A DNA stretch of 64,000 nt, from the NCBI GenBank assembly GCA_963710755.1, contig CAVQBK010000002.1, positions 32,001-96,000 on the forward strand, in the 5' to 3' direction. Source of the stretch: an uncultured bacterium. Lineage in GTDB: Bacteria > Oederibacteriota > JAAXVQ01 > JAUVAV01. The position numbers and the translations under genes are program-made. The notes under the pieces are model-generated. The model did not search any database. It was not told where the DNA came from and was given only the letters and a program-made list of their open reading frames with translations. Numbering within the stretch: position 1 is the stretch's first letter; the number at the start of each line of letters is the position of its first letter. This document shows positions 1-64,000 of the stretch, one piece after another.

Positions 1-516
1 CAATAGTCCCCGGGCCAATTTCAGGCTTTGCTGATATTCCCCGGCATTTTCAAGGCCTACCAGATCAACCGGCCGGGCGCCGTTGGCGGCGCCGTACTCC
101 GCCCCGGTTAATTTTCCCTGGCTTAAAAAATAATCACTTACCGATTGTCGGATTTGCGGGATGGGAAAAGTCCGTAAAACACTTACATCCACCTTACCAT
201 GAGCCCCTTCTTCACCCACCAGAGAAAGGCCGTAATGTTGAGCCAGGTGGCTGATGATGGCGGCAATATGATGTTGCACTTCCTCATTGCAATGCAGGTC
301 TTGAATAAGCACAATAGTTTTCGCACCCGCAGCATGACTGCTTGCAATGCTTCCCCATTTGTCCGGCAGGGCCAGTTTTTTACCTTTAAGATAAAAAGAG
401 GGTGTGGTGAGCAAACCTGAGGCATAAGTCATGCTTTCAAAGGCCCACATGGTCTGAGGCCAGAGCAGGCATAAGGACAGCAACACGGCAGTGATGGTTT
501 GGGCTTTTTTATTCAT
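1..516 (-). CDS. 5' part of a secreted protein, truncated by the window edge; N-terminal domain resembles that of giant proteins of Omnitrophota-like bacteria
   Basis: Hand translation from ATG at 516 is open for 172 codons to base 1: MNKKAQTITAVLLSLCLLWPQTMWA (signal peptide)...IVLIQDLHCNEEVQHHIAAII...LVGEEGAHG...GKLTGAEY...LVGLENAGEY. Not in the ORF track because the stop lies outside the window. Confidence 0.85.
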   Translation of the reverse strand, partial: MNKKAQTITAVLLSLCLLWPQTMWAFESMTYASGLLTTPSFYLKGKKLALPDKWGSIASSHAAGAKTIVLIQDLHCNEEVQHHIAAIISHLAQHYGLSLVGEEGAHGKVDVSVLRTFPIPQIRQSVSDYFLSQGKLTGAEYGAANGARPVDLVGLENAGEYQQSLKLARGLL

Positions 517-568
517 AACACTCAACTTCAGTAGAATGGGTTTTGCGGTTTCCTAGCGTTGCTGGCTA

Positions 569-597
569 AGTATATCAATCCCTGAAAAAGGGATCAA
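569..597 (-). promoter_or_regulatory. putative sigma70 promoter for the edge gene
   Basis: Minus strand TTGATC-17 bp-TATACT with a TGn extended -10, about 50 bp upstream of ATG 516. Confidence 0.55.
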
Positions 598-744
598 TTT
601 CCTGGTTATTAATTACTGAAGGTTTTGGTTTGTTAAACCGGCAAGTGTTTCATTTGACAGCATGGCAGGGGTTGAATTTTTTCCTGCCAGGCAGGGGAGT
701 GTTGCCATAAAGAGCATGCTTCAGGGCATTTTAAAGGGTTAAGC

Positions 745-1485
745 TTACATTTTCATTTTTTTAAAGACATTTTCCGGAATGGATTTTACCGCCACCATGA
801 TCCATCGCCAGAACCACGGAATATAGGCTTCGTTCTTTTTCCGGTGTACGGCCTTGAGCAGGCCCTTGGCAAAGGTTTCGGGCGAGGCCATGAGCAGGCC
901 CTGCTTAAGATGACTGGTCATGGGTGTATGCACCAGACCTGGCTTCACGGTCATCACATGCACGCCGTAGTGGGCCAAGCGGTTGCGCAAACCTTGCAAG
1001 TAGGTGGAAAAGGCCGATTTGGAAGACCCATAAATATAATTACTCTGCCGTCCCCGGTCACCGGCCACGGACGAGACCCCCACGATCAAACCTTTTTTCT
1101 GTTTCTCCATATGGTTGGCCACTTGTTCCAAAATGCTGGCGGCACCCACATAATTAACGGTCATAGTTTCCCGGGACAGTTCAAATTGCTGCTGCGAGGC
1201 TTTTTGGTCTTTCATGGTACCGAAAAACAAATACACTTCATCCAGCTCTGGATAGCGCTCGGTTAAGGTCTGCACAAATGCTGCATGGGTTTCCGTTTTT
1301 TTGGCATCAAAGGGCATCACCACTGGTTTGGCGGCCTGGGTGCGCAGTTCAATATCAGCCGCGTTTTTTTCCAATTCATTGGGATGGCGACCGGCCAGGA
1401 TCAATTGATGCTCCGGTTTGGCCACCAGCATGGCCCAGGCTTTGGCCATGGCCGAATTAGCCCCTAAAATTAAAATGGTTTTCAT
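745..1485 (-). CDS. SDR oxidoreductase, DprE2-like (polyprenyl-phospho-2-keto-pentose reductase)
   Basis: GANSAMA Rossmann start, SSVAGDRGRQSNYIYGSSK (YxxxK), directly downstream of a DprE1-like gene. An alternative start at 1512 overlaps the upstream stop. Confidence 0.85.
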   Translation of the reverse strand: MKTILILGANSAMAKAWAMLVAKPEHQLILAGRHPNELEKNAADIELRTQAAKPVVMPFDAKKTETHAAFVQTLTERYPELDEVYLFFGTMKDQKASQQQFELSRETMTVNYVGAASILEQVANHMEKQKKGLIVGVSSVAGDRGRQSNYIYGSSKSAFSTYLQGLRNRLAHYGVHVMTVKPGLVHTPMTSHLKQGLLMASPETFAKGLLKAVHRKKNEAYIPWFWRWIMVAVKSIPENVFKKMKM

Positions 1486-1504
1486 AGTTATTTCCTTGGT
1501 TTGT

Positions 1505-2893
1505 TTACTCATGATCCTCCACCAGTCCCAGACGCCGGCCCTGATCAGAGGCAAACACCTGCTGCGGATCGACCTGGGCTTTCACGGCTTTCCATTCCTT
1601 CAGCCTGGGGTACATGGCTTCAAAGGTCGTGCGTTGCATACGGCTGTCCTTGGCCAGATACAACCGGCCGCCGTAATTTAAAACCAATTCGTCCCATTTG
1701 TCCATCTCTTTTAAGATAGCGCCCGATCCCACGGGAAAATCAAGGGCAATAAAATAACCGGGCGTGGGAAAAGAAAGGGGCGCTTTTTCGGGTATGGGGC
1801 CGAATTTTTTCAGCACGGCCAGAAAAGACGCCCGTCCGCTTTTGGCAATGGCTTCCAGCACTTTTTTAATGCCTTCAAAGCCATGCTCGGGTGGGATTAA
1901 AAACTGGTACTGGACCAGACCGGGTTTGCCGTAAATACGGTTCCAGCGTAAGATCGCATCCAGTGGATAAAAGAAGGTATCAATATCTACCAGGTGATTG
2001 CTGTGGCGGGGATGCTTGCCGTAAATCACGGCATTGAAGGCCGCCACGGAAAGCGGGTTGAGGCTCCAACTGGGAAAATCCAAGGGCACCATCACCTTGG
2101 GCTTGGCCGTTAACCGCAAAGGATCGGCCTGTGTCGCCTTACTTTTCAAATCTGCTTTCTTGGCAAAACCGCCGCGCATCATGATGCTGCGGCCCAGGTG
2201 GCGGCCTTTGGCCAGGCAATCGATCCAGGACACGGTGAGCGGTGTGGATTCTGATTCCTCGTACAATTGAAAAATATGCTCCAGATCCCTGGCTTTTATT
2301 CCCTCGTAATGGAGCAGACTGGTTTCAATAGGCATCAGTCTCAATTCCACGCTGAGGATAAGGCCGGTTAGGCCCATGCCGCCCACGGTGGCCCAGAACA
2401 GGTCAGGCCGTTCGTTGGGCGAACAGGTCACTTCCGCGCCATCAGCCAGAAGCATATGCAGGCGTTCAATAAAATGACCGATGCTCAGCTTGCTCTTGCC
2501 GTGCACATCGCAAGCCACGCACCCGCCCAAAGTGGGATACTTGGTGCCCGGCGTGACCGGCAAAAACCAGCCCTTGGGCACGAAAACCCGGATGATCTCT
2601 TCCAGGGTGACGCCCGCTTCCGCATGCACCACGCCCGTGGTGTTGTCAAAAGCTAGTAGCCGGTTGGCGGCCCGGAAATCCAAAACCAGGTTGTCTTGAT
2701 TGAGCGCCGAATCCCCATAAGCCCGGCCTGCACCCCGGCCCAGGAGGCTAAAGTTCTGACGGCATTGTAAAAAATCTGATGCAGATGCAGCACTGTGAAG
2801 CTTAATCAAGTGGGCCTGACTCAGCGGATAGCGGCCCCATCCGCCCATCACCCTTAAAGGCGGCCATTCATACTCATTTTCCCCAGGTACCAT
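1505..2893 (-). CDS. FAD-binding oxidoreductase, DprE1-like (polyprenyl-phospho-ribose oxidase)
   Basis: GRGAGRAYGDSA, PVTPGTKYPTLGGCVACDVHGK, ATVGGMGLTG, GGRLYLAKD motifs; AGGAG before ATG 2893. Confidence 0.88.
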   Translation of the reverse strand: MVPGENEYEWPPLRVMGGWGRYPLSQAHLIKLHSAASASDFLQCRQNFSLLGRGAGRAYGDSALNQDNLVLDFRAANRLLAFDNTTGVVHAEAGVTLEEIIRVFVPKGWFLPVTPGTKYPTLGGCVACDVHGKSKLSIGHFIERLHMLLADGAEVTCSPNERPDLFWATVGGMGLTGLILSVELRLMPIETSLLHYEGIKARDLEHIFQLYEESESTPLTVSWIDCLAKGRHLGRSIMMRGGFAKKADLKSKATQADPLRLTAKPKVMVPLDFPSWSLNPLSVAAFNAVIYGKHPRHSNHLVDIDTFFYPLDAILRWNRIYGKPGLVQYQFLIPPEHGFEGIKKVLEAIAKSGRASFLAVLKKFGPIPEKAPLSFPTPGYFIALDFPVGSGAILKEMDKWDELVLNYGGRLYLAKDSRMQRTTFEAMYPRLKEWKAVKAQVDPQQVFASDQGRRLGLVEDHE

Positions 2894-2960
2894 TATTCTT
2901 CTCCTGATGTCGATAGAGTGTGCAGCTTTAAAACAGTTTGGCCCCATGGACCAACCGCTA

Positions 2961-3431
2961 TCAATACCGCTGGCGCATCTGACGGTCGGTTTCGCGCTTG
3001 ATGTCCCGTTCTTTTAAGGCTTCTTTCTTGTCAAAGGTATGTTTGCCTTTGGCCAACCCCAGTTCCACCTTCACCCTGCGGCCTTTGAGGTAGATTGAAA
3101 GCGGCACCAAGGTCAGGCCCTTCTGAGTCAGTTTGCCTTCCAGTTTCATGATTTCCCGTTTATGTAACAACAGCTGCCTGGGCCTCACCGGATCGGGATT
3201 TTCACGGTTACCCTGCGGATACGGAGAAATATGTAGATTAAGCAAACGCACCCGGCCCTGTTTGACCTGGGCGTAACTATCCTGCAGATTGGCCTGGCCG
3301 GCGCGCAGGGACTTGACCTCACAGCCCACCAGTTCAATACCAGCTTCCAGTCTTTCCAGAATCAAATATTCATGCAGGGCCCTGCGGTTGCTTACCAGAC
3401 GCTTAAAGTCTTCTTTTTCGGCAGTGCTCAC
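2961..3431 (-). CDS. smpB: SsrA-binding protein SmpB
   Basis: NRRALHEY, EAGIELVGCEVKSLR, LLLHKREI, GLAKGK...DKKE; GTGA overlap with the rnr stop. Confidence 0.97.
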   Translation of the reverse strand: MSTAEKEDFKRLVSNRRALHEYLILERLEAGIELVGCEVKSLRAGQANLQDSYAQVKQGRVRLLNLHISPYPQGNRENPDPVRPRQLLLHKREIMKLEGKLTQKGLTLVPLSIYLKGRRVKVELGLAKGKHTFDKKEALKERDIKRETDRQMRQRY

Positions 3432-5644
3432 CGGTGTCTCCTTTTGCTTTTCACCAGCCGGGGCGGATTCTTGGGCGGTCCCGGGTTAACGGCGCGGTCT
3501 TGGTGTTCGAGCAATTGAAAATACACGCGTAGCTGCTCTTCGTCAACCTCCAAGACGCTGATGCGCACGGCCTGACCGGTCCGGTATTCCCGGCCCGAAC
3601 GGCTGCCGTAAAAAAACCGGCGTGTTTCATCATAAAGATAATAATCATCATTCAGATCGGTGACGGGCACCAACCCTTCCACATAATGCTCGTTCAATTC
3701 CACAAAGAAGCCGAAAGCTTTGACCGAGGTGATAATGCCCTCAAAGGGCTCGCCCAATTTGGTTTTTAAAAATTGCATTTGTTTGGTGCGCACGGCCATG
3801 CGCTCCGCTTTTTCCGCGATTCGCTCCCGCTGGGAAAGATGCTCGGCCCACTGGGGCATGCGGCTCTGCAGGTCTTCCAGATGGCGGCCGGATGGATTGC
3901 CCTGCTCCAATTGTTCCGTAAGCATGCGGTGTACGATCAGATCAGGATAACGCCGGATGGGTGAGGTGAAATGACAATAACAGCTGCTGCCCAGGCCGAA
4001 GTGGCCCTTATTAACTGCCGAGTAAACCGCCAGTTTCATGGCCCGCAGCAGGGCATGATTCATAATGGCTTCCTCCGGCTTGCCTTTAAAGGAATGAAGC
4101 AGGGCCTGGAAAGCCCGGGAGGCTTCCTTGGGTTTGCCGGGACTGAAGTCATAACCATAGGCTTTTAGGAAGATCTGGAACTCTTCCATCTTTTCGCCGT
4201 CCGGTGCTTCGTGAATGCGATACAACGTCGGCCGGCCTGCCCGCGCCAGATAAGCAGCCACCGCCTCGTTGGCGGCGATCATGCAATCTTCGATTAAACG
4301 ATGGCTCTGCAGCTGTTGACGCTTCTCAATGGTGGTCACTTCCCCTTTTTCATTGAGAATCACCCGAGCATCAGGCAGGTCAAAATCCAGATTGCCCCGG
4401 CTGTCCCTGTTGGCCCTCAGCGCTGCAGACACCTCGGCCAGATGGCGGAGTTGCACTTTGAAAGCCTGGGCTGGATCATCCTGCTCCTTCCCGCTGAGCA
4501 CGGTCTCCACGCCGTCATAGGTCAAGCGGCCGGCACTGCGGATAACCGCCCGCACAAAGCGGCTGGCCGTGCACACCCCCTGAGGATTAATGGTCATTAT
4601 CGCGCACACCGTAAAGCGGTCCTGGTCCGGCACCAGGCTGCATACCCCGCAGGACAATTCTTCGGGCAGCATGTGCAGCACCCGGTCGGGCAGATAAACA
4701 CTGGTGCCGCGTTCGCGGGCTTCCAGATCGAGCACAGTGCCTGATTTCAAATAATGGGCCACATCGGCAATATACACTTCCAACTGCCAGCCGCCGCCGG
4801 GCACAGGTTCGCAGTACACGGCATCGTCAAAATCACGGGCATCGGCACCGTCAATGGTCACAATGGGTTTGTGCCTGCAGTCCTCGCGGTCCGGATAATT
4901 CGTTTGGGATGGTGCCACTGCAATGGCTTTGGCCTGCGCCAAGGCTTTTAAGGAAAACCCTTCGGGCAGTTCAAAGCGCTTGATAATGGTGGTGATATCC
5001 ACACCCGGATCATCACGCTTGCCCAGAATGTCGATGACCTTGGCCTGGCCTTGCTGGGCCTGATCAGGCCATCGCCGTACTTCCGCGACCACCACATCGT
5101 GATCCTCTGCCCCAGCCTCTTGACCGCGGGCAATGAAAAAATCACGCACATAGGGCAGGCCATCCGGCGCCAGCAGGCCGTAGCCCCGCTGCTGGCGGAA
5201 CAGTCCCACCAAAGTCTTGCGCCCCCGCTCGAGCACCTTGACTACTTGAGCCCGCTGACGTCCGCCCCGGCGGTCATCGCGATAAACCATGGCTTCCACC
5301 AAATCGCCGGCCACCGCGTCCTTGAGATTGGACGCAGGCAGGTAGAGATCTTCCTGGCCTTCTTTTTCGGGAATAAGAAAGGCAAAAGCAGGCTGGTGCT
5401 GGCTGATGCGGCCCACAATGGTTTGTTGCGGCTGGGGCGATCCGTATTTGCCACCGCGCATACGCATGAGCTTGCCCTGACCTTTGAGGCTGGATAATTG
5501 GGCTTGAACCAGGGCACGCTGCTGAATAGGCAGTCCCAAAGCCACCGTCAGGGCCTTGACCCCCATAGGCTGGCGGTGTAAAAGGGAAAGAATTTTTCCG
5601 GGCGTGATGGTTTTTTTAGAAGACGATCTTTTGGGATGTTTCAT
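3428..5644 (-). CDS. rnr: ribonuclease R
   Basis: TIDGADARDFDDAV, HFTSPIRRYPDLIVHR, N-terminal HTH/CSD, C-terminal S1; coupled to smpB. Confidence 0.96.
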   Translation of the reverse strand: MKHPKRSSSKKTITPGKILSLLHRQPMGVKALTVALGLPIQQRALVQAQLSSLKGQGKLMRMRGGKYGSPQPQQTIVGRISQHQPAFAFLIPEKEGQEDLYLPASNLKDAVAGDLVEAMVYRDDRRGGRQRAQVVKVLERGRKTLVGLFRQQRGYGLLAPDGLPYVRDFFIARGQEAGAEDHDVVVAEVRRWPDQAQQGQAKVIDILGKRDDPGVDITTIIKRFELPEGFSLKALAQAKAIAVAPSQTNYPDREDCRHKPIVTIDGADARDFDDAVYCEPVPGGGWQLEVYIADVAHYLKSGTVLDLEARERGTSVYLPDRVLHMLPEELSCGVCSLVPDQDRFTVCAIMTINPQGVCTASRFVRAVIRSAGRLTYDGVETVLSGKEQDDPAQAFKVQLRHLAEVSAALRANRDSRGNLDFDLPDARVILNEKGEVTTIEKRQQLQSHRLIEDCMIAANEAVAAYLARAGRPTLYRIHEAPDGEKMEEFQIFLKAYGYDFSPGKPKEASRAFQALLHSFKGKPEEAIMNHALLRAMKLAVYSAVNKGHFGLGSSCYCHFTSPIRRYPDLIVHRMLTEQLEQGNPSGRHLEDLQSRMPQWAEHLSQRERIAEKAERMAVRTKQMQFLKTKLGEPFEGIITSVKAFGFFVELNEHYVEGLVPVTDLNDDYYLYDETRRFFYGSRSGREYRTGQAVRISVLEVDEEQLRVYFQLLEHQDRAVNPGPPKNPPRLVKSKRRHR

Positions 5645-5715
5645 TGAACCTCGTCAGAGTGTTTCGGCCGAGGCTGGTGATAGCCACCGCAGCGCAAAAC
5701 CTAAAAGTTATCTGC

Positions 5716-5745
5716 TTGACATAGGCCGTGAGCATTGGGTATAGT
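5716..5745 (+). promoter_or_regulatory. sigma70 promoter of tRNA-Leu
   Basis: TTGACA-18 bp-TATAGT ending 15 bp before the tRNA. Confidence 0.75.
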
Positions 5746-5760
5746 GTTTTCCCTCTGCAT

Positions 5761-5846
5761 GCGGAAGTGGCGAAATGGCAGACGCGCAAGATTCAGGATC
5801 TTGTGAGGGCAACCTCATGGGGGTTCAAGTCCCCCCTTCCGCACCA
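5761..5846 (+). tRNA. tRNA-Leu (anticodon CAG)
   Basis: GCGGAAG/CTTCCGC acceptor stem, CAAGA-TTCAGGA-TCTTG anticodon arm, long variable arm, GGTTCAAGTCC T arm, encoded CCA. Confidence 0.97.
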
Positions 5847-5850
5847 GCCT

Positions 5851-6555
5851 TTATGCTTTTGATCCTGCCGATTTTTTCTTGGTTTTGGTCTTCTTGCTTA
5901 AGTCAGCAATATTATTGGGATTGGTCTCGGCTAATCGTTCACGTACTCTGGCCAGATTGGCTTCCGTGCCTTTAAGTACTTTGCGCAAAGTCTGGGTGGT
6001 TTTTTCCGCCAGCTTTTCCCCTTTTCGGGCCATGCGTCGCGTGGACCCCGACAAGCCGGAAGCGGGCACCACCTTAATTTTGGCTGCAGCCTTGACTTTA
6101 ACTTGCGCCTGAGCCTGAATCAAAATCAAATCCTCTCCCAGCACCGTTTCTTCCGGATCAAGGACTACACTTTTTTGACCATCCAATTCCAGACTTTTAA
6201 TCACCCAAGTTTTTTCATCAACCGTCAAGTCCTGCAAATGACCAAGAGCGCGGCCATCCTTACTGGAGACAGGCATATGGCGCAGCCGTTCCCACGGCAA
6301 CCCGGACGATGGGGCCTGGGGCAATAATTTGGTGGCATTGGCAATCAGCAGCATGTCGGTTCCGACTTTTTTAACATGCTCCACAGGAAGCCATTTTTCC
6401 GTTTTACTGTCAGGACCAGTTTTAGGTTTGATGATAAATCCCAATAGCTGATTGGTTTTCTTGTCCAGAACTGCGCCCCCAACATGCCCGAGGATAGCGC
6501 CCTGTTGAAGGTTGGTGACCCATAAATGCCGGCATTTTTTAAGTGCGATACTCAT
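5851..6555 (-). CDS. tandem PRC-barrel protein with a lysine-rich tail
   Basis: Two V-x3-G-x-x-LG-x-[VL] repeats (VTNLQQGAILGHV; VSSKDGRALGHLQDL), each ending in a G-x-D-x-[LI]-L-I motif; paralog of 7255..7950. Confidence 0.75.
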   Translation of the reverse strand: MSIALKKCRHLWVTNLQQGAILGHVGGAVLDKKTNQLLGFIIKPKTGPDSKTEKWLPVEHVKKVGTDMLLIANATKLLPQAPSSGLPWERLRHMPVSSKDGRALGHLQDLTVDEKTWVIKSLELDGQKSVVLDPEETVLGEDLILIQAQAQVKVKAAAKIKVVPASGLSGSTRRMARKGEKLAEKTTQTLRKVLKGTEANLARVRERLAETNPNNIADLSKKTKTKKKSAGSKA

Positions 6556-6566
6556 GCTTGCCTCCC

Positions 6567-7274
6567 TCATTGCAATGCGTGAATAGCTGTGATAACTTCT
6601 TCCTGAGACAGGCCCAAGGTAGAGCCCAACCAGTGCAAAGACCAGTGGTGTTTTAACCGTTTCAAGGGACGGTTAAATATTTTTTCCGCCACGGCCTCGA
6701 GCACAGCCCTACGCCGATTCTGATCCAGGGATTCCATATCGATCACCAGTTCGGGCTTCCCCAAGACAGGCTTGGGTCTGGCAATGCTGGCCAGAGGATA
6801 AAACCCTATCACCAGCATAGGTCCCACGCTTGGTGTCCAACCCAAACGATGCAAAATCAGCCGGGCTCGTTGGTAATGATAATGATCCCATAAAAAGCTC
6901 CAATCACGCTTGGCCAAATGGTATTCCGCATCAAGAGGATCGCAGCCTTCCACCATCCAGTATATGGTGCCTGAACAATAATGTTGTGGCTTGGCCTGAA
7001 AGATCACCCGTGCCAGGTCGTGGGCATTGCTCGGATCCACGCCACCTGGCTGGGGCCACAACAGGTAAGCGTAAAGGCCCTGCTCCCCCTCTTCATCAAA
7101 ACCATTCACCAGCAATTCAGCAGGACAAGTCATTAAATTGTTCCGCCCCTGGTGCGGTATAGTTGTCACCGGCCGGGGTATGGACGGCACCCGGGGTTGA
7201 TGGGCGCACCCTGCTGCCACTAGCACGAATAGTATCAGGCTTAACCGGACGCGATTAATGAGATTGCTCTTCAT
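6567..7274 (-). CDS. hypothetical lipoprotein
   Basis: MKSNLINRVRLSLILFVLVAAG-C lipobox; start overlaps the end of the upstream PRC gene and stop lies 11 bp before the downstream one. Confidence 0.65.
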   Translation of the reverse strand: MKSNLINRVRLSLILFVLVAAGCAHQPRVPSIPRPVTTIPHQGRNNLMTCPAELLVNGFDEEGEQGLYAYLLWPQPGGVDPSNAHDLARVIFQAKPQHYCSGTIYWMVEGCDPLDAEYHLAKRDWSFLWDHYHYQRARLILHRLGWTPSVGPMLVIGFYPLASIARPKPVLGKPELVIDMESLDQNRRRAVLEAVAEKIFNRPLKRLKHHWSLHWLGSTLGLSQEEVITAIHALQ

Positions 7275-7950
7275 CTGCCTGTGGTGACGGTGATGGGTCC
7301 GGTTGCTCGCTGGGCGTCTCAGGTTCTGAACCAAGGGGAGCTTGTTCCTCAGGGAACTCCGCTGCGTCCGGTTCTCCGGGCTTTAATTCCGCTTCACTGC
7401 CCTTGAGCACTCGTTTGATCACCTCCGACGTGTGTTTGACAAATTCCTTGCCGAACACACTTTCCACAATAGTTTCCTTCTTTTCCTTGACCCGTTCCTG
7501 GGGTACTGCCCCGGCTTGCACTAATATCATATCCTGACCAAAAACGGTTTCCAGCCCTTGGATAGCCACGGTGTGATCATTGGTCAAGGCCAGCTCAATG
7601 ACCGCAGCATCTTCAAGATTGATCGCCATGTCCGCCAGCTGGCCCAAGGCCCGGCCGTCCTTGCCGGAGACCGGCATACCCAGCCATTGGATCAGACGCT
7701 TACCGGTTGGAGGTGCAGGACCAACGGCATTATCGTTCTGTACATAGATCAAGTCCTCGCCAATTTTGATGATGGACTCATAGGGCAGCCAGATGTCCTG
7801 TCCGCTCAGGGGCGAACCAATCCGCAAGGCCATGCCGGCTACTTTTTTTTGATCATCGATATAAATATTGTTAACCGTTCCCAGCATGCGGCCTTCGTCC
7901 AGGGAAGCCACCCACATGCCTTTAATGTCCTTTAACCACGCTGTTTCCAT
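7255..7950 (-). CDS. tandem PRC-barrel protein with an acidic/proline-rich tail
   Basis: VASLDEGRMLGTV...IGEDLIYV and VSGKDGRALGQLADM...FGQDMILV; AGGTG before ATG 7950. Confidence 0.8.
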   Translation of the reverse strand: METAWLKDIKGMWVASLDEGRMLGTVNNIYIDDQKKVAGMALRIGSPLSGQDIWLPYESIIKIGEDLIYVQNDNAVGPAPPTGKRLIQWLGMPVSGKDGRALGQLADMAINLEDAAVIELALTNDHTVAIQGLETVFGQDMILVQAGAVPQERVKEKKETIVESVFGKEFVKHTSEVIKRVLKGSEAELKPGEPDAAEFPEEQAPLGSEPETPSEQPDPSPSPQADEEQSH

Positions 7951-8212
7951 TATTTTCACCTTCTTCAACATAAACTGGTGCCTTGATAGGTTCCCGTTCC
8001 TCCCTGGAACTTGACCCAGAGATGGTCGGCACTATAAATTTAAAATTCGTCCCATTTCAAATTACCTGGTGACTTGTTGCTTAAAGCCGTCTCGTCCAAT
8101 TGAGGTGCCTAGCCGGTCGGGGTCACAAGGCAATTTAATTTTGGCACTTGTCCCTGGCCTTGGCAAGGGCTTTCTATCCAGTTCTTATTGTAAAAAGGGC
8201 AATTTTCCCATG

Positions 8213-8338
8213 CCTTCTTTCCCGAATTGGGGGGAGAGGGTTGGGGTGCGGGGGTAAAAGACTTTATTTTTAAAAATAATATCTTACCTCTATTCCCTCG
8301 GGGTGCCTGTGACAAAGATATCTCCCAAGAGGAGAGGA
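8213..8338. repeat. degenerate REP-like palindromic pair (CCCTCTCCC...GGGAGAGGG-GGGGTG type)
   Basis: ccttctttcccgaattggggggagagggttggggtgcgggg, an AT spacer, then a decayed inverted copy cttacctctattccctc...tctcccaagaggagagga. Confidence 0.5.
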
Positions 8339-8569
8339 CTATTTTATTTAGATCGAAAAAACCTCTTTCCGCAACACAACCTATCTATTTATTTGACGAC
8401 TTCATCAGGATGTATTAAGACATGACGGGCTGGCTTTGAGGAGAGACGATAAAGAATAAGTGGTGGCCATCCGAAGATTTATGGTAATCTGAAAAGCGTC
8501 TTTATTTGGGCCTCATGGTTACCCATGGCGCCGGATTGGCTTGAATCAACCCCTCGACAGGAGATTTTC

Positions 8570-9376
8570 ATGACGTCCTCTTTGTCCACCTATGATCAGT
8601 ATGGCGACCGGATTGAAATCATTGGTTATGGTACCACCATACTGTCGGGCATGCTGTTTCTGACCTATTTCACCATGCTCTTTTTTTCCAAGACCGTCCA
8701 GGCCCAAAACAGTCTGGACAAATTGCTCATCCTATTTTTTTCATTACTGCTGTTCACCACTGGATTTTTTGTACCGCTCCATAAAAACCGGGCCCGCCTG
8801 CTGCACCGTACGCTTTTTTTGCTTCTCGGCTCATTTTCCTTTTTTGATTTCTTTGACAAAGGCACCTGGTATTTTGGGGTACTTTTTGCTTACACCCTGT
8901 ATGGGTACTGGGTTCTCGGCCATCCCATGGCGATCCGGTTTTTCCGTGCTTTGAAACCAAGAGAAAAGCCTTTACAAAAGCACAGCGGCTGGATCATGGC
9001 TCACCTTTCCATCCAGACCATGCTGGTGCTGATCTTCTTCTTGAAAGGATTGGTAGCACTGATTAATGACGCCACTGGCACCAGCCTCAGTCAGGGTATG
9101 GGTTATTTAACCCTGGCCCTGTTTTTATCGGTCCTCCTCTGGGGACTGCGCCGGTTAAAACCTTGGGCGCGCTGGCTGATTATTATTTATAGTGCCGCCT
9201 TCTTTTTAGTGCTCTTCCCCAGATCTCTGAGCGACCAGGTGCAGAACTATCTGGAATATTGGAAGGCGCTGTTCATGGCAGGCTATTATTTAAGCCTGTG
9301 CTTGTTCTTTAGTTTCGCCCCTTCAGTCAAAGCTCTGTTCCAAGGCCGTCCGGCATTTCCCGGAAAGTCCTCCTAA
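8570..9376 (+). CDS. hypothetical multi-pass membrane protein, apparently two related 4-TM halves
   Basis: About 8 hydrophobic segments; HKNRARLL vs LKPWARWL and HPMAIRFF vs APSVKALF; AGGAG before ATG 8570. Confidence 0.7.
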   Translation: MTSSLSTYDQYGDRIEIIGYGTTILSGMLFLTYFTMLFFSKTVQAQNSLDKLLILFFSLLLFTTGFFVPLHKNRARLLHRTLFLLLGSFSFFDFFDKGTWYFGVLFAYTLYGYWVLGHPMAIRFFRALKPREKPLQKHSGWIMAHLSIQTMLVLIFFLKGLVALINDATGTSLSQGMGYLTLALFLSVLLWGLRRLKPWARWLIIIYSAAFFLVLFPRSLSDQVQNYLEYWKALFMAGYYLSLCLFFSFAPSVKALFQGRPAFPGKSS

Positions 9377-9377
9377 G

Positions 9378-10310
9378 ATGCCATTGTTCTGGTTTTATAG
9401 TTTGTTTTATGGTGCCCTGGGTCTGGGGTCATTGGCCCATCGCTACCGGGCCTGGGGCCCGCGCCTGATGCGTGCGGTTATCCTTTTCATTGAAGTGCCA
9501 ATCTTTGTTTACAGCTATTGGCATCTCGATCTATCCAATATCCGAGCGCTCGCCCCCATCCCCATTATGGCCGTGGTACTGGTAGGCTGGGCCCTCATTC
9601 TGGGTGGATTATGGGCGCGGCGCCTCTACCGCCAAGATCCTGCCGCGCAAGGCAGTTTTATCCTGGCCTCCGGCTTTTCCAACATTGGCACTACCGGCGG
9701 TGCTTTTATTGCCTATATGCTTTACGGTCTGCCTGGCCTGGCCCTGGGTTATCTTTTTTTATTGCCTTATCCTGTGTTGATTTTCACCTTGGGCTTCAGT
9801 CTGGCCAAGCACTACGCTTCAGCCGGCAAGCTGCGTGCCCTCGATTATTTCAAGAATATTGTGCATAACATTTTTTCTCTGCTTCCCTTGCTGGCCATTA
9901 CCATCGGGCTGGCACTCAGCCTTAGCAAGACCACACCCCCTGCCGCGCTGGCCCCGGTAGCGGATGCGATGATCAAACTCGATCTGGGGTTGATGTGTTT
10001 TGCCATTGGCCTGACTATTGAATGGGCTAAATTATTCCAATTTGCCAAGGCCATAATTTCTGTGGCCTGTATCAAATTTTTGCTGACACCACTAGCCGCC
10101 TTGATACTGATATTTTTGGTTTATGGTCATGCCATGCCTTTGGAAGCAAAAGTCATTCTTATTCAAGCGGCCATGCCGCCGGCCATTTATGCCGTGGTTA
10201 CCGTCAATCTTTTCAAATTGCATCGCGATTTGGCCAATGCCATATGGCTAGCCAATGCTTTTATTTTAATTCCCGTAGCCGGTTTGCTCTATTTTTTCTT
10301 GCGCGCTTAA
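9378..10310 (+). CDS. AEC (auxin efflux carrier) family transporter
   Basis: About 10 TM; FSNIG, IKFLLTP, IQAAMPPA motifs. Confidence 0.85.
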   Translation: MPLFWFYSLFYGALGLGSLAHRYRAWGPRLMRAVILFIEVPIFVYSYWHLDLSNIRALAPIPIMAVVLVGWALILGGLWARRLYRQDPAAQGSFILASGFSNIGTTGGAFIAYMLYGLPGLALGYLFLLPYPVLIFTLGFSLAKHYASAGKLRALDYFKNIVHNIFSLLPLLAITIGLALSLSKTTPPAALAPVADAMIKLDLGLMCFAIGLTIEWAKLFQFAKAIISVACIKFLLTPLAALILIFLVYGHAMPLEAKVILIQAAMPPAIYAVVTVNLFKLHRDLANAIWLANAFILIPVAGLLYFFLRA

Positions 10311-10334
10311 ACTTATCTCCAAATAGTCACGGTA

Positions 10335-10970
10335 TTAACCGACCCGGCCTGTCTTGGGTTTTTCCACCAGCATTAATCGCACCACATCCACCAAGTGATA
10401 CTGAACATAGAAGACATGGAAGCCCGCCTTGGCGATGGTCTTTTGGGTGGGACGCAACATGGATGTTCCCAGAAGGGGCAGCGTTACCAGATTCATTAAA
10501 CCCAGCAGCAGATTAAGCAACAGGTGGCGGCTGTGCATGTGCTCTAAAAAAATGCCCCGCCCTCCCGGAGCCAGCACACGATAGGCTTCCCGTAAGCCTT
10601 GAACAGGATCCGGGACTGTGCAAAATACGAAGGTAGAAAGCACGGTATCAAAAAAATTATCAGGGTAATCCAGATGCTGAACGTCCATCAGGCGCAGACG
10701 AGTAGTCGGCCTGCCCAGGGTTGCCAATTTTATCCGTGCGGCTTTGATCATTTCAGGGCTGAAATCAATAGCATCGAGATCCACCTCATCCGGATAGTAG
10801 GGCAGGTTTTTACCAGTGCCCACACCGATTTCCAAAGTTTTACCTCTGGCCATAGCCGCAGCCTGCCTGCGTAGGGAGTTAAATAAAAATAGTTCCATTG
10901 GCGCTTCCAAGACATCATAACAGCGCGCCACCAGATCATACTTCTCACTGGTCTTTTTCATAAACCTCAT
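10335..10970 (-). CDS. class I SAM-dependent methyltransferase
   Basis: LEIGVGTGKNL, FVFCTVPDP, FLEH; overlaps the copA 3' end. Confidence 0.9.
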   Translation of the reverse strand: MRFMKKTSEKYDLVARCYDVLEAPMELFLFNSLRRQAAAMARGKTLEIGVGTGKNLPYYPDEVDLDAIDFSPEMIKAARIKLATLGRPTTRLRLMDVQHLDYPDNFFDTVLSTFVFCTVPDPVQGLREAYRVLAPGGRGIFLEHMHSRHLLLNLLLGLMNLVTLPLLGTSMLRPTQKTIAKAGFHVFYVQYHLVDVVRLMLVEKPKTGRVG

Positions 10971-13311
10971 CTCCTTGCGTCGTCACAGGGTAATTTAATT
11001 TTACATAACGCAACCGCAGGGCATTACCTATAACCGACACAGAGCTAAAACTCATGGCAGCGGCCGCAATCATGGGATTGAGCAACAATCCCCAGAGCGG
11101 ATAGAGGGCACCCGCTGCCAGCGGAATGCCCAAGGCATTGTAAATAAAAGCAAAAAATAAATTTTGTTTGATATTTTTAATGGTTTTCCGGCTCAAGGTA
11201 AAGGCCTTGACTAACCCCCATAAATCCCCTCTTAAAAGTGTTACCTGGGCACTCTCCATGGCCACATCCGTACCCGTCCCCATGGCAATACCGATGTTCG
11301 CTTGCGCCAAGGCCGGAGCGTCATTGATACCGTCGCCGGCCATGGCCACCCGCCGATTTTGCTGTTGTAGGGCTTTCACCCTGTCCGCCTTGTCCTGAGG
11401 CAGTACCTGCGCCATAACCTCAGTAATACCCAGCTGCCCGGCCACGGCACGGGCCGTGGTTTCCTGATCACCACTAATCATGATAATGGTTAAACCTTGC
11501 TGGCGCAGAGCAGCCAAAGCCTCGCGCGCGCCCGCTTTAACGGGGTCTACGACCGCCAACAGCCCTGCCAAGCGGTTGTCCACTGCCAGCCACATCACGG
11601 TTTGACCTCTATGTCCCATCACTGAAAAAGCATCACGGCCTTGGGCAGTATCTACACCGGCCTTGGTCAAATAATTTTCGGTACCCATTACCACGTTATG
11701 ACCTTCCACCTTGCCGGCCACACCCAGGCCGGGCTGGGCTTGGAAATCCTTACAGGCTGGCAAAGCCATTGCGTGAGCTTGGGCGGCCTCCACTATAGCC
11801 TGGGCCAAAGGATGTTCACTCTGGTTCTCCACCGATGCTGCCCAGCGAAGTAGGTCTTTGCTGGAAAAATCATTGAATGTTTTGATTTCCTGAAAAGTCG
11901 GTCTGCCTTCCGTTAAGGTTCCGGTTTTATCGATAAAAAGGGTATCGATTTTCTGCAGGCCTTCGATGGCTTGCGCGTTTTTAAACAACACGCCTGCCTG
12001 GGCGCCTTTTCCGGAAGCCACCATGATGGACATGGGCGTGGCCAGACCCAGGGCGCAAGGGCAGGCAATCATTAGCACGGCCACGGCATTGACCAAGGCA
12101 TAGACCATGGCCGGCGCCGGTCCAGCCACAGCCCATATAACAAAGGTGATGATCGCAGCCGCGATGACCGCGGGCACAAAATAAGCGGAGACCCGATCGG
12201 CCAAGCGTTGAATGGGCGCACGACTGCGTTGGGCCTGAGAGACCATGGCCACAATCTGCGCCAACATCGTGTCCGCCCCCACTTTTTCAACAGTCATAAT
12301 CATCGTTCCCGTGCGGTTCAGGGTACCTCCCACCAAAACGCTGCCCGCTTTTTTTTCTATCGCTATAGGCTCACCGCTGATCATGGCTTCATCCACACTG
12401 CTATGCCCTTCCAACACTGTACCGTCCACCGGAATTTTTTCGCCTGGCCGGATGTGGACCCGATCTCCCGGCATTAGGTCAGCCGCAAGCACCTCTTCTT
12501 CCCGGTCGCCTTGCAGGCGACGTGCGGTCTTAGGTACTAAATCGAGTAGGCTCCGGATGGCCGAGCCGGTACTGTGCCTGGCCCTTAATTCCAACACCTG
12601 GCCCAAGAGCACCAATGTCACAATCACCCCGCTGGCTTCAAAGTACACCTGCACCTGGCCGTGAACATCGCGAAAGGCAGCCGGAAAAATACCGGGCATG
12701 ACCGTGGCTAGCAGGCTAAAACCATAAGACACAAAAACACCGAGACCGATTAAGGTAAACATGTTGAAACTGAGCCTCTTCACGGAGGAAAGGGCCCTTT
12801 GAAAAAAGGGCATGCCGCCATATACCACAATGGGCGTGGCCAGCAGCAACTCCAACCATTGACGGATGGGCTCCGCCAGCAGCCTGCTCACAGCACCGCC
12901 ACTTAACATATCACCCATACTTACCACCAACAGGGGGACGGTAAACATCAGACTCAGTCGAAAACGATTGTCCATGTCCCTCAGTTCGCTGGTGTCTTCT
13001 TCCTCTCCGGCAACGATGGTTTTCGGTTCTAAAGCCATGCCGCATTTAGGGCAAGCGCCGGGGTGCAATGCTTCAATTTCCGGATGCATGGGACAGGTAT
13101 AAATGCCCCCTTGGGGCTTTGGCGCCGGACCAGGCTGTTTTTCCAGATAAGCGTGCGGCGTTGCCTGGAATTTATTCAAACAGGATTGGCTGCAAAAATA
13201 ATAAGTTTTTCCCTTCACCCTGGCATGCAAGGCGGTATTGGGATCTACTTTCATCCCGCATACCGGGTCGTGGATGCCAGTCTTGACCTGTTGTTGATGG
13301 CTGCTGCTCAT
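10945..13311 (-). CDS. copA: Cu(I)-translocating P1B ATPase with N-terminal YHS and YTCPMHP metal-binding domains
   Basis: DPVCGM...YYFCSQSC, YTCPMHP...CPKCGM, CPCALGLATP, DKTGTLT, SEHP, GDGINDAP, YN, MSFSS. Confidence 0.95.
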   Translation of the reverse strand: MSSSHQQQVKTGIHDPVCGMKVDPNTALHARVKGKTYYFCSQSCLNKFQATPHAYLEKQPGPAPKPQGGIYTCPMHPEIEALHPGACPKCGMALEPKTIVAGEEEDTSELRDMDNRFRLSLMFTVPLLVVSMGDMLSGGAVSRLLAEPIRQWLELLLATPIVVYGGMPFFQRALSSVKRLSFNMFTLIGLGVFVSYGFSLLATVMPGIFPAAFRDVHGQVQVYFEASGVIVTLVLLGQVLELRARHSTGSAIRSLLDLVPKTARRLQGDREEEVLAADLMPGDRVHIRPGEKIPVDGTVLEGHSSVDEAMISGEPIAIEKKAGSVLVGGTLNRTGTMIMTVEKVGADTMLAQIVAMVSQAQRSRAPIQRLADRVSAYFVPAVIAAAIITFVIWAVAGPAPAMVYALVNAVAVLMIACPCALGLATPMSIMVASGKGAQAGVLFKNAQAIEGLQKIDTLFIDKTGTLTEGRPTFQEIKTFNDFSSKDLLRWAASVENQSEHPLAQAIVEAAQAHAMALPACKDFQAQPGLGVAGKVEGHNVVMGTENYLTKAGVDTAQGRDAFSVMGHRGQTVMWLAVDNRLAGLLAVVDPVKAGAREALAALRQQGLTIIMISGDQETTARAVAGQLGITEVMAQVLPQDKADRVKALQQQNRRVAMAGDGINDAPALAQANIGIAMGTGTDVAMESAQVTLLRGDLWGLVKAFTLSRKTIKNIKQNLFFAFIYNALGIPLAAGALYPLWGLLLNPMIAAAAMSFSSVSVIGNALRLRYVKLNYPVTTQGDEVYEKDQ

Positions 13312-13384
13312 GGTTTTGCCTCCTTCCCATTTACATCACCGGGAAAATCCCAATATTGGTTGCAGGAGTACGGCTTTTGGCGGA

Positions 13385-14476
13385 CTAAGTCGAGGTTGTT
13401 TCCAATTCCCGCGGTGACAAAAAGCACCGTTCCTTCTTTTCCTTGCGGCATGTCTTGTCGCACTGGTAACAGATTTCGTTTTTCAAATATCCACCGGCGG
13501 TATACTCGCCAATGTTTTCCAAAGTTGTTTGGGCAATATTGTGCATGGCTTCCCGGGTAAAGAAAGCCTGGTGGGAGGTAATTAAAACATTGGGAAAGGT
13601 CAGCAGCCGGGCCAAGACATCATCATTGATCAGGGTGTTGGAGAAATCTTCAAAAAAATAGTCGCTCTCTTCCTCGTACACGTCAAGTCCGGCGGACCCG
13701 ATTTGCCCGCTTTTTAAACCGCTGATCAAAGCCTCGGTTTTGATTAATTTGCCCCGACCTGTATTGATGATCATCACCCCAGTTTTCATGTTGGCAATAC
13801 TCTTCTCGTCAATCATATGGTGTGTCTCCGCGGTCAAGGGACAGTTCAGGGAAATGATATCCGCCTGGTTATAGATGGTTTTCAAATCGGTATAGCTAAA
13901 TCCAGTTTTTTCAGCAAAGGCTTGATCAGGATATTTATCGTAGGCCAGCACGGTCATGCCCATCCCTTTCAAAATGTTAATCAAACATTTGCCGATCTGG
14001 CCGGTGCCAATGACTCCGGCCGTTTTGCCATGCATGTCAAAGCCCATCAACCCATCCAGGGAAAAGTTGCCGGTACTGGTGCGGGCGTAGGCCTTGTGGA
14101 TTTTGCGGTTCAGGTTGAGCATCAAAGCCACCGCATGCTCGGCCACGGCGTAAGGCGAATAGACCGGTACGCGCACCACGTGAATCTTGCCATAGGCGGC
14201 CTTTAAATCCACGTTATTATAACCGGCACTGCGCAGAGCAATCAGCTCCACTCCATTGGCTTGAAGAACATTTATGGTCTCTTTGTCAATAACATCATTG
14301 ACAAAAGCGCACACCACCGGAAAACCCGCAGATAATTCTGCTGTATCCCGGTTTAAGTGACTGGTAAGATACTTAATTTCAACCCTATAGCGTTCCTTCA
14401 GCTCGTCAAAATAAAGACGGTCATAGGGCTTAGTATCATAAAATAAAACACGCACAGGGCTCTCCATTTTTTTCAC
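13385..14476 (-). CDS. ldhA: D-lactate dehydrogenase (D-2-hydroxyacid dehydrogenase family)
   Basis: LRSAGYNNVD, RVPVYSPYAVAEHA, GTGQIG, LDVYEEE, TSHQAFFTREA. Confidence 0.9.
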   Translation of the reverse strand: MKKMESPVRVLFYDTKPYDRLYFDELKERYRVEIKYLTSHLNRDTAELSAGFPVVCAFVNDVIDKETINVLQANGVELIALRSAGYNNVDLKAAYGKIHVVRVPVYSPYAVAEHAVALMLNLNRKIHKAYARTSTGNFSLDGLMGFDMHGKTAGVIGTGQIGKCLINILKGMGMTVLAYDKYPDQAFAEKTGFSYTDLKTIYNQADIISLNCPLTAETHHMIDEKSIANMKTGVMIINTGRGKLIKTEALISGLKSGQIGSAGLDVYEEESDYFFEDFSNTLINDDVLARLLTFPNVLITSHQAFFTREAMHNIAQTTLENIGEYTAGGYLKNEICYQCDKTCRKEKKERCFLSPRELETTST

Positions 14477-14664
14477 CTCTTCTTTGATTTAAGCACTTCT
14501 AGTTTATAGACACCTCAAGTCTTTATTTGTATAACATGAGCTGTTTCTCATGACCATGGCTGGTCCGCATACTATAACCGGATTATTTTTATAGGAACCA
14601 CTTTTTTAATGATTACGTCTAAAGGGTAGGATTAGTTTAAGAGTATAGCCGGGAGGAGATCAAG

Positions 14665-15306
14665 ATGAAAACCACCATTGGTCCGAAAGATGCTCTCATT
14701 AGCGTAGATTTGCAAATCGATTTTATGCCTGGTGGTGCCCTGGGTGTGGCGGAAGGCCACCTGGTAGTACCCTTGGTCAATGATTTGTTGGCTTGTTTTC
14801 CAACCAAGGTGTTGACCCGGGACTGGCATCCGCAACACCATATTAGTTTTTCCGAAAAGCCGGACTTCAAAGACATGTCCTGGCCGCCTCATTGTGTACA
14901 GAATACCCGCGGTGCGGACTTCCATCCTGACCTCTATGTGGCGTTAGCCCAAAAATTGGTGAGCAAAGGGCAGGTCGAGAATCGCGAGCAGTACTCTGGT
15001 TTTCAGGACAGTGATTTGGCGCAATGGTTAAAAGCACGGGGCGTGACGCGTGTTTTTATTACCGGTCTGGCCACGGAATATTGTGTAAAAAACACAGCAC
15101 TTGATGCTAAAAAGGCAGGTTTTGAAACTTTGGTGATCCGTGACGGCGTTCGTGGGATTGATCTGCCGGCAGGCAGCGAAGCCTTGGCATGGTCAGAAAT
15201 GGAAAATGCTGGCATTAAATTGCTAACCAGTAGCGACTTAAGCGGCTGTCCCCTGCCTCGCACAGAAGAAGCGCGCCGGCCCGAGATTGTGATGGCAGTC
15301 GGCTAA
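14665..15306 (+). CDS. pncA: nicotinamidase
   Basis: VDLQIDFMPGGAL, TRDWHP, WPPHCVQ, GLATEYCVK. Confidence 0.92.
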   Translation: MKTTIGPKDALISVDLQIDFMPGGALGVAEGHLVVPLVNDLLACFPTKVLTRDWHPQHHISFSEKPDFKDMSWPPHCVQNTRGADFHPDLYVALAQKLVSKGQVENREQYSGFQDSDLAQWLKARGVTRVFITGLATEYCVKNTALDAKKAGFETLVIRDGVRGIDLPAGSEALAWSEMENAGIKLLTSSDLSGCPLPRTEEARRPEIVMAVG

Positions 15307-15334
15307 TTTTCCGACCTAACACTAACAGCTGGAT

Positions 15335-16468
15335 TTAATTCTTAAGTTCATGCGTTAAAGAGATTACCTTGATCATATCCTTTAAGGTGATAATGCCAAG
15401 GGGGGTATGGTTTTGTACAACGATAAACCGGCTGCGGCCAGTCGTGCGCATGCGTCCAAGGAGCGTTTCGGCATCGTCCTCGGGCGTGACCGTATTTTGA
15501 TCGGAACAAGCGTCCATGGTGTCCGCTACGGTGCGGGTGCCCCATTGGGCAGGCGTGGTTTTTTTAACGGCCTCCAAAGACAGACATCCCACCAGTGTTT
15601 GATGGTCCATGACCGGATATAATTTGTAATGATATTTGTAGATAATTTGCTCGACTACTTCAGCCAGGGTCAGTTGTGGCGTCACGGTGACCAAGGAGGA
15701 ATGACTCATAAAATCTCCAACCTTTTTACGGGCCAGTTCATTGTGCTGCTTTAGCTGTTGATAAGAATGCTGAGCCGCGCTCTGTAAAAAAAATCCGATC
15801 AAGAGCAACCACAAGCCGTTCACAAAGCGGCCGGTAAACACATTTAAAAGCCCAATAGCCATCAGTAGCAACGCAAACAGCGAACCCACCCCAGCAGCTA
15901 TTCTGGTGGCCCACAGTTGGTCCTTTTTGATCCACCATAGCACCGCACGCAATATTCTGCCCCCATCCAGGGGGAAGGCCGGGACCAAATTGAACCCCGC
16001 CAGAATGATATTGATCAACGCCAGATAGCCCAGCACGCCGATCACAGCGGCAGGCCACTGCCATAAAGCAATCCCCAACCGTTGCACACCGTAAAAGACC
16101 GCTGCCAGGACAAGGCTGGTTACCGGTCCGGCAACAGCCATCATCAGCTCTGCCCCCGGCTTTTTAGATTCCTCACCCATTTCCGCTACGCCGCCAAAAA
16201 TAAACAAGGTAATACCGCGCATCGGCAGACCTGATTTTCGCGCCACCAGCGAATGGCTCAGCTCGTGGATTACAATGGAAAGAAAAAGTCCTAATGCACT
16301 CATGAGACCCATGACAAGGTAGGTAGCCGTGCCCAGGCCACGATACTGCCCGGGGAAAAGTCCAGCTGACAAAGACCAAACAATTAAAAAGAAAAGAAAA
16401 AACCAACTGGCGTCAATTTTAACTTCAAAACCGAATAAGCTGAACACTTTCATGCTTTTTCCAAACAT
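15335..16468 (-). CDS. site-2 protease (M50) with a CBS pair
   Basis: HELSH, LFIFGG, FNLVPAFPLDGGR, C-terminal CBS domains; AAGGAGG before ATG 16468. Confidence 0.93.
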   Translation of the reverse strand: MFGKSMKVFSLFGFEVKIDASWFFLFFLIVWSLSAGLFPGQYRGLGTATYLVMGLMSALGLFLSIVIHELSHSLVARKSGLPMRGITLFIFGGVAEMGEESKKPGAELMMAVAGPVTSLVLAAVFYGVQRLGIALWQWPAAVIGVLGYLALINIILAGFNLVPAFPLDGGRILRAVLWWIKKDQLWATRIAAGVGSLFALLLMAIGLLNVFTGRFVNGLWLLLIGFFLQSAAQHSYQQLKQHNELARKKVGDFMSHSSLVTVTPQLTLAEVVEQIIYKYHYKLYPVMDHQTLVGCLSLEAVKKTTPAQWGTRTVADTMDACSDQNTVTPEDDAETLLGRMRTTGRSRFIVVQNHTPLGIITLKDMIKVISLTHELKN

Positions 16469-16582
16469 GATCCCCTCCTTGTGTTGCTTCCAATTGCCGA
16501 TCTGCAGCCGGCACGGTCTCGCCTCCGGCTTTTCATTCACCTAGGGCCAACGGCCATTGGCTTAATCCGAATTATTGACCTT

Positions 16583-17341
16583 TTATGGCTTTTCCTCCTG
16601 TTGCCAGTAACAAGGACGTCCGTAATAATCATATAGCCGACCTTCATAATCACGGTTCACCGGTACGGCCGGATCAAACAGAGGGCTGTTTTTAATTTGC
16701 TGCTTGGTCAGCACCACCGCCATGGATTTCATAAGCCAATTGGCATGATTGATCCAGTCCCTGGAAATCAGCACCTTCCGGCCTTTCAGCCATGAATTGG
16801 TCGCTGCCACCAAATAACGGATACTGTATTGATCATCTTCAATAATAAAATCCTCGGCATGACCGATTAGTCCATCCACGGCCTGGAGACGGTATCCCGT
16901 GAGCTCCCTCATACTGCGCAATTCACAATCTGCACCGCTGCACTCAACCTCTTCATTTTCAAAGGGAGGAGGCACCATGATGGTCGACGGACTTCCTGTC
17001 ACCGAATTCCAATATACCGGCCATTGCAGGGTGCGGGTGTTCTCCAGGTTTTTTCTTCGTGAAACCGGTTTTTTAACTTCTGCCGGCGTCGCCTCCATGA
17101 TCATGGCCTTGGTAAGGACCACCTTGAAATGCCTTTTGGTCCAATCGGGCTTATCGTAAAACCCAGCGGTGGAAATCAGAACTTTTTTACCGGAAATAAT
17201 ATTTCCTGTATCCGCCACCAGATACCGTACCGTCCAATCCACCTCGTCAAAGTAAAAATCCACCACTCTGCCAATTGGCCCGTCCTGAGCCTCAATAGTG
17301 TACCCTAGAATTTCGTTCAAACTTCTCAGCATTCTGTTCAC
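16583..17341 (-). CDS. double PRC-barrel protein (different subfamily from the 5.8-7.9 kb pair)
   Basis: GYTIEAQDGPIGRVVDFYFDEVDWTVRYLV and GYRLQAVDGLIGHAEDFIIEDDQYSIRYLV; LYDYYGRPCYW tail. Confidence 0.88.
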   Translation of the reverse strand: MNRMLRSLNEILGYTIEAQDGPIGRVVDFYFDEVDWTVRYLVADTGNIISGKKVLISTAGFYDKPDWTKRHFKVVLTKAMIMEATPAEVKKPVSRRKNLENTRTLQWPVYWNSVTGSPSTIMVPPPFENEEVECSGADCELRSMRELTGYRLQAVDGLIGHAEDFIIEDDQYSIRYLVAATNSWLKGRKVLISRDWINHANWLMKSMAVVLTKQQIKNSPLFDPAVPVNRDYEGRLYDYYGRPCYWQQEEKP

Positions 17342-17527
17342 CTCCTTTCCCGGACCTTTGTTTATATACCATTACCCCTCGCTACTGCCTGATAGACCTT
17401 TGCACCAAGCGGCTTTTCCTTCACGTCCTCACAAGAAATAAGTCAATATCAAGGGGAACTCCATCATCGTCTAATTTATTTTCTCTCCATATAATAGTGA
17501 CACCAGGTTGGGACAGGAGGTAGAAGT

Positions 17528-19381
17528 ATGCAGGGTAAAACATCTTTTTTAACTTATTTACTTTTTGCGTTCTTGTTTGCCTTTTTGGCTTTTCAGTATT
17601 TTATCGCCCCCAATAAAATCAATATTTCGTATACGCAGTTCAAAACCATGGTCAGCGAAGGTAAAATTGAAACCGTGCTTATCAGTGATACTACGCTGAC
17701 CGGGATACCGCCCAAAGCTTCGAAAAAGGAAAAAGCCCCGGCCAAGGCCACCACTTATGTCACCACCCGCGTGGGTGACCGCCGGCTTATTGAATTTTTA
17801 CAGGCTCATAAGGTGACTATTATAGGCAAGCAATCCAATACCTGGCTGGTTACCCTGCTTTCCTGGCTGGTGCCAATTGGGTTGCTGATCGTCTTTTGGA
17901 CCTGGTTTGGCCGGCGTCTGATGAAACAATCAGGCGGTGCCGGCGGGTTACTCAATATGGGTAAGAGTCGTGCCAAGATTGTCGTGCAACGTGATGTAGG
18001 AGTGGGCTTCAATGACGTGGCCGGTCTGGAGGAAGCTAAACAAGAATTAAAGGAAGTGTTGGAATTTCTCAAAGAGCCTAAAAAATTTACCCGGTTGGGG
18101 GCGAAAATCCCCAAGGGTATTTTACTGGTTGGGCCGCCGGGTACAGGTAAAACCTTATTGGCCAGGGCCGTAGCCGGTGAGTCAGGCGTACCGTTTTTCT
18201 CCATCAGTGGTTCTGATTTTATTGAAATGTTTGTAGGCCTGGGCGCGGCCCGGGTAAGAGACATGTTCGAGCAAGCCAAGGCTATGGCACCTTGTGTAAT
18301 ATTTATCGATGAATTGGATGCCCTGGGTAAAGCCCGTGGTCTGGGTGGTCGCCTGGGCAGCCATGATGAGCAGGAGCAGACCTTAAATCAGCTGCTTTCC
18401 GAAATGGATGGTTTTTCCCCTACCCTGGGGGTGATTTTACTGGCTGCCACCAACCGCCCCGAGATTCTTGATCCGGCTTTATTGCGTCCCGGCCGTTTTG
18501 ACCGCCAAATTCTGGTGGACCGTCCTGACTTGCCGGAGCGGCTGGCGATTTTACAGCTTCACACCAAACACATTAAACTCTCTCCGGATTTGTCCTTGGA
18601 AGTGGTGGCCCGCCGATCCTCGGGATTTACCGGTGCCGACCTGGCCAATTTGGTTAACGAAGCCACTTTATTAGCCGTACGCAAAAATAAGGAGACTGTG
18701 GATAGTGAAGATTTTGATCAGGCCATGGACCGCATCATGGCCGGCCTGGAGAAAAAGAATCGCCGCCTTAATGATCATGAAAAAGAGGTGGTCGCCTATC
18801 ATGAGTCAGGACATGCCCTTATCGGGGCTTTGCGCGCCACTGCGGATAAACTCCATAAAATTTCTATTGTGCCCCGGGGCATTGCAGCTCTCGGGTTTAC
18901 CCTGCAATTGCCCACAGAAGATCGCTACCTCATGTCTAAACGGGAATTGCTGGAAAAAATTGATGTACTCTTGGGTGGCCGGGCGGCGGAAGAACTCCTC
19001 TTCGGTGATGACATCACCACTGGTGCTCACAATGATCTTGAAAAAGCCTCGGACATTGCACGCAGTATGGTTATGACTTATGGCATGAGCAAGCGCCTGG
19101 GTTACCGAACCTTTAAAAAACAATCCGCTTCGTTTTTGGGACAGCCAGATTTTACCATGGAAAAAAGTTACAGTGAAGCTACGGCGCAAAAAATTGACGA
19201 AGAAGTTTATGAGCTAATGCAAAACCGCATGGAGACGGTTAAAACGTCCTTGCAGCAACATCTGGGAAGTTTAAACCGTTTAGCTGCAGCACTTTTGGAA
19301 AAAGAGACGCTCGATGCCGACGATTTCTATAAGATTGTGGGACCCCTTAAACCTGAGCCCTTTGTGCCTGAGCGCGCTTGA
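17528..19381 (+). CDS. ftsH: ATP-dependent zinc metalloprotease FtsH (probably a secondary paralog)
   Basis: Two TM, GPPGTGKT, IFIDELD, ATNRPEILDPALLRPGRFDR, HESGH, GAHNDL. Confidence 0.96.
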   Translation: MQGKTSFLTYLLFAFLFAFLAFQYFIAPNKINISYTQFKTMVSEGKIETVLISDTTLTGIPPKASKKEKAPAKATTYVTTRVGDRRLIEFLQAHKVTIIGKQSNTWLVTLLSWLVPIGLLIVFWTWFGRRLMKQSGGAGGLLNMGKSRAKIVVQRDVGVGFNDVAGLEEAKQELKEVLEFLKEPKKFTRLGAKIPKGILLVGPPGTGKTLLARAVAGESGVPFFSISGSDFIEMFVGLGAARVRDMFEQAKAMAPCVIFIDELDALGKARGLGGRLGSHDEQEQTLNQLLSEMDGFSPTLGVILLAATNRPEILDPALLRPGRFDRQILVDRPDLPERLAILQLHTKHIKLSPDLSLEVVARRSSGFTGADLANLVNEATLLAVRKNKETVDSEDFDQAMDRIMAGLEKKNRRLNDHEKEVVAYHESGHALIGALRATADKLHKISIVPRGIAALGFTLQLPTEDRYLMSKRELLEKIDVLLGGRAAEELLFGDDITTGAHNDLEKASDIARSMVMTYGMSKRLGYRTFKKQSASFLGQPDFTMEKSYSEATAQKIDEEVYELMQNRMETVKTSLQQHLGSLNRLAAALLEKETLDADDFYKIVGPLKPEPFVPERA

Positions 19382-19436
19382 TCTCCCCCTTACCATCACA
19401 AGCCCGCGCTCCCCACCCTGGCCTTTCGGGAGACCG

Positions 19437-19817
19437 CTACGTTGACCTGCCCGTAAGGCTCTCCAGAAGCGCGACCAAGTGAGTGGGTTCAATAGGTTTT
19501 TGCAGGATTTCTTCAGCTCCCCATGCTTCCTTAAGGCGGACGACGTCTTCATGGTTAACATGGCCGCTTAATATCACCAGCTTAATGAACCGGGTAGCCT
19601 GGTCCTGTTTGAGTACCTGAGCTACCTGCTGGCCGCTCATACCATCCATTTTCAGATCCAGTAGAATGACGTCCGGCTGTTTCTGTTTGGCCACCTCCAC
19701 GGCGACTATGCTATTGGAAAGGGTGCTGACGTCATATCCTGCGCCTTCCAGGACTTCTTTCATTTCCTGCAAATATTCCACATCATCGTCTATCATTAAT
19801 ATTTTGCATCCGGTCAC
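19437..19817 (-). CDS. single-domain response regulator
   Basis: IDDD, LLDLKMDGMSG, LSG, KP. Confidence 0.9.
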   Translation of the reverse strand: MTGCKILMIDDDVEYLQEMKEVLEGAGYDVSTLSNSIVAVEVAKQKQPDVILLDLKMDGMSGQQVAQVLKQDQATRFIKLVILSGHVNHEDVVRLKEAWGAEEILQKPIEPTHLVALLESLTGRST

Positions 19818-19960
19818 TCGATTTCACCTCGTTTTAAACCTACTTCAGTGATTCCCTTGCCAGGCTAAAACGACTATAACCCCCTCCTTCCTCAGCGCAT
19901 AGACGATGAGACCTCTTTTTCTTGACCTTTTCCCCAGTTGTTGACTGGGGCCTCATCGTG

Positions 19961-20722
19961 TTAAGTACGGTTCAAGGTACTTTCGGGCAAATGCAGCAAA
20001 CGCCTCAGGGTCAGTGCATTTTGAACTGCATAGCCATACTGATCATTATCAAAGTAACAAAAAACATCTTTTCCGGCTAAAGCCCAATGGGCAATTGTTT
20101 CAGCCCAATCGCCCAGAACTTGGGTGCTGTAACTGCCCTCATAAGCATTACCAGGACCGTGTAAACGAATATAAATATAATTGGCACTCACCACACCCGG
20201 CGATAAGCGATGGTTAAAATCATATACACAAAAAGCCTGCTCATGATTTTCCAAAAGTTCATAAATGGATTGATCAAACCAGGAAGGATCTCGAAATTCA
20301 AAAGCCAACCGCTGGCCGCTTGGCACCAATTTGAGAAAAGCCTCCAACCGCTGCCGGTTGATTTTCCAGTGCCCTGGAAATTGTAGTAAAATCGGCCCTA
20401 ACTTACCTCCCAAAAGCCGGGCCCGGTCCAACAATGCGTGCCAGGCCTCGCTGACGTCCACTAATTTCTTCATATGCGTAAGGTATCGGGATGCTTTGAC
20501 ACTAAACACAAATGACGGTGGTGATTGCATTTTCCAGGTGGTAAAGTGTTCTTTCGGCGGAAGACCGTAGAACGTATTATTAATCTCCACGGTATCCAGG
20601 TGTTGGCTGTAAATCTTTAACCATTCACTTTCAGGGCTGGCGTTGGGATAAAAAACACCTTTCCAATGAGCATAATGCCATCCCGACGTGCCTATCCATA
20701 TCTTGCCTTGGAGCTTCATCAC
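19961..20722 (-). CDS. DUF72 domain protein
   Basis: IGTSGWHY, VEINNTFY, LLQFP, FEFRDPSW, YIRLHG, YFDND. Confidence 0.93.
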   Translation of the reverse strand: MMKLQGKIWIGTSGWHYAHWKGVFYPNASPESEWLKIYSQHLDTVEINNTFYGLPPKEHFTTWKMQSPPSFVFSVKASRYLTHMKKLVDVSEAWHALLDRARLLGGKLGPILLQFPGHWKINRQRLEAFLKLVPSGQRLAFEFRDPSWFDQSIYELLENHEQAFCVYDFNHRLSPGVVSANYIYIRLHGPGNAYEGSYSTQVLGDWAETIAHWALAGKDVFCYFDNDQYGYAVQNALTLRRLLHLPESTLNRT

Positions 20723-20905
20723 CTTAACCTCCTTACTTTTGGACCCCTTTTTTTAATGTGTCCTCCCCGGTTACCCACATTCCAATGCAAGACTGAAGGA
20801 ACAATGACCATCGCGAACTTTCACCTTTTGCATTAAAGTACCTCGGAATTTATTGCGGGATATTTTAATCCTCCCACTCCCCTGCTTCTGAAGTCCCAAA
20901 TCTCG

Positions 20906-23026
20906 CTAAAAAGCCGTGCCCAGACCGAAGTCGACCACATACAGGGGCTCACCCAATTGTTGGTTCCGGTCAGGATTAAAGGCCACTTCCAGACGTGCGG
21001 TTCCAATGGGCAACAGGTATTGCACGCCCATGCCCAGCCCTGGTCTAAAATTGAGAAAAAAATCTTCTAATGTGGCTTGCAGACTGGTGGCGCGCACCAG
21101 CGGCGATCGATTGCCCGATGGGGAGATATTGCCATAATCGAAAAAAACATTGAGATACCAGGGATCAATAACAGCCTGACGCCAGGCCACATTAAAGGTA
21201 TTGAAACCCAGCCCGCCGGCAGGTCGCCCATTGGGATCCTTGGGACCTAGTTCGGACTGGTTAAAGCTGCGTACACTGTTCTCACCGCCGTTAAAAAAAC
21301 GTTCTCCAACCGGCAAGGCCGTATCCGCCTGGGTCATTACAATCAATCCTCCCATAATACGCACGGCCAAAATGCTGCCGGGCATAACAGACCAATAGTG
21401 CCGGATTTCCCAAGTAGTACGGTAAAAAGCCAGTTGCTGCCCGTGCAAAGGGTCTACCATTTCTAAACCAGCCCGGGCCATGGTCCCCTTGCTGGGATAG
21501 AGCAAATTGTCCCGGTTGTCCCAGTGCCAGCCCAAACTGGCCGTCCCCACTTCATAGGAATCAGCCGTCTGAACATTCAGGGCATTGTAAGGTACTTCCA
21601 AGGCCACGGCACTAAGCACATACCCGGCAGTAAGGTCCATTTTTTCAATCCAAGTGGGATAAAACTGAATGCCAAGTCCATATTCACGGCGATTGTAAGC
21701 GGGTTCCATACGGTATTGGCCGAAGCCCAAGACCTGACCGGTCAACCCATTGAAGATAAAATCCGGATTTTGCAGCTGCACTTTCAAAGACCGGTCCTTA
21801 AAGGATATCTTGCCTTCCACATTGAGCTTCTGGCCAGAACCTAAGAAACTTAATTGCTCATAACCGGCCAGCAAACGCGCCAGTTCATAATTGCCCCATC
21901 CAGGCTCTACATAAACTTTGGCCATGGGATTTTCCGTCACCGTAACCAGCAGCACCCGTCTGCTCGCCGTTTCTTTTTCCATGGTCAGGGAAACGTTTTT
22001 AAATAAGCCGGTACGCAACAGTCGTAAAAAACTTTTGTCCCTCGCGCTTTGGCTGTAAAGCGCGCCTTGATGAAACAGCACCCGTTTTAAAATAAAAGCA
22101 GTGGACACATGCTGATTGCCTTCCACCCTGATACCGGCAATAGTGACCTGGGGACCGGGTATAACGTCCAAATGCATGGTAATCTGTCCCGGCGACGGGC
22201 CCATGACCCCGGTAATCGTGACTTTAACATCAGCATACCCTTGATCCAAATACAGTTGACGCACCTGCTGGTTTAGGATGGATTTTTTTTCTTCGATATA
22301 AGGTTGACCCTGCCACTTGGCGGCCAACTGTTTCCGGTCCTGTTCAGAAATCAATTTGGCCGTAGCGCCAAAATCAATTGTCTTGATAAAATAGCGCTGG
22401 CCCTCCTCAATGGCAATCAGCACAATGACCTGATTTTTTTGGTCAACGAAGGTCAATTGAGGTGCTGCTATATGAACATGTAAAAAACCTTCTTGTAAAT
22501 AGCGGTTACGGATTTCTTTCACACTTTGCTCCAGTACCACGGGCACATAAGTATCAGGGCCGGCCTCGTTATTTTGACTCAATTGCCGGCGGACCAAGTC
22601 TTTTAAATAATCCATCGAAAAATAGTGCTCTCCTTGGAAAATTATTTTTTTAATATGAATCTGCGATCCTTCCTGAATATCAAAGATCACTTTTGTCTGC
22701 CGCGGCCCTTCCTGGAAACGATATTCCACCTTGGCCTGGGCATAGCCTTCTAAAATATAATATTGTTTAAGGTAGTACGCCAGGTCATCGGCATCGGCCT
22801 GGTTTTGCCCCGGTTTCCTTAAGGCGGCAACAGCTTGTTGATTGTTTGCCAGCAGTTGGGTGGTACTGAAGGCATGATTGCCTTGCAATACGATGACCAC
22901 ACGCTGCGCTTCGGCATAGGCGTTCATCATCACGACCACTGTCAGCCCCGCTGACGTGGCCAGTACCCAGGACCAACGTTTAGTCCAGTTCCAAAACCAG
23001 CCGCAATCCGGCATTATAGTCATCAT
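20906..23026 (-). CDS. Omp85 family outer-membrane protein (TamA/BamA-like) with POTRA repeats
   Basis: POTRA repeats (GNHAFS, GEHYFS, GNQHVS), ERFFNGGENSVRSF loop, terminal GTAF; directly after a TamB-like gene. Confidence 0.9.
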   Translation of the reverse strand: MMTIMPDCGWFWNWTKRWSWVLATSAGLTVVVMMNAYAEAQRVVIVLQGNHAFSTTQLLANNQQAVAALRKPGQNQADADDLAYYLKQYYILEGYAQAKVEYRFQEGPRQTKVIFDIQEGSQIHIKKIIFQGEHYFSMDYLKDLVRRQLSQNNEAGPDTYVPVVLEQSVKEIRNRYLQEGFLHVHIAAPQLTFVDQKNQVIVLIAIEEGQRYFIKTIDFGATAKLISEQDRKQLAAKWQGQPYIEEKKSILNQQVRQLYLDQGYADVKVTITGVMGPSPGQITMHLDVIPGPQVTIAGIRVEGNQHVSTAFILKRVLFHQGALYSQSARDKSFLRLLRTGLFKNVSLTMEKETASRRVLLVTVTENPMAKVYVEPGWGNYELARLLAGYEQLSFLGSGQKLNVEGKISFKDRSLKVQLQNPDFIFNGLTGQVLGFGQYRMEPAYNRREYGLGIQFYPTWIEKMDLTAGYVLSAVALEVPYNALNVQTADSYEVGTASLGWHWDNRDNLLYPSKGTMARAGLEMVDPLHGQQLAFYRTTWEIRHYWSVMPGSILAVRIMGGLIVMTQADTALPVGERFFNGGENSVRSFNQSELGPKDPNGRPAGGLGFNTFNVAWRQAVIDPWYLNVFFDYGNISPSGNRSPLVRATSLQATLEDFFLNFRPGLGMGVQYLLPIGTARLEVAFNPDRNQQLGEPLYVVDFGLGTAF

Positions 23027-25703
23027 ACTGATCGCGCTCCGTTACCAATTTTAATAGGTCATTATTAAATAACACATTCTTGCCTATTTCATACTGCAAT
23101 TTCAAGGTTTCCTGGCCCCCTCGAGAAATATCCCTTCCCACTTCCAAATCAATTTTATCCAACAGGCTCTCCATGCCGCTTTTCATGCCCAACCAATTGG
23201 CCAAAGCTTGGCGGCTTAAATACCAGGCTGTATTCAAACCTGTTTGCAAAGCTATCTTCCGGCTGTTGGCCTGCGCCGGTGTTTGACCGGACAGCACCAG
23301 CAAAACCAGCTGGTCTTCCGGCAGTACCGGTTGAGAATTAAATAAGATTTGCGGTTTGGCGGTGGTGCCGCTGATGGTGACATTAATGTCATAGCCCCGC
23401 ATACGGCCTGTACCATTTAGGGCCAGCGTGATAAGTCCTGGCTGCGCCGGATCAAAACGCAACAACCCATTGGTTACGGTAAGCCGGCCAGCCGGCAAGA
23501 AGGCTTCAGCTTGATCCACATAGACAACGCCTTCCAATAAAGGCGTCTGCCCCGTACCCCTCAAGGTCAAGGCGCTGCGTAATTGACCTTTAACCAAATT
23601 GGCATCCACATAAAATGGGACTTGGTTTTTAATAGTAACATCAAAACGCATGGTGCTAAAGATGGGTCCTGGCAGGGAAAAAAGCGTGAAGACCGGGCCG
23701 GGCAAAGGGGTGTTTTGCCCTAAAAAACCGAGGACATCCAGAGGCTGCCAGTAGCGCCCTTCCGTAATCGTCAGTTGCCCTTTGACCAGCAGTACTTGCA
23801 GTGGCCCGGTAATGGACAGGGCTACATTGGAACGGACATTGGTCACATTATTTCGCCAGAGCAAAACATTTTCACCGTTCACTTGCACACTTAACATTAT
23901 GGCTTGTCCCCATTGAACCTGGCCCGATAGGCTCAGCGCTCCGCCGCCCAACCGGCCGTTAGCAGGATTAAGCGTCAGTTGCCCGTCATGCCAATCAAAA
24001 TTCAAGACTGGAAAGGTCGCCTGCTGGTTGGGTGATAAGCTTATGGTCACTTTTTTCAACCGGGCCCCGCCTTTTCCGGAAAGGCGTTGTTTAGCCAGCA
24101 GGCCTTCAAAAGTTGCGTTTAAATGTTCTGCACGTAAAATCAGCTTCCCCCCCGGCGCACGATAGGCTGGTTCCTTGATCTCCAAATTAGTATTAACCCC
24201 GCCCTTGGTCAAGCTGCCGTTATAATCCATGCTGCCCGAAGCGATACCATCCCACCCCGGTTGCGCCAACAGTCCGGCCAACGGTTCCAGGGCCAGGGTG
24301 TGCATGGTTAATGTCAGTTGAACCTGTGCATGGTCATGATCCGTCATCCATGACCATGGATTAAATTGCAGGTGCGTAATCTCCAGATCGCCTTCCGGTC
24401 CCAAGTTCATCTGGCCGGCGACCGTCAATTCGCCGTTCTTTTGCAGTTGCCCTTCCATTGTAAAGTGATGAGTAAGCGGCTTCGCCCATTGTGGCTTCCA
24501 GCCCAGGGACCGGATCAATCCCGGCAGATCATTGGATTCTACCTTCAAATGTCCGCTCATATGGTCAGGCCATGATTGGTCATTGGCATATTTTTTAAAT
24601 GTCCCAGGCCACTGCCAGTTGCCCAGTTCTACCCGCGTATGCCCCTGTTCCAGAATCGCATGGGACATCTGCCAGGATCGGCCCTTCTTTTCGATGGCCA
24701 TATCGGCCCTATCGACTGGACGTCCCAAGATCCTTCCCTGACGCCACTCTAACTGCATTCGGATCTGCGCTTTTTCCCAGTTCCAACTTGTCATTTGAAG
24801 CTGCCCTTGCAAATTCACCCTTCCTTGAAGGTTTACAGGTGCCAGCCAGTTGAACATATCCGCTTCGGTCACTTGATTGATAGTGGCCTTCGCCTGTGCA
24901 GTTTGCCGCCGGTTGGTGATGGTCCCCGACGTTTCCAGCATCAGGTCAGTACTTTTCAAAGCAAATGTGAAGTTTCCCTGTTTATTAAATTCCCCGCCCA
25001 TACGCAGCCTCTGTCCCAAAGGTGATGACGGTGACAAGGTCAATTTATTAAATCGGATGGCATGATTGCTCCAGACAAGGGTAAAGGCCAATTGAAAATC
25101 ACGCTCCACCTTGTTCATGGCAATGTGCAGCTGGTCACTCTGGCCACTTATGGTTAAGGTATCCGCGTCAGCATTCGTGCCAAACCAACTGTTAAGGTGT
25201 AATTGTTGGACATTGATCTCAGGACTTTTAAAATTTAGAAGTCCATCATGTAAAATAATTTTCGGCCAGGCCCAAGGTCCGGCCCAGGGTTGGCCTACCC
25301 GGCGAGGATGGATTGATGGCTCCACCTGAATATCCACCTGCACACCAGTGGCCTCAATTTGAGAGTCGGTTATGATGGCATCAGCACCTTTAGTCCAGCG
25401 CGTCCAATCAGGACGGAAGATTATTTGGTGTGCTTGCAGCTTTTTTATCGGGCTTTTCGTATCAATTCCTTTCATGCTTAGGTCTATCACGATAATATGA
25501 TTCCAGTCCGGTATTTGGACAGCACGGAAGCTGACAGACTGGTGCAGAAGAACACGGGTGATCACAGGTAGAAAGTGGCCTACTATGGCTTCGCGCAGAG
25601 GCTGAGAGCTTAAACAAATGCTTATGCTCCCTGCGCCCACCAGCACCGGCACCATAACCCACAAAAGTATTTTAAAAAAGCTTTTGCTGTTTTTTTTAGC
25701 CAT
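22980..25703 (-). CDS. TamB-like translocation/assembly module protein
   Basis: N-terminal TM anchor, beta-rich body, C-terminal ISGTTAKPQILFNSQPVLPEDQLVLLVLSG (DUF490-type). Confidence 0.82.
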   Translation of the reverse strand: MAKKNSKSFFKILLWVMVPVLVGAGSISICLSSQPLREAIVGHFLPVITRVLLHQSVSFRAVQIPDWNHIIVIDLSMKGIDTKSPIKKLQAHQIIFRPDWTRWTKGADAIITDSQIEATGVQVDIQVEPSIHPRRVGQPWAGPWAWPKIILHDGLLNFKSPEINVQQLHLNSWFGTNADADTLTISGQSDQLHIAMNKVERDFQLAFTLVWSNHAIRFNKLTLSPSSPLGQRLRMGGEFNKQGNFTFALKSTDLMLETSGTITNRRQTAQAKATINQVTEADMFNWLAPVNLQGRVNLQGQLQMTSWNWEKAQIRMQLEWRQGRILGRPVDRADMAIEKKGRSWQMSHAILEQGHTRVELGNWQWPGTFKKYANDQSWPDHMSGHLKVESNDLPGLIRSLGWKPQWAKPLTHHFTMEGQLQKNGELTVAGQMNLGPEGDLEITHLQFNPWSWMTDHDHAQVQLTLTMHTLALEPLAGLLAQPGWDGIASGSMDYNGSLTKGGVNTNLEIKEPAYRAPGGKLILRAEHLNATFEGLLAKQRLSGKGGARLKKVTISLSPNQQATFPVLNFDWHDGQLTLNPANGRLGGGALSLSGQVQWGQAIMLSVQVNGENVLLWRNNVTNVRSNVALSITGPLQVLLVKGQLTITEGRYWQPLDVLGFLGQNTPLPGPVFTLFSLPGPIFSTMRFDVTIKNQVPFYVDANLVKGQLRSALTLRGTGQTPLLEGVVYVDQAEAFLPAGRLTVTNGLLRFDPAQPGLITLALNGTGRMRGYDINVTISGTTAKPQILFNSQPVLPEDQLVLLVLSGQTPAQANSRKIALQTGLNTAWYLSRQALANWLGMKSGMESLLDKIDLEVGRDISRGGQETLKLQYEIGKNVLFNNDLLKLVTERDQYDDYNAGLRLVLELD

Positions 25704-25788
25704 GCCAACCTTCCCGCGCAGGTTTCTGCTCCTCAATACTGTCAAGGCACTCTTCGTATCGACTCTCCCGTCTTTTGCAGCAGCCTAT

Positions 25789-26076
25789 TCAGGTCCGATC
25801 CTCCAGCGCTTGGGGTTTGTAATGGAGCATGTCATCCTTGCCGGGATGGTCATCAATGGTCATGCTAATGAGCACCCGCGGTGCCTGGTCCAAGACCTGT
25901 TGGCGGCATTGATCTATCAGCGTCATTATGTCCTGCCACCTGCCCTCCACGACTGTGCCCATACTGCCGATTTGATGGGGCAGTCCACTATCCTTGATTA
26001 ATTTAGCCACCGCTTTTAAAAAACCACTTAAATGCTCACCCACACCGACCGGTGTAATTTGAAATTGAACCAACAT
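25789..26076 (-). CDS. MTH1187/DUF77 thiamine-binding family protein
   Basis: ITPVG...SGLPHQIGSMGTVVEG...RVLISMTIDDHPGK. Confidence 0.88.
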   Translation of the reverse strand: MLVQFQITPVGVGEHLSGFLKAVAKLIKDSGLPHQIGSMGTVVEGRWQDIMTLIDQCRQQVLDQAPRVLISMTIDDHPGKDDMLHYKPQALEDRT

Positions 26077-26342
26077 CACGCTACCCCCCCCACGCCTTTC
26101 CCTGCCACTTAGGAGTTTGACGGTTCTCTTGTTAATGCCAGTCACAAAGAAAAACTTTACATTTTTGACCTTTTTAACAAGGCTTCTGTTCCATCCCGTT
26201 ATGCTGTTACACTATCTTACCTCTCTTCGAGATCATTTTAACTAGTACCTGGTTTTATCTTCTATTTCACTGCACACCTTTTTCCGGCTTTTGGGTTCTA
26301 ACTAAAAGAGAGTGATTATGTCATATAAAAGGAGGCGCTGAA

Positions 26343-27071
26343 ATGAAACATACTTATCACCAAAACAGCAGAAGCAAAACCTTAACACGTCCTCCGATTA
26401 TGGCGGCAGGACGTTCTCCAGAGGAGACACAAGCATTGGAAGTGGTGATCAAATGCGATTCCTATGGGAGCGTGGAAACATTGACCGCCGTGCTCTCTAC
26501 TCTTCCCCATCTGAAAATCATTCAGAGCGGGATTGGCCCCATCAACCATTCCGATCTGCTTATGGCCAAGACTGGCAGTGGTCTTATCATTGGATTTAAT
26601 ACAAGGGTTCCTATATCTTTACAGACCGAAGTGGCCAAGGAACATCTGGAGGTGAGGTTGTATGGGGTTATTTATACGTTGCTCGCTGACGTAAAAACCA
26701 TCCTGGCCTCCCAGGTCCAGCAACACCGTGAGCGCAAGGAATCCATCCTTGGCTTGGCCAAGGTCATCCGCTTGTTTCCCGGCAGCCGTCATGGGTTGAT
26801 CTTGGGGTGCGAAGTGCTGCAAGGAAACCTGGTCCTGGGCAAGCCATTGCGCATTATCGCCCCGGTGGGCGTTATTTACCAAGGTAAGCTTGACTCCATG
26901 CATATCGAAAAAGAAGCCGTTAAAAAAGCCGGCGTCCGCCAACAGGTGGGCATTAAGATCAATCATTTCGAGCAGGTTCATCCGGGTGACCTAATCGAAT
27001 GTTTCGAGCCGGTCGCTCAAGTTCGCCACAACGTCTGGCATCCCGTCGGACAAGTGCTAACCATCACTTAA
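26343..27071 (+). CDS. stand-alone IF2 C-terminal (C1+C2) domain protein lacking the GTPase domain
   Basis: VVIKCDSYGSVE, SGIGPINHSD, IIGFN, VIY, GCEVLQG, IYQG, GDLIECF align by eye with IF2 LKADVQGSVE/GVGGITETD/VGFN/VIY/GCMV/IYEG/GDVIEVF; own AGGAGG; no P-loop. Confidence 0.85.
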   Translation: MKHTYHQNSRSKTLTRPPIMAAGRSPEETQALEVVIKCDSYGSVETLTAVLSTLPHLKIIQSGIGPINHSDLLMAKTGSGLIIGFNTRVPISLQTEVAKEHLEVRLYGVIYTLLADVKTILASQVQQHRERKESILGLAKVIRLFPGSRHGLILGCEVLQGNLVLGKPLRIIAPVGVIYQGKLDSMHIEKEAVKKAGVRQQVGIKINHFEQVHPGDLIECFEPVAQVRHNVWHPVGQVLTIT

Positions 27072-27115
27072 CCTACTCCTCAGCACTTCTAAAACAGTTC
27101 AAGCGGCCGTGGTAA

Positions 27116-27631
27116 TCAGGGATGCGTTTCAAGGCGCTGCTTTAAAAGCAGAGCCAGATTTTCCATTTCAAAATAAACATTATCCATTTTGAAGTAATAA
27201 TGGGCATACATGGGTATAATTCTGACAATGGTGTATAAAGGATCTTCAGGACCGTTTTGATAGTAACGCTTCCAGAATTTTCTCCACAATTTTTGTTTGA
27301 TCAGCTGATTTTCCACCACTTCCGCTTTTCCGCCAATCATAAAGCCTTCCGCATTCTGAGGAAGGCAATAATAGGCTGAAACCATGGGATTATGTTTGAT
27401 ATGGCTTATTTTGGGGGAATCACTATCTGTATTAAAATAGATCCTGCCCCCATAGAAATCACCTTCCAGGTCTCCCAACAGATCGCGGTACTCCGCCTCA
27501 TTCCACATGTTCAGCAAAGCCCTGACGTGGGGACGGCCTTGAGGATCAATAGTGCCAAGATAGAATACCTTGGTTTTGCGCTGTAAGGCCTGTCCTTTTT
27601 TCCAGGCCTCCTCCATGGTCATTGCACTCAT
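27116..27631 (-). CDS. pyridoxamine 5'-phosphate oxidase-like / general stress protein 26 family
   Basis: LGTIDPQGRPHVR, YFNT...SPK, NPMVS, YYQNGPEDP. Confidence 0.85.
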   Translation of the reverse strand: MSAMTMEEAWKKGQALQRKTKVFYLGTIDPQGRPHVRALLNMWNEAEYRDLLGDLEGDFYGGRIYFNTDSDSPKISHIKHNPMVSAYYCLPQNAEGFMIGGKAEVVENQLIKQKLWRKFWKRYYQNGPEDPLYTIVRIIPMYAHYYFKMDNVYFEMENLALLLKQRLETHP

Positions 27632-27643
27632 TCGTCCACCTCC

Positions 27644-29044
27644 CTAAGTCGTACTGGGGTTAAGCTCTCCCTGTTGTTTTTGCCATAGCTGGTGGAGACT
27701 GAAAATGACGTCATAGCTTAATGAAGGAAAAGACCATACCATTTCACTAAGCTGGGTAATAGTCAACTTCTGTTTAATGGCTAAAGCCAATAGGTTGATG
27801 ACTTCGTAAGCATCGTGACCCAATAAATGAGCACCCAGCAAACGTCCGCTTGGTTGTTCCACCACTATTTTATAAAAAGCATGTTGGTACCCAAGCCGTT
27901 GAGTTTCATGCCGACTTGAGGCGTCAATGCTGAGCACCATTTTCCCCTCCAACGCACGCTTATCATCGTCTGGCTTAAGTCCCACGGCGGCCAAAACGGG
28001 CTGGGTAAACACGCCTGAAGGAATAACGTCATAATCCGGTGTGCAGTCATTGCCATGGAGAAGATTGCAGGCAATGACCCTACTTTCCATCTCTGCTACT
28101 GGGGTCAATTGCCTCGATCCGGGCAAAACATCACCACAAGCATAAACCGCTGGATTGCTGGTACTTTGCAGATATTGATTAACTTCAATGCCTTGATTGT
28201 TGACCTTAACTTGTCCGGCCTGAAGATCTAATTCCTGCACATCCGGTATCCGGCCGGTAGTGTTTACCACCACCTCAGCCTCTATTTTTTGTTGTTTTTG
28301 CGGACCGGCCAGAGTAAGCACTATCTGGTCCTTTTCCTTATCCTTTTCCAAAGCGATAACCTTGGCCATGGTTTGGATTTCAATACCAGTATTTCGGCTG
28401 GCCTGATTCAGTTTATCCACCACTTCTTTATCAAAAGCACGCAAGGTTTGTTCCGTGGCTTCTAAAATGACCGCGTCACCACCAGCATGCTTGACCACAT
28501 GGGCCAGTTCATAGGCAATATAGCCGCCGCCAATAAACACCACTTTTCTGGGTAAAGTCTGAAGATTTAGAAATCCATCGCTGCTTAGGGCCAGCTCTTT
28601 TCCCGGTATCTCAAGGGCCGTGGGCATGGACCCCGTTCCTATCAAAATATGCTCTGCCTGCAGGAGTTGCTCATTGACTGTTATTTCGTGCGGTCCAGTG
28701 AAATGGGCGGTGCCGGAGTAATAATCAATACCCAGAGTTCTCAGCTTATTTTCTGTGGTTTGGGGGATGGTTTCCATCATTTTTTCTTTAAAATGCATGG
28801 CCCCGTGCCAATCCATTTGGCTGCCGTAACTCATACCTTTGCCTTCCATGTTGCCCAATCGTTCCACCAACTCCGCCAAACCCGTCAGGACTCGTTTGGG
28901 ATTGCATCCTCGCAGGGCGCAGGTCCCTCCTAGTGGCCGTTTCTCCACCAAGGCCACTTTCCAGCCGGCCTTGCTGCAAATCTCAGCAGCGGTCATGCCT
29001 GCTTCTCCCGAACCGATCGAAATAAGATCATATTTTTTCATCAT
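27644..29044 (-). CDS. pyridine nucleotide-disulfide oxidoreductase (glutathione reductase-like)
   Basis: IGSGEAG, GGTCALRGCNP (CxxxxC), IGGGYIAYE, YACGD, LTPVA. Confidence 0.9.
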   Translation of the reverse strand: MMKKYDLISIGSGEAGMTAAEICSKAGWKVALVEKRPLGGTCALRGCNPKRVLTGLAELVERLGNMEGKGMSYGSQMDWHGAMHFKEKMMETIPQTTENKLRTLGIDYYSGTAHFTGPHEITVNEQLLQAEHILIGTGSMPTALEIPGKELALSSDGFLNLQTLPRKVVFIGGGYIAYELAHVVKHAGGDAVILEATEQTLRAFDKEVVDKLNQASRNTGIEIQTMAKVIALEKDKEKDQIVLTLAGPQKQQKIEAEVVVNTTGRIPDVQELDLQAGQVKVNNQGIEVNQYLQSTSNPAVYACGDVLPGSRQLTPVAEMESRVIACNLLHGNDCTPDYDVIPSGVFTQPVLAAVGLKPDDDKRALEGKMVLSIDASSRHETQRLGYQHAFYKIVVEQPSGRLLGAHLLGHDAYEVINLLALAIKQKLTITQLSEMVWSFPSLSYDVIFSLHQLWQKQQGELNPSTT

Positions 29045-29253
29045 CGCCCTCCTGCCTTTGTTGATGATAATAGGTTTTAATCTCAGTAATGTTATAAAAC
29101 ACAGTTATACCTAAAACCTAACCTCCCCCCCGCTTTTTACTGATCTTTTACCACTTTCATTTTGACCCCAGGCAGAGAGAACGGTTATACAAAGGCCCAT
29201 CTTTTGCCCAACATGCAAATGGTCCTCTTCCTCGTACGAGCAGAGAACGCTTA

Positions 29254-30396
29254 TTAGGGCTGATGATAAAGTTTGAAGGTGACGACCACGCCACCTTGAG
29301 GATGATTGGCAATGGCAAGCGTGCCGCGGTGATGATCCAGAATTTGTTTACAAATAGCGAGACCCAGGCCGGTACCCCTGGCCTTGGTGGTAAAGAAGGG
29401 TTCCATTAATTTTTCCGGTATGGTTTCCTTAAGGCCGGAACCATTATCCCGAATACGCACGGTAAGGGTCTTGTGCTTATCCATGCTGGCGCTGAGGTTG
29501 ATGCTTGGGTTTTCCGTTTCCTGTACCGCCTGAAAAGCATTCCACAGGAGATTAGTGACCACTTCCCGGAATTGCAAGGGATCCACATAAATTTTTTGAC
29601 CGGCTAAATTAAGATATCGTGTCCTGAGGCTGACCGGTTGACCAGCAAAGGCCAGCCGAATCGATTGCAAGGACTCTTTCAAAAGCGGCAGTACCTGGAC
29701 CCTATTGAACTGAGGTTGTTTCAGGTTGGCATAGAGCAAAATATTATTGATAATTTTCTGACTTTCGGCCACTTTCTTATTTACCCGGTCAAGGTGGCTT
29801 ATGACTTCCGGAGAACTCTGACGGCGTCGGATATTGTAAACCGCTGCCAAAATGACGCTCAGGGGGTTGCGTAACTCGTGGGCCAAAATGGCGGCCAACT
29901 TGTTGATATCTTCCATGCGCTGAACTTGCTGAGCTTTAAGGGAGGCCTGTTCATTTTCCAACTCGCTTTTTTTCCTATCCGACACCTCCTGCCACACCAA
30001 CATATAACCCTGCCGGCTATGACGGCTATTGCTCAGTGGCTGCACCATCCAGTCCCAGTAACGTTCACCACTTTTTTTAATACCCGACCAAGGCCAGCTG
30101 CGGCCATAATCCATGGTGGTCTGAGCACGGCGCCTGGCCAGAAGCATTAGATTCGTTAGTTCCTTCTGGGGAAACAAGTCGGAAAAAGCCTTGCCATAAA
30201 TTTTTTGGGGAGCGTGGCTGACCGCCTTGGCTAGTGCCCGGTTAACCACCGTAAACTTAAGATTTTTGTCCACAAAGGCCATTAACAGCCCTCTATGGTT
30301 CATCATAAAATCCCAAGTGTGGTGCCGCACCTGATCCTCCATTGCGGCCAGGTCATGGGCTGACAGGTTCATGGGATTACCGGGGAATGCTTGCAT
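29254..30396 (-). CDS. cytoplasmic PAS sensor histidine kinase
   Basis: PAS-like N-terminus, AHELRNPL, NLLWNA, DNGSG, PFFTTK, GTGLGL. Confidence 0.92.
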   Translation of the reverse strand: MQAFPGNPMNLSAHDLAAMEDQVRHHTWDFMMNHRGLLMAFVDKNLKFTVVNRALAKAVSHAPQKIYGKAFSDLFPQKELTNLMLLARRRAQTTMDYGRSWPWSGIKKSGERYWDWMVQPLSNSRHSRQGYMLVWQEVSDRKKSELENEQASLKAQQVQRMEDINKLAAILAHELRNPLSVILAAVYNIRRRQSSPEVISHLDRVNKKVAESQKIINNILLYANLKQPQFNRVQVLPLLKESLQSIRLAFAGQPVSLRTRYLNLAGQKIYVDPLQFREVVTNLLWNAFQAVQETENPSINLSASMDKHKTLTVRIRDNGSGLKETIPEKLMEPFFTTKARGTGLGLAICKQILDHHRGTLAIANHPQGGVVVTFKLYHQP

Positions 30397-30443
30397 GACT
30401 TGCTCCTTAGCCTTGTATCCGGTGGGTCTGCCCTAGGGAAAAA

Positions 30444-31217
30444 TCATTTTTTACTTGCGGCCATATGCTTAATGGTGTCCGTGGTGGTCACCGGCTTTTT
30501 TTTCGTCCTAACCCTGGCCCGGTATACGGCAGGGGTCATACGGGTAGCCCGTTTAAATAACCGAATAAAGGTCTCGAGATTTTGGTAACCCATTTCTTCC
30601 GCAATCTGACTTATGGTACGGCCGCTTTTTTCCAAAAGCTCTTTGGATTTGACTATCTTCCGTTGCAGCCGGTAGTCGGAAAAATCTATACCTGTTTGCT
30701 CTTTGAAAATACGGCTTAAATATTTTGGGCTGAGGCCCACGGTTTGGGCAGCGTCATTGAGGGTGATCTTTTTGTCCACATTCCGGTCGGCAAAACGTTT
30801 AATCCGTTCCACTTTACCCCGACGGTCTTCGTCCTGAATATCCACAGGGTTAAGATGTTTGTCCAACAAACGATCAATAACGAGTTTGGCCTGGGGTATT
30901 TGCAATGGTTTCTCCAGATAATCATCAGCCTTGCCCTTGAGGGCTTCGATGGCCACATCTTTGCTGCTAAACCCAGTGAAAATCACAATCGACAATTGAG
31001 GAAATTTGGATTTGAATTGATGCAACCACTGAGTACCGCGGCCGTCGGGAAGGTTAACATCGAGAATGATCAGATCTATTTCATTGGGTTTTTCCAACAG
31101 CTCCAGGGCTTTATGCCCGCTGCCCGCGGCGATCACCTTATAATCATCACAAAAGCTGTCGGAAAATTCCTCCCGAAAATCTTGGTCATCGTCTACCAAT
31201 AATATGGTGAAGGACAT
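30444..31217 (-). CDS. response regulator with an AraC-type HTH
   Basis: LLVDDD, ILDVNLPDG, YLEKP; LSPKYLSRIFKEQTG, GYQNLETFIRLFKR; probable start ATG 31217. Confidence 0.92.
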   Translation of the reverse strand: MSFTILLVDDDQDFREEFSDSFCDDYKVIAAGSGHKALELLEKPNEIDLIILDVNLPDGRGTQWLHQFKSKFPQLSIVIFTGFSSKDVAIEALKGKADDYLEKPLQIPQAKLVIDRLLDKHLNPVDIQDEDRRGKVERIKRFADRNVDKKITLNDAAQTVGLSPKYLSRIFKEQTGIDFSDYRLQRKIVKSKELLEKSGRTISQIAEEMGYQNLETFIRLFKRATRMTPAVYRARVRTKKKPVTTTDTIKHMAASKK

Positions 31218-31511
31218 GATTACCCCACCTTTACCTGTGATGGTGGCTGTCGCTGTTCCCCAAACAACGATGTCCATATGGCGTTGAAGGGAAGAAGTTG
31301 TGTATGGGCATATATCGTACCATGTGCTGCAGGCTTTGTCCATGGCAAGCGCTTTGCTCTGGGTGAGATTTCCCGCATGATCCTGACCAACTAGTACTTC
31401 AGGATTTCTAACCCGCATTCGCAAAATCTAATTAGGTTATCACAGAAAGGCCGTTACCCTGCCTTCGGGGGGGGTCTCCTGTTAAAGAAGGTGATTTTTC
31501 CGGATCGGAAG

Positions 31512-31540
31512 CTGACAAGGCAGGCTGATCGTTTTATAAT
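31512..31540 (+). promoter_or_regulatory. putative sigma70 promoter of the cupin gene
   Basis: CTGACA-17 bp-TATAAT, 45 bp before ATG 31585. Confidence 0.6.
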
Positions 31541-31584
31541 ACCAACGTTAACATCTGCATAATTAAGCCGGGAGGTGATCAGAG

Positions 31585-32088
31585 ATGAACAGCGCCCAAT
31601 ATTGGATTGACCAGTTGCGGTTGGAACCACACCCTGAAGGCGGATTCTATCGGGAAACCTACCGGTCTGATGAACACATTCCTGCCACTGCCCTGCCCGA
31701 CCGTTATCCCAACAGCCGGGCTTTTGCCACGGCCATTTATTTTTTACTCACGGCCGAACAACCTTCCTGCTTTCATGCCCTGCTTTCCGATGAATTATGG
31801 TTTTTTCACAGCGGCAATGCGGTGACCTTGCACAGCCTCAGTGATGAAGCTGGCTACAAAACCATTTTGCTCGGTCCGGAACCTTCACCTCATCAGCAGT
31901 TTTCTGCGCTCATGCGCGCCGGCACGTGGTTCGGCGCCACGGTGGATCATCCCGGCAGTTTTGCCTTGCTCAGTTGTGTGGTAACGCCGGGCTTTGATTT
32001 TAATGATTTCACCTTGGCCAGCCGTGCGCAGTTGCTCAAGGAATTTCCGGTCCATGGGGCCATCATTGAGGCACTGACTAAAAGTTGA
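31585..32088 (+). CDS. cupin, DUF985 family
   Basis: LEPHPEGGFYRETY, TAIYFLL, DELWFFHSG, CVVTPGFDFNDF. Confidence 0.93.
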   Translation: MNSAQYWIDQLRLEPHPEGGFYRETYRSDEHIPATALPDRYPNSRAFATAIYFLLTAEQPSCFHALLSDELWFFHSGNAVTLHSLSDEAGYKTILLGPEPSPHQQFSALMRAGTWFGATVDHPGSFALLSCVVTPGFDFNDFTLASRAQLLKEFPVHGAIIEALTKS

Positions 32089-32217
32089 GCCCTGCTCTGG
32101 AACGCCACCATAAAATTAACTTGCCTTGCCGCCAACCACGGTGCTTTTGCTTGGTGAAGGTTTTTTCTGTTAATTCCGGTAAGGTACAACTATTTGGGCG
32201 CGGTGGGCCCGAGCCAG

Positions 32218-32706
32218 TTACATCGCTAAAAATTGTTTAACTTGACGTAGGGCCTGTTTGCGGTAGGGTTTCAGGGGACTATAAGGACACAATTCGATTT
32301 TTTCATGATTGGCCAGTAGCACGTAGAGATTGTAACTTTTCCGGCGAATACCCTGCCAGCGATCAAAGACAGCAGGCAGCGCCGCCATGCTCACCATGAC
32401 AATTTGGTTCAAACTCGCTTCCCGGCACTGCACCGGACCAAAAGGACCCTGGTAACGCCAAAGTCGTAACTGATTGGACTTTTTATTGAATTCCACCCGA
32501 TCCGGCCTGCCGCCCAACCAAGTCCCCAAAAGACCGGCTACCAGAAAAAAAAAATATAACACACCATGAGCCAGAGGCTCATCGCTTAGCAATACGGCCA
32601 CCGTGCCCAGGGCACCCAACATGGTCAGAATAAACACAGACATCCGGAATAGACTGCGTGGTTCCTCCAAAATCAGAATCTGGTCACTCATGTTCTTCAA
32701 GGTCAT
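32218..32706 (-). CDS. hypothetical 2-TM membrane protein
   Basis: Two hydrophobic helices followed by a soluble domain; start uncertain. Confidence 0.6.
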   Translation of the reverse strand: MTLKNMSDQILILEEPRSLFRMSVFILTMLGALGTVAVLLSDEPLAHGVLYFFFLVAGLLGTWLGGRPDRVEFNKKSNQLRLWRYQGPFGPVQCREASLNQIVMVSMAALPAVFDRWQGIRRKSYNLYVLLANHEKIELCPYSPLKPYRKQALRQVKQFLAM

Positions 32707-33003
32707 TGCTTTACTCTCTGTTCCCAATCGCGCCGGGATTTTTCTTGCTTTTATTACCGGCATAAACAGGTTTTTTATAAACCCTTGAAGCACAGAGCTA
32801 TTGGCGATCGCGGCCCAAAACCATTGTTTAGCATGGAAAGATCAAGACCTAAAGGACTGACCATTGACCTTAGCCGGCACATACAAGTAGTTGAGACCAA
32901 GCGAATGGCCAATAGGAATGATTAAAATACCCTGCCATGAATTGCGGGATTAATTGGGAATGGATTAAGCGGGTGCAAACCAAAGGGGGGGGTCTTCCCT
33001 GAT

Positions 33004-33447
33004 TCAGGGTTTGGTGGAGAGCTTGGCGTTGATAAAATCCTTATGGTCGATCCACATTAGGCCTGCAATTTTGCGGATGGCTTCCAGCTCTTGATGGGAA
33101 AGTTCATGATCCGCCCAAGCCAAGGCAAACAAATCCTGGATTATTTTTACCCGTTCCGAATAGTCGCAGGTTTGATTGATCTCGCGAGTAAAACTTTCCC
33201 AATCCAGTCCTTCACTCAAGACCTGGCGTACACTTTTAAATATTTCATCCTGTTCTTCTTTGGTTTTATAACCGCGCCGTTGCAGAATAGCACGCTTGGC
33301 GTCTTCCTCAGCCGGCGTGACCTTGCCATCGGCCTTGGCCACGATGGACAGCAGGGCTCCCAGCACGAGTCGCGCTGTTAAGTCCGGTGTGGGCGTGGTC
33401 TGGGGCTTGGCGGTAATCAGAGTTGACAATCGGTCCAAAATTCCCAT
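33004..33447 (-). CDS. TerB family protein
   Basis: VAKADGKVTPAEE and LAWADHELSHQE repeats. Confidence 0.88.
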   Translation of the reverse strand: MGILDRLSTLITAKPQTTPTPDLTARLVLGALLSIVAKADGKVTPAEEDAKRAILQRRGYKTKEEQDEIFKSVRQVLSEGLDWESFTREINQTCDYSERVKIIQDLFALAWADHELSHQELEAIRKIAGLMWIDHKDFINAKLSTKP

Positions 33448-33462
33448 GTTGTTATCCTTAAT

Positions 33463-34173
33463 TCATAGATTGCGCAGTCCCACCTTTTGGACATAGGGTT
33501 CCGCCAGAGCCTTGAACCGCTCCAAAACCTCTCGTGGATAAGGCGGCCGTTGGCCCAATTCAGAATCATCCAAATGGGTGGGCACAAATTGCTGCAGGTA
33601 ATAAGCCGGTGCTCCGGCAATAAGTTTGGCAATGGTTAAAATATCCTCTTCCCTAACCAGCCCGGGCACACAGGTGGTGCGGAATTCATGGGGAATGGAA
33701 CTGGCCTTTAGAAGCCCTATGGACGCCAATAGACGTTGTTCCGCATCCTTCAGGGTATTAAGTTCGGAGGCGTAGCGATGAGGCGCCATTTTCATATCCA
33801 CGGCCACATAATCCACCAATCCTTCACCCAACACAGCGGCCAGGATATTGGTGCGCAGCCCATTGGTATCCAACTTAATGGCCATGTCCATGAGACGTAA
33901 ATGCCTGAGCAGATGGGTCAACTGAGGGTGAAAAGTGGGCTCGCCGCCGGTCACCACCACCGCGTCAAGTAGTTTTTTCCTGCGATTCAAGGCTTCAATT
34001 AAATCTTCCAAGGATAAATCCTGCAGCCCCGACGGTTGTTCCAGCAGCAGGTGATTATGGCAGAAACTGCAGCGCATGTTGCAGCCCCCCAGAAAAATAA
34101 CCGCCGCTACTTTGCCGGGATAATCAATAAGAGAAGTGCCGATAAATCCTTTGATGCCCTGAATCTTGTTCAT
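33463..34173 (-). CDS. nrdG: anaerobic RNR activating radical-SAM enzyme
   Basis: SLIDYPG, GCNMRCSFCHN (CxxxCxxC), TGGEPT, KLDTNG, EFRTT; in the nrdD operon. Confidence 0.93.
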   Translation of the reverse strand: MNKIQGIKGFIGTSLIDYPGKVAAVIFLGGCNMRCSFCHNHLLLEQPSGLQDLSLEDLIEALNRRKKLLDAVVVTGGEPTFHPQLTHLLRHLRLMDMAIKLDTNGLRTNILAAVLGEGLVDYVAVDMKMAPHRYASELNTLKDAEQRLLASIGLLKASSIPHEFRTTCVPGLVREEDILTIAKLIAGAPAYYLQQFVPTHLDDSELGQRPPYPREVLERFKALAEPYVQKVGLRNL

Positions 34174-34176
34174 GCC

Positions 34177-34314
34177 TTAATTTTCCTTTGCCACCACAAA
34201 TTCTTTGCGGTCTTTAAATTCTTCCCGTTTACCCTTATTCCATTGCTGAACAGGTCTGAAATAACCAACAACCCGTGAATAAACTTCGGTTTTTTCCATG
34301 CATTTTTTTGCCAT
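34177..34314 (-). CDS. 45-aa stand-alone NrdD glycyl-radical peptide
   Basis: Hand translation MAKKCMEKTEVYSRVVGYFRPVQQWNKGKREEFKDRKEFVVAKEN*; TAATG overlap with the nrdD stop; stop 3 bp before nrdG; below the ORF-track size cutoff. Confidence 0.92.
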   Translation of the reverse strand: MAKKCMEKTEVYSRVVGYFRPVQQWNKGKREEFKDRKEFVVAKEN

Positions 34315-36416
34315 TATACCATGACCCCCTTCTCCTGCTGATGATTTTTAATGGGCATCGATTCCACCACCACACCGGATTGTTCCTGGGAATGGTGGCG
34401 GCTCTCGCCGGATTCCTGGAAGGCTGCTTCTTCTTTATCGTAAGGACAAACGTGATGCTCCCCGGCAATATACCCATGGACCGGACAAATGGAGAAGGTA
34501 GGCGTTATAGTGAAATAAGGCAGATGATAGTTTTCCGCGATACGGCGTACCAAGGCCTTGCAGCTCTCCGGATCATCGATACTCTCCCCCAGAAAGATAT
34601 GCAGTACCGTGCCGCCCGTATATTTGGTTTGCAGGGGATCCTGATGTTCCAGGGCTTCAAAGACATCCTCTGTGGCGCCCACCGGCAACTGGGTGGAATT
34701 GGTGTAATAAGGCTCTTCCTGGCCGGAAGCAATGATATCCGGAAATTCCTGACGATCCAGACGGGCAAAACGATAAGAGGTGCCTTCCCCGGGGGTGGCT
34801 TCCAAGTTGAAAAAATCGCCTTCTTGCTCCTGATATTCCTGAATACGTTGACGCATGATGTTCAGGGTTTTTTCCGCCAAAGCCTTGCCCTCAGGGGACA
34901 TGATGTCCTTGCCCAGTAAATTCAGACCGGCTTCATGCATGCCGTTGAGCCCGATGGTGGAAAAATGATTGGCCCAATACCTTCCGGTACGCTGTTTGAC
35001 CGCAGAGAGATAATATTTGGAATAGGGATAAAGGTTGTTCTCCGTATAGCGTTCCAGAATCTTCCGCTTGATTTGCAAGCTTTCCTTGGCAATATCCATA
35101 AGGTTGAGCACACGGGTATGAAATTCCTCTTCCGTGGACGAAAGATAAGCAGCTCTGACCAGATTGATGGTTACCACACCCAAGCTTCCGGTTAAAGGAT
35201 TGGCGCCAAAGAGCCCGCCGCCCCGTTTACGCAATTCGCGGTTATCCAGTCTCAAGCGGCAGCACATAGACCGGGCGTCTTCTGGATCCATGTCACTGTT
35301 GATGAAGTTGGCAAAATAGGGAATACCGTATTTGGCGGTCATGCCCATTATTTCTTTCATAATAGGCGCTTCCCAGTTGAAATCAGCGGAGAGGTTGTAG
35401 GTAGGAATGGGGAAGGTGAAAATCCGGCCCTGGGCATCGCCCTTCATCATAACCTCGCAAAAAGCACGGTTAATCATGTCCATTTCCTTTTGGAAATCCC
35501 CGTAGGTGTCCTCTTGCATGTCGCCGCCAATAATGACGGGTTCATTTTTCATATTCTTGGGAACTTGTAAATCAAGGGTGATATTGGTAAAGGGCGTTTG
35601 GAAACCCACACGGGTGGGTACATTGACATTAAAAATGAATTCCTGCATGCTCTGGACCACATCATCGTAACTGAGACCGTCCTTGGCAACAAAAGGTGCC
35701 AAATAGGTATCAAAATTGGAAAAAGCCTGAGCGCCGGCAGCCTCACCCTGTAGGGTGAAAAAGAAATTACAAATCTGCCCCAGGACACTGCGGAAATGCT
35801 TGGGCGGTTTGCTCTCAGTTTTGCCGTAAGCGCCGCGCAGGCCTTTTAAAAGCAGGTCCCTCAGATCCCAACCGCAACAATAACCTGACAACGAACCTAA
35901 ATCATGAATATGAATATCACCATTGAGGTGGGCATTGCGGACTTTTTCCGAGTAGACTTCTTCCAGCCAATATTGGGAAACCAGAATGGCCGTAATGTGG
36001 TTGTTCATTCCCTGCAGGGAATAGCTCATGTTGGAATTTTCTTTGATACGCCAGTCATTTTTACCCAGATAATTGTCGATCAATTCGTTGGCTGAAGAAA
36101 AGAGCTCCTGGGTTTGACGCAGTTTGCTGTGCTGAGCCCGGTAAAGGATATAGGCCTTGGAGACATCCTGATAGCCTTCATCCATCAAGGTGGTTTCCAC
36201 GATATCCTGAACATTTTCAACCGTGGGAATATGGTCTTGCTTGTAAACCGCTTTTAGAATATTGCAGACCCGGCGCGTTACAGCTTGGGCCTGTTCCAGG
36301 CGATGCTTGCCCACGGCAGCCATGGCCCGGTAAACAGCATTAACTATCTTCTGTTCGTCAAAATGAACAAGCCGTCCGTCACGTTTTCTAATCTGAGTGA
36401 TATTCTGCTGCTGCAT
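34314..36416 (-). CDS. nrdD: class III ribonucleoside-triphosphate reductase catalytic subunit (ATP cone; lacks the C-terminal glycyl loop)
   Basis: IRKRDG ATP cone, HIHDL, GYCCGW, AGAQ, TFPIPT, RSMCCRL, EATPGEG, YTGGTV, TPTFSICPVHGY...CPYD. Confidence 0.95.
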   Translation of the reverse strand: MQQQNITQIRKRDGRLVHFDEQKIVNAVYRAMAAVGKHRLEQAQAVTRRVCNILKAVYKQDHIPTVENVQDIVETTLMDEGYQDVSKAYILYRAQHSKLRQTQELFSSANELIDNYLGKNDWRIKENSNMSYSLQGMNNHITAILVSQYWLEEVYSEKVRNAHLNGDIHIHDLGSLSGYCCGWDLRDLLLKGLRGAYGKTESKPPKHFRSVLGQICNFFFTLQGEAAGAQAFSNFDTYLAPFVAKDGLSYDDVVQSMQEFIFNVNVPTRVGFQTPFTNITLDLQVPKNMKNEPVIIGGDMQEDTYGDFQKEMDMINRAFCEVMMKGDAQGRIFTFPIPTYNLSADFNWEAPIMKEIMGMTAKYGIPYFANFINSDMDPEDARSMCCRLRLDNRELRKRGGGLFGANPLTGSLGVVTINLVRAAYLSSTEEEFHTRVLNLMDIAKESLQIKRKILERYTENNLYPYSKYYLSAVKQRTGRYWANHFSTIGLNGMHEAGLNLLGKDIMSPEGKALAEKTLNIMRQRIQEYQEQEGDFFNLEATPGEGTSYRFARLDRQEFPDIIASGQEEPYYTNSTQLPVGATEDVFEALEHQDPLQTKYTGGTVLHIFLGESIDDPESCKALVRRIAENYHLPYFTITPTFSICPVHGYIAGEHHVCPYDKEEAAFQESGESRHHSQEQSGVVVESMPIKNHQQEKGVMV

Positions 36417-36510
36417 CAAAAAACGCCCCCCCACCCTCAAATTGTAGCCTTTACAGTTGTTTTCATGCGATTGCTTTCGTTTTTTTAATTGCAGTTGGTA
36501 AAATAGGAAA

Positions 36511-36559
36511 TCACAATATATTGTGGAATCGCTCCGGCCTTCGCTACTATATATTTGAT
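36511..36559. promoter_or_regulatory. tandem NrdR boxes
   Basis: Perfect palindrome CACAATATATTGTG (36512-36525) and a second box TCAAATATATAGTA (minus strand, 36545-36558), 33 bp apart, upstream of nrdD. Confidence 0.85.
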
Positions 36560-36574
36560 ATTTTGGGTTGTCAA
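36546..36574 (-). promoter_or_regulatory. sigma70 promoter of the nrdD operon
   Basis: TTGACA (36574-36569)-17 bp-TATAGT (36551-36546); the -10 lies inside the second NrdR box. Confidence 0.8.
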
Positions 36575-36791
36575 CGAGTTTTTTAGCCTTATATTTTAAG
36601 GCTAATTCTTGACCCCCTGCAGGTAAGGCTTGTGGGCACAGGATTTTTTAAAGGTCCCTTGTATTATTTTAAAAAGACAACCGTGTAAAATAATTTGCCC
36701 TGGCCTTGTGAGTGTTTAGTTCCTGGCGTGGCAGCAGGTCCTTTTGATCTCAACAAAATATTCCACCTTCTATCACCCCAAAGCATCCCCC

Positions 36792-38213
36792 TTACTTGGG
36801 GGATGCTTTGGGGGTCCTCTTCTTCACACTTTTTTTAGTGGATTTTGACCTTGCAGTCTTGCTGGATTTTTTGGAGACTTTGGGGGTTACTTTTTTTCGG
36901 GCCGAACGTTTGGTGCTCACCTTTTTAGTGACTTTACCGGAACCAACGTTGGCGGTAGAGGCTGTCTTATCAAGCGTCGTTACTTTTTCCAGCGACCCTT
37001 GTTCCTGCTCTTTAACCGGCGGCATTGGCCGTTGCCCCAAAGACGGTTTACGGTCTTTTTGAAAAACAGTGTTCCCCGGCCGTTCAATAATCATGAGCCA
37101 TAGGGCGCCGCTTCCAAAAATCACCACCACCAAATTGATAAGGCTGTTTAGCAAGGGAATAAACCCAATCAAGGTTAATAAGGCCAGCCCAATGGCCATA
37201 CCCAGCATGAACTTGCCCGGTGTGCGATCACTGGCCTTAAAGATCTTCTGCCCCAACCATAAGGCAATACCCAGTTTGGAAAATACCAATAAGACCAGAT
37301 AAAAGAAGACGAGCACCAAAGCCAGCGGAATGCCGACAACCGTAATGAGAAGAATGATGGTTAAAACAGGCAACCCTAAAATTACAGCCAAGCCCCATCC
37401 CAAGGTGGGTAAAGGCTTGGTATTAATCAGATCGGTGTAGCGTTGACAGGCGCGCGGCCACAAGGCAATAACCAGGAGACCCACTGCCAGCAAGGCCAAA
37501 AACACGGTCAAGTTATAGACCAATGTAAATAGAAACCACCAATGACCAAGGTTAAAAAGCCAATTTTGAGAAGGCGCCGGTGGCAGGGATTTTTTCCAGG
37601 TGATAGTGCCTTTCACTTGTTGACTGAGCTTCGGCCCCAGCCGTTCGGGGGTACTGTAAGTTAAATGCCCGTAAATGCTGGCATTAGGTCCCAGGACCAG
37701 AGATTTGGTCTTGATGGTCACATCATTCATAAGGGTACCGTTCAAAATGATCTTTTCGCTGTTAATGGTAACCGGTCCCTGGATAACACCGTCAAGGATC
37801 GTGCTGCCGGCCAAAATAAAGGCATCACTGCCCACGGTGGCATCGCGGTGCAGCCTCAGTTCATTGCCGATAAACAGGAGGCTCCCAGAAACTTTAGCCG
37901 CCACCATGGCTTTGTTACCCATCAGGCGGAGATCATCGCCCACCTCACCCTTAATTTCTCCGTCGCTGACCAGCAGATTTAAATCCTGACCCACCACGCC
38001 CCAAAAAAAAGCGGTTCTGGCCACGGCCCATACATCCTGCAGGGCGCTGCCGTAAAAATTGATCAACTCTCCGGCCATGTACAAATCTTCGGTAATGATG
38101 TCTTGGCGTTCCACAATGATCTTTTCACCGTTTTTAAAGATCATGGCTCGATTGACCGCTGGCAGACACAGGCCAAAGACCAGCAATAACAGGATGGTCA
38201 TCGTTTTTTTCAT
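36792..38213 (-). CDS. membrane protein with bactofilin-like beta-helical repeats, about 5 TM helices and a K/S/R-rich tail
   Basis: Signal peptide; repeats EDLYMAG/QDVWAVA/DDLRLMG/SDAFILAG; TM block; KVTKKVSTKRSARKK tail. Confidence 0.75.
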   Translation of the reverse strand: MKKTMTILLLLVFGLCLPAVNRAMIFKNGEKIIVERQDIITEDLYMAGELINFYGSALQDVWAVARTAFFWGVVGQDLNLLVSDGEIKGEVGDDLRLMGNKAMVAAKVSGSLLFIGNELRLHRDATVGSDAFILAGSTILDGVIQGPVTINSEKIILNGTLMNDVTIKTKSLVLGPNASIYGHLTYSTPERLGPKLSQQVKGTITWKKSLPPAPSQNWLFNLGHWWFLFTLVYNLTVFLALLAVGLLVIALWPRACQRYTDLINTKPLPTLGWGLAVILGLPVLTIILLITVVGIPLALVLVFFYLVLLVFSKLGIALWLGQKIFKASDRTPGKFMLGMAIGLALLTLIGFIPLLNSLINLVVVIFGSGALWLMIIERPGNTVFQKDRKPSLGQRPMPPVKEQEQGSLEKVTTLDKTASTANVGSGKVTKKVSTKRSARKKVTPKVSKKSSKTARSKSTKKSVKKRTPKASPK

Positions 38214-38300
38214 GGTCACGCTCCTTGGGACCGACGTTGGCTTGCCGGGGCTGATTGCCCGGATGGCCACATTATTCCACAGGCCCCAGCGTTTATAAAT

Positions 38301-38337
38301 AAAAAAAATCCCTCCTGACCACTGGGATCAGGAGGGA
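38301..38337 (-). terminator. intrinsic terminator after the ABC operon
   Basis: 10-bp stem TCCCTCCTGA/TCAGGAGGGA followed by T8 on the minus strand, 20 bp past the stop at 38358. Confidence 0.85.
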
Positions 38338-38357
38338 GTCATGGTCCCCAGAGGAAA

Positions 38358-39332
38358 TCAGAGGGTAAATTCTTTTAAAGATTTAAGCAGGTTTTTCCCT
38401 TGGTAATCAGAAATTTCGTAAAGCACCTGGTCTGAGGGGCCTTTGACCAGATAGACTTGCCGTTTTTTGTCATAGGATAAAATGCTTAGCCGATATATCT
38501 GGCTGCTGGTTTTAACCGTAAGCTCGCCCAAGGGGCGTTTGGGCAGGTCTCTTTTTCCATCCATCAACGCCGAGGCGGAGAGGCGGGTAAACGTATTAAG
38601 AAATTGGTCAACTTTGGCTTGATTGAGGGGCTTTTTCACCCCGGCAGTTTTCCAAATCATCTTGGAAGGTAATGCCGGTGGGGTTACACCTTGAGCGCTG
38701 TCCTTGACAATGGTTGGGGCCACTTCCTCTTCTTTGGTCATCTTCAATTTTTTCCTGCCTCTTTGATCAATTTCAATGCTCTGGACTTCATCACGGGAGA
38801 AATCAAAAATCTTCAGGCTTCGCCAATCTTCGGGTTTGTAATTAAAATATTGGGTGAACGTCCCCAGGACCTGATAGACCGCCGGATTGCCCTTTAATTG
38901 GGCAAAGGTGTGGCTATGATCACTATTGGCCTCCCCCAGATAAAGTCCAGTGGTTTTACCTTTTTGATCGGTCAGTTGAAGGTACCGGGCTGCCGGAGTG
39001 TTGAGACCAAAATCCGCAGCCGCTTCGGAGGAATCGGAAATTTTGTCGGTAAGCCGCATATCTGCGATCGTGCGGGTCAGGGTGTTCATTTTGCCAGCAT
39101 CAGCTGCAAACGTAAAGGGAGCCACAATCATCCACTCCTGACCTTTTTTTTCAAAGGTCAACTGGCCCGAGGGTTGGTCCAGTTCTATTTTTTTAAGATC
39201 TTCCACAGCCGGAACGTTGAAGGCCGGCAGTTTAACGGTGTTGTAGCCACGTTGTCCGGTTTGGGTAAAGAGTACATAACCCAACAACAACACGAACAGC
39301 CCCGTCAGAATGTAAAGTCGTTTATTTTTCAC
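38358..39332 (-). CDS. DUF4340 domain protein
   Basis: N-terminal anchor, W...P...AD, ADFGL, WRSLKIF; follows a GldG-like gene. Confidence 0.82.
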   Translation of the reverse strand: MKNKRLYILTGLFVLLLGYVLFTQTGQRGYNTVKLPAFNVPAVEDLKKIELDQPSGQLTFEKKGQEWMIVAPFTFAADAGKMNTLTRTIADMRLTDKISDSSEAAADFGLNTPAARYLQLTDQKGKTTGLYLGEANSDHSHTFAQLKGNPAVYQVLGTFTQYFNYKPEDWRSLKIFDFSRDEVQSIEIDQRGRKKLKMTKEEEVAPTIVKDSAQGVTPPALPSKMIWKTAGVKKPLNQAKVDQFLNTFTRLSASALMDGKRDLPKRPLGELTVKTSSQIYRLSILSYDKKRQVYLVKGPSDQVLYEISDYQGKNLLKSLKEFTL

Positions 39333-39351
39333 TGTTGCACCTCCTAGTTAA

Positions 39352-40935
39352 TTAATGCTGCTGATGCATCATAGCTGCGATCCTGAGGCGCCGGTGCTCA
39401 AAGCGGCGCCACATGAGAATGCCGGCCAGAATCACCAACAAGGGCAGGCCGATCCAATTAAAATATTTGATTAATTGCCGCTGGGCATCGGGAATATCAC
39501 CGATGGCTGCGGAAGACAATCCCTTGCTGCGGATCTCAATCAGGGCCGAATCCTGGGCCACCCAGTCAATAATATTTTGGGTCACCTGTACCAATTGGGA
39601 TCCGCTGCGACGGGGATCAATAAAATCATTGCCCATAAAATCAGAGCCGCCCACCACCAGCAGCCGCGAAGACTTGGCCTGATCGGAGGCAGCCGTATCT
39701 TTGGAAAAGGCACTGGGAAAAGTACCGGTCAAGGCCACCATCAAATCGACTTGTTTGTAATCTCCGGGATTTTTAGGGGGTTGAATGAACTGAGGAGAAA
39801 GCATGAAAAACTGGCTTTGTAGCCAGGCATATTTGGAGCTGCGGGCAATTACATCCGCCTGCAATTGATTGTTCTTGATCACCTCGTCATTAAGCTCAAG
39901 GGCGCTCACAAAAGGTAACGTGAACGATTCAATCCCTTTGACAATCAATTGATTCTGATCCAGGTTGGTCACCAGGGGAAAGGCGGGGTAAGGAATAATA
40001 TTTTGCATAACAAACCCCGGCCCCTGCTGGGCTACCGTAATTTTCTGACATTGCCGGTCATAAACCAGGTTGGGTTCTACTTTCACGCCCCAGCTGGACA
40101 CTAATGGCGCCAGGCCGGAGTTGACCAGTTTACCCTGCAAGGTAGTCTTGACGTCAGCATCCACCATTTTGACCAACATGGCCAGGCTTTTTCCTGATCT
40201 TAAAAACCGATCCAATTCCTTTTGTTTGGCCTCGGGGATCATGGTGGTGGGCCCGGCCACCACCAAGGCATCCAGCTGTTGTGGAATGGACTCTCGGCTC
40301 AAGTCCACAGGCATCACTTCATAATTTTTTGAGAGCAGCTGGTTAAGGTTGCTCAAATCCCCATCCAGAGCCGGTTCCCCGTAGCCTTGGGTAATGCCGA
40401 TGACTTTCATTTTGGTTTGAATCAATTTTTTAATGGTACTCGACAGTTTATATTCCAGACCGTTCGTGTCCTGGATCAGGGGGATGACCTCCTTGCGGTC
40501 CCGGTAAATGAAGGCCACGCCCATGTAACCATTCTTCTGCTCAAATTTGTCCTTGGCAATCTGGGTTAGCTGCACACCGTAAACGCCCAGGCTGCGGGCT
40601 TCCTTTTCATAGGACGGGTCGTCAGCCGGATCAATGAACTGGTAATTAAACTTGCCGTGCGAATAGGTCCGGTATTCGTCGAGCAGATCGCGCAAATAGC
40701 GTTCATTGGCATTATAGGGTGCAGGCAAATTCTTAGTAAAGAAGGCCTTAACGGTCATAGGATCTTTCAGTTCACCCATGTACGTTTTGGAAATTTTGGA
40801 AAGCGAGTAGGAATGATTTTTAGTCAGATCGAGGCGGAAAAAGGTCCGCATGGAAATGATATTGATTAAAATCACAATACCCACCATAATTAGAAAACTG
40901 GTTAATTCCTGGCGTGCCCGTTCCTGAAATGTCAT
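39352..40935 (-). CDS. GldG-family ABC transporter auxiliary component
   Basis: RLDLTKNHSYSLS, YQFIDP, LEYKLSSTI, NIIDW...LIEIRSK, C-terminal TM. Confidence 0.9.
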   Translation of the reverse strand: MTFQERARQELTSFLIMVGIVILINIISMRTFFRLDLTKNHSYSLSKISKTYMGELKDPMTVKAFFTKNLPAPYNANERYLRDLLDEYRTYSHGKFNYQFIDPADDPSYEKEARSLGVYGVQLTQIAKDKFEQKNGYMGVAFIYRDRKEVIPLIQDTNGLEYKLSSTIKKLIQTKMKVIGITQGYGEPALDGDLSNLNQLLSKNYEVMPVDLSRESIPQQLDALVVAGPTTMIPEAKQKELDRFLRSGKSLAMLVKMVDADVKTTLQGKLVNSGLAPLVSSWGVKVEPNLVYDRQCQKITVAQQGPGFVMQNIIPYPAFPLVTNLDQNQLIVKGIESFTLPFVSALELNDEVIKNNQLQADVIARSSKYAWLQSQFFMLSPQFIQPPKNPGDYKQVDLMVALTGTFPSAFSKDTAASDQAKSSRLLVVGGSDFMGNDFIDPRRSGSQLVQVTQNIIDWVAQDSALIEIRSKGLSSAAIGDIPDAQRQLIKYFNWIGLPLLVILAGILMWRRFEHRRLRIAAMMHQQH

Positions 40936-40936
40936 C

Positions 40937-41710
40937 TTATTTCCTCCTTGCAAGAATCAAGCGTGTCCCGGCCAGGGTCACGACCAGAATGGACAAGAAA
41001 TAAATCACATCTTTGCTGTCAATAACCCCGCGGGAGAAGTTCTGAAAATGATAATCACTGCCCAGGTATTGGAATAATCCCACCAGAGGCGCGGGGATAA
41101 ACAACAGGATTTTGTCCATCAGAAAAAGAAGAAAACAGGCCGCGAAGCCCAGGATAAAAGCTACAATTTGATTCTTGGTAAGCGAGGAGCTGAGCAACCC
41201 TATGGCCAGATAAGCCCCGCCCAATAAGAGCAGGCCAAAATAACCTGCCCAGACCGCACCCCAATCGAGCGGTCCCAGCGTGGCAATGGTGATGGGGTAG
41301 CTCAAAGTAACGGCCAGGGTAATCGCCAGAAAGGCCAGAGCCGCCAGAAATTTGCCCATCAGCATCTGGGTAATACTCACGGGCAGAGTCATGAGCATTT
41401 CAAAAGAACCACTATTAAGTTCTTCCGAAAGCAGGCGCATGGTAATGGCCGGCGCCAGAAACATCAGCAGCAGCGGGGCCATACTGAAATAGGCCCTTAA
41501 TTCCAATTGGCCGTAAAGGAAAAAGCGGGAGAAGAAAAACCATCCCGAGAAAATCAGATAGATCACCATCACCACGTAGGCAATGGGAGAATAAAAATAG
41601 GAATAGAGTTCTTTTTTAATCAATCCCAGGACCGGCGGCCAAAAGGTTTTCCAGGCAGCGCCGGGCTGGCCCGTGGTCGCCGCAGTAGGACTTGCCGTAG
41701 TTTCACTCAT
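40937..41710 (-). CDS. GldF-like ABC-2 permease
   Basis: KELYSYFYSPIAY, PAITMRLLSEE, GKFLA, SSLTKNQIVA, RGVID. Confidence 0.92.
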   Translation of the reverse strand: MSETTASPTAATTGQPGAAWKTFWPPVLGLIKKELYSYFYSPIAYVVMVIYLIFSGWFFFSRFFLYGQLELRAYFSMAPLLLMFLAPAITMRLLSEELNSGSFEMLMTLPVSITQMLMGKFLAALAFLAITLAVTLSYPITIATLGPLDWGAVWAGYFGLLLLGGAYLAIGLLSSSLTKNQIVAFILGFAACFLLFLMDKILLFIPAPLVGLFQYLGSDYHFQNFSRGVIDSKDVIYFLSILVVTLAGTRLILARRK

Positions 41711-41882
41711 TACATATCCTCCTTAACTACATTTAAAATGGGACCTTAAAAATGGAAGTTATCCTGTCTTCGGACTAGCAGTGGGACAGTTTTTAACCCG
41801 GGTGCATCCAAATCACCGTGCAACTGCCGCAACGGGTCAAGAAGCGATTACCTTATATCTTATGATCCGACGCTTGGCTTGC

Positions 41883-42809
41883 TTAATTGGCCGTCAAACG
41901 ACGGAATATAGTCTCCAGACTGTGCACCTCTCTGGTCATTTCGTATAGTATCCAGCCCTCTTGGCAAGCCAGGCGAAACACTTCTGGGCGCATGTCTTCT
42001 TCAGTCTCAGTATTGAGCACATAACCTTTGACCTCATGGTCTTCATCCTTGCCTGACTTAACTTCCCTGATACCGTCGAGGTTGGCCAGCTTGGCCGCCA
42101 CATCCTTGCCTTTTATTTTCAAATGAATGACCGCCTCGTCGACTGCGGTCTTTTGCAATTCATTGGGACGGCCGTCAGCCACTTTTTTGCCTTGATGAAT
42201 AATAACCACCCGGTCACAGGTAGCCTCCACTTCCGACAAAATGTGGGAGGATAATATCACGGTTTTTTCTTTGCCTATTTTTTTAATCAGATCGCGGATT
42301 TCAATGATTTGGTTGGGATCCAGTCCTGCGGTGGGCTCGTCCAGAATAAGATATTCCGGATCGTGGATCATGGCTTGGGCCAGGCCAACACGCTGGCGGT
42401 TGCCTTTGGATAGTTCCCCCACTTTTTTATGAATAACTTCCCCCAACCCACAGATGGCCACCATGTCTTTAACCCGGGCAGGTTGCGCGGTTGCAGGGAT
42501 CCCCCGCATATCGGCAATATAATGCAAGTAATCAAAGACCAGCATATCTTGATATAAAGGGTTGTATTCCGGAAGATAGCCTATTTTTTCCCGTATGGTC
42601 AGGGCCTGTTCATCGGCATTAAATTCACCCACATTGATCACGCCCTGATCGGCTCGAAGATAGCCGGCAATCAGACGCAGGGTTGTGGTCTTGCCCGCAC
42701 CATTGGGCCCCAGCAAGCCCAGAATTTCACCGGGCTTCACCTCAAAGGTGATATCATCCACAGCCTTGACCGTGCCAAAATGCTTTGAAATAGACTCTAC
42801 CGTAATCAC
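41883..42809 (-). CDS. GldA-like ABC transporter ATP-binding protein
   Basis: GPNGAGKTT, LSKGNRQRVGLAQA, LDEPT, SSH; probable GTG start after GGAGG. Confidence 0.94.
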   Translation of the reverse strand: MITVESISKHFGTVKAVDDITFEVKPGEILGLLGPNGAGKTTTLRLIAGYLRADQGVINVGEFNADEQALTIREKIGYLPEYNPLYQDMLVFDYLHYIADMRGIPATAQPARVKDMVAICGLGEVIHKKVGELSKGNRQRVGLAQAMIHDPEYLILDEPTAGLDPNQIIEIRDLIKKIGKEKTVILSSHILSEVEATCDRVVIIHQGKKVADGRPNELQKTAVDEAVIHLKIKGKDVAAKLANLDGIREVKSGKDEDHEVKGYVLNTETEEDMRPEVFRLACQEGWILYEMTREVHSLETIFRRLTAN

Positions 42810-42852
42810 GTGTATGACCTCCATTTCTTGTGATGCCCTGCAAAGAAGTGCA

Positions 42853-42882
42853 ATTCTACAAAAGGCCTTGACTGATTGTCAA
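42853..42882 (-). promoter_or_regulatory. putative sigma70 promoter of the ABC operon
   Basis: TTGACA-18 bp-TAGAAT. Confidence 0.65.
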
Positions 42883-42896
42883 GACGCCGCCCCGAG

Positions 42897-43634
42897 TCAC
42901 CTCACCAAAACCATTCGTTTTTCATCGGCCCGCCGGGCGGTACGCAAACCCGGCAAAGCATAATGAATCATTTCCCGAAAGCCGGCGGTATGCAAGGCGC
43001 TTTTTATCTCAGGCCAGGTAAAAACTTTTTGGACATGATATTCAGGACGATGTCGCACCCAGATGGATCCTTTTTGCTGAAACCCTTCGATAATGATCTC
43101 AGTGCATTGCCGTTTATCATTCCAATGATGGTGCCAGACGGAGAGGTAATGATCTCCTTCAAAAACCGCAGTGCCTCCCCCGAAATATTTTTTAATATGC
43201 CGGCCTGTAAAATAATCGAAGCAAAACCGCCCCCCGGGCTTTAGGGCTCCACGAACATGCTGAAAAAACCGGATCAACTCGCGGGGGGTATTTAAATAAT
43301 GTAAAATTCCAAAGGTGGCTATCACCAGCTCCACCGGCTCGGGCAGACGGAAATCAAGCATATCCGCTTGCAGAACCCGAGCCTGGGGGCATTTTTTCTT
43401 GGCCTGACGAAGCATGGCCTTCGATTGGTCCACCAAATAGAGTCGGTCCAGGTGGGAGGCCAGTTTTTTTGCAATGGTGCCGGTGCCGCAGCCAATGTCC
43501 GCCAAAGAGCGAAACCGAAGTTCATGCTTTTTTCGGAGTTGACCAAAGGCCGCCATCCATTGTTTGGCAAAGTATTCATCCATGACCCCGTCATAGACGA
43601 GGGCAAAATCCTGATATAAAGGTTTGGGATTCAC
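42897..43634 (-). CDS. class I SAM-dependent methyltransferase
   Basis: YQDFALVYD, DIGCGTG, LKPGGRFCFD. Confidence 0.9.
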   Translation of the reverse strand: MNPKPLYQDFALVYDGVMDEYFAKQWMAAFGQLRKKHELRFRSLADIGCGTGTIAKKLASHLDRLYLVDQSKAMLRQAKKKCPQARVLQADMLDFRLPEPVELVIATFGILHYLNTPRELIRFFQHVRGALKPGGRFCFDYFTGRHIKKYFGGGTAVFEGDHYLSVWHHHWNDKRQCTEIIIEGFQQKGSIWVRHRPEYHVQKVFTWPEIKSALHTAGFREMIHYALPGLRTARRADEKRMVLVR

Positions 43635-43676
43635 GACAGATTTGACCTTTTATGGACCCAAAAAAAAGCGCAGGGT

Positions 43677-44396
43677 TCACGATTTTTTATTTTTTTTAGC
43701 GGCAACCGGCTTGGGTTTAATAAGCTCCTCCGGCCTAAGGCTTCCTTTAGCCAAAGCCTGCGCTTGCTGCTCATTTTGAATCAATCCCACAGTGGCAATG
43801 ATTTTCAAACCACTCTCCGCTGATATGGGCAGCACATGCAGGTCCTTTTCCGGAATCAACAAGAGAAATCCCGAGGTGGGATTGGGCGTGGTAGGTAAAA
43901 AGACATTTACCAGTTTCTGTTTGGCAATTTTCTGGGCCGAGAGCAAAGACGGCGAAGTGATAAACCCAATGGCCCACAAGCCCTTACGCGGATATTCAAA
44001 AAGCACCACGGTTTTAAAGGCATTGGCCCCGGTCACGGAAAAGCTGGTGACCACCTGCCGGATGGCGGTGTAGATGCTGTTGACTAAAGGCACACGCTTG
44101 ATCAAGCGGTCTCCAAAATGCAGCACCTGCCGGCCCAAATAATTGGAACCAAACAAGCCCACCAGAAAAATCAGCACCACCGTGGCCACAATGCCAAAAC
44201 CGGGAATATGCTGCAAATCTATGGGCAAACGTACCCCGAAGGCACGTAAAATTTTCCCGCCCGCCGGGGAAAGCCACCCGTCAAAAAGATTAAATAAAAA
44301 AATCAGGATAATGATGGTAACGGCAATGGGAATTAAGATCAGCAAGCCGGTAATGAAAATTTTACGAAGGGTTGTTTTATTCTCTTTATTGTCCAC
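43677..44396 (-). CDS. DUF502 membrane protein
   Basis: FITGLLILIP, EYPRKG, VFLPTTPNPTSGF. Confidence 0.93.
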   Translation of the reverse strand: MDNKENKTTLRKIFITGLLILIPIAVTIIILIFLFNLFDGWLSPAGGKILRAFGVRLPIDLQHIPGFGIVATVVLIFLVGLFGSNYLGRQVLHFGDRLIKRVPLVNSIYTAIRQVVTSFSVTGANAFKTVVLFEYPRKGLWAIGFITSPSLLSAQKIAKQKLVNVFLPTTPNPTSGFLLLIPEKDLHVLPISAESGLKIIATVGLIQNEQQAQALAKGSLRPEELIKPKPVAAKKNKKS

Positions 44397-44443
44397 TTAG
44401 GTCACCTCGTCTGGCCAAGTATGCCTCAAGCCCGCAGCCGGCG

Positions 44444-45145
44444 TCAAGCACTATTGCTTTTCATGCGGCTAAGCAGGGCTTGAATCTCCGTCTGATGGGA
44501 AAAATCCTTTAGCGCCAAGGTGGGCTGATAAGCGTGCAATTCTTCCACAGTATAAGGCCCTGTGGCCACTGCCACGGTTTGGGCGCCTATGACCTGGCCG
44601 GCATGAATATCATGAGGCGTATCCCCCACCACCAACACCGTCTGGGGCGCAATCGTACGGCCCAGCAGGACCTCGGCTTTTTTAACCGCCGCCTGCAACA
44701 CCGCTGGTCGCAAACTCGCGTCCGACCCATACCCTCCAAAGGAAAAGTATTGGTCCAGCCCCACCCGGCTCAATTTGATTTTCGCGCCTGATTCCAAGTT
44801 GCCGGTGCCCAATCCCAGCAGAACTTGGGTATCCTTACTCTTTTCCTCCAAAAAGGGCCGTATGCCCGGCAGCACTTCGATGTTATGCGCAGCATCGACT
44901 TCCTGCTGCAGATAGTCAAGATAGGTGCCAAAGACTCTGCTCTTCTCCTCGGACGCCATGGCCTGGCCGCGATAGGATTGGGAGAGGGCATCAGCAATAG
45001 CGGGATCGGTCATACCTGCCGGCGATACCCGGGCCAGCAGGCCATCCCAACCCATGGTCTCGCGAAAAGCACGTTCCATCGCACGCATACCTGCGCCGTG
45101 GGTACGGATTAAGGTGGCATCGATGTCGAACAAGATAGTGATCAT
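44444..45145 (-). CDS. HAD family hydrolase
   Basis: LFDIDATL, TGN, K, VGDTPHD. Confidence 0.9.
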   Translation of the reverse strand: MITILFDIDATLIRTHGAGMRAMERAFRETMGWDGLLARVSPAGMTDPAIADALSQSYRGQAMASEEKSRVFGTYLDYLQQEVDAAHNIEVLPGIRPFLEEKSKDTQVLLGLGTGNLESGAKIKLSRVGLDQYFSFGGYGSDASLRPAVLQAAVKKAEVLLGRTIAPQTVLVVGDTPHDIHAGQVIGAQTVAVATGPYTVEELHAYQPTLALKDFSHQTEIQALLSRMKSNSA

Positions 45146-45278
45146 GTTGAGGTTTCTCTACTTCCCGGTCCTAACGGCTACATCTTCCGTCAGATCCAGA
45201 ACTGTGCAGTGCTATATTGACCAGTGCTTCTCACCTGGTGTACACTTGGGCCACGTCGCATGAAAGGGAATCATTCTT

Positions 45279-46538
45279 ATGACACTGCGTTGTTCACTCG
45301 TCCCAAAAGTTATAACGTTGTTGGGGATTCTTATTCTAGCCGGTTGTAGCCGGCCGGTCAATAAAACCCAGCTGCATTTCTTTTTCCGCGGTGACTTGGC
45401 GGAGATTGATGCTGTGACGGAAACGGTTTATAAATTCGAAAGCCAGCATCCTCAGGTGGATGTCATCATGGATGTCAACAGCAACTACCTGCCTACGTTG
45501 ATGCATCGTCTGGAAAGCCAGCAGCCTGCGGATGTGGCCTTCGTGGAAGTTCGCGAATTGGCGTCATTGGCACGGAACAAAAGGCTACTGCCGCTGGATG
45601 CTTATGTTCGTCAGGATAAAGCCTTAACTTTGGAGGACGATTATCCTCAAGCCCTCGAAGCCTTTAAATACCAAGGTGCACTCTATGCCCTGCCCCGTGA
45701 CATTGCGCCTCATGCCTATCTGTTTTACAACCGGGATTTATTGGAAGCTGCCGGCATTGCGGTGCCTGGTAACCAATGGACCTGGCCCGGCCAAATGCAA
45801 ACCGTTTTAGATCAGGTTAAGGCCGACATCAAGAATCGTAACTTGACCTCCTATGTATTTGCCGATGATTTCCCCTGCTGGGAGGCTCTGGCTCTGGGCA
45901 GCGGGTTGAGTTATGATGAACTGGTAGCCCCTCATTTGCTGAATCACGACAAGCAGGAGGTGTACAAAAAAACGCTGGCTTTTTTTCATCAATTACATTC
46001 ACGCTATGCGCAGATACCGCCGGCCCTCTCCAAGCCTGATGTATTCATGGAAGGCAAGCTGGCTTTCTTCTTCACCGGCTATTGGTACACCCCGTATTTC
46101 AGAATCAACAATACTTTCAAATGGGATATCGTACTCTTTCCGGCTGGCCCGGCAGGACCAAGACGTTTTCCCAGCGGCAGCGGCGGCTATGGCATCCTTC
46201 ACAACAGCGCCCATCCCGATCTGGCCTGGCAATTGGTCTGTTTTCTGGCAGGCAAAGAAGGCCAGCTGGAGCTGGCCCAAACCGGCGTCATACAACCGGT
46301 GGATCGCTCTTTATACCGCGCTCCCGTTTTGTTAAAACCCCAACCGCCTTTTAACCGGGAGGCCCTGGCCTTTGCTGCTGGTCATTTTTCGCTTCAACCG
46401 CAGGACCCCGCCTGGAATAAAATACGCATGGACATTATCGAGCCGGAAATCATCAAGTTGCGTGACCACCCGGAAGCTGATCCAGAAGCCAGCTTCAACC
46501 GGCTGGTGCAAATAACAGCCCACCAGCCTCGGCATTAA
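45279..46538 (+). CDS. orphan sugar-type ABC substrate-binding lipoprotein
   Basis: ILAG-C lipobox, YALPRD, LFYNRDL, WTW, FMEGKLA, WDIV; no permease adjacent. Confidence 0.85.
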   Translation: MTLRCSLVPKVITLLGILILAGCSRPVNKTQLHFFFRGDLAEIDAVTETVYKFESQHPQVDVIMDVNSNYLPTLMHRLESQQPADVAFVEVRELASLARNKRLLPLDAYVRQDKALTLEDDYPQALEAFKYQGALYALPRDIAPHAYLFYNRDLLEAAGIAVPGNQWTWPGQMQTVLDQVKADIKNRNLTSYVFADDFPCWEALALGSGLSYDELVAPHLLNHDKQEVYKKTLAFFHQLHSRYAQIPPALSKPDVFMEGKLAFFFTGYWYTPYFRINNTFKWDIVLFPAGPAGPRRFPSGSGGYGILHNSAHPDLAWQLVCFLAGKEGQLELAQTGVIQPVDRSLYRAPVLLKPQPPFNREALAFAAGHFSLQPQDPAWNKIRMDIIEPEIIKLRDHPEADPEASFNRLVQITAHQPRH

Positions 46539-46549
46539 TTTTCCCATGT

Positions 46550-47932
46550 TTAGGAATCTTTGAATTTGTATTGAACCAACAACTGACTGAAGTATTCCCG
46601 CTTTATACCCAGGGCTTTGGCGGTTTGACTTTTATTGCCCTGGTGACGCTCCAGATGATAGTGGAAGTAGTGATGGAGCCTGCGTCGGGCTTCATCATCG
46701 AGTTTATTTTTAAAGGCCTTATAAGGCAAGTTGAGCCATGTTTCCGGATCTGCTGCCACTACCGCGGAACTAAGGGGTAATTTGCCTTGCAGGTCAGCTT
46801 CATGCAACGTCTGTCCAATGCTGTGGGCCACTCCAATCTCAATACATTGTTCCAATTCCCTGACATTGCCGGGCCAGTCAGCCCGAACCAAGTTCTCCAT
46901 CAACTCTGGAGCCACCCGGTTTAGCTGTTTGTCATATTTTTGATTATATTTGACCATCAGATCCCTGACCAAGAGAGGAATATCTTCCTGCCTTTCCCTT
47001 AGCGGTGGCAGGGTAATCACTTGTTTTTTCAACCGCTGCCATAAATCAAAGCGAAATTGTTTCTGCGCCACCATGTCCTCCAAATCCCGAAAGGTGGCTG
47101 CCAAAATAATGAAGTCCGGTTTAATGTCCTTGCTACTGCCCAAACGTTTAAAAGGCATGCGATCCAACAAAAGCAATAACAGGGCTTGTTGCTTTTCAGA
47201 CAAATCTCCAATTTCATTAAAGAAAAGCAGGCCGCCGCTGGCCTGCTCCGCCAACCCCGGTTTATCGTCAAACGCACCTGTATAAGCGCCGCGCACATGC
47301 CCAAAAAGGCGTTCCTCGAACAGTTCGTTGCGGGTGCAGTCAAAAACCACAAAAGGTCCCTTTTGGCGCCGCGATTTTTTATGATAATAACGGGCCGCCA
47401 GATCCTTGCCTACTCCCGATTCTCCCAGCAGGAGCAGATCCACACCGCTGCGGGCCGCCTGCAGGAGCTGTTTAACCGAGGTCATGATAATCTTGGACTT
47501 GCCCTGGAAACTTTCCTCCCAGTTAATGAGCTGGTCCTGTGACTCCTCTCTCTGGCGCTGTTCCAGCAGACGCTGGGCTTTTTTAACCAGCTCGGCCGAT
47601 TTAAAGGGTTTGACCTCATAATCATTGGCCCCTTCTTCAAGCACTTTCTCCATGAGACCAGTATCGCCGGTGCCGCTGATGACAATGACCGGCAACTCCT
47701 GGCGGCTGCGCTGTTGCCGTATGGCCTGGAGCACGGACAACCCGCTGGTATCTTTTCCGTCACCGGCCAAATCGAGGTCCAGAAAAACAATATCAGGATC
47801 AAAGACCGCCATCAGGTCCAAGGCTTTGTCGGCCTGGCTGGCACTGGTCACCTCAAACTCATAGAGACTGAAATATTCACTGATGGATTCGCTCAGGCTA
47901 TGGTCGTCATCAACCACCAGAAGACGGTGCAT
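46550..47932 (-). CDS. sigma54-dependent response regulator (REC-AAA+-HTH)
   Basis: VVDDD, FLDLD, GESGVGKD, FGHVRGAYTGA, WPGNVREL, GNKSQTAKALGI. Confidence 0.92.
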   Translation of the reverse strand: MHRLLVVDDDHSLSESISEYFSLYEFEVTSASQADKALDLMAVFDPDIVFLDLDLAGDGKDTSGLSVLQAIRQQRSRQELPVIVISGTGDTGLMEKVLEEGANDYEVKPFKSAELVKKAQRLLEQRQREESQDQLINWEESFQGKSKIIMTSVKQLLQAARSGVDLLLLGESGVGKDLAARYYHKKSRRQKGPFVVFDCTRNELFEERLFGHVRGAYTGAFDDKPGLAEQASGGLLFFNEIGDLSEKQQALLLLLLDRMPFKRLGSSKDIKPDFIILAATFRDLEDMVAQKQFRFDLWQRLKKQVITLPPLRERQEDIPLLVRDLMVKYNQKYDKQLNRVAPELMENLVRADWPGNVRELEQCIEIGVAHSIGQTLHEADLQGKLPLSSAVVAADPETWLNLPYKAFKNKLDDEARRRLHHYFHYHLERHQGNKSQTAKALGIKREYFSQLLVQYKFKDS

Positions 47933-48938
47933 GGTGATCCTCCTTATAAAATTTAGCCAGGGGACAACTCAACTCAAAAACAGCTCCCCTGCCGGCAGGA
48001 CTATCCAACAATTTAACCTCCCCGCCCATCAAGAGCATGCACTGACGCGCATTGCCCAGGCCCAATCCTGTGCCCCGGATATGCGGCTGGAGCCGGACAT
48101 AAGCCACGAAGATTCTTTCTTTCATGGCCGCCGGAATGCCGGGCCCTTGATCTTCAATTTCCAGGAAAGCCTTGTCCCCGCGGCAGGCACAGCGAATGGT
48201 AACCACACTGTCTGACGCCGTGAATTTGACGGCATTATGCAACAAGTTCATCAGGGCTTGATCCAACAACTGGCGGTCCGCTTGAATCCACAAAGACCCG
48301 TCGTGGGCCGGCAAGGCCAAATGCAGGTTTTTTTCCGTGACCATATCATCTTGATTGTCAATCGCATCCTGCAACGCCGGCCATAGGTCAACTGGCTTCA
48401 GATGCACCTGATGATGCTTGTTGGCGAGCGCCTCGTTTTGATTTAAATTGCCGACCAGATGATTGATAGATTGGAGGTTGAGCGATATTAACTGGAGATC
48501 ACGCCTGGTTTTTTCATCAGGATGGGCCAGCCCTGGGCGCAGACGGAGTAAGTCCAAACGGGTGTGGATAACCGACAGATAGTGCCGGGCATTGTGGGTA
48601 ATGGCGGAAATCATCTCCGACTTGGCATGTTCTTCCCGTTCCAAACGCAGATGGGCCCTGACCACCAGGATATACAACCCTAAAAACAGGATGGTAAACA
48701 GATTAAGGGCCCCATAAGCATAAATCATGAATTGTTTGCGTTGTTCGAAATCATCGTGGCGTAAAATATATTTAAGCCCGTGGTTCTTGGTGAACAGGCC
48801 GATCTTTTCGTTGAGTTTATGGCGGTTGATTTCCACCATTTTCAAATTGTACAAGGTATAGGCCTGAGCCACCAGTACGGCCATTAAAATGACCACACCC
48901 CAAATAACTCTTTGATATTTCCTGAAAAACAATCGCAT
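47910..48938 (-). CDS. membrane sensor histidine kinase
   Basis: Two TM with a short loop, ITHNARH H-box, NLLHNAVKFT, DQGPGI, GTGLGL. Confidence 0.9.
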   Translation of the reverse strand: MRLFFRKYQRVIWGVVILMAVLVAQAYTLYNLKMVEINRHKLNEKIGLFTKNHGLKYILRHDDFEQRKQFMIYAYGALNLFTILFLGLYILVVRAHLRLEREEHAKSEMISAITHNARHYLSVIHTRLDLLRLRPGLAHPDEKTRRDLQLISLNLQSINHLVGNLNQNEALANKHHQVHLKPVDLWPALQDAIDNQDDMVTEKNLHLALPAHDGSLWIQADRQLLDQALMNLLHNAVKFTASDSVVTIRCACRGDKAFLEIEDQGPGIPAAMKERIFVAYVRLQPHIRGTGLGLGNARQCMLLMGGEVKLLDSPAGRGAVFELSCPLAKFYKEDHHAPSSGG

Positions 48939-49038
48939 GCCTTGGCCGGCTCCTTGTCCCCCGAACACTGCTTTTAGAGTATATAATGACTATGGTTAAA
49001 AAACCACCGCATTATTCCTCTTTTTAGGCAGGGGGCAG

Positions 49039-49659
49039 CTATACGCGACCGGCCAATTTCGGCCACTCCTGGCCAATGGCCGTATGGAGCCACTTCAAGC
49101 CGTTTAAATTTTGAGCCAATTTTTTTTTGCCCCGCAACATGCGCACACCCAGGGTATGCATGGGGACATTAAGCTCACGCGATGTGGCTTTGTAGGACTG
49201 TTCGTCAAAATAGATCGATGTTAATCCCCGCCGGTAGATCGGATCCAGGGCGTCCACGGCCCGGCGAACATGCAAACGCACATAATGGTTTACATACCTG
49301 AATTCCGGGTTATTGCTTTTTTCCCGGGAAAGGGTTTCCTGAAGCACATTAGCATAATCATTAAAAAACACACAAGCGCGGGAGCGGGTGCCCATCAAGG
49401 ATTTACACTCATTCACGGTGATGCGAAACAGCCAGGAACCCAAACGCGCATCCCCACGAAAGCCCTCAATTTTACGTTCCACAAAAACTTTATAAATCAC
49501 ATCCTGGGCAACATCCTTGGCATCATCGCTATTCTGGAGAACTCTTGTCGCCAAATTTGCAATTTTATCATAATAATGACTAATTAATTTTTCTCCGGCG
49601 TTGCGGTTCCCTGCCACAAACAACCGTATTAGGTGTTTCTCTTGCTCTACTTGCAACAT
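49039..49659 (-). CDS. ECF RNA polymerase sigma factor
   Basis: DAKDVAQD, FRGDARLGSWLFRITVN, region 4 SYKATSRELNVPMHTLGVRMLRG. Confidence 0.9.
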   Translation of the reverse strand: MLQVEQEKHLIRLFVAGNRNAGEKLISHYYDKIANLATRVLQNSDDAKDVAQDVIYKVFVERKIEGFRGDARLGSWLFRITVNECKSLMGTRSRACVFFNDYANVLQETLSREKSNNPEFRYVNHYVRLHVRRAVDALDPIYRRGLTSIYFDEQSYKATSRELNVPMHTLGVRMLRGKKKLAQNLNGLKWLHTAIGQEWPKLAGRV

Positions 49660-49701
49660 GGCCTTGCCCCCCTTTAAATGGTCTACAACCATAAGAAATA
49701 A

Positions 49702-49718
49702 AGCAAAGACAGTGCCAA
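49702..49718 (-). promoter_or_regulatory. sigma54 (-24/-12) promoter upstream of the ECF sigma gene
   Basis: Minus strand TTGGCACTGTCTTTGCT matches TGGCAC-N5-TTGCW, 42 bp from ATG 49659, with an AT-rich tract upstream. Confidence 0.8.
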
Positions 49719-49791
49719 TTAAAATAAGTTTAAATATATTGAAAAAATAAGCTTATTTTAAAATATTCATCTCTTTTGTGTTTATGGACCT

Positions 49792-49827
49792 GTAAGAGAT
49801 CCCTACCGGGCGGAAGGAATTACTTCC
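49792..49827. promoter_or_regulatory. candidate tandem enhancer (UAS) sites
   Basis: Minus strand GGAAG-N6-CTTCC (49812-49827) and GGTAG-N6-CTTAC (49792-49807), 20 bp apart, roughly -100 to -135 from the predicted sigma54 start. Confidence 0.5.
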
Positions 49828-49920
49828 ACCTGGCATGACCTGAACTTGGAGACCACGCCATCATACCGGTAAAAGTCTCAGGAAGAAAACAACGGTTTTC
49901 CGTGCAGTCATCTAATCAGT

Positions 49921-51537
49921 TTAAAACAGGATACTCAGTTCAAAGGTCATGCGCCAAGTTAGAGAAGATAAGGTGAGAGGTGTATTAAAAAAAGTTACTG
50001 ATGGTGAGTGAAAAGAATCGTCAACCATGATGCCGGCACTCCAATAATGCCCTGCCGGACCGCCAAAGCCCAGGCTTAAACCAGCGCTGCCCACACCAGC
50101 CTGGCCGTGGTACTGCGCTTCCCCCAAGTTTAAATGCTGCCAGCGATACCCAGGACCAGCCATCACATTGATATAAATCTTTTGCTCCTCCGTCATAGTC
50201 CAGGCCTGGCTGATTACCACATTAACACGGCTGGTTTGTTCTGATTGCCAACCATTATCGTGCAATGGTCCGTCTTGGGCATTTTTAAACAGCGGATTGA
50301 AATATAAATCCAATTGTGGCCGCAGTCCCGCGGCTAAGCTGTAAGTGCCTGATTGGTAATTTAAAAATTCCAGTTCATAGCCTAAGCTTAATCCTGCGTT
50401 GGTCAGAGAACTATCCTGAACCCAACCCGTGGAAGCCAAGGCATCGGCCAAGCCCCGAAGCTGCAGAAAAGGTCCAATGATCAACCGTTGATCTGGCGGC
50501 TTGGCCCGGACCGGCGCCAAGGACCAGGATTTGAAACGACCAGGTGCGATCAAGTTATTTTGGAAATGATCATCCAGGAATCTCTTCTCTTCAGCCCGGT
50601 TGCGGCGTTGGGCCATGACCCAGGTACGTGCTGCACTGCCTTGGTGATTCATGATCAGCAGGTTGGAAAATATCAAGGCTGCCGTTATATTTTCCGTTCG
50701 GGCCTGCTGTTGCGCAGCCATCGTGAACCCGATGGTGCCTGCCCAAAATAACAATTCATAATACAGCTGACTGCCCGCTTCCCCCATGCCAGGTTCCAAT
50801 TGCTCTTCTCCCCAACCGGGCATTACCGCGGAAGCCAAGCTTAACCGGCGGGGAGAAAAATAAGGAACTTCCATGGCTTCAAAACTTTCCCGGGCAGCGG
50901 GATGATCCCGATCCTGCTGCCATAAATGGTAAAAGCCTTCCGTATTGCCCTGATGATCCTGAAAATCCTGCCAGGCCAGAGCATAGGCCGCAAAGCCGCT
51001 GAAGGGCGACTGAGAGGCCTGGGCTAAAAAGTTCTTCAGATCTTGCCGCCGGGCACCGGCATGGTGGCGCCAAAACAATTCGGCCAGAGCAGCCAATTGT
51101 TGAAAATAGACCCTATCAGCTTGCCGGGGATGTTGCTTAAAAAAAACAAAGCTGTCCTTGACCAATCGGGAAAACAACGGATCTGGTTCAAACAGACGTA
51201 GTCTCCCGTTAATGTTGGCGTTCACATCAAGCAATGGCAAAAGGCTGCTGGCAGGAAAATAGGTTTGAAGATAAAACTGCAATTGTTGCGCCTGATCCAT
51301 ACGCTCCTGTGCCTGCATTACCGCGACCGTTACCATGATCTCCAAATCCTCCAACCGCCCTGATTTTAAGGGCGGCTGAAGCGGTTGGTAACGGTCATAG
51401 AACAGTTGAAGGCTTTGGGGTAAGGATGGACAAGATACAGTGGCCCCAGCCCATGCTGCCATACCCACGGAAAACAGCAATAACAGCATAATTGCCCAAT
51501 ACCTGCGGTTAACCACCGCACGGCCCAGTGGCCACAT
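49921..51537 (-). CDS. hypothetical exported protein; helical N-half, possible outer-membrane beta-barrel C-half
   Basis: Signal peptide (AAWA), SAVMPGWG motif followed by hydrophobic helices, amphipathic beta strands, terminal Phe; start uncertain. Confidence 0.65.
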   Translation of the reverse strand: MWPLGRAVVNRRYWAIMLLLLFSVGMAAWAGATVSCPSLPQSLQLFYDRYQPLQPPLKSGRLEDLEIMVTVAVMQAQERMDQAQQLQFYLQTYFPASSLLPLLDVNANINGRLRLFEPDPLFSRLVKDSFVFFKQHPRQADRVYFQQLAALAELFWRHHAGARRQDLKNFLAQASQSPFSGFAAYALAWQDFQDHQGNTEGFYHLWQQDRDHPAARESFEAMEVPYFSPRRLSLASAVMPGWGEEQLEPGMGEAGSQLYYELLFWAGTIGFTMAAQQQARTENITAALIFSNLLIMNHQGSAARTWVMAQRRNRAEEKRFLDDHFQNNLIAPGRFKSWSLAPVRAKPPDQRLIIGPFLQLRGLADALASTGWVQDSSLTNAGLSLGYELEFLNYQSGTYSLAAGLRPQLDLYFNPLFKNAQDGPLHDNGWQSEQTSRVNVVISQAWTMTEEQKIYINVMAGPGYRWQHLNLGEAQYHGQAGVGSAGLSLGFGGPAGHYWSAGIMVDDSFHSPSVTFFNTPLTLSSLTWRMTFELSILF

Positions 51538-51791
51538 GGGTGTCCTTTGAGGTCGAGAATATAAAAACGTTGACTTAATCGACTTTTTCTTCAGGCTGGT
51601 TGGAAGTAGGGGTGACAGGATCATAGCGTTACCTGTATTCAGAATGACGTCCGGTCAAGATCACTGATTTTTTTCGAACCCTGCACAAGCGGCATTGGCC
51701 GTACAACCGTTCTCTAGGACTTCAGGCCGCAGCAGACAGGCCGTCTTTTTTCCAGAAAAATCTATCCGGCTTGCCATTCCCATCATAATCA

Positions 51792-52715
51792 TCATTGAAC
51801 AAAATCAATTTTTTCCTTTTCAGGAAAGGATTTTAGTCCCAGTATTTTTTGGGTACGGGTATTGATATAAGTAATAGCGCTGCGTGGTGTCTCAATGCTA
51901 TCCGCCATCCCGGACTTCATCATTTTTCCGGCAAGCTGGGCCGTCTGTGCACCCAGATCCTTAAAATCAGCGGAAAAAGCCATGAGTGCACCTGCCTTGA
52001 CCTGGTACACCGAAATTCCGATGAACGCTATTTTTTTCTCCAGCGTGAATTGAATCGTCTGGGCCACCACTTCGGGTTGAGCCATGGTTTCATCCACTAC
52101 TGACCAAATCACATCCACTTTGCCCAGTTGCAGCTTTTCCAAGGCCATGGCGACCTGGCTTTTTCCATCTACTGCAATAGGCATCAACGTCAGGTTCTTA
52201 TTTTTGGCTGCGGTCCGAGCCTGGTTGATGGCTTCCCGGGAAAAAGCGGGGTTATAAATGACACCTACTTTCTTTGTCCCTGGGATCAATTTTTCAATTT
52301 TTTCAAATTGATCTTCCGGCGCCACCTGCATTAAGACGCCACCAGCCTTTTGCCCCTTTAAATGATGGCTGTCCAACACCATGGTATACAACACAGGAAT
52401 CTTCGCCGTCAAATAAGTTTCAGCGCTATGGAGTGCTTCTGAACCAATGCAGACCACTTCACTAAAGACCTCGGGACTTAGGGAAGCCATGATCTGCTGG
52501 CCTCGCTCTAATTTCCCCTCCATATTAAACGTTTGGATCTCTGAAGGTGACTTGCTTTCAAAGCCCTGCGCCGCCAGCTGATAAGGCCCTAGTGAGCGGC
52601 TTAAAACCAAAGCCACTTTCTTGCCCCAAGCCGGCTGCTGGCAAACCGCCACACTCATCCCGGCCAACAGCACGCTGATGGCAACTTTGAACATAAATAG
52701 TTTCTTGTTTTGCAT
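51792..52715 (-). CDS. orphan ABC substrate-binding protein (ABC_sub_bind type)
   Basis: Signal peptide, IPVLYTMV, PGTKKVGVIYNP, VKAGAL, DLGAQTAQLA, YINTRT. Confidence 0.85.
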   Translation of the reverse strand: MQNKKLFMFKVAISVLLAGMSVAVCQQPAWGKKVALVLSRSLGPYQLAAQGFESKSPSEIQTFNMEGKLERGQQIMASLSPEVFSEVVCIGSEALHSAETYLTAKIPVLYTMVLDSHHLKGQKAGGVLMQVAPEDQFEKIEKLIPGTKKVGVIYNPAFSREAINQARTAAKNKNLTLMPIAVDGKSQVAMALEKLQLGKVDVIWSVVDETMAQPEVVAQTIQFTLEKKIAFIGISVYQVKAGALMAFSADFKDLGAQTAQLAGKMMKSGMADSIETPRSAITYINTRTQKILGLKSFPEKEKIDFVQ

Positions 52716-52746
52716 AATCCTACCACCTGCACTTCTTAAAAGAGGC

Positions 52747-53115
52747 TCAGTCTTGCTTCATCCGTTTAAGCCAAAACGCTGCGGCCAACCCCCAGACAGC
52801 GTTAAAGATAATAACTTTGAGAAACGTCCAGGAGCCCAGTTCCATGCCAAACGCCCCTTGGTGCCGGGCCGGAAAGACGATCAGCCATTGCACTACCGTG
52901 GGGGCCAGACTAAAAAGCAACCCGCGTAGATAAATGTTCATACGCTTTAGAGGCAGTAAAAACATCATGCCCCACAGGCCGCCCCATACCATGCGTTGGT
53001 AAACCATGGGTGGTGCCATCGCCTGCGTGTACCACCCCACCACCAGCGCATTCATTAACCCGCCTATCGTACCCGACGAAAACAACAAGGATAACCGCTT
53101 GATTGCCTCAGCCAT
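52747..53115 (-). CDS. small hypothetical membrane protein
   Basis: 4 TM, YQRMVWGGLWG, FNAVWG. Confidence 0.75.
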   Translation of the reverse strand: MAEAIKRLSLLFSSGTIGGLMNALVVGWYTQAMAPPMVYQRMVWGGLWGMMFLLPLKRMNIYLRGLLFSLAPTVVQWLIVFPARHQGAFGMELGSWTFLKVIIFNAVWGLAAAFWLKRMKQD

Positions 53116-53328
53116 CACCGCCCCCTTATGCTTCAAGTCACTATAGGCTTTTAATATCCAATATTAATAGTATATCCAAAATAAAAATCTAATGCAATTC
53201 CCTGCTTTACAAGGCGGTCAAGGTGACCCTCATCCTAAAGAGTACCGGTCCTATAAAGAGTTAACTTAACATGATTTTCTTCCGAAAATTAATGCAGGTT
53301 AGTATTTTATAAGGAGGACTTCGACACC

Positions 53329-53910
53329 ATGGACCCGCTCAAGGACAATAAAATCCACATGAAAGGCGCGGCGTGGCTGGACACCATCGCCGCCACCAAT
53401 AGCCTATGTGATGCCCAAGGTATTGAAAAAACCAAAGCCGCCTTAAACGATCAAGACCGCGAGGCCTTGTTTGGCAAAAAAATCCTCCCCATCTCCTGGG
53501 TGGATTTCACCGCCGTCTTAAATTTCATTGGTATGCTTGACCTGCAATTGGGCAAAGGAGATGGTCAGTTGGTGGCGGACATTTCGAGCCACATGGCGGT
53601 AAATGAGTTCAAAGGGTTCTACAAGTTATTTATGAAACTTAGTTCACCTGAATTCGTTCTGAATAACGCTCCTCGCATTTTCCGTCAACAATTCGACCGA
53701 GGACAGGTCATGGTTCAATGGCCTGAACGGGGTCACGGTATTCTGGTTTTCCATGACTTTGAGGTCACGGCTTCCCATCATGAAAAAATGTTTATGGCCT
53801 TTCATCGCCAAGCCCTGACCTTGTCCGGTGCTAAAAACATTAAAGGCATTCATTCCAAATGCATCAATCGCGGTGATGAACACTGTGAATACGACTATCA
53901 CTGGGATTAA
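53329..53910 (+). CDS. V4R/HNOB-like small-molecule-binding protein
   Basis: KG...ILPISWVD, SPEFVL, C-terminal HSKCINRGDEHCEYDYHW; AAGGAGG RBS. Confidence 0.7.
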   Translation: MDPLKDNKIHMKGAAWLDTIAATNSLCDAQGIEKTKAALNDQDREALFGKKILPISWVDFTAVLNFIGMLDLQLGKGDGQLVADISSHMAVNEFKGFYKLFMKLSSPEFVLNNAPRIFRQQFDRGQVMVQWPERGHGILVFHDFEVTASHHEKMFMAFHRQALTLSGAKNIKGIHSKCINRGDEHCEYDYHWD

Positions 53911-53986
53911 GATTCCATCAGGTTAAAAAGTATTCTTCCCCTTGAATAGACTGGGGCACCATCAGTTGGGGCAGGCTTTTCTAGCC

Positions 53987-54075
53987 GTCACCCCGGCATG
54001 CTTTCAGCCGGGGTCGAGGAAAATCCTTAAAAACAAGGGTACTTCCGGATTCTGTTTAAAAGCCTAACAGGATGA
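53987..54075. repeat. REP-like palindromic doublet between convergent genes
   Basis: GTCACCCCGGCATGCTTTCAGCCGGGGTC hairpin and a decayed inverted partner GGATTCTGTTTAAAAGCCTAACAGGATGA. Confidence 0.55.
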
Positions 54076-54146
54076 TGAACTAAAAAAGGCAGATACGGCA
54101 CAGTCTCGAAGAGGCTGGAGACAGCCAGCAGGGTGGCGACTCACGG

Positions 54147-55460
54147 TTATAACAAATCAGCTGCCAAAGCCGCCAGAGGCGAGCGTTCACTCTTGGTCAG
54201 CGTAATATGCCCGAAAAGACTCTGGGACTTGAAATGTTCCACCAAATAAGTGAGGCCATTGGAATTGGAATCCAGGTAAGGGTTGTCAATCTGGTAAGGA
54301 TCACCGGTTAACACCACTTTGGTGCCGTCGCCGGCGCGGGAAACAATGGTTTTGACTTCATGAGGCGTCAGGTTTTGTGCTTCATCGACAATTATAAATT
54401 GCTTGGGGATGGAGCGGCCGCGAATATAAGTCAGGGATTCAAGAATAATCTTGCCGCTTTCCAGTAAATAGCGCAAGGTGCCTTCCCCGCTTTCCTCGGA
54501 CTCGCCGTTATGATCCATGAGAAATTCGAGGTTATCGAAAATAGGTTGCATCCAGGGCGCAATCTTTTCCTCCTTGGTGCCTGGCAGATAGCCTAGGTCC
54601 CGTCCAAGGGGAATAACCGGCCGGCTTACCAAAATCCGGCGGTAATGGCGTTCATCCAAGGTGCAGCGCAGCGCTGCGGCCACCGCCAGCAGGGTCTTGC
54701 CCGTGCCCGCCGAACCCACCAACGTGACCAATGGGATATCATTGTCCAGCAGCAATTCGAGCGCAAACTTTTGTTTTAAATTCTTAGCCTTAATGCTCCA
54801 GACCTCCTGCTCGCCGGAAACCAGCGGCACCAGACACTGCTCTTTCCAGTGCACCTTACCCACCGCGCTCTGTTTGGAACCATTGCTGTCTTTAAGCAGG
54901 ATAAATTGATTGGGATAAAATCCGTCGGCTTGGTTGAGGGCCAGTTTTTTTTCGGTATAAAACTGATTTATTTGGTCTCCTGAAATTTCCAGGTTGCCCA
55001 CCCCGGTATACAATTCATCAATGTTGACTTTTTGACTCTCGAAATCCTCTGCCACCACGCCAAAAGCATCGGCTTTGACGCGTAAGTTAACATCCTTGGT
55101 AATCAGTTTGACCTGATCCATACCTTGCGCTTGCAGGGATTTGGCCAGCGATAGAATGAGGTTGTCATTTTTATTCTGAGTCAGGCCGGCCAGATGCATA
55201 TCGGGCATTTCAATAGCCACTTGCAGAACACCGCCGTTGTCCATGGTAATGCCTTTGGCCAACGAGCCCTTGCCGCGCAAGCCGTCAATGAATCGGGAGA
55301 CCGCGCGGGCATGCTTGCCCTTTTCGTCATTGCCTTTCTTGAACCGGTCCAATTCTTCCAAAGCTACGATGGGCACCACGACCCGGTTGGCACCAAAAGT
55401 GGAAATGGCTTGGGGATTGTGCAGGAGAACATTGGTATCCAAAATAAAGGTTTTAGCCAT
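54147..55460 (-). CDS. PIN-PhoH ATPase (PhoH2/YlaK type)
   Basis: LDTNVLLH, EELD, ITKDVNLR; GSAGTGKT, LGYLPG, YIRGRS, DEAQN, TGDPYQID. Confidence 0.95.
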   Translation of the reverse strand: MAKTFILDTNVLLHNPQAISTFGANRVVVPIVALEELDRFKKGNDEKGKHARAVSRFIDGLRGKGSLAKGITMDNGGVLQVAIEMPDMHLAGLTQNKNDNLILSLAKSLQAQGMDQVKLITKDVNLRVKADAFGVVAEDFESQKVNIDELYTGVGNLEISGDQINQFYTEKKLALNQADGFYPNQFILLKDSNGSKQSAVGKVHWKEQCLVPLVSGEQEVWSIKAKNLKQKFALELLLDNDIPLVTLVGSAGTGKTLLAVAAALRCTLDERHYRRILVSRPVIPLGRDLGYLPGTKEEKIAPWMQPIFDNLEFLMDHNGESEESGEGTLRYLLESGKIILESLTYIRGRSIPKQFIIVDEAQNLTPHEVKTIVSRAGDGTKVVLTGDPYQIDNPYLDSNSNGLTYLVEHFKSQSLFGHITLTKSERSPLAALAADLL

Positions 55461-55526
55461 TCAAACGTGTGCTCCTCTCGGCTTCGCTGCCGGCGATATC
55501 CAAACAAATGCGGCGTGGCGGCCAGA

Positions 55527-56447
55527 TTATAATACTTTATCCAACCAATGGTTCTTATCTTCCAGTTCTCCCCGGATGACGCCAAAAAAGGTGTCCTGGA
55601 TTTTTTTAGTAATCGGCCCGCGCGCACCGTTGCCGATATTAATTTTATCCACTTTGGCAATGGGTGTAATCTCGGCGGCCGTGCCGGTCATGAAGGCCTC
55701 ATCAGCCACATACAAGCTCTCTCTGGGTAGAACTTGCTGCTTGACTTTGATGTTGAGATCCCTGGCCATCTGGATCACACAATGGCGGGTGATCCCCGGT
55801 AAAATACTGGACGACGACGGCGGTGTGTAGAGGGCGCCATTCTTGACGATAAAAATATTCTCGCCCGAGCCTTCCGATAAATATCCAAAAGAATCCAGGG
55901 CAATGCCTTCGTCAAAGCCGTCCTGGATGGCTTCCATCTTGACCAATTGGGAATTCATATAATTGGCCGCCACCTTGGCCATGGTGGGCATGGTGTTGGG
56001 CGCCGGCCGGTTCCAGGAGCTGATACGCACGGACGCGCCTTTTTCCATGGCCTCCGCACCCAGATAGGCTCCCCATTCCCAAGCGGCAATGGCCGTAACG
56101 ACAGGGCAGTTGAAAGGATTGAGGCCCAACGAATGATAGCCGCGAAACACAAACGGCCTGATGTAAGCCTCCTTAAGGTTATTGGCCACCAAGGTTTCCT
56201 TGACTGCCGTGCACACCTCATCAAGGGTATAGGGAATCTCCATCCGATAAATTTTAGCGGAATCAAACAGGCGTTTGATGTGCTCCCGTAAGCGCATTAC
56301 ATAGGAGCCATTCTTATTGGCATACATGCGCAGGCCGTCAAAAGCACACGATCCATAATGAAGGGCATGGGTCAGGACGTGCATGTTGGCTTCTTTCCAG
56401 GGCACCAGCTTACCGTCCATCCAAATATAGGTTGCGTCGAAGCTCAT
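55527..56447 (-). CDS. ilvE: branched-chain amino acid aminotransferase
   Basis: [43 protein letters not shown]. Confidence 0.96.
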
Positions 56448-56486
56448 GGGTTGATCCTCCGTTACCGAATAAAATAATAAATCGGT

Positions 56487-56515
56487 ATCATACCTTGCAG
56501 CCAGGGGATTAGCAA
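56487..56515 (-). promoter_or_regulatory. putative sigma70 promoter of ilvE
   Basis: TTGCTA-17 bp-TATGAT. Confidence 0.55.
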
Positions 56516-56540
56516 GTTTTTTGATTTAACACTACTGTGA

Positions 56541-56978
56541 TTACATATTCTGCTTGAGCCATAACTGTTCAAACCATTGGATGATGGAACGGTTTTCCTG
56601 GCTGATCTGGAGAAACTTAACGCCCGCTTGATAACGATGGGCGGAGCCGGGATTGGCCTGGGCAATCCAGCACACCACCACCTCTACTTCCACATCTTTA
56701 ACCTGTTTGCGATGCGCCAGGGTCAGCTTGATTTTCAAACGTGTGCCCACAGGCAGGTTGTCCTGAACGTAGATCATCAACCCCCCTTGGGAAGCATTGG
56801 CCGTCATACCCTGGGGTGCCCCCCGGCCCTGCTGGAGCCCAGACTGATTCAACACTTCCTCGCCGTCGGACACGGGGTCTTCCGCCAAGGGATGCTGCAC
56901 ATGATAACTAAAAGGCAGATGAATGGTAAAACGCGGAAAAATACGTCGTTCGAATTCCATATCGCCATAATTAGTCAT
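56541..56978 (-). CDS. PilZ domain protein
   Basis: ERRIFPR and NASQGG motifs, GVKF. Confidence 0.88.
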   Translation of the reverse strand: MTNYGDMEFERRIFPRFTIHLPFSYHVQHPLAEDPVSDGEEVLNQSGLQQGRGAPQGMTANASQGGLMIYVQDNLPVGTRLKIKLTLAHRKQVKDVEVEVVVCWIAQANPGSAHRYQAGVKFLQISQENRSIIQWFEQLWLKQNM

Positions 56979-57064
56979 GGTCCCTCCTAGATGAAGCGAC
57001 ACTGTAACGGGCTCAGCCTGTCAAAGTTGTTTATGCCCGGAATAAGGTCAAGCACCCCGGCTTT

Positions 57065-57451
57065 TCAACCAACGCTGGCGTTGTCCTGTTCGCCTTGCCA
57101 TTCAGTCAGAAATCGTTGCCATAGCTTAAAAGAGTCAGGCGGGATCTCAATAAATTTCAACCCCGCCCGGCAAAGCCACTCACTCTCGCTTTCATCAGTG
57201 ATGACCCAGACCACCTCGGTCTTGACATGGAAAACATGTTTGCCGTCCGAGCAGGGGAGCAGCATGGTCACTTCCAACAAGTCACCCTTGTTCACAAAGT
57301 GCGGCAAAAAAGCCATCATCCCGCCCAGAGATACATTGGAAGATACGCCGTCGTTCTGGCTCAGATCATGTTTTTGAAAAGCGATGGGAATCGAAAAATT
57401 CAACCTGGGATATTGTCTGCGGTCAAATTGCGCACTGGCATATTCTTTCAT
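57065..57451 (-). CDS. PilZ domain protein
   Basis: DRRQYPR and NVSLGG motifs, VVWV, GLKF. Confidence 0.9.
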   Translation of the reverse strand: MKEYASAQFDRRQYPRLNFSIPIAFQKHDLSQNDGVSSNVSLGGMMAFLPHFVNKGDLLEVTMLLPCSDGKHVFHVKTEVVWVITDESESEWLCRAGLKFIEIPPDSFKLWQRFLTEWQGEQDNASVG

Positions 57452-57499
57452 TGATAAAACCCCCTTACACGACCTTGCCTAGGGCAGGTGGATTAAACC

Positions 57500-58855
57500 T
57501 TATAGTTCCCGAAGTTTAAGGTCCTCCAGGTATTGACGCCGCGCCTGCTTAAGGCGCTGCATAAGCACACGAACTTTGCCCTGGTTGGCCACGGCCTCGG
57601 TTTCCGGCTGGTGATTCCTGACCGGTGCCCCGGTCTGTTCCAAGCGTTCGATAATTTCCGCCACTGGCAGGATACCAATATTGATGGCCGGAATAATTTG
57701 TTCCTGTTGCTCATGACCGAGCATAATGACCAAGCCGGCGTCGTTCATCCAATTAAGCACAGAGCGCGCCAGACGGATAGATACCCGATGCTGCTCAGCC
57801 AGACTCACATCCTGCCAGCGTTTGCCACCATTATTGTACACTTGGTCAATATCCTTTAGGAACGCCAACGCCAACTCAAAACGGCTCTCCAAATTAACGC
57901 TGGTGCTTTCCTGCTCCCGTTTGTAAATCGAGACATTTTGCAGAGCAAATGAAAACTCAGCCCCAAAGAGCACAATCACCCAGGAAAAATAAATCCAGAT
58001 TAACATAAACGGAATCTGGGCAAAGGTACCATAGAGCACATTGTAGCGCGTCATACCCACTTGCAGGCTGACATAACCCCATTGGGCCAGCTGCCAGACC
58101 ATGCCCGCAAAAATGCCGGCCATTAACGCCGGCCAAAACTTGACCCTGGTATTGGGCATAAACAGATATAAGAAGGTGAAAAAAATACTCAGCATGACAA
58201 AGGGCAGCACCTTCAGGATGGAGATCACCAGGGTGCCCAGCCCCGGCTGGCTGGTCATCCAGGTCATGATGGCATTGCTTTTAAAAGAAGCGGTCAGGGA
58301 GATGACCACAAAGAAAACAATGGGCAGCAGGATCAAAAAGGAAAAGTAATCCGAAATTTTTCGGATGGTGGACCGGTGTTTTTTTAATCCCCAGATGTCA
58401 TTAAAGGTGATTTCCATATTATTCAGCATGGAAAATACTACGACCATCAACACCACCAATCCAATAGCACCGAGTGAGTTGATGTTGACATGATCAATAT
58501 ACCCGATAATCTGAGAAGCAATATCCTGCGAGCCCACGGCCAGGCGTTGCAGCAATGCGGCCTCCAGGCGTTTTTGCACGCCCAGACCTTTTAAAATAGA
58601 AAAGGTAAAGGCCAACAGCGGCACAATAGAAAGTAATGTCCAATAAGTAAGCGCGCTGGCACGAACCAACAGCTTGTCGCGAATAGCGCCTTCGCCCACC
58701 ATATATAACACCTGCAGGGTTTTCACCACCAGACGCCGCATTTGGTTGAGTCCGGCAATATCCAATATCCAGAGATCACGCCGTAAAAATTGAATCACTT
58801 GGCGCACAACCCGGGTGATCACGGTTTCTTTTTTTTTCTGTTCCTTGGGACTCAA
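57500..58855 (-). CDS. YihY/BrkB family membrane protein with a C-terminal winged-helix-like domain
   Basis: RASALTYWTLLSIVP, FNDIW, PNTRV, YNVLYGTFA, WIYFSWVIVLFGAE. Confidence 0.9.
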   Translation of the reverse strand: MSPKEQKKKETVITRVVRQVIQFLRRDLWILDIAGLNQMRRLVVKTLQVLYMVGEGAIRDKLLVRASALTYWTLLSIVPLLAFTFSILKGLGVQKRLEAALLQRLAVGSQDIASQIIGYIDHVNINSLGAIGLVVLMVVVFSMLNNMEITFNDIWGLKKHRSTIRKISDYFSFLILLPIVFFVVISLTASFKSNAIMTWMTSQPGLGTLVISILKVLPFVMLSIFFTFLYLFMPNTRVKFWPALMAGIFAGMVWQLAQWGYVSLQVGMTRYNVLYGTFAQIPFMLIWIYFSWVIVLFGAEFSFALQNVSIYKREQESTSVNLESRFELALAFLKDIDQVYNNGGKRWQDVSLAEQHRVSIRLARSVLNWMNDAGLVIMLGHEQQEQIIPAINIGILPVAEIIERLEQTGAPVRNHQPETEAVANQGKVRVLMQRLKQARRQYLEDLKLREL

Positions 58856-59009
58856 AGCTATACAGCCTCCATAAGCTTGTTAGCATCCACGCCGACAACG
58901 CTTGCACCCGCGGCATTCTTCAACCGGAGGTATAAAAAACCAGGGCCGATTGAATGAGCAAGGGCACTGTAGTTGAAAATCTCTAAAAATTATTTCTGTT
59001 TCCCGTCTT

Positions 59010-59432
59010 CTAGGTGTACATGCCCGAATCGGGCTGGTCCAATTCAAATTCCACCAGAAAGGCTTTTAATAACTGGCGTTCAGCAGGTTCCAAATCTAAA
59101 AATTGGATACCAATAACAAAGCCACCCTGGCTGGCAGGTTTGGACCACGCTACCCGGGATAACAGATTAACCTCCGCTGATTCCGTCAAGCGTCCACGAT
59201 CCAGATCTTCTTTGTCCGGCAACATCAAGGTTAGCATAAGCAACTGCCCGGGTTTAAGGTCACGATCACTCATCATGGCCAAACCACCGGCTCCCAGATC
59301 TTCGGCTAAATCATTCTGTATGGGAGATACATAATCCTTGTCCAGACACTGAAAACGAAGTTTGAGATGCATGGCCCGCCGTTCATAACGGCGCCGTTCC
59401 GCTTTGGTCTTGGCTTCGTAAACCGATGCCAT
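59010..59432 (-). CDS. PilZ domain protein
   Basis: ERRRYER and DLGAGG motifs, RVAW, GIQF. Confidence 0.85.
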   Translation of the reverse strand: MASVYEAKTKAERRRYERRAMHLKLRFQCLDKDYVSPIQNDLAEDLGAGGLAMMSDRDLKPGQLLMLTLMLPDKEDLDRGRLTESAEVNLLSRVAWSKPASQGGFVIGIQFLDLEPAERQLLKAFLVEFELDQPDSGMYT

Positions 59433-59475
59433 GGAATTCCTCCTTCTCGCTTTACCTGCCGGGCTACCGTGATCT

Positions 59476-62400
59476 TTACTTTTGGCCGGGCTTGCCGGCC
59501 TCAGATTTGGCTGCAGGCGCCTGACTGAGTTCAGGAATATCTTTAACCGCCAACACCTGCAGGCTTTTCCATTGCCACCCGCCGGCAGGCATGACTAAAG
59601 TAAGCTGCTTGAGGCTGCCGGCCCAAACCCAGGCAGGCAGGCTGCCCACCCGAAAGACATAGGTCTCTTCCTGGCCGCTGCCTTTTAAGAGGAATTGCAA
59701 GCCGTCATGATCCGACGCTTTGCCCCATAACAGCTTGGCGGTCCGGCCCTGAAGCCGGGGCGATGCCCTCAGTGTCAGTCTGAGCACATTACCATCGGCT
59801 GCCTTATTGGCTTTGGCATTCATCACCAGGCTGACCTGCCCCACACCATCAGCCACTTCCACACCCTGGGCGCTGGCCGTCACTGTCAGCCCATGCGCAT
59901 CCACGTCACTTTTATCTTTCACGATATACTGATCTACGCCATTACCCTGACCGCTGGCATATTTGGCCTCCTGCCCCATGGTCAGCGGCATATAGGCCAG
60001 GGACACCATCCGTTTCATGGCCTGTACGGCCTGAGGTTCAGGGTTGAGCTCACCATCCCGTGGGAGCATGATAACCGTCTGACCAATTTTTTTGATGGGC
60101 ACATATTTTTTAAGAAGATATTCGGAAAGTGCGTACTGCCGGACTTCACAGGGCAGGCCATCAAGTCCTGCTTCCCCAAGGGGCCGGCCATCAGCCACCA
60201 CCATTTTGACCTCATTCAAGTTCAGGGCACGAATGGCTGCCAGCTGCTGTTCAAAGGTGGCAATGGAGACCGTGGCCAGCGCTCTGGTCACCGGCCGGCG
60301 CGGCACCAGGAAATAAAGCAGCGGCTGGTTGGAAAAATCAAAGAAGGATTCCGCGCTGCCCACCTGCTCGTTCATATAACTTACCAGTTCATCAATCTCC
60401 CGGGCCTGGTTGGGCTGGAGGAACACATTACCCAGCAGCAGGCTTTTGGGCTTGACCAGGCCATCCACAGTGATAACTGTTTTTTGCCCAAAGCCTTCGG
60501 CCAGGGTTTTTAAATCGATGCGCCCTGCCTGAGGAATAAGCAGCAACGGCAGCAGAGCCGTCATGACCAAGCCCTTTAAGCGGGCCTGTCTGATGGTCAG
60601 CCGGAATAGATAGAACGCCGCCAGCATGGCCGCAATCGGCAGGGTTTCCAATAAAAAGGTATAGTCGCTGCGGTCTAAAAAGCGTACCCAATACAGGGTG
60701 GTAATCACCGTCAACAGCAGGATATTCCAGGGTATGGTACCGTGCTGCTTGCCGGCAAATATGGCTTTGAGGCTCTGTAGCGCGCCTATGGCAATCATGG
60801 CCGGCGGCAGGGCAAAGATCAACCACTGCATTAAACTGGGGTGATCTCCCAAGCCCGGCATAGGTAGCCCGAACACCGCACCATAATTATTCATAACCCA
60901 GGCAAAATTATCAAAATAAGCGCCCAAGCTGCCGCTCATGGCCAGATATAAAAACCAAGGCAGCAGTCCCGCCAAGGTAGCACCCAGGTACACCGCCAGT
61001 CCAGTTAAGCGCTTTTTAAGCGGTTCCCGATCAACCACCACGAAAACCACCACTAGGGTTAATTGTCCTGCCAATGCCATAATGCCGGCAGTATAGGAGG
61101 CAATGACCGACAAGGCGGTCATAAGCCCGGAAAAAATTAAAAGCAGCCAGCGATTGGATTGCAAATAGAACAAGGTGAAAATAAACCCGATCAAGGGAAA
61201 CAAAAAACGGGTATAGGGAATCATGCCCAGAGCGCCGGTCAGCATGGTCAAGGCCAATAACAAGGCCCACAGCCAGGGCATGCAAAAAATGGCAAATACA
61301 TAAATGGCGATCAACCCCAAAGGCGCCAAGTAGGAAAGCATTAAACGATAGGCTTCCAAGGTGCCGCCAAACCAATTGACAGCTGCCAATCCGCTTAACG
61401 CATCGGCAATAAAGCCATGGCGGAATAAAATGTCCTTAAACGGCAACCGTCCCATGAGAATGGCTTGGGCCGCGCCCAGGGGCTCCCCTTCCCGGAACAA
61501 CGCCAAGGGTCCCAACAGGTGATGACCGCTGAAAGCTGCGCCCATAGGCCAATAAGCCACAGCGTACAACAACAAGGGAATGGGGATGATCAACATCAAA
61601 GCCCTAAACACTTCTTCCCAAGCCGGCACCATTTCCACCTTTTTTTTGCGCAGGCTCAGCAACACCAGCGCCAAAATCACCACAGCCGCCAAAGAAGCCA
61701 CTCCTACTAAGGTAGGCATGAGCCAGGCCACTTTGGTGACGGCCACCACTTTGCCATAGGCGGTATAGGTTAATCCGCCCAAGGTTTGCAGCGGCAAGAT
61801 CGCCAGAGGCATGGCCACAAAGGCCAGTCCTACATAAACTTGGTCAAAGGTGAGTTTGGAAAAAAACAAAGCCAGGAGACCTGCCAGCAGCATGATCACG
61901 ATCCACACGGCCAGACCCACACCGAGGCTGAACCACAACCCCAGACTGGAAAACAAGCCCGGACCTGTAAGCGCCTGCAGAAACCAGCCTACCCCTGCAC
62001 CCAACACGATGATACTGCCATGGGTGAACAAGGACGCGGGCTGATAACGGTTCTCCGTGGGAAAAGCAAAATAAATTTTACGTTTGTCTTTTTTCTCCAG
62101 AATAGCCAGCAGGCTGAATCCCAAGAGCAGCAAAAGACCTGCGGCCAAAGGCGCGATCATCAAGCCCTGATTGGTGCTCAGCATGGTGATATAAGCTAGA
62201 AAAGGCGCAAATATCACGGTGGATCGTTTGAGCGCCACAGCAGCCGGCATAACCCCCAGAACACGTTGCCATTGCGCCATCATCATCCAGCCCCACTGGC
62301 CCAAGAGCACGCCCGCCACGCCACCGGCTACGATAGCCAGGGCGCGATAAACTTCTCCCGGTGTTTTCAGTCCCATGGTCAGATAGCCCACTACATTAAA

Positions 62401-62547
62401 TGACGGTAACCCCCCGGGGAAAAAGCGGCTCAATATAAAATAAGTCACCGTCATGCCGGCCAGCATAGAACCCAATAGCATTAATCCTCGATGCAGGACC
62501 AGGTCTTCTTCATTCATCATCTGTTTTACTTGTGCCAAATCTGCCAT
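59476..62547 (-). CDS. large polytopic membrane protein, probable GT-C (ArnT/PMT-like) glycosyltransferase
   Basis: About 20 hydrophobic segments; internal FREGEPLGAAQAILMGRLPFKDILFRHG resembles the EG...GxxPYxD loop of GT-C enzymes; soluble C-terminal domain with QPLLYFL. Confidence 0.65.
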   Translation of the reverse strand: MADLAQVKQMMNEEDLVLHRGLMLLGSMLAGMTVTYFILSRFFPGGLPSFNVVGYLTMGLKTPGEVYRALAIVAGGVAGVLLGQWGWMMMAQWQRVLGVMPAAVALKRSTVIFAPFLAYITMLSTNQGLMIAPLAAGLLLLLGFSLLAILEKKDKRKIYFAFPTENRYQPASLFTHGSIIVLGAGVGWFLQALTGPGLFSSLGLWFSLGVGLAVWIVIMLLAGLLALFFSKLTFDQVYVGLAFVAMPLAILPLQTLGGLTYTAYGKVVAVTKVAWLMPTLVGVASLAAVVILALVLLSLRKKKVEMVPAWEEVFRALMLIIPIPLLLYAVAYWPMGAAFSGHHLLGPLALFREGEPLGAAQAILMGRLPFKDILFRHGFIADALSGLAAVNWFGGTLEAYRLMLSYLAPLGLIAIYVFAIFCMPWLWALLLALTMLTGALGMIPYTRFLFPLIGFIFTLFYLQSNRWLLLIFSGLMTALSVIASYTAGIMALAGQLTLVVVFVVVDREPLKKRLTGLAVYLGATLAGLLPWFLYLAMSGSLGAYFDNFAWVMNNYGAVFGLPMPGLGDHPSLMQWLIFALPPAMIAIGALQSLKAIFAGKQHGTIPWNILLLTVITTLYWVRFLDRSDYTFLLETLPIAAMLAAFYLFRLTIRQARLKGLVMTALLPLLLIPQAGRIDLKTLAEGFGQKTVITVDGLVKPKSLLLGNVFLQPNQAREIDELVSYMNEQVGSAESFFDFSNQPLLYFLVPRRPVTRALATVSIATFEQQLAAIRALNLNEVKMVVADGRPLGEAGLDGLPCEVRQYALSEYLLKKYVPIKKIGQTVIMLPRDGELNPEPQAVQAMKRMVSLAYMPLTMGQEAKYASGQGNGVDQYIVKDKSDVDAHGLTVTASAQGVEVADGVGQVSLVMNAKANKAADGNVLRLTLRASPRLQGRTAKLLWGKASDHDGLQFLLKGSGQEETYVFRVGSLPAWVWAGSLKQLTLVMPAGGWQWKSLQVLAVKDIPELSQAPAAKSEAGKPGQK

Positions 62548-62687
62548 AATGATGATGCTCCCTCATTGAAAAATAATTGAAATGCCTATACTTGATATGA
62601 CAATTTTCGACCAATGCCACCGGAACCTGAAGCTGTCCCCGATTCCAGATGATTTTTTTTAGCAGTTTGCCCTTGTGATCACCACGG

Positions 62688-63599
62688 TTACTCGAAGAGG
62701 TCCACGCCTATAACCTGCTCAATGTCCACCGGTTGGCCGCCCACAAAGAGCTGATAAAACAGCCGTTTGCCGACAGCGGCGCCGCCGCTGCGACCCACCA
62801 TGCCCAACTGACTTCCCCGGCTTAGATGGTCGCCGGTTTTAACATTGAACGTCCGCAAATGGGCATAAACGGTCATAAAGGACCGCCCGTGGTCCACCAT
62901 AACCGTGTTGCCCAGCATGGCCATTTTTTTGGCCAGCACCACTTGTCCTTCAGCCGCAGCTTTCACTTCCCCGGAACCTGTGGTCAGCGGGGCAATTTCC
63001 ACACCTTGCAGCGCCATACTGAAGGTACGCTTGTAGGTACGCACGGTGTAATACCCAGCTACGCGCCGCCCGCCCATGGGAAGTAAAAAATCCCGCAACT
63101 TGTCCGGACGATATTGGCTTTTTCTGGACAATGCTTGCAGTTCCCGAAGTTCTTTGAGAAAGCGCTTATAATTAAATTTTTTTAAACGTACCCGTTCACG
63201 GGAAGGCTTATTAGAGGCAGGTAAAATAGCAAATTCATAAGTTTCTTGAATAAGAGGAAGAGGCGGCCCGGGATTAGCTTTGCTGATATAAGGAAAAAAG
63301 ACATGCATCCTCTGACGACCCGGCTTGTGATTGGCTGGCACCGGAATATAAGCGGAATAGGTGCCTACGTCTTTATCCAAACGGGGATACATGGAATAGG
63401 TGCGCTTTTCCCACTGCACCCAGCCTTTTTTTACATTTTCCGGCAAGAGGAAAGTGACCTCCACCACCTCCGCAGGTTGGAGTTCCGGTTTGGGTAAAAG
63501 GACCTGTAGTTGTGCTGCCAAGCTTTTGGCCGTGGTGGCGCAACCGGTCAGCATCAGCAGACAGCAACCCCATATAAGTGGTTTTTTAAAGACAGGCAC
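62688..63599 (-). CDS. M23 peptidase-like lipoprotein with degenerate catalytic motifs
   Basis: MLTG-C lipobox; VKAAAEGQV, GNTVMVDHG, TVYAHL, VKTGD; HxxxD and HxH are replaced. Confidence 0.85.
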   Translation of the reverse strand: MPVFKKPLIWGCCLLMLTGCATTAKSLAAQLQVLLPKPELQPAEVVEVTFLLPENVKKGWVQWEKRTYSMYPRLDKDVGTYSAYIPVPANHKPGRQRMHVFFPYISKANPGPPLPLIQETYEFAILPASNKPSRERVRLKKFNYKRFLKELRELQALSRKSQYRPDKLRDFLLPMGGRRVAGYYTVRTYKRTFSMALQGVEIAPLTTGSGEVKAAAEGQVVLAKKMAMLGNTVMVDHGRSFMTVYAHLRTFNVKTGDHLSRGSQLGMVGRSGGAAVGKRLFYQLFVGGQPVDIEQVIGVDLFE

Positions 63600-63890
63600 G
63601 CGTGTTCCCCCTCACCCGCCGGACAACCGGCCCCAAGCAGCCTGACCAAGTCGTACCGGCTAAGGTCCTTGGGTTAAGGTCGCAAGCTGATCAGAACCCG
63701 GCCAATGCCCAATTAAAAGATGAACTGTTGGCAGGACTTGCCGTTCATTATTATTACCACACCTGCAGGCGTCAAGTGTAATTTTGATCAGCACGGACGC
63801 AAACAAATTGTAACTTGAATTGTAACATCACCCAATCCAAAATATATAAATTAAAGAGCCACCCCCAGATAACCGGGCTAGATAGTTCCC

Positions 63891-64000
63891 ATGGTGGAAA
63901 GAGAACGTTTCGATCTCAATAAAATTTCGTCTGCTCTTGAAAGCTGTGACCCAACACTAATCTTCATCTATGAACATCACTCCCGTAAAAACCGGGGTTT
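63891..64000 (+). CDS. possible 5' end of a gene running off the right edge
   Basis: ATG at 63891 is open to the window end (MVERERFDLNKISSALESCDPTLIFIYEHHSRKTGV); weak RBS. Confidence 0.35.
   Translation, partial: MVERERFDLNKISSALESCDPTLIFIYEHHSRKNRG

Follow-up and report, generated by a model that had tools for sequence, protein, structure and literature searches.

A stand-alone IF2 C1-C2 paralogue without a GTPase domain and with a remodelled fMet pocket

The locus and its product

The window (the whole stretch of 64,000 nucleotides analysed here, from an uncultured bacterium) contains at 26343..27071 of the plus strand an unbroken open reading frame (ORF) of 242 amino acids, which starts with ATG and ends with a TAA included in these coordinates. 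ORF, profile and structure evidence identify its product as a paralogue of the C1-C2 region of the translation initiation factor IF2. A Shine-Dalgarno sequence, AGGAGG (26330..26335, plus strand), is found 7 nt 5′ of the ATG, and the same distance is kept in the congeneric genome G001, where the motif reads GGGAGGG. The intact 242-residue frame with its own AGGAGG had been reported in the initial annotation of this DNA, and it is confirmed here with a spacing of 7 nt. The gene sits on a contig of 262 kb, and both its GC content (50.6%) and its GC3 (57.6%) agree with those of the neighbouring host genes.

The paralogue is monocistronic. Upstream, across a spacer of 197 bp, lies a divergent Thiamine_BP gene, and its downstream neighbour is a convergent PNPOx-like gene. 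Two intergenic blocks, TTTTTGACCTTTT and CTTCTGTTCC (26163..26192, no strand assigned), are conserved between the window genome and G001, and could be a promoter or operator of either divergent gene. A sigma-70 scan of the spacer gave no site, an Rfam scan of positions 25000-28000 at E up to 1 gave no match, and terminator-like matches around the gene do not exceed the expectation from shuffled sequence. A search of sequencing runs gave no RNA run and a single DNA run, with a 0.20 share of words.

An antisense ORF of 120 amino acids is also present within the gene (26619..26981, minus strand), and comparable antisense ORFs cluster over 29 loci; most probably it only shadows the conserved sense frame and is no gene of its own. 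Elsewhere in the window, three long ORFs on the minus strand (59476..62547, 49921..51624 and 36792..38270, of 1023, 567 and 492 amino acids) gave no match to Pfam at E up to 1e-6. The window also encodes an NrdD anaerobic ribonucleotide reductase with an ATP-cone (34314..36440, minus strand), which fits an anaerobic or facultative lifestyle, as in other carriers of the family described below.

The protein can be divided into four parts, all of them encoded on the plus strand. Residues 1-30 (26343..26432) form a basic N-terminal tail predicted to be disordered (pLDDT 46-53), a feature also reflected in the tail statistics of the family. Residues 31-125 (26433..26717) comprise the C1 domain and helix H12, residues 132-223 (26736..27011) correspond to the C2 β-barrel, and residues 224-242 (27012..27068) make up a family-specific C-terminal tail. 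This tail holds the motif W232-x-P-x-G (the W232 codon is 27036-27038) and a predicted extra β-strand at 238-241.

C1 is recognised by the Pfam model PF11987 (IF-2 C1) on residues 26-118, with 78.1 bits against a gathering threshold of 27, and residues 151-218 gave weak Pfam matches, below cut-off, to a barrel of the EF-Tu D2/D4 type. The NCBIfam equivalog for bacterial IF2 (TIGR00487) scores 129.9 bits, well under its cut-off of 424.4, and aligns over its positions 379-580 of 587 only, so that the protein does not qualify as a complete IF2. The top PDB sequence match is E. coli IF2 (3jcj_f, residues 677-883, 2.9e-30), and the structures of isolated C1 (1z9b) and isolated C2 (1d1n, 8.4e-11) are each matched separately. 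The AlphaFold2 model built from the family alignment has a mean pLDDT of 88.9, and consists of a disordered stretch (1-30), C1 and H12 (strands and helices at 32-125, pLDDT 96-98), a barrel (133-223) and the extra strand (238-241). The model strands at 133-223 and the 1d1n match identify after H12 a six-stranded barrel of the type of IF2 C2 and EF-Tu domain 2. With Foldseek, the top matches are the C-terminal halves of IF2, mtIF2 and aIF5B (E 4.6e-17, TMq 0.60-0.63). The tail strand is predicted at a pLDDT of about 94-95 both in the window protein and, independently, in the orthologue from Desulforhabdus.

No Pfam or NCBIfam match to the GTPase domain (G2) or to domain II/G3 was obtained in the paralogue. 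Moreover, a tblastn search of the 64-kb window with residues 1-550 of the organism's own IF2 revealed no remnant of a G domain (best E = 1.9, none near 26 kb). It had been proposed that the ORF is limited to IF2 domains C1 and C2 and that no G-domain remnant lies upstream; the former is supported by Pfam, TIGR00487, the PDB match, AlphaFold2 and Foldseek alike, and the latter holds over the whole window.

IF2 is universal, and it is normally a single-copy, multi-domain GTPase. The assembly, which is 98% complete, contains exactly two PF11987 matches, the paralogue and an IF2 of 763 amino acids that reaches 810.3 bits on TIGR00487. The gene of the latter, infB, is encoded on another contig between nusA and rbfA-nrnA, and its product carries SLRRFKEDV and MECGI. 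A full-length infB elsewhere in the genome, the first check suggested for this locus, has thus been found in the nusA-infB-rbfA operon, and the position of the paralogue away from nusA and rbfA is confirmed, as these genes flank the true infB and the paralogue is flanked by the Thiamine_BP and PNPOx-like genes. The identity of the paralogue to the C region of its own IF2 is 32-34%. All five other carrier genomes tested also encode a full-length infB. A def-fmt operon is encoded in the genome, which means that fMet-tRNA exists in this organism.

Two further observations were made around the true infB. Upstream of nusA lies the 3′ end of a PolC-type DNA polymerase III gene (L107, 1..468; NF001688 positions 1315-1444 of 1445, 7.9e-35), in the same genome that encodes the TamA/TamB outer-membrane machinery. 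Between infB and rbfA there is an ORF of 128 amino acids (L107, 5679..6065, plus strand) with no NCBIfam match at E up to 1e-5.

Distribution and evolution of the family

A word-indexed search of 5.8 billion clusters retrieved, from 676 candidates, 11 proteins at E up to 0.001, i.e., the query and 10 homologues of 192-253 amino acids with 37-58% identity. When 1.84 billion representatives were searched exhaustively with a profile, 10,548 matches reached E up to 0.001, and almost all of these are IF2. Nineteen of these rows score at least 207 bits, and 18 of them (all but P0026) were examined: 17 are short proteins with the family motifs, two of which have garbled C-termini, and the exception is P0028 (377 aa), part of a canonical IF2 in which a segment is duplicated. 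In this search, full-length IF2 reaches 201 bits at most. The family is defined here by a length of 230-255 amino acids, the motifs LKCD-x-x-G, S-[LM]-[HQ]-[IV]-[ED], Q-[VA]-G and GDL-x-EC, and a W-x-P-x-G tail, and the window protein shows all six features. Neither Pfam nor NCBIfam holds a dedicated model for a stand-alone IF2-C family.

Some related proteins fall outside this definition. P0030 (652 aa) and P0028 are canonical IF2 proteins in which a C1 or C1-C2 segment occurs twice internally (two matched stretches), and this may reflect either true tandem duplication or chimeric assembly. P0046, P0061, P0104 and P0116 (213-264 aa) are short proteins of the C1-C2 type in which the RFKD and ECG motifs of IF2 have their canonical form; they may be infB fragments at contig ends or a second stand-alone form.

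In a scan of one genome per species, 80 loci were kept, comprising 34 family members (38-58% identity, E up to 8e-45) and 46 loci of ordinary IF2 (identity 35% or less). The carriers are mainly bacteria of the sulfate-reducer type. Most of the family loci (25/34) are labelled Thermodesulfobacteriota, including Syntrophobacteraceae (among them the isolate Desulforhabdus sp. TSK), Desulfobacteraceae, Desulfobulbia, Desulfatiglandales and others; eight bear old Proteobacteria or Deltaproteobacteria labels, and one belongs to the window's congener. As a lead only, the ESM Atlas contains 'IF-2 family' clusters of 226-244 amino acids (74, 54 and 207 members) from Thermodesulfobacteriota and Nitrospirota. 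The frame is intact in 33 of the 34 loci, with lengths of 233-339 amino acids and one frame of 518, whose extension overlaps a gene on the opposite strand and has no similarity to IF2. The sole broken copy (L045, about 8000-8650) is interrupted by an in-frame stop, and the beginning of its C1 is missing.

Within the host phylum, the paralogue is found in two of the 99 genomes examined, which represent one of 62 genera, and this patchy distribution suggests lateral acquisition. No family member was found in phage and plasmid collections, where every match shows 35% identity or less and lies under an annotated infB or in an unannotated record, and neither PADLOC nor PHROGs gave a match for the paralogue; a mobile or defence origin has been rejected on these grounds.

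The phylogeny was inferred with a quick IQ-TREE run (LG+C20) on 55 family rows and 59 IF2 C regions, those of the hosts' own IF2 included. The family occupies one side of a branch against IF2 with an SH-aLRT of 100, and the window protein falls inside the family branch. The two groups lie about 1.7 substitutions per site apart, and the family is sister to no particular IF2 lineage in this tree. In an AU test, the placement of the window and G001 proteins as sister to all other family rows was not rejected (p-AU 0.884), and the log-likelihood of the constrained tree exceeded that of the quick free tree by 38.5 units. Since this basal placement is possible, the tree names no donor; neither the AU test nor GC/GC3 identifies a donor or a date for any lateral transfer.

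Nei-Gojobori dN/dS values range from 0.07 to 0.25 in 15 of 16 pairs, one pair being saturated, and the paralogue family is therefore under purifying selection. The window genome and G001 share 58% identity in the paralogue and 88% in IF2, which together with the dN/dS values indicates a constrained but fast-evolving protein. The monophyly and the dN/dS ratio of truncated homologues had been put forward as checks on the initial annotation, and they gave a single branch against IF2 and values far from 1. Its argument against simple decay is borne out by these two results and by the loci in other species.

In G001 the block is fully syntenic, with TamA, TamB, Thiamine_BP, the intact paralogue, the PNPOx-like gene (85%) and an oxidoreductase (72%). 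The PNPOx-like and TamB neighbours were not recognisable, at the thresholds used, in other genera of the taxonomic family. Across the family loci, the immediate neighbours are heterogeneous (AzlD and PAS kinases are among them), and the only recurrent one is proC, which is convergent downstream in 11 of 31 loci, all from one clade. No conserved partner gene or operon partner was found across these loci. The 'stress-gene context' that had been read into this locus did not survive the comparison, as neighbours vary among the 34 loci and redox or stress genes such as those for Ni-SOD, Hsp20 and hemerythrin are single cases. In eight Syntrophobacter-type loci (L017-L020, L024, L027), a divergent ORF of 255-288 amino acids with no Pfam match is conserved upstream of the paralogue on the opposite strand. 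Another upstream ORF (184-191 aa, same strand, no Pfam match) is common to L029, L036 and L037.

The fMet pocket and the basic tails

The pocket that holds fMet-A76 in E. coli IF2 consists, in the passages of PMC4783127 that describe it, of F804, F809, I812, C815, S844, R846, R847, F848, K849, E860, C861 and G862, with fMet cradled by R847 and F848; the same passages place Y772 near the sarcin-ricin loop (SRL). The assignment of SLRRFK and ECG as motifs of this pocket, made in the initial annotation, agrees with this description. For Geobacillus stearothermophilus (Gst), section 15 of PMC4611024 gives R654, Q655, F657, G667 and E713. According to the part of PMC8709274 dealing with this mutant, R847G greatly reduces the affinity for fMet-tRNA.

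These residues were mapped on the paralogue by alignment with E. coli IF2, and the corresponding columns were inspected over the 55 family and 59 IF2 rows. The window protein retains six of the 12 pocket residues (F145, I153, C156, S185, K190 and G203) and differs at the other six (H150, H187, I188, E189, Q201 and V202), so that it does not carry the pocket of IF2. The changes are concentrated in two motifs: SMHIEK (26895..26912, plus strand), which replaces SLRRFK (E. coli S844-K849, in the β4-β5 loop), and QVG (26943..26951, plus strand), which replaces the IF2-invariant ECG (E860-G862). Both readings, like that of the added tail around W232, had been made correctly from the sequence alone.

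The replacements are conserved in the family columns, and the remodelling of the pocket first noticed in the window protein is thus a property of the whole group. R847 (R in 86% of IF2 rows) is I in 84%, V in 11% and M in 5% of family rows; F848 (F, 78%) is E in 78%; and R846 (K/R, 99%) is H in 67% and Q in 31%. At the second motif, E860 and C861, each present in 100% of IF2 rows, are Q and V, respectively, each in 84% of family rows. R801, the equivalent of Gst R654 (R/K in 83% of IF2 rows), is I in 95% of the family. F804, I812, C815, S844 and G862 are retained across the family, and K849 partly. Several further positions on the side of the pocket have become hydrophobic, with L/I in place of A at residue 154 and V/L in place of R at residue 165. 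As judged from these alignments, the residues that cradle formyl-methionine are exchanged for other, conserved residues across the family. In C1, residue 69 shows a charge reversal from E (88% of IF2 rows) to K (84% of family rows), and Y111, the equivalent of the SRL-proximal Y772, is Y in 89% of family rows.

The family also differs from IF2 in its termini and charge. Among the 44 full-length rows, the N-terminal tail has a median of 30 amino acids, a net charge of +3 and two His residues. The C-terminal tail has a median of 18 amino acids and a net charge of +3, with W-x-P in 48 of 55 family rows. The median pI of the core is near-neutral (7.86) in the family and acidic (5.40) in IF2, and the net charge of C2 is +3 versus 0.

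Relationship to known factors and candidate function

The closest known system is the C-terminal half of IF2 itself (C1-H12-C2, domains III-IV; E. coli 677-883, PDB 3jcj and 6o7k), which has both folds in the same order and with the same linker length, and is about 32-35% identical to the paralogue. The core residues K37, D39, G42, G65, D71, A75, F85, Y107, Y111, F145, G155, G161, G203, G215, D216 and E219 are common to both. Unlike IF2, the paralogue has no N, G1, G2 or G3 domains, is encoded outside the nusA-infB-rbfA operon, and has half of the pocket residues replaced (6/12); it carries instead a basic N-terminal tail and a W-x-P-x-G C-terminal tail, has a higher core pI (7.9 versus 5.4), and evolves much faster.

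Recombinant IF2C and IF2-C2 fragments of G. stearothermophilus provide a second comparison, since in them C1-C2 or C2 folds and binds the acceptor end of tRNA without the rest of IF2 (PMC4611024). These fragments were made in the laboratory and have a canonical pocket, whereas the paralogue is encoded by a natural gene, has an altered pocket and carries additional tails. Homologous folds are also found in domains III-IV of aIF5B/eIF5B (Foldseek E 7e-13 to 1e-9), where, as stated in section 15 of PMC4611024, domain IV continues past the barrel with an added C-terminal part and deals with Met-tRNAi that is not formylated. However, aIF5B is a GTPase that adds two α-helices, and the paralogue adds a short strand and has no G domain. 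N-terminally shortened IF2 isoforms, which originate from internal starts in infB, coexist with full-length IF2. In contrast to the paralogue, a separate and diverged gene without GTPase, these isoforms keep the GTPase and come from infB itself. Full-text searches of the literature, and a 2026 preprint on IF2 extensions, gave no published description of a GTPase-less IF2 C1-C2 paralogue, although supplements may hold relevant tables. On the evidence of its sequence, the gene is functional and belongs to an as yet undescribed family of free-standing IF2 C1-C2 proteins; its product lacks a GTPase and coexists with a normal IF2.

As to its role, the reading that we favour, at somewhat less than even chances, is that of an RNA-binding accessory factor that would dock at the IF2 C1-C2 site on the 50S subunit or the 70S ribosome and modulate or block initiation without recognising fMet-tRNA as IF2 does. 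The paralogue would no longer recognise fMet-tRNA in the IF2 manner, but it would dock on the large subunit or the 70S ribosome where C1 of IF2 sits, near the sarcin-ricin loop, with C2 placed near H89, H71, uL16 and the peptidyl-transferase centre (PTC). RNA binding would be expected because both the tails and C2 are basic, and the tails might stand in for the ribosome affinity that G2 and G3 give to IF2. Occupancy of this corridor could hinder IF2 and other translational GTPases, or could hold a tRNA 3′ end, so that the protein would modulate or silence initiation and not bring it about. Isolated C2 is enough for tRNA binding (PMC4611024), and the family has nevertheless retained C1, H12, the C1-C2 spacing and the SRL-proximal tyrosine, which points to ribosome docking; the tyrosine and other shared residues may, however, be purely structural. 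Three observations count against a ribosome ligand: the net charge of C1 is not raised (-3 in the family versus -2 in IF2), no translation gene is a conserved neighbour across the family loci, and such fast evolution is unusual for a core ribosome ligand. A complex prediction of uL16 (21-row alignment) with residues 126-242 of the paralogue gave a score of 0.00, the mark being 0.32, and carries no weight for or against docking.

Protein-protein contacts rather than RNA binding, either by docking in trans on G2/G3 of the host IF2 to regulate it or in a role outside translation, are a rather unlikely explanation. C1 of ribosome-bound IF2 touches G2 near switch II (PMC4611024), the conserved E to K reversal at residue 69 lies in C1, and IF2 itself has been linked to replication restart; the topic of IF2 and genome integrity is addressed in PMC3334882. 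Nevertheless, a partner gene is absent from the neighbourhood, and basic disordered tails are more typical of nucleic-acid binders.

A lower probability is given to binding, off the ribosome, of the 3′ end of a tRNA that is not fMet-tRNA (Met-tRNA without the formyl group, a different aminoacyl-tRNA or peptidyl-tRNA, or deacylated tRNA), which the paralogue would carry, protect or sense. The A76/acyl pocket is half retained, the conserved replacements suit a new ligand better than a dead site, C2 is more basic than that of IF2, and isolated C2 alone binds acceptor ends (PMC4611024). This proposal leaves the strong retention of C1 and H12 unexplained, and the pocket has become more hydrophobic (I142, L/I154, V/L165, I188 and V202) in proteins that also acquired a Trp tail, a coincidence which suggests that the tail may itself fill the pocket.

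That the protein still binds fMet-tRNA, competing with IF2 as a sequestering factor, is very improbable. Its fold is that of the IF2 C region, isolated IF2C matches whole IF2 in the strength of its fMet-tRNA binding (PMC4611024), and the def-fmt operon implies that the ligand is available; however, R847, whose loss strongly lowers the affinity in the mutant described in PMC8709274, is I, V or M in 100% of family rows, F848 has given way to an acidic residue, and the IF2-invariant E860 and C861 are replaced. Finally, the view that the gene is a remnant without function (a piece of a gene, a partial copy of infB made recently, or an error of the assembly) can practically be dismissed, for although L045 proves that family copies can decay, the ORF is intact with a ribosome-binding site and is only distantly similar to its own IF2, the syntenic G001 orthologue and 33 of 34 loci are intact, and the low dN/dS, the monophyly of the family, the host-like GC/GC3 and the 262-kb contig all speak against it.

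A hibernation-type factor was among the candidate roles put forward in the initial annotation, beside a competitor of IF2 and a binder of another aminoacyl- or peptidyl-tRNA. Factors of the hibernation or silencing class occupy idle ribosomes, where they obstruct the sites of factors or tRNA, and their induction occurs in stationary phase or under stress. Balon is a ribosome hibernation factor derived from a translation factor, a paralogue that lost a catalytic or substrate motif and gained basic extensions. It offers an analogy in the way of working and not a homology. Going beyond the favoured accessory-factor reading, a more specific proposal can be advanced, tentatively and with less confidence: the family might constitute a new class of GTPase-less, IF2-derived ribosome ligands of anaerobic bacteria of the Thermodesulfobacteriota type, in which C1-C2 would occupy the corridor from the SRL to the PTC of the 50S subunit or 70S ribosome, with a remodelled, Trp-capped pocket that would either be without fMet or hold another acyl-tRNA end, so that initiation would be switched off or re-routed under particular conditions.

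The carriers include a named isolate, Desulforhabdus sp. TSK, and this makes the hypothesis open to direct testing. A conserved natural protein made only of the tRNA-holding half of IF2, in which the fMet-specific residues are systematically exchanged, would be a ready-made probe of how C1 and C2 act apart from GTP hydrolysis. It could also bring to light a further level at which initiation is controlled, or a novel factor that binds ribosomes or tRNA, in a large group of environmentally important anaerobes.

Follow-up and report, generated by a model that had tools for sequence, protein, structure and literature searches.

The class III ribonucleotide reductase (RNR) gene nrdD in the window, the whole 64,000-nucleotide stretch of DNA that was analysed, is divided into a core gene and a separate, conserved gene for a 45-aa peptide that carries the glycyl-radical loop. 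The peptide gene has translation signals of its own and is under purifying selection, and the cysteine that it encodes co-varies with the zinc ligands of the core. The arrangement is a real, widespread and undescribed variant of class III RNR. The two products probably constitute an obligate two-chain enzyme, for which we infer assembly, a zinc bridge between the chains, activation and activity.

Organization of the nrdD locus

All features described here lie on the minus strand. The nrdD core gene (34314..36416), which encodes the body of a class III RNR but no glycyl-radical loop, was read as an ORF with a likely ATG start at 36416 (700 aa) and an earliest TTG start at 36440 (708 aa), and ends with the TAA stop codon 34314-34316. 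The ATG of the 45-aa glycyl-radical peptide gene (34177..34314) is located at 34312-34314 and overlaps the core stop codon by one base (TAATG). A purine-rich ribosome-binding stretch for the peptide gene (34325..34336) lies inside the end of the core gene, and the peptide frame is closed upstream by a stop at the 12th codon, leaving 11 open codons ahead of the ATG. The radical-SAM activase gene nrdG (33463..34173; TIGR02495 NrdG2, 190.5 bits, cut-off 131.15, with a Radical_SAM match) begins 3 bases past the peptide stop codon.

The best promoter candidate of the region, a sigma-70-like TTGACA-17-TATAGT with 11/12 matches (36546..36574), was located upstream of nrdD, and no terminator-like sites were found on the minus strand between the core, peptide and nrdG genes. 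Two AT-rich partial palindromes approximately 32-33 bp apart were read by eye at 36511..36560, the second of which (36511-36526) holds a perfect 14-base palindrome; these look like NrdR boxes. A NrdR gene is present in the genome, and the two-box layout is described in PMC13584703. The core gene, the peptide gene and nrdG would form one operon behind this promoter and its NrdR-like boxes.

The core chain

The Pfam NRDD profile matched the core over positions 1-526 of 562 (608.7 bits, cut-off 26.2), and the core alone scored 1040.7 bits with NF006126 (cut-off 548). With residues numbered from the TTG start, the core contains an ATP-cone at residues 16-105 (36126..36395; PF03477, 77.5 bits, cut-off 25.8) and, by motif position, the finger-loop motif MCCR at residues 392-395 (35256..35267), which is of the double-cysteine type in the division into MGCR and MCCR classes given in part of PMC9669993. 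The zinc ribbon (34437..34487) is incomplete and reads C652-x2-H655-x9-C665-P-Y-D668. Only three of four ligands, C652 (34485-34487), H655 (34476-34478) and C665 (34446-34448), are present within the core chain, and D668 (34437-34439) occupies the position of the fourth cysteine of fused relatives. An RVxGY glycyl-radical loop was likewise absent from the core chain and was found only when core and peptide were taken as a pair. The core ends in a 40-residue low-complexity tail (34317..34436), which evolves rapidly, lies outside the predicted interface and shares 16-50% identity with relatives, as against 76-94% for the core.

No intact NrdD was found elsewhere in the genome; the truncated core and the peptide are all the NrdD that it encodes, so the peptide is the sole source of the glycine loop. 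The genome does encode a second RNR (a 757-aa frame that matches PF02867). An essential role of NrdD is therefore not demonstrated, and essentiality was rejected as an argument because of this large-subunit homologue.

The 45-aa glycyl-radical peptide

The peptide matched the remainder of the NRDD profile, positions 526-562, at 44.5 bits (cut-off 26.2). It contains Cys5 (34300-34302), probably the fourth zinc ligand, then Gly17 (34264-34266) within an RVVGY loop, and a C-terminal tail. In the fused GRD, according to PMC11226230 and PMC4493059, a zinc site is followed by a buried glycine loop and then a surface tail, and this order matches the content encoded by the peptide. An earlier note on this DNA had proposed a split nrdD with a translationally coupled 45-aa ORF (TAATG, purine-rich ribosome-binding site), closed upstream and bearing the radical loop. 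The coordinates and the division of the Pfam profile between the two products confirmed each of these points.

Both C5 and G17 were invariant across 21 peptides, and peptide identity was 82-100% across the family and order. Over 91 pairs, peptide pN/pS was 0.05 (mean pS 0.751, mean pN 0.037), and a pair from the same genus had a pS of 0.545 and a pN of 0. The peptide is under strong purifying selection and, judged by its conservation, a chance origin of the ORF is excluded. In relatives, 94 of 96 peptide genes had their own SD core and ATG.

Co-variation of the zinc ligands

The motif order claimed in the earlier note for intact relatives, C-x2-H-G-Y followed by C-P-x-C-G-x-x-T-E-V-Y-S-R, was borne out, and all 17 fused loci contained CPxC and then C-x3-T-E-V-Y-S-R. 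Split pairs were designated type A when the core was without the fourth cysteine and type B when the core kept CPxC. In every type-A pair (72/72; 69/69 distinct loci and 3/3 more) the peptide had a cysteine at -4, at the canonical C-x3-T spacing of the fused forms, as the note had observed for the window. Among type-B pairs, CPxC was kept and the peptide cysteine was absent in 4/4, 16/16 and 8/8 pairs, and it was also absent in 7/7 pairs whose core has an invariant CPxxH. The predicted co-variation of CPxC loss with the peptide cysteine was thus found, the cysteine being absent in all 35 pairs whose core has CPxC or CPxxH. In phylogenetic terms, few independent events lie behind this co-variation; the tree needs only 3 changes.

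These data support a zinc site that would be assembled in trans, with Cys5 as the bridging ligand. It is quite unlikely that the site is instead closed inside the core, for example by C652/H655/H662/C665, leaving Cys5 with another role or none; similarly improbable is the corollary that the peptide is held by strand pairing and loop insertion alone. The histidine of the GEH motif (H662) was indeed found in 55/55 type-A cores, and in other split lineages CPxC or CPxxH completes the site in cis. However, H662 does not discriminate, because it was also present in 50/72 fused forms and in 26/30 type-B cores, which already have four other ligands. Closure within the core also leaves unaccounted for a peptide cysteine that keeps the canonical spacing and is invariably present where the core is one ligand short and invariably absent where the core has a fourth.

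Predicted two-chain assembly

The complex of core and peptide envisaged in the earlier note passed structure prediction. Core and peptide with zinc scored 0.80, compared with 0.01 for the best of 3 controls; the score mark is reached by 58/80 solved complexes and 2/110 mismatched pairs, and the pass may reflect likeness to known structures, since the two chains correspond to parts of one protein in fused relatives that have been solved. Runs agreed in at least 86% of contacts, with a partner pLDDT of at least 74. Contacts were predicted between core residues 648-653 and 660-665 and peptide residues 7-13, and the interface on the core was predicted to end at residue 671.

In the proposed two-chain mechanism, the core would supply the ATP-cone, a ten-stranded barrel that includes the MCCR finger loop, and the zinc ligands C652, H655 and C665, and the peptide would be translated from its own start codon. 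Peptide residues 7-13 would dock on the zinc ribbon of the core by strand pairing, Cys5 would most likely complete the zinc site, the RVVG17Y loop would be inserted into the barrel, and the peptide tail would be laid over the surface. NrdG would place the radical on Gly17, with catalysis then proceeding as in single-chain NrdD. This explanation claims no adaptive advantage over the fused form.

Distribution of the split arrangement

NrdD was found in 40 of the 99 genomes surveyed from the phylum, most of the genomes examined in this study being metagenome bins. The core was truncated in 37 of the 40, NrdD was fused in 2, and the peptide alone was found in 1. A separate small peptide match accompanied the truncated core in 37/37 genomes, and close relatives were also split, not fused. 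The same split was found in dozens of genomes from other phyla. Among the carriers, Geothermobacter hydrogeniphilus strain HR-1 comes from a record without a MAG label, and Victivallis vadensis and Desulfuromonas are represented by MAG records. Among the 150 nearest core cluster representatives, 62 of the 119 classifiable sequences stop right after the zinc region, so that the glycine loop is absent from about half of the representatives of this NrdD subfamily; none of the 150 had a long insert between the third cysteine and the glycine loop.

The split loci fall into at least three or four architectures; the split is widespread, and in these differing architectures it has had more than one origin. 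Loci were classed by regular expressions, which left 5/98 and 4/80 unclassified, and the 80 genome loci were the best 80 of 576 matches to an alignment of cysteine-bearing peptides and are a biased sample. In the metagenome sample, loci L165 and L188 are fused forms with variant loop motifs. At the split loci L173, L181 and L204 no downstream peptide gene was found by motif pattern in the spans searched (2452, 853 and 1961 nt, respectively). A peptide search of 50,697 phage records matched 4, and the one matching record inspected, from an Oceanotoga phage, contained a fused NrdD, giving no support for a phage-borne peptide.

Alternative explanations of the split

It is scarcely conceivable that the split results from faulty assembly or marks a pseudogene in decay. 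The genome contains another RNR and its assembly is of the metagenome type, but the comparative data already contradict this reading: the split recurs in every truncated-core genome of the phylum and in the other phyla, and the low peptide pN/pS is that of a gene under selection. In addition, a separately assembled soil-metagenome contig, which may stem from the window's own sample, matched 34092-34385 across the junction with 0 differences and 0 gaps, and no indel that would fuse the ORFs was seen. A single chain produced by recoding (frameshift or read-through) or by protein trans-splicing is extremely improbable. Although the two ORFs of some relatives are in the same frame and one stop apart, the frame offset can be 0, 1 or 2, intergenic gaps range from 11 to 527 nt, and in genome G007 a 146-aa ORF lies between the core and peptide genes; together, these argue against a gene expressed by programmed frameshifting or read-through. 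Trans-splicing would be in keeping with the presence of inteins in many relatives in the NrdD subfamily, whose proteins are up to 1879 aa long and matched in 2-4 stretches. Against it, Pfam detected no intein family in core or peptide, the shortest core tails have just 1-6 residues, and the peptide cysteine has only 4 residues ahead of it. A split intein found no support, as no N- or C-intein blocks were detected at the break, and no evidence of an intein origin of the break was found among the 150 nearest representatives. An Rfam scan of 32500-37500 found no intron, riboswitch or other RNA family, the only match being a chance snoRNA hit (E 0.14), which argues against a single fused product.

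A further possibility concerns the purpose of the split rather than its architecture, which would be that of the two-chain explanation. We consider it doubtful that the split was selected to provide a cheap, replaceable peptide as the target of O2 cleavage, such that fresh peptide revives the core without resynthesis of 700 aa, and the dynamic exchange that this adds as a purpose is equally open to question. Glycyl radical enzymes are cut by O2 at the glycine, and GrcA rescues PFL, as set out in parts of PMC13450708 and PMC12288474. On one Lentisphaeria chromosome, three identical copies of the peptide gene stand in tandem after the core gene and before nrdG, and two orphan peptide genes lie distant from any core gene. 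In Patescibacteria, an intact NrdD is adjoined by an 86-aa protein with its own zinc ribbon and glycine loop, a GrcA-like layout; 604 protein clusters of 47-151 aa match this protein at E <= 0.001, and the 120 listed of these aligned over 90-100% of its length. The repeated origin of the split in different architectures is also consistent with selection for exchange, but a linker that tolerates breaks could account for recurrent fission just as well, and fused forms with long inserts at the break point exist (L153, L156, L162 and L164). Moreover, with few exceptions a split locus has one peptide gene, and the peptide has no general advantage in gene dosage. Additional copies were found in L068, G079 and G098, and the surplus matches in G091 resemble assembly duplicates. 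Nor is it obvious that a zinc-bridged peptide, once buried in the barrel, would come off. Some of the tandem and orphan peptide genes sit among small unannotated ORFs.

A broader interpretation is offered tentatively. Class III RNRs may have detachable radical modules of their own, the 45-aa peptide being a zinc-clipped, consumable cofactor that NrdG would activate, O2 would destroy and fresh peptide would replace, with the 700-aa core remaining in place. The patescibacterial proteins with zinc ribbon and glycine loop and the tandem and orphan peptide genes could possibly represent stages or uses of one principle, and fission may perhaps have proceeded through duplication of the radical domain as a spare part, followed by loss of the built-in copy.

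Comparison with known systems

The two-chain form belongs to the same family as the single-chain NrdD proteins with structures from phage T4, Thermotoga maritima and Prevotella copri, with NF006126 and PF13597 above cut-off. Shared features are the ATP-cone, the finger loop, a zinc ribbon followed by the RVxGY loop, the surface tail and an adjacent nrdG. T. maritima NrdD aligns with the core as far as its own CPVC knuckle (residue 608), and from residue 612 onward it aligns with the peptide. In contrast to single-chain NrdD, the break here falls within the second zinc knuckle (C-P-x | C), a separate 45-aa product carries the radical glycine together with one of the ligands, and a 40-residue non-conserved tail extends past the break.

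The likeness to GrcA (YfiD) drawn in the earlier note stood in part. Both are small stand-alone glycyl-radical-loop proteins whose partners are a large barrel enzyme and an activase. GrcA, which is much larger than the 45-aa peptide, is an optional spare for an intact enzyme, whereas the peptide is encoded where no intact enzyme is present and is therefore obligate. Furthermore, the only family of the peptide is PF13597 and not Gly_radical (PF01228), and the peptide, unlike GrcA, probably has a zinc site in common with its core. GrcA aside, we know of no glycyl radical enzyme with its radical site on a separate chain. The patescibacterial 86-aa protein has the same glycine loop and tail and the same place between nrdD and nrdG, but its CxxC...CxxC ribbon is complete in itself, and the NrdD beside it is a fused one; at metagenome locus L190, a protein of this type is paired with a truncated core.

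Structural zinc ligated by residues of two polypeptides is found in the CD4/Lck zinc clasp, which joins unrelated proteins; the site here would instead be of 3+1 composition and derived from fission of an ordinary zinc ribbon. A catalytic subunit encoded in two consecutive ORFs that need assembly is also found in class II NrdJa/NrdJb of Pseudomonas aeruginosa, as reported in part of PMC4520616, and in the split nrd genes of phages, which the relevant passages of PMC3653736 attribute to interruption by introns, inteins or homing endonucleases. These cases differ in class and break point, and the radical residue is not on a mini-peptide. In RNR papers, "split" was found to refer to phylogenetic splits, EPR splittings, class II NrdJa/b and phage intron or intein cases. 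No literature description was found of a NrdD whose glycyl peptide is encoded separately, although supplementary lists or RNRdb may flag such sequences, and the two-piece arrangement appears not to have been described previously.

Implications

A radical-bearing chain that is itself an obligate 45-aa gene product would be a new kind of radical subunit. In the parts of a 2026 review that address spare-part proteins, formate lyases are the only GRE class for which such proteins are known (PMC13450708); the split NrdD and the patescibacterial mini-protein call this exclusivity into question. Cores of this type can pass as truncated genes or pseudogenes and the peptide is easily missed, and RNR inventories of anaerobes may therefore be wrong. 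As a natural two-piece enzyme, the split NrdD would allow the radical domain to be labelled, mutated or supplied separately, and a separate radical domain may help to explain how the buried glycine reaches the activase, a question common to all glycyl radical enzymes.

Partition of NrdD between two adjacent minus-strand genes

An nrdD-like ORF (34314..36440 from a TTG codon, with a probable ATG start at 36416) is tightly packed on the minus strand with the next two genes. The ATG of a 45-aa ORF (34177..34314) and the TAA of the nrdD-like ORF have one base in common, and nrdG (33463..34173) begins 3 bases past the 45-aa ORF. No terminator-like site was seen on this strand between the three genes. 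A promoter-like site, TTGACA-17-TATAGT (36574..36546, minus strand; 11/12 matches), is overlapped by two palindromes that by eye resemble the NrdR box consensus; NrdR is encoded in the genome. A TerB-family ORF (33004-33447, minus strand, 92.4 bits) lies directly 3′ of nrdG, and a similar ORF occupies the same spot in another genome, G007.

The Pfam NrdD profile was partitioned exactly between the two products. The nrdD-like protein (the core) covered positions 1-526 of 562 at 608.7 bits and also contained an ATP-cone, and the 45-aa peptide covered positions 526-562 at 44.5 bits (cut-off 26.2). NCBIfam was concordant, matching the core to NF006126 (1040.7 bits) and NrdG to TIGR02495 (190.5 bits). 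Core residues 392-395, numbered from the TTG codon, form a finger loop with a double cysteine (MCCR), and a low-complexity stretch of 40 residues comes after the zinc region (C652-x2-H655-x9-C665-P-Y-D668). On the peptide are Cys5, an RVVG17Y loop and a conserved tail. The earlier note had described this arrangement from sequence, and all its details held, down to the stop that closes the peptide frame 12 codons upstream. Core and peptide together have the defining features of a class III ribonucleotide reductase (RNR); two of these, a ribbon with all four ligands and the glycine loop, are missing from the core alone. No further NrdD was found in the genome. Outside the window lie genes for another large-subunit RNR homologue (757-aa frame, G000:C3:1135024-1136436) and for a single PFL-like glycyl radical enzyme (752-aa frame, G000:C2:203993-204313).

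The split is genuine

Among 99 genomes of the window's phylum, NrdD was present in 40. The core was truncated in 37 of these, with a match ending at profile position 525-536; two carried a fused gene and one the small match alone. The expectation that an nrdD lacking the loop would be accompanied by a peptide gene was confirmed by a separate small match in 37/37 truncated-core genomes, and the possibility that close relatives are all fused is contradicted by the split state of 37 of the 40. Peptide identity was 82-100% over family and order. Strong selection acts on the peptide: mean pS and pN of its codons were 0.751 and 0.037 (31 codons, 14 genomes), and 0.545 and 0 in a same-genus pair. The core's tail was 16-50% identical to relatives, versus 76-94% for the core proper. 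At the junction (34300-34460), where the earlier note had asked whether reads would reveal an indel, a soil metagenome run yielded a Logan contig, possibly originating from the source sample itself, that spanned 34092-34385 with zero differences. Assembly error and pseudogene formation were ruled out by the phylum-wide split, the selection on the peptide and the matching contig.

Nor does recoding or splicing fit the data. Among the split loci in a set of 98, all three core-to-peptide frame offsets occur, with gaps of 11 to 527 nt. A Shine-Dalgarno core and an ATG precede or open 94/96 peptide genes, a count favoured by the procedure, in which the best candidate start was chosen per gene. A 146-aa ORF intervenes between the core and peptide genes in G007, no intein family (Pfam) was found in the core or peptide, and no RNA family in 32500-37500. 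The intervening ORF of G007 (L014:1693-2133) is Cys-rich and membrane-like, with a weak, sub-threshold match to DUF4395.

Distribution of the split

At the 90% cluster level, 358 relatives of the peptide of 24-79 aa were found; those with a name in the sources are labelled anaerobic RNR or hypothetical protein. The 98 classified loci comprised 18 from the window's phylum and 80 from a scan of species-representative genomes, the best 80 of 576 confirmed matches, picked by likeness to a Cys-bearing alignment. Seventy-six were split (73 once three duplicates were dropped), 17 were fused and five were not sorted by the pattern used. Split genes occur in FCPU426, Lentisphaerota including Victivallis, Verrucomicrobiota, Planctomycetota and many Desulfuromonadales genera, including Geothermobacter hydrogeniphilus; fused genes occur in archaea, Dehalococcoidia, Atribacterota, Nitrospirae, WOR-3 and Patescibacteria. 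In the Desulfuromonadales loci (L024-L076), nearly all cores stop 3-10 residues past the third Cys with a C-terminal Ala-Ala; that this is degron-like is only a guess.

Of the core's 150 nearest representatives at the 50% cluster level, 57 were fused, 62 ended right after the zinc region (fourth Cys absent in 22, kept in 40) and 31 were not classified. Inteins were found in many of the 150. Many of these relatives (P0121-P0270) reach 1000-1880 aa and match in 2-4 stretches, which fits one to three inteins per gene.

Zinc ligands and predicted assembly

Fused relatives read C-x2-H-G-Y-x7-C-P-x-C-G-x-x-T-E-V-Y-S-R-x-x-G-Y. The T. maritima zinc motif is given in PMC4493059; in the structure the corresponding CPVC knuckle ends at residue 608 and the loop starts from residue 612. 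Split enzymes fall into three types. In type A, that of the window, the core has D, H, M, Q, T, A, E, N, L, V or G in place of the fourth Cys, and the peptide starts M-x-x-K-C, with its Cys at the canonical C-x3-T spacing. This pairing held in 69/69 distinct loci of the classified set and 3/3 further metagenome loci. In type B, the core has CPxC and a charged heptad-like tail, and the peptide lacks a Cys at that position and has a helical-looking N-extension matching the core tail (4/4 in the classified set, 16/16 with both parts detected among 18 loci, 8/8 in metagenomes), which suggests a two-helix zipper in place of a shared zinc site. The first two of these sets (L017-L020, L106-L123) are from other families of the window's phylum, with a core tail of about 20 residues and peptides of 62-70 aa. 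In type C, CPxxH is invariant in the core and the peptide lacks the Cys (7/7 loci); these metagenome loci (L129-L133, L137, L205) read CP-x-x-H-[TS], then a conserved L..[FW]G tail. One locus, L190, has a fourth layout: a truncated CPxC core, a 378 nt gap and a mini-protein with a complete zinc ribbon and Gly loop.

The peptide Cys thus occurs exactly where the fourth ligand is missing from the core. The co-variation anticipated in the earlier note was found in 72/72 type-A pairs, the Cys being absent in types B and C. Although the first loci were picked by likeness to a Cys-bearing alignment and independent events are few, no other evidence speaks as strongly for a zinc site that would be shared between the chains. 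Closure of the site in cis by the conserved H662 is conceivable: this His is present in 55/55 type-A cores, but likewise in 50/72 fused cores.

Structure prediction with core, peptide and Zn, which yields chain contacts rather than Zn distances, scored 0.80 versus 0.01 for the best of three controls, a mark attained by 58/80 solved complexes and 2/110 mismatched pairs. Runs shared at least 86% of contacts, with partner pLDDT at least 74. The two zinc-ligand strands of the core (residues 648-653 and 660-665) were predicted to pair with peptide residues 7-13; in the model, peptide residues 3-20, 25-33 and 35-42 contacted the core, none touching its tail past 671. Since the chains are halves of a split gene, the result reflects likeness to solved fused structures and is not independent proof of binding.

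Origins and function of the split

A FastTree of 81 cores (420 columns, zinc region left out), whose support values are weak evidence, required at least three state changes. Type A formed two clades, Lentisphaerota/Verrucomicrobiota/Planctomycetota (12 rows, support 100) and the window's families with Desulfuromonadales (51 rows, support 94). Type B (4 rows, support 100) neighboured fused Patescibacteria (support 89). The tree thus places the window's enzyme nearer to Desulfuromonadales enzymes than to the type-B ones from other families of its phylum. Independently of the tree, the differing break points and ways of completing the ligand set point to several separate fissions.

The earlier note read the peptide as a replaceable radical cartridge, exchanged after oxygen damage while the core is kept. 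We consider this reading rather unlikely, though well short of negligible. One hint of it is that a Lentisphaeria chromosome carries three identical tandem peptide genes between core and nrdG (L068:2495-3032; 41 aa, period 206 nt, long-read assembly); long-read indel errors may explain why the core gene at this locus comes in three frame pieces. Two orphan peptide genes (L124:999-1187, L125:985-1131), distant from any core gene, are a further hint; bin contamination or a mobile element is a possible source. They lie amid small unannotated ORFs; one encodes a type-A peptide, the core in that genome being of type B. Against exchange, the peptide gene is single-copy at almost all split loci, and a peptide zinc-clipped and barrel-inserted need not come off. 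Neutral fission at a permissive linker fits the data equally well; the linker between CPxC and loop evidently tolerates change, since fused genes with long inserts there exist (L153, L156, L162, L164).

Like GrcA, the peptide is a small separate protein bearing the radical residue; unlike GrcA, it belongs to another Pfam family and has no intact partner in the genome to rescue. The layout of GrcA with PFL, another hint of a replaceable part, recurs in Patescibacteria, where an 86-aa protein is encoded between intact nrdD and nrdG (L064:2702-2962; likewise L055 and L077). It has its own CxxC...CxxC ribbon, a TEVYSRVVGY-type loop, a tail and a C-terminal Cys-Cys, and matches NRDD profile positions 510-562 (49.6 bits). 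Its relatives formed 604 clusters of 47-151 aa at E ≤ 0.001, and among the 120 matches listed it aligned over 90-100% of its length. The 86-aa protein resembles a spare part of the GrcA type, here for class III RNR; a 2026 review (PMC13450708) places spare-part proteins only in formate lyases.

Other split RNRs include class II NrdJa/b (PMC4520616) and phage genes split through mobile elements (PMC3653736); neither places the radical residue on a mini-peptide. No description of a split NrdD with a separate glycyl peptide was found in full-text searches of main articles. Split NrdD is real and widespread, and it lends itself readily to testing.
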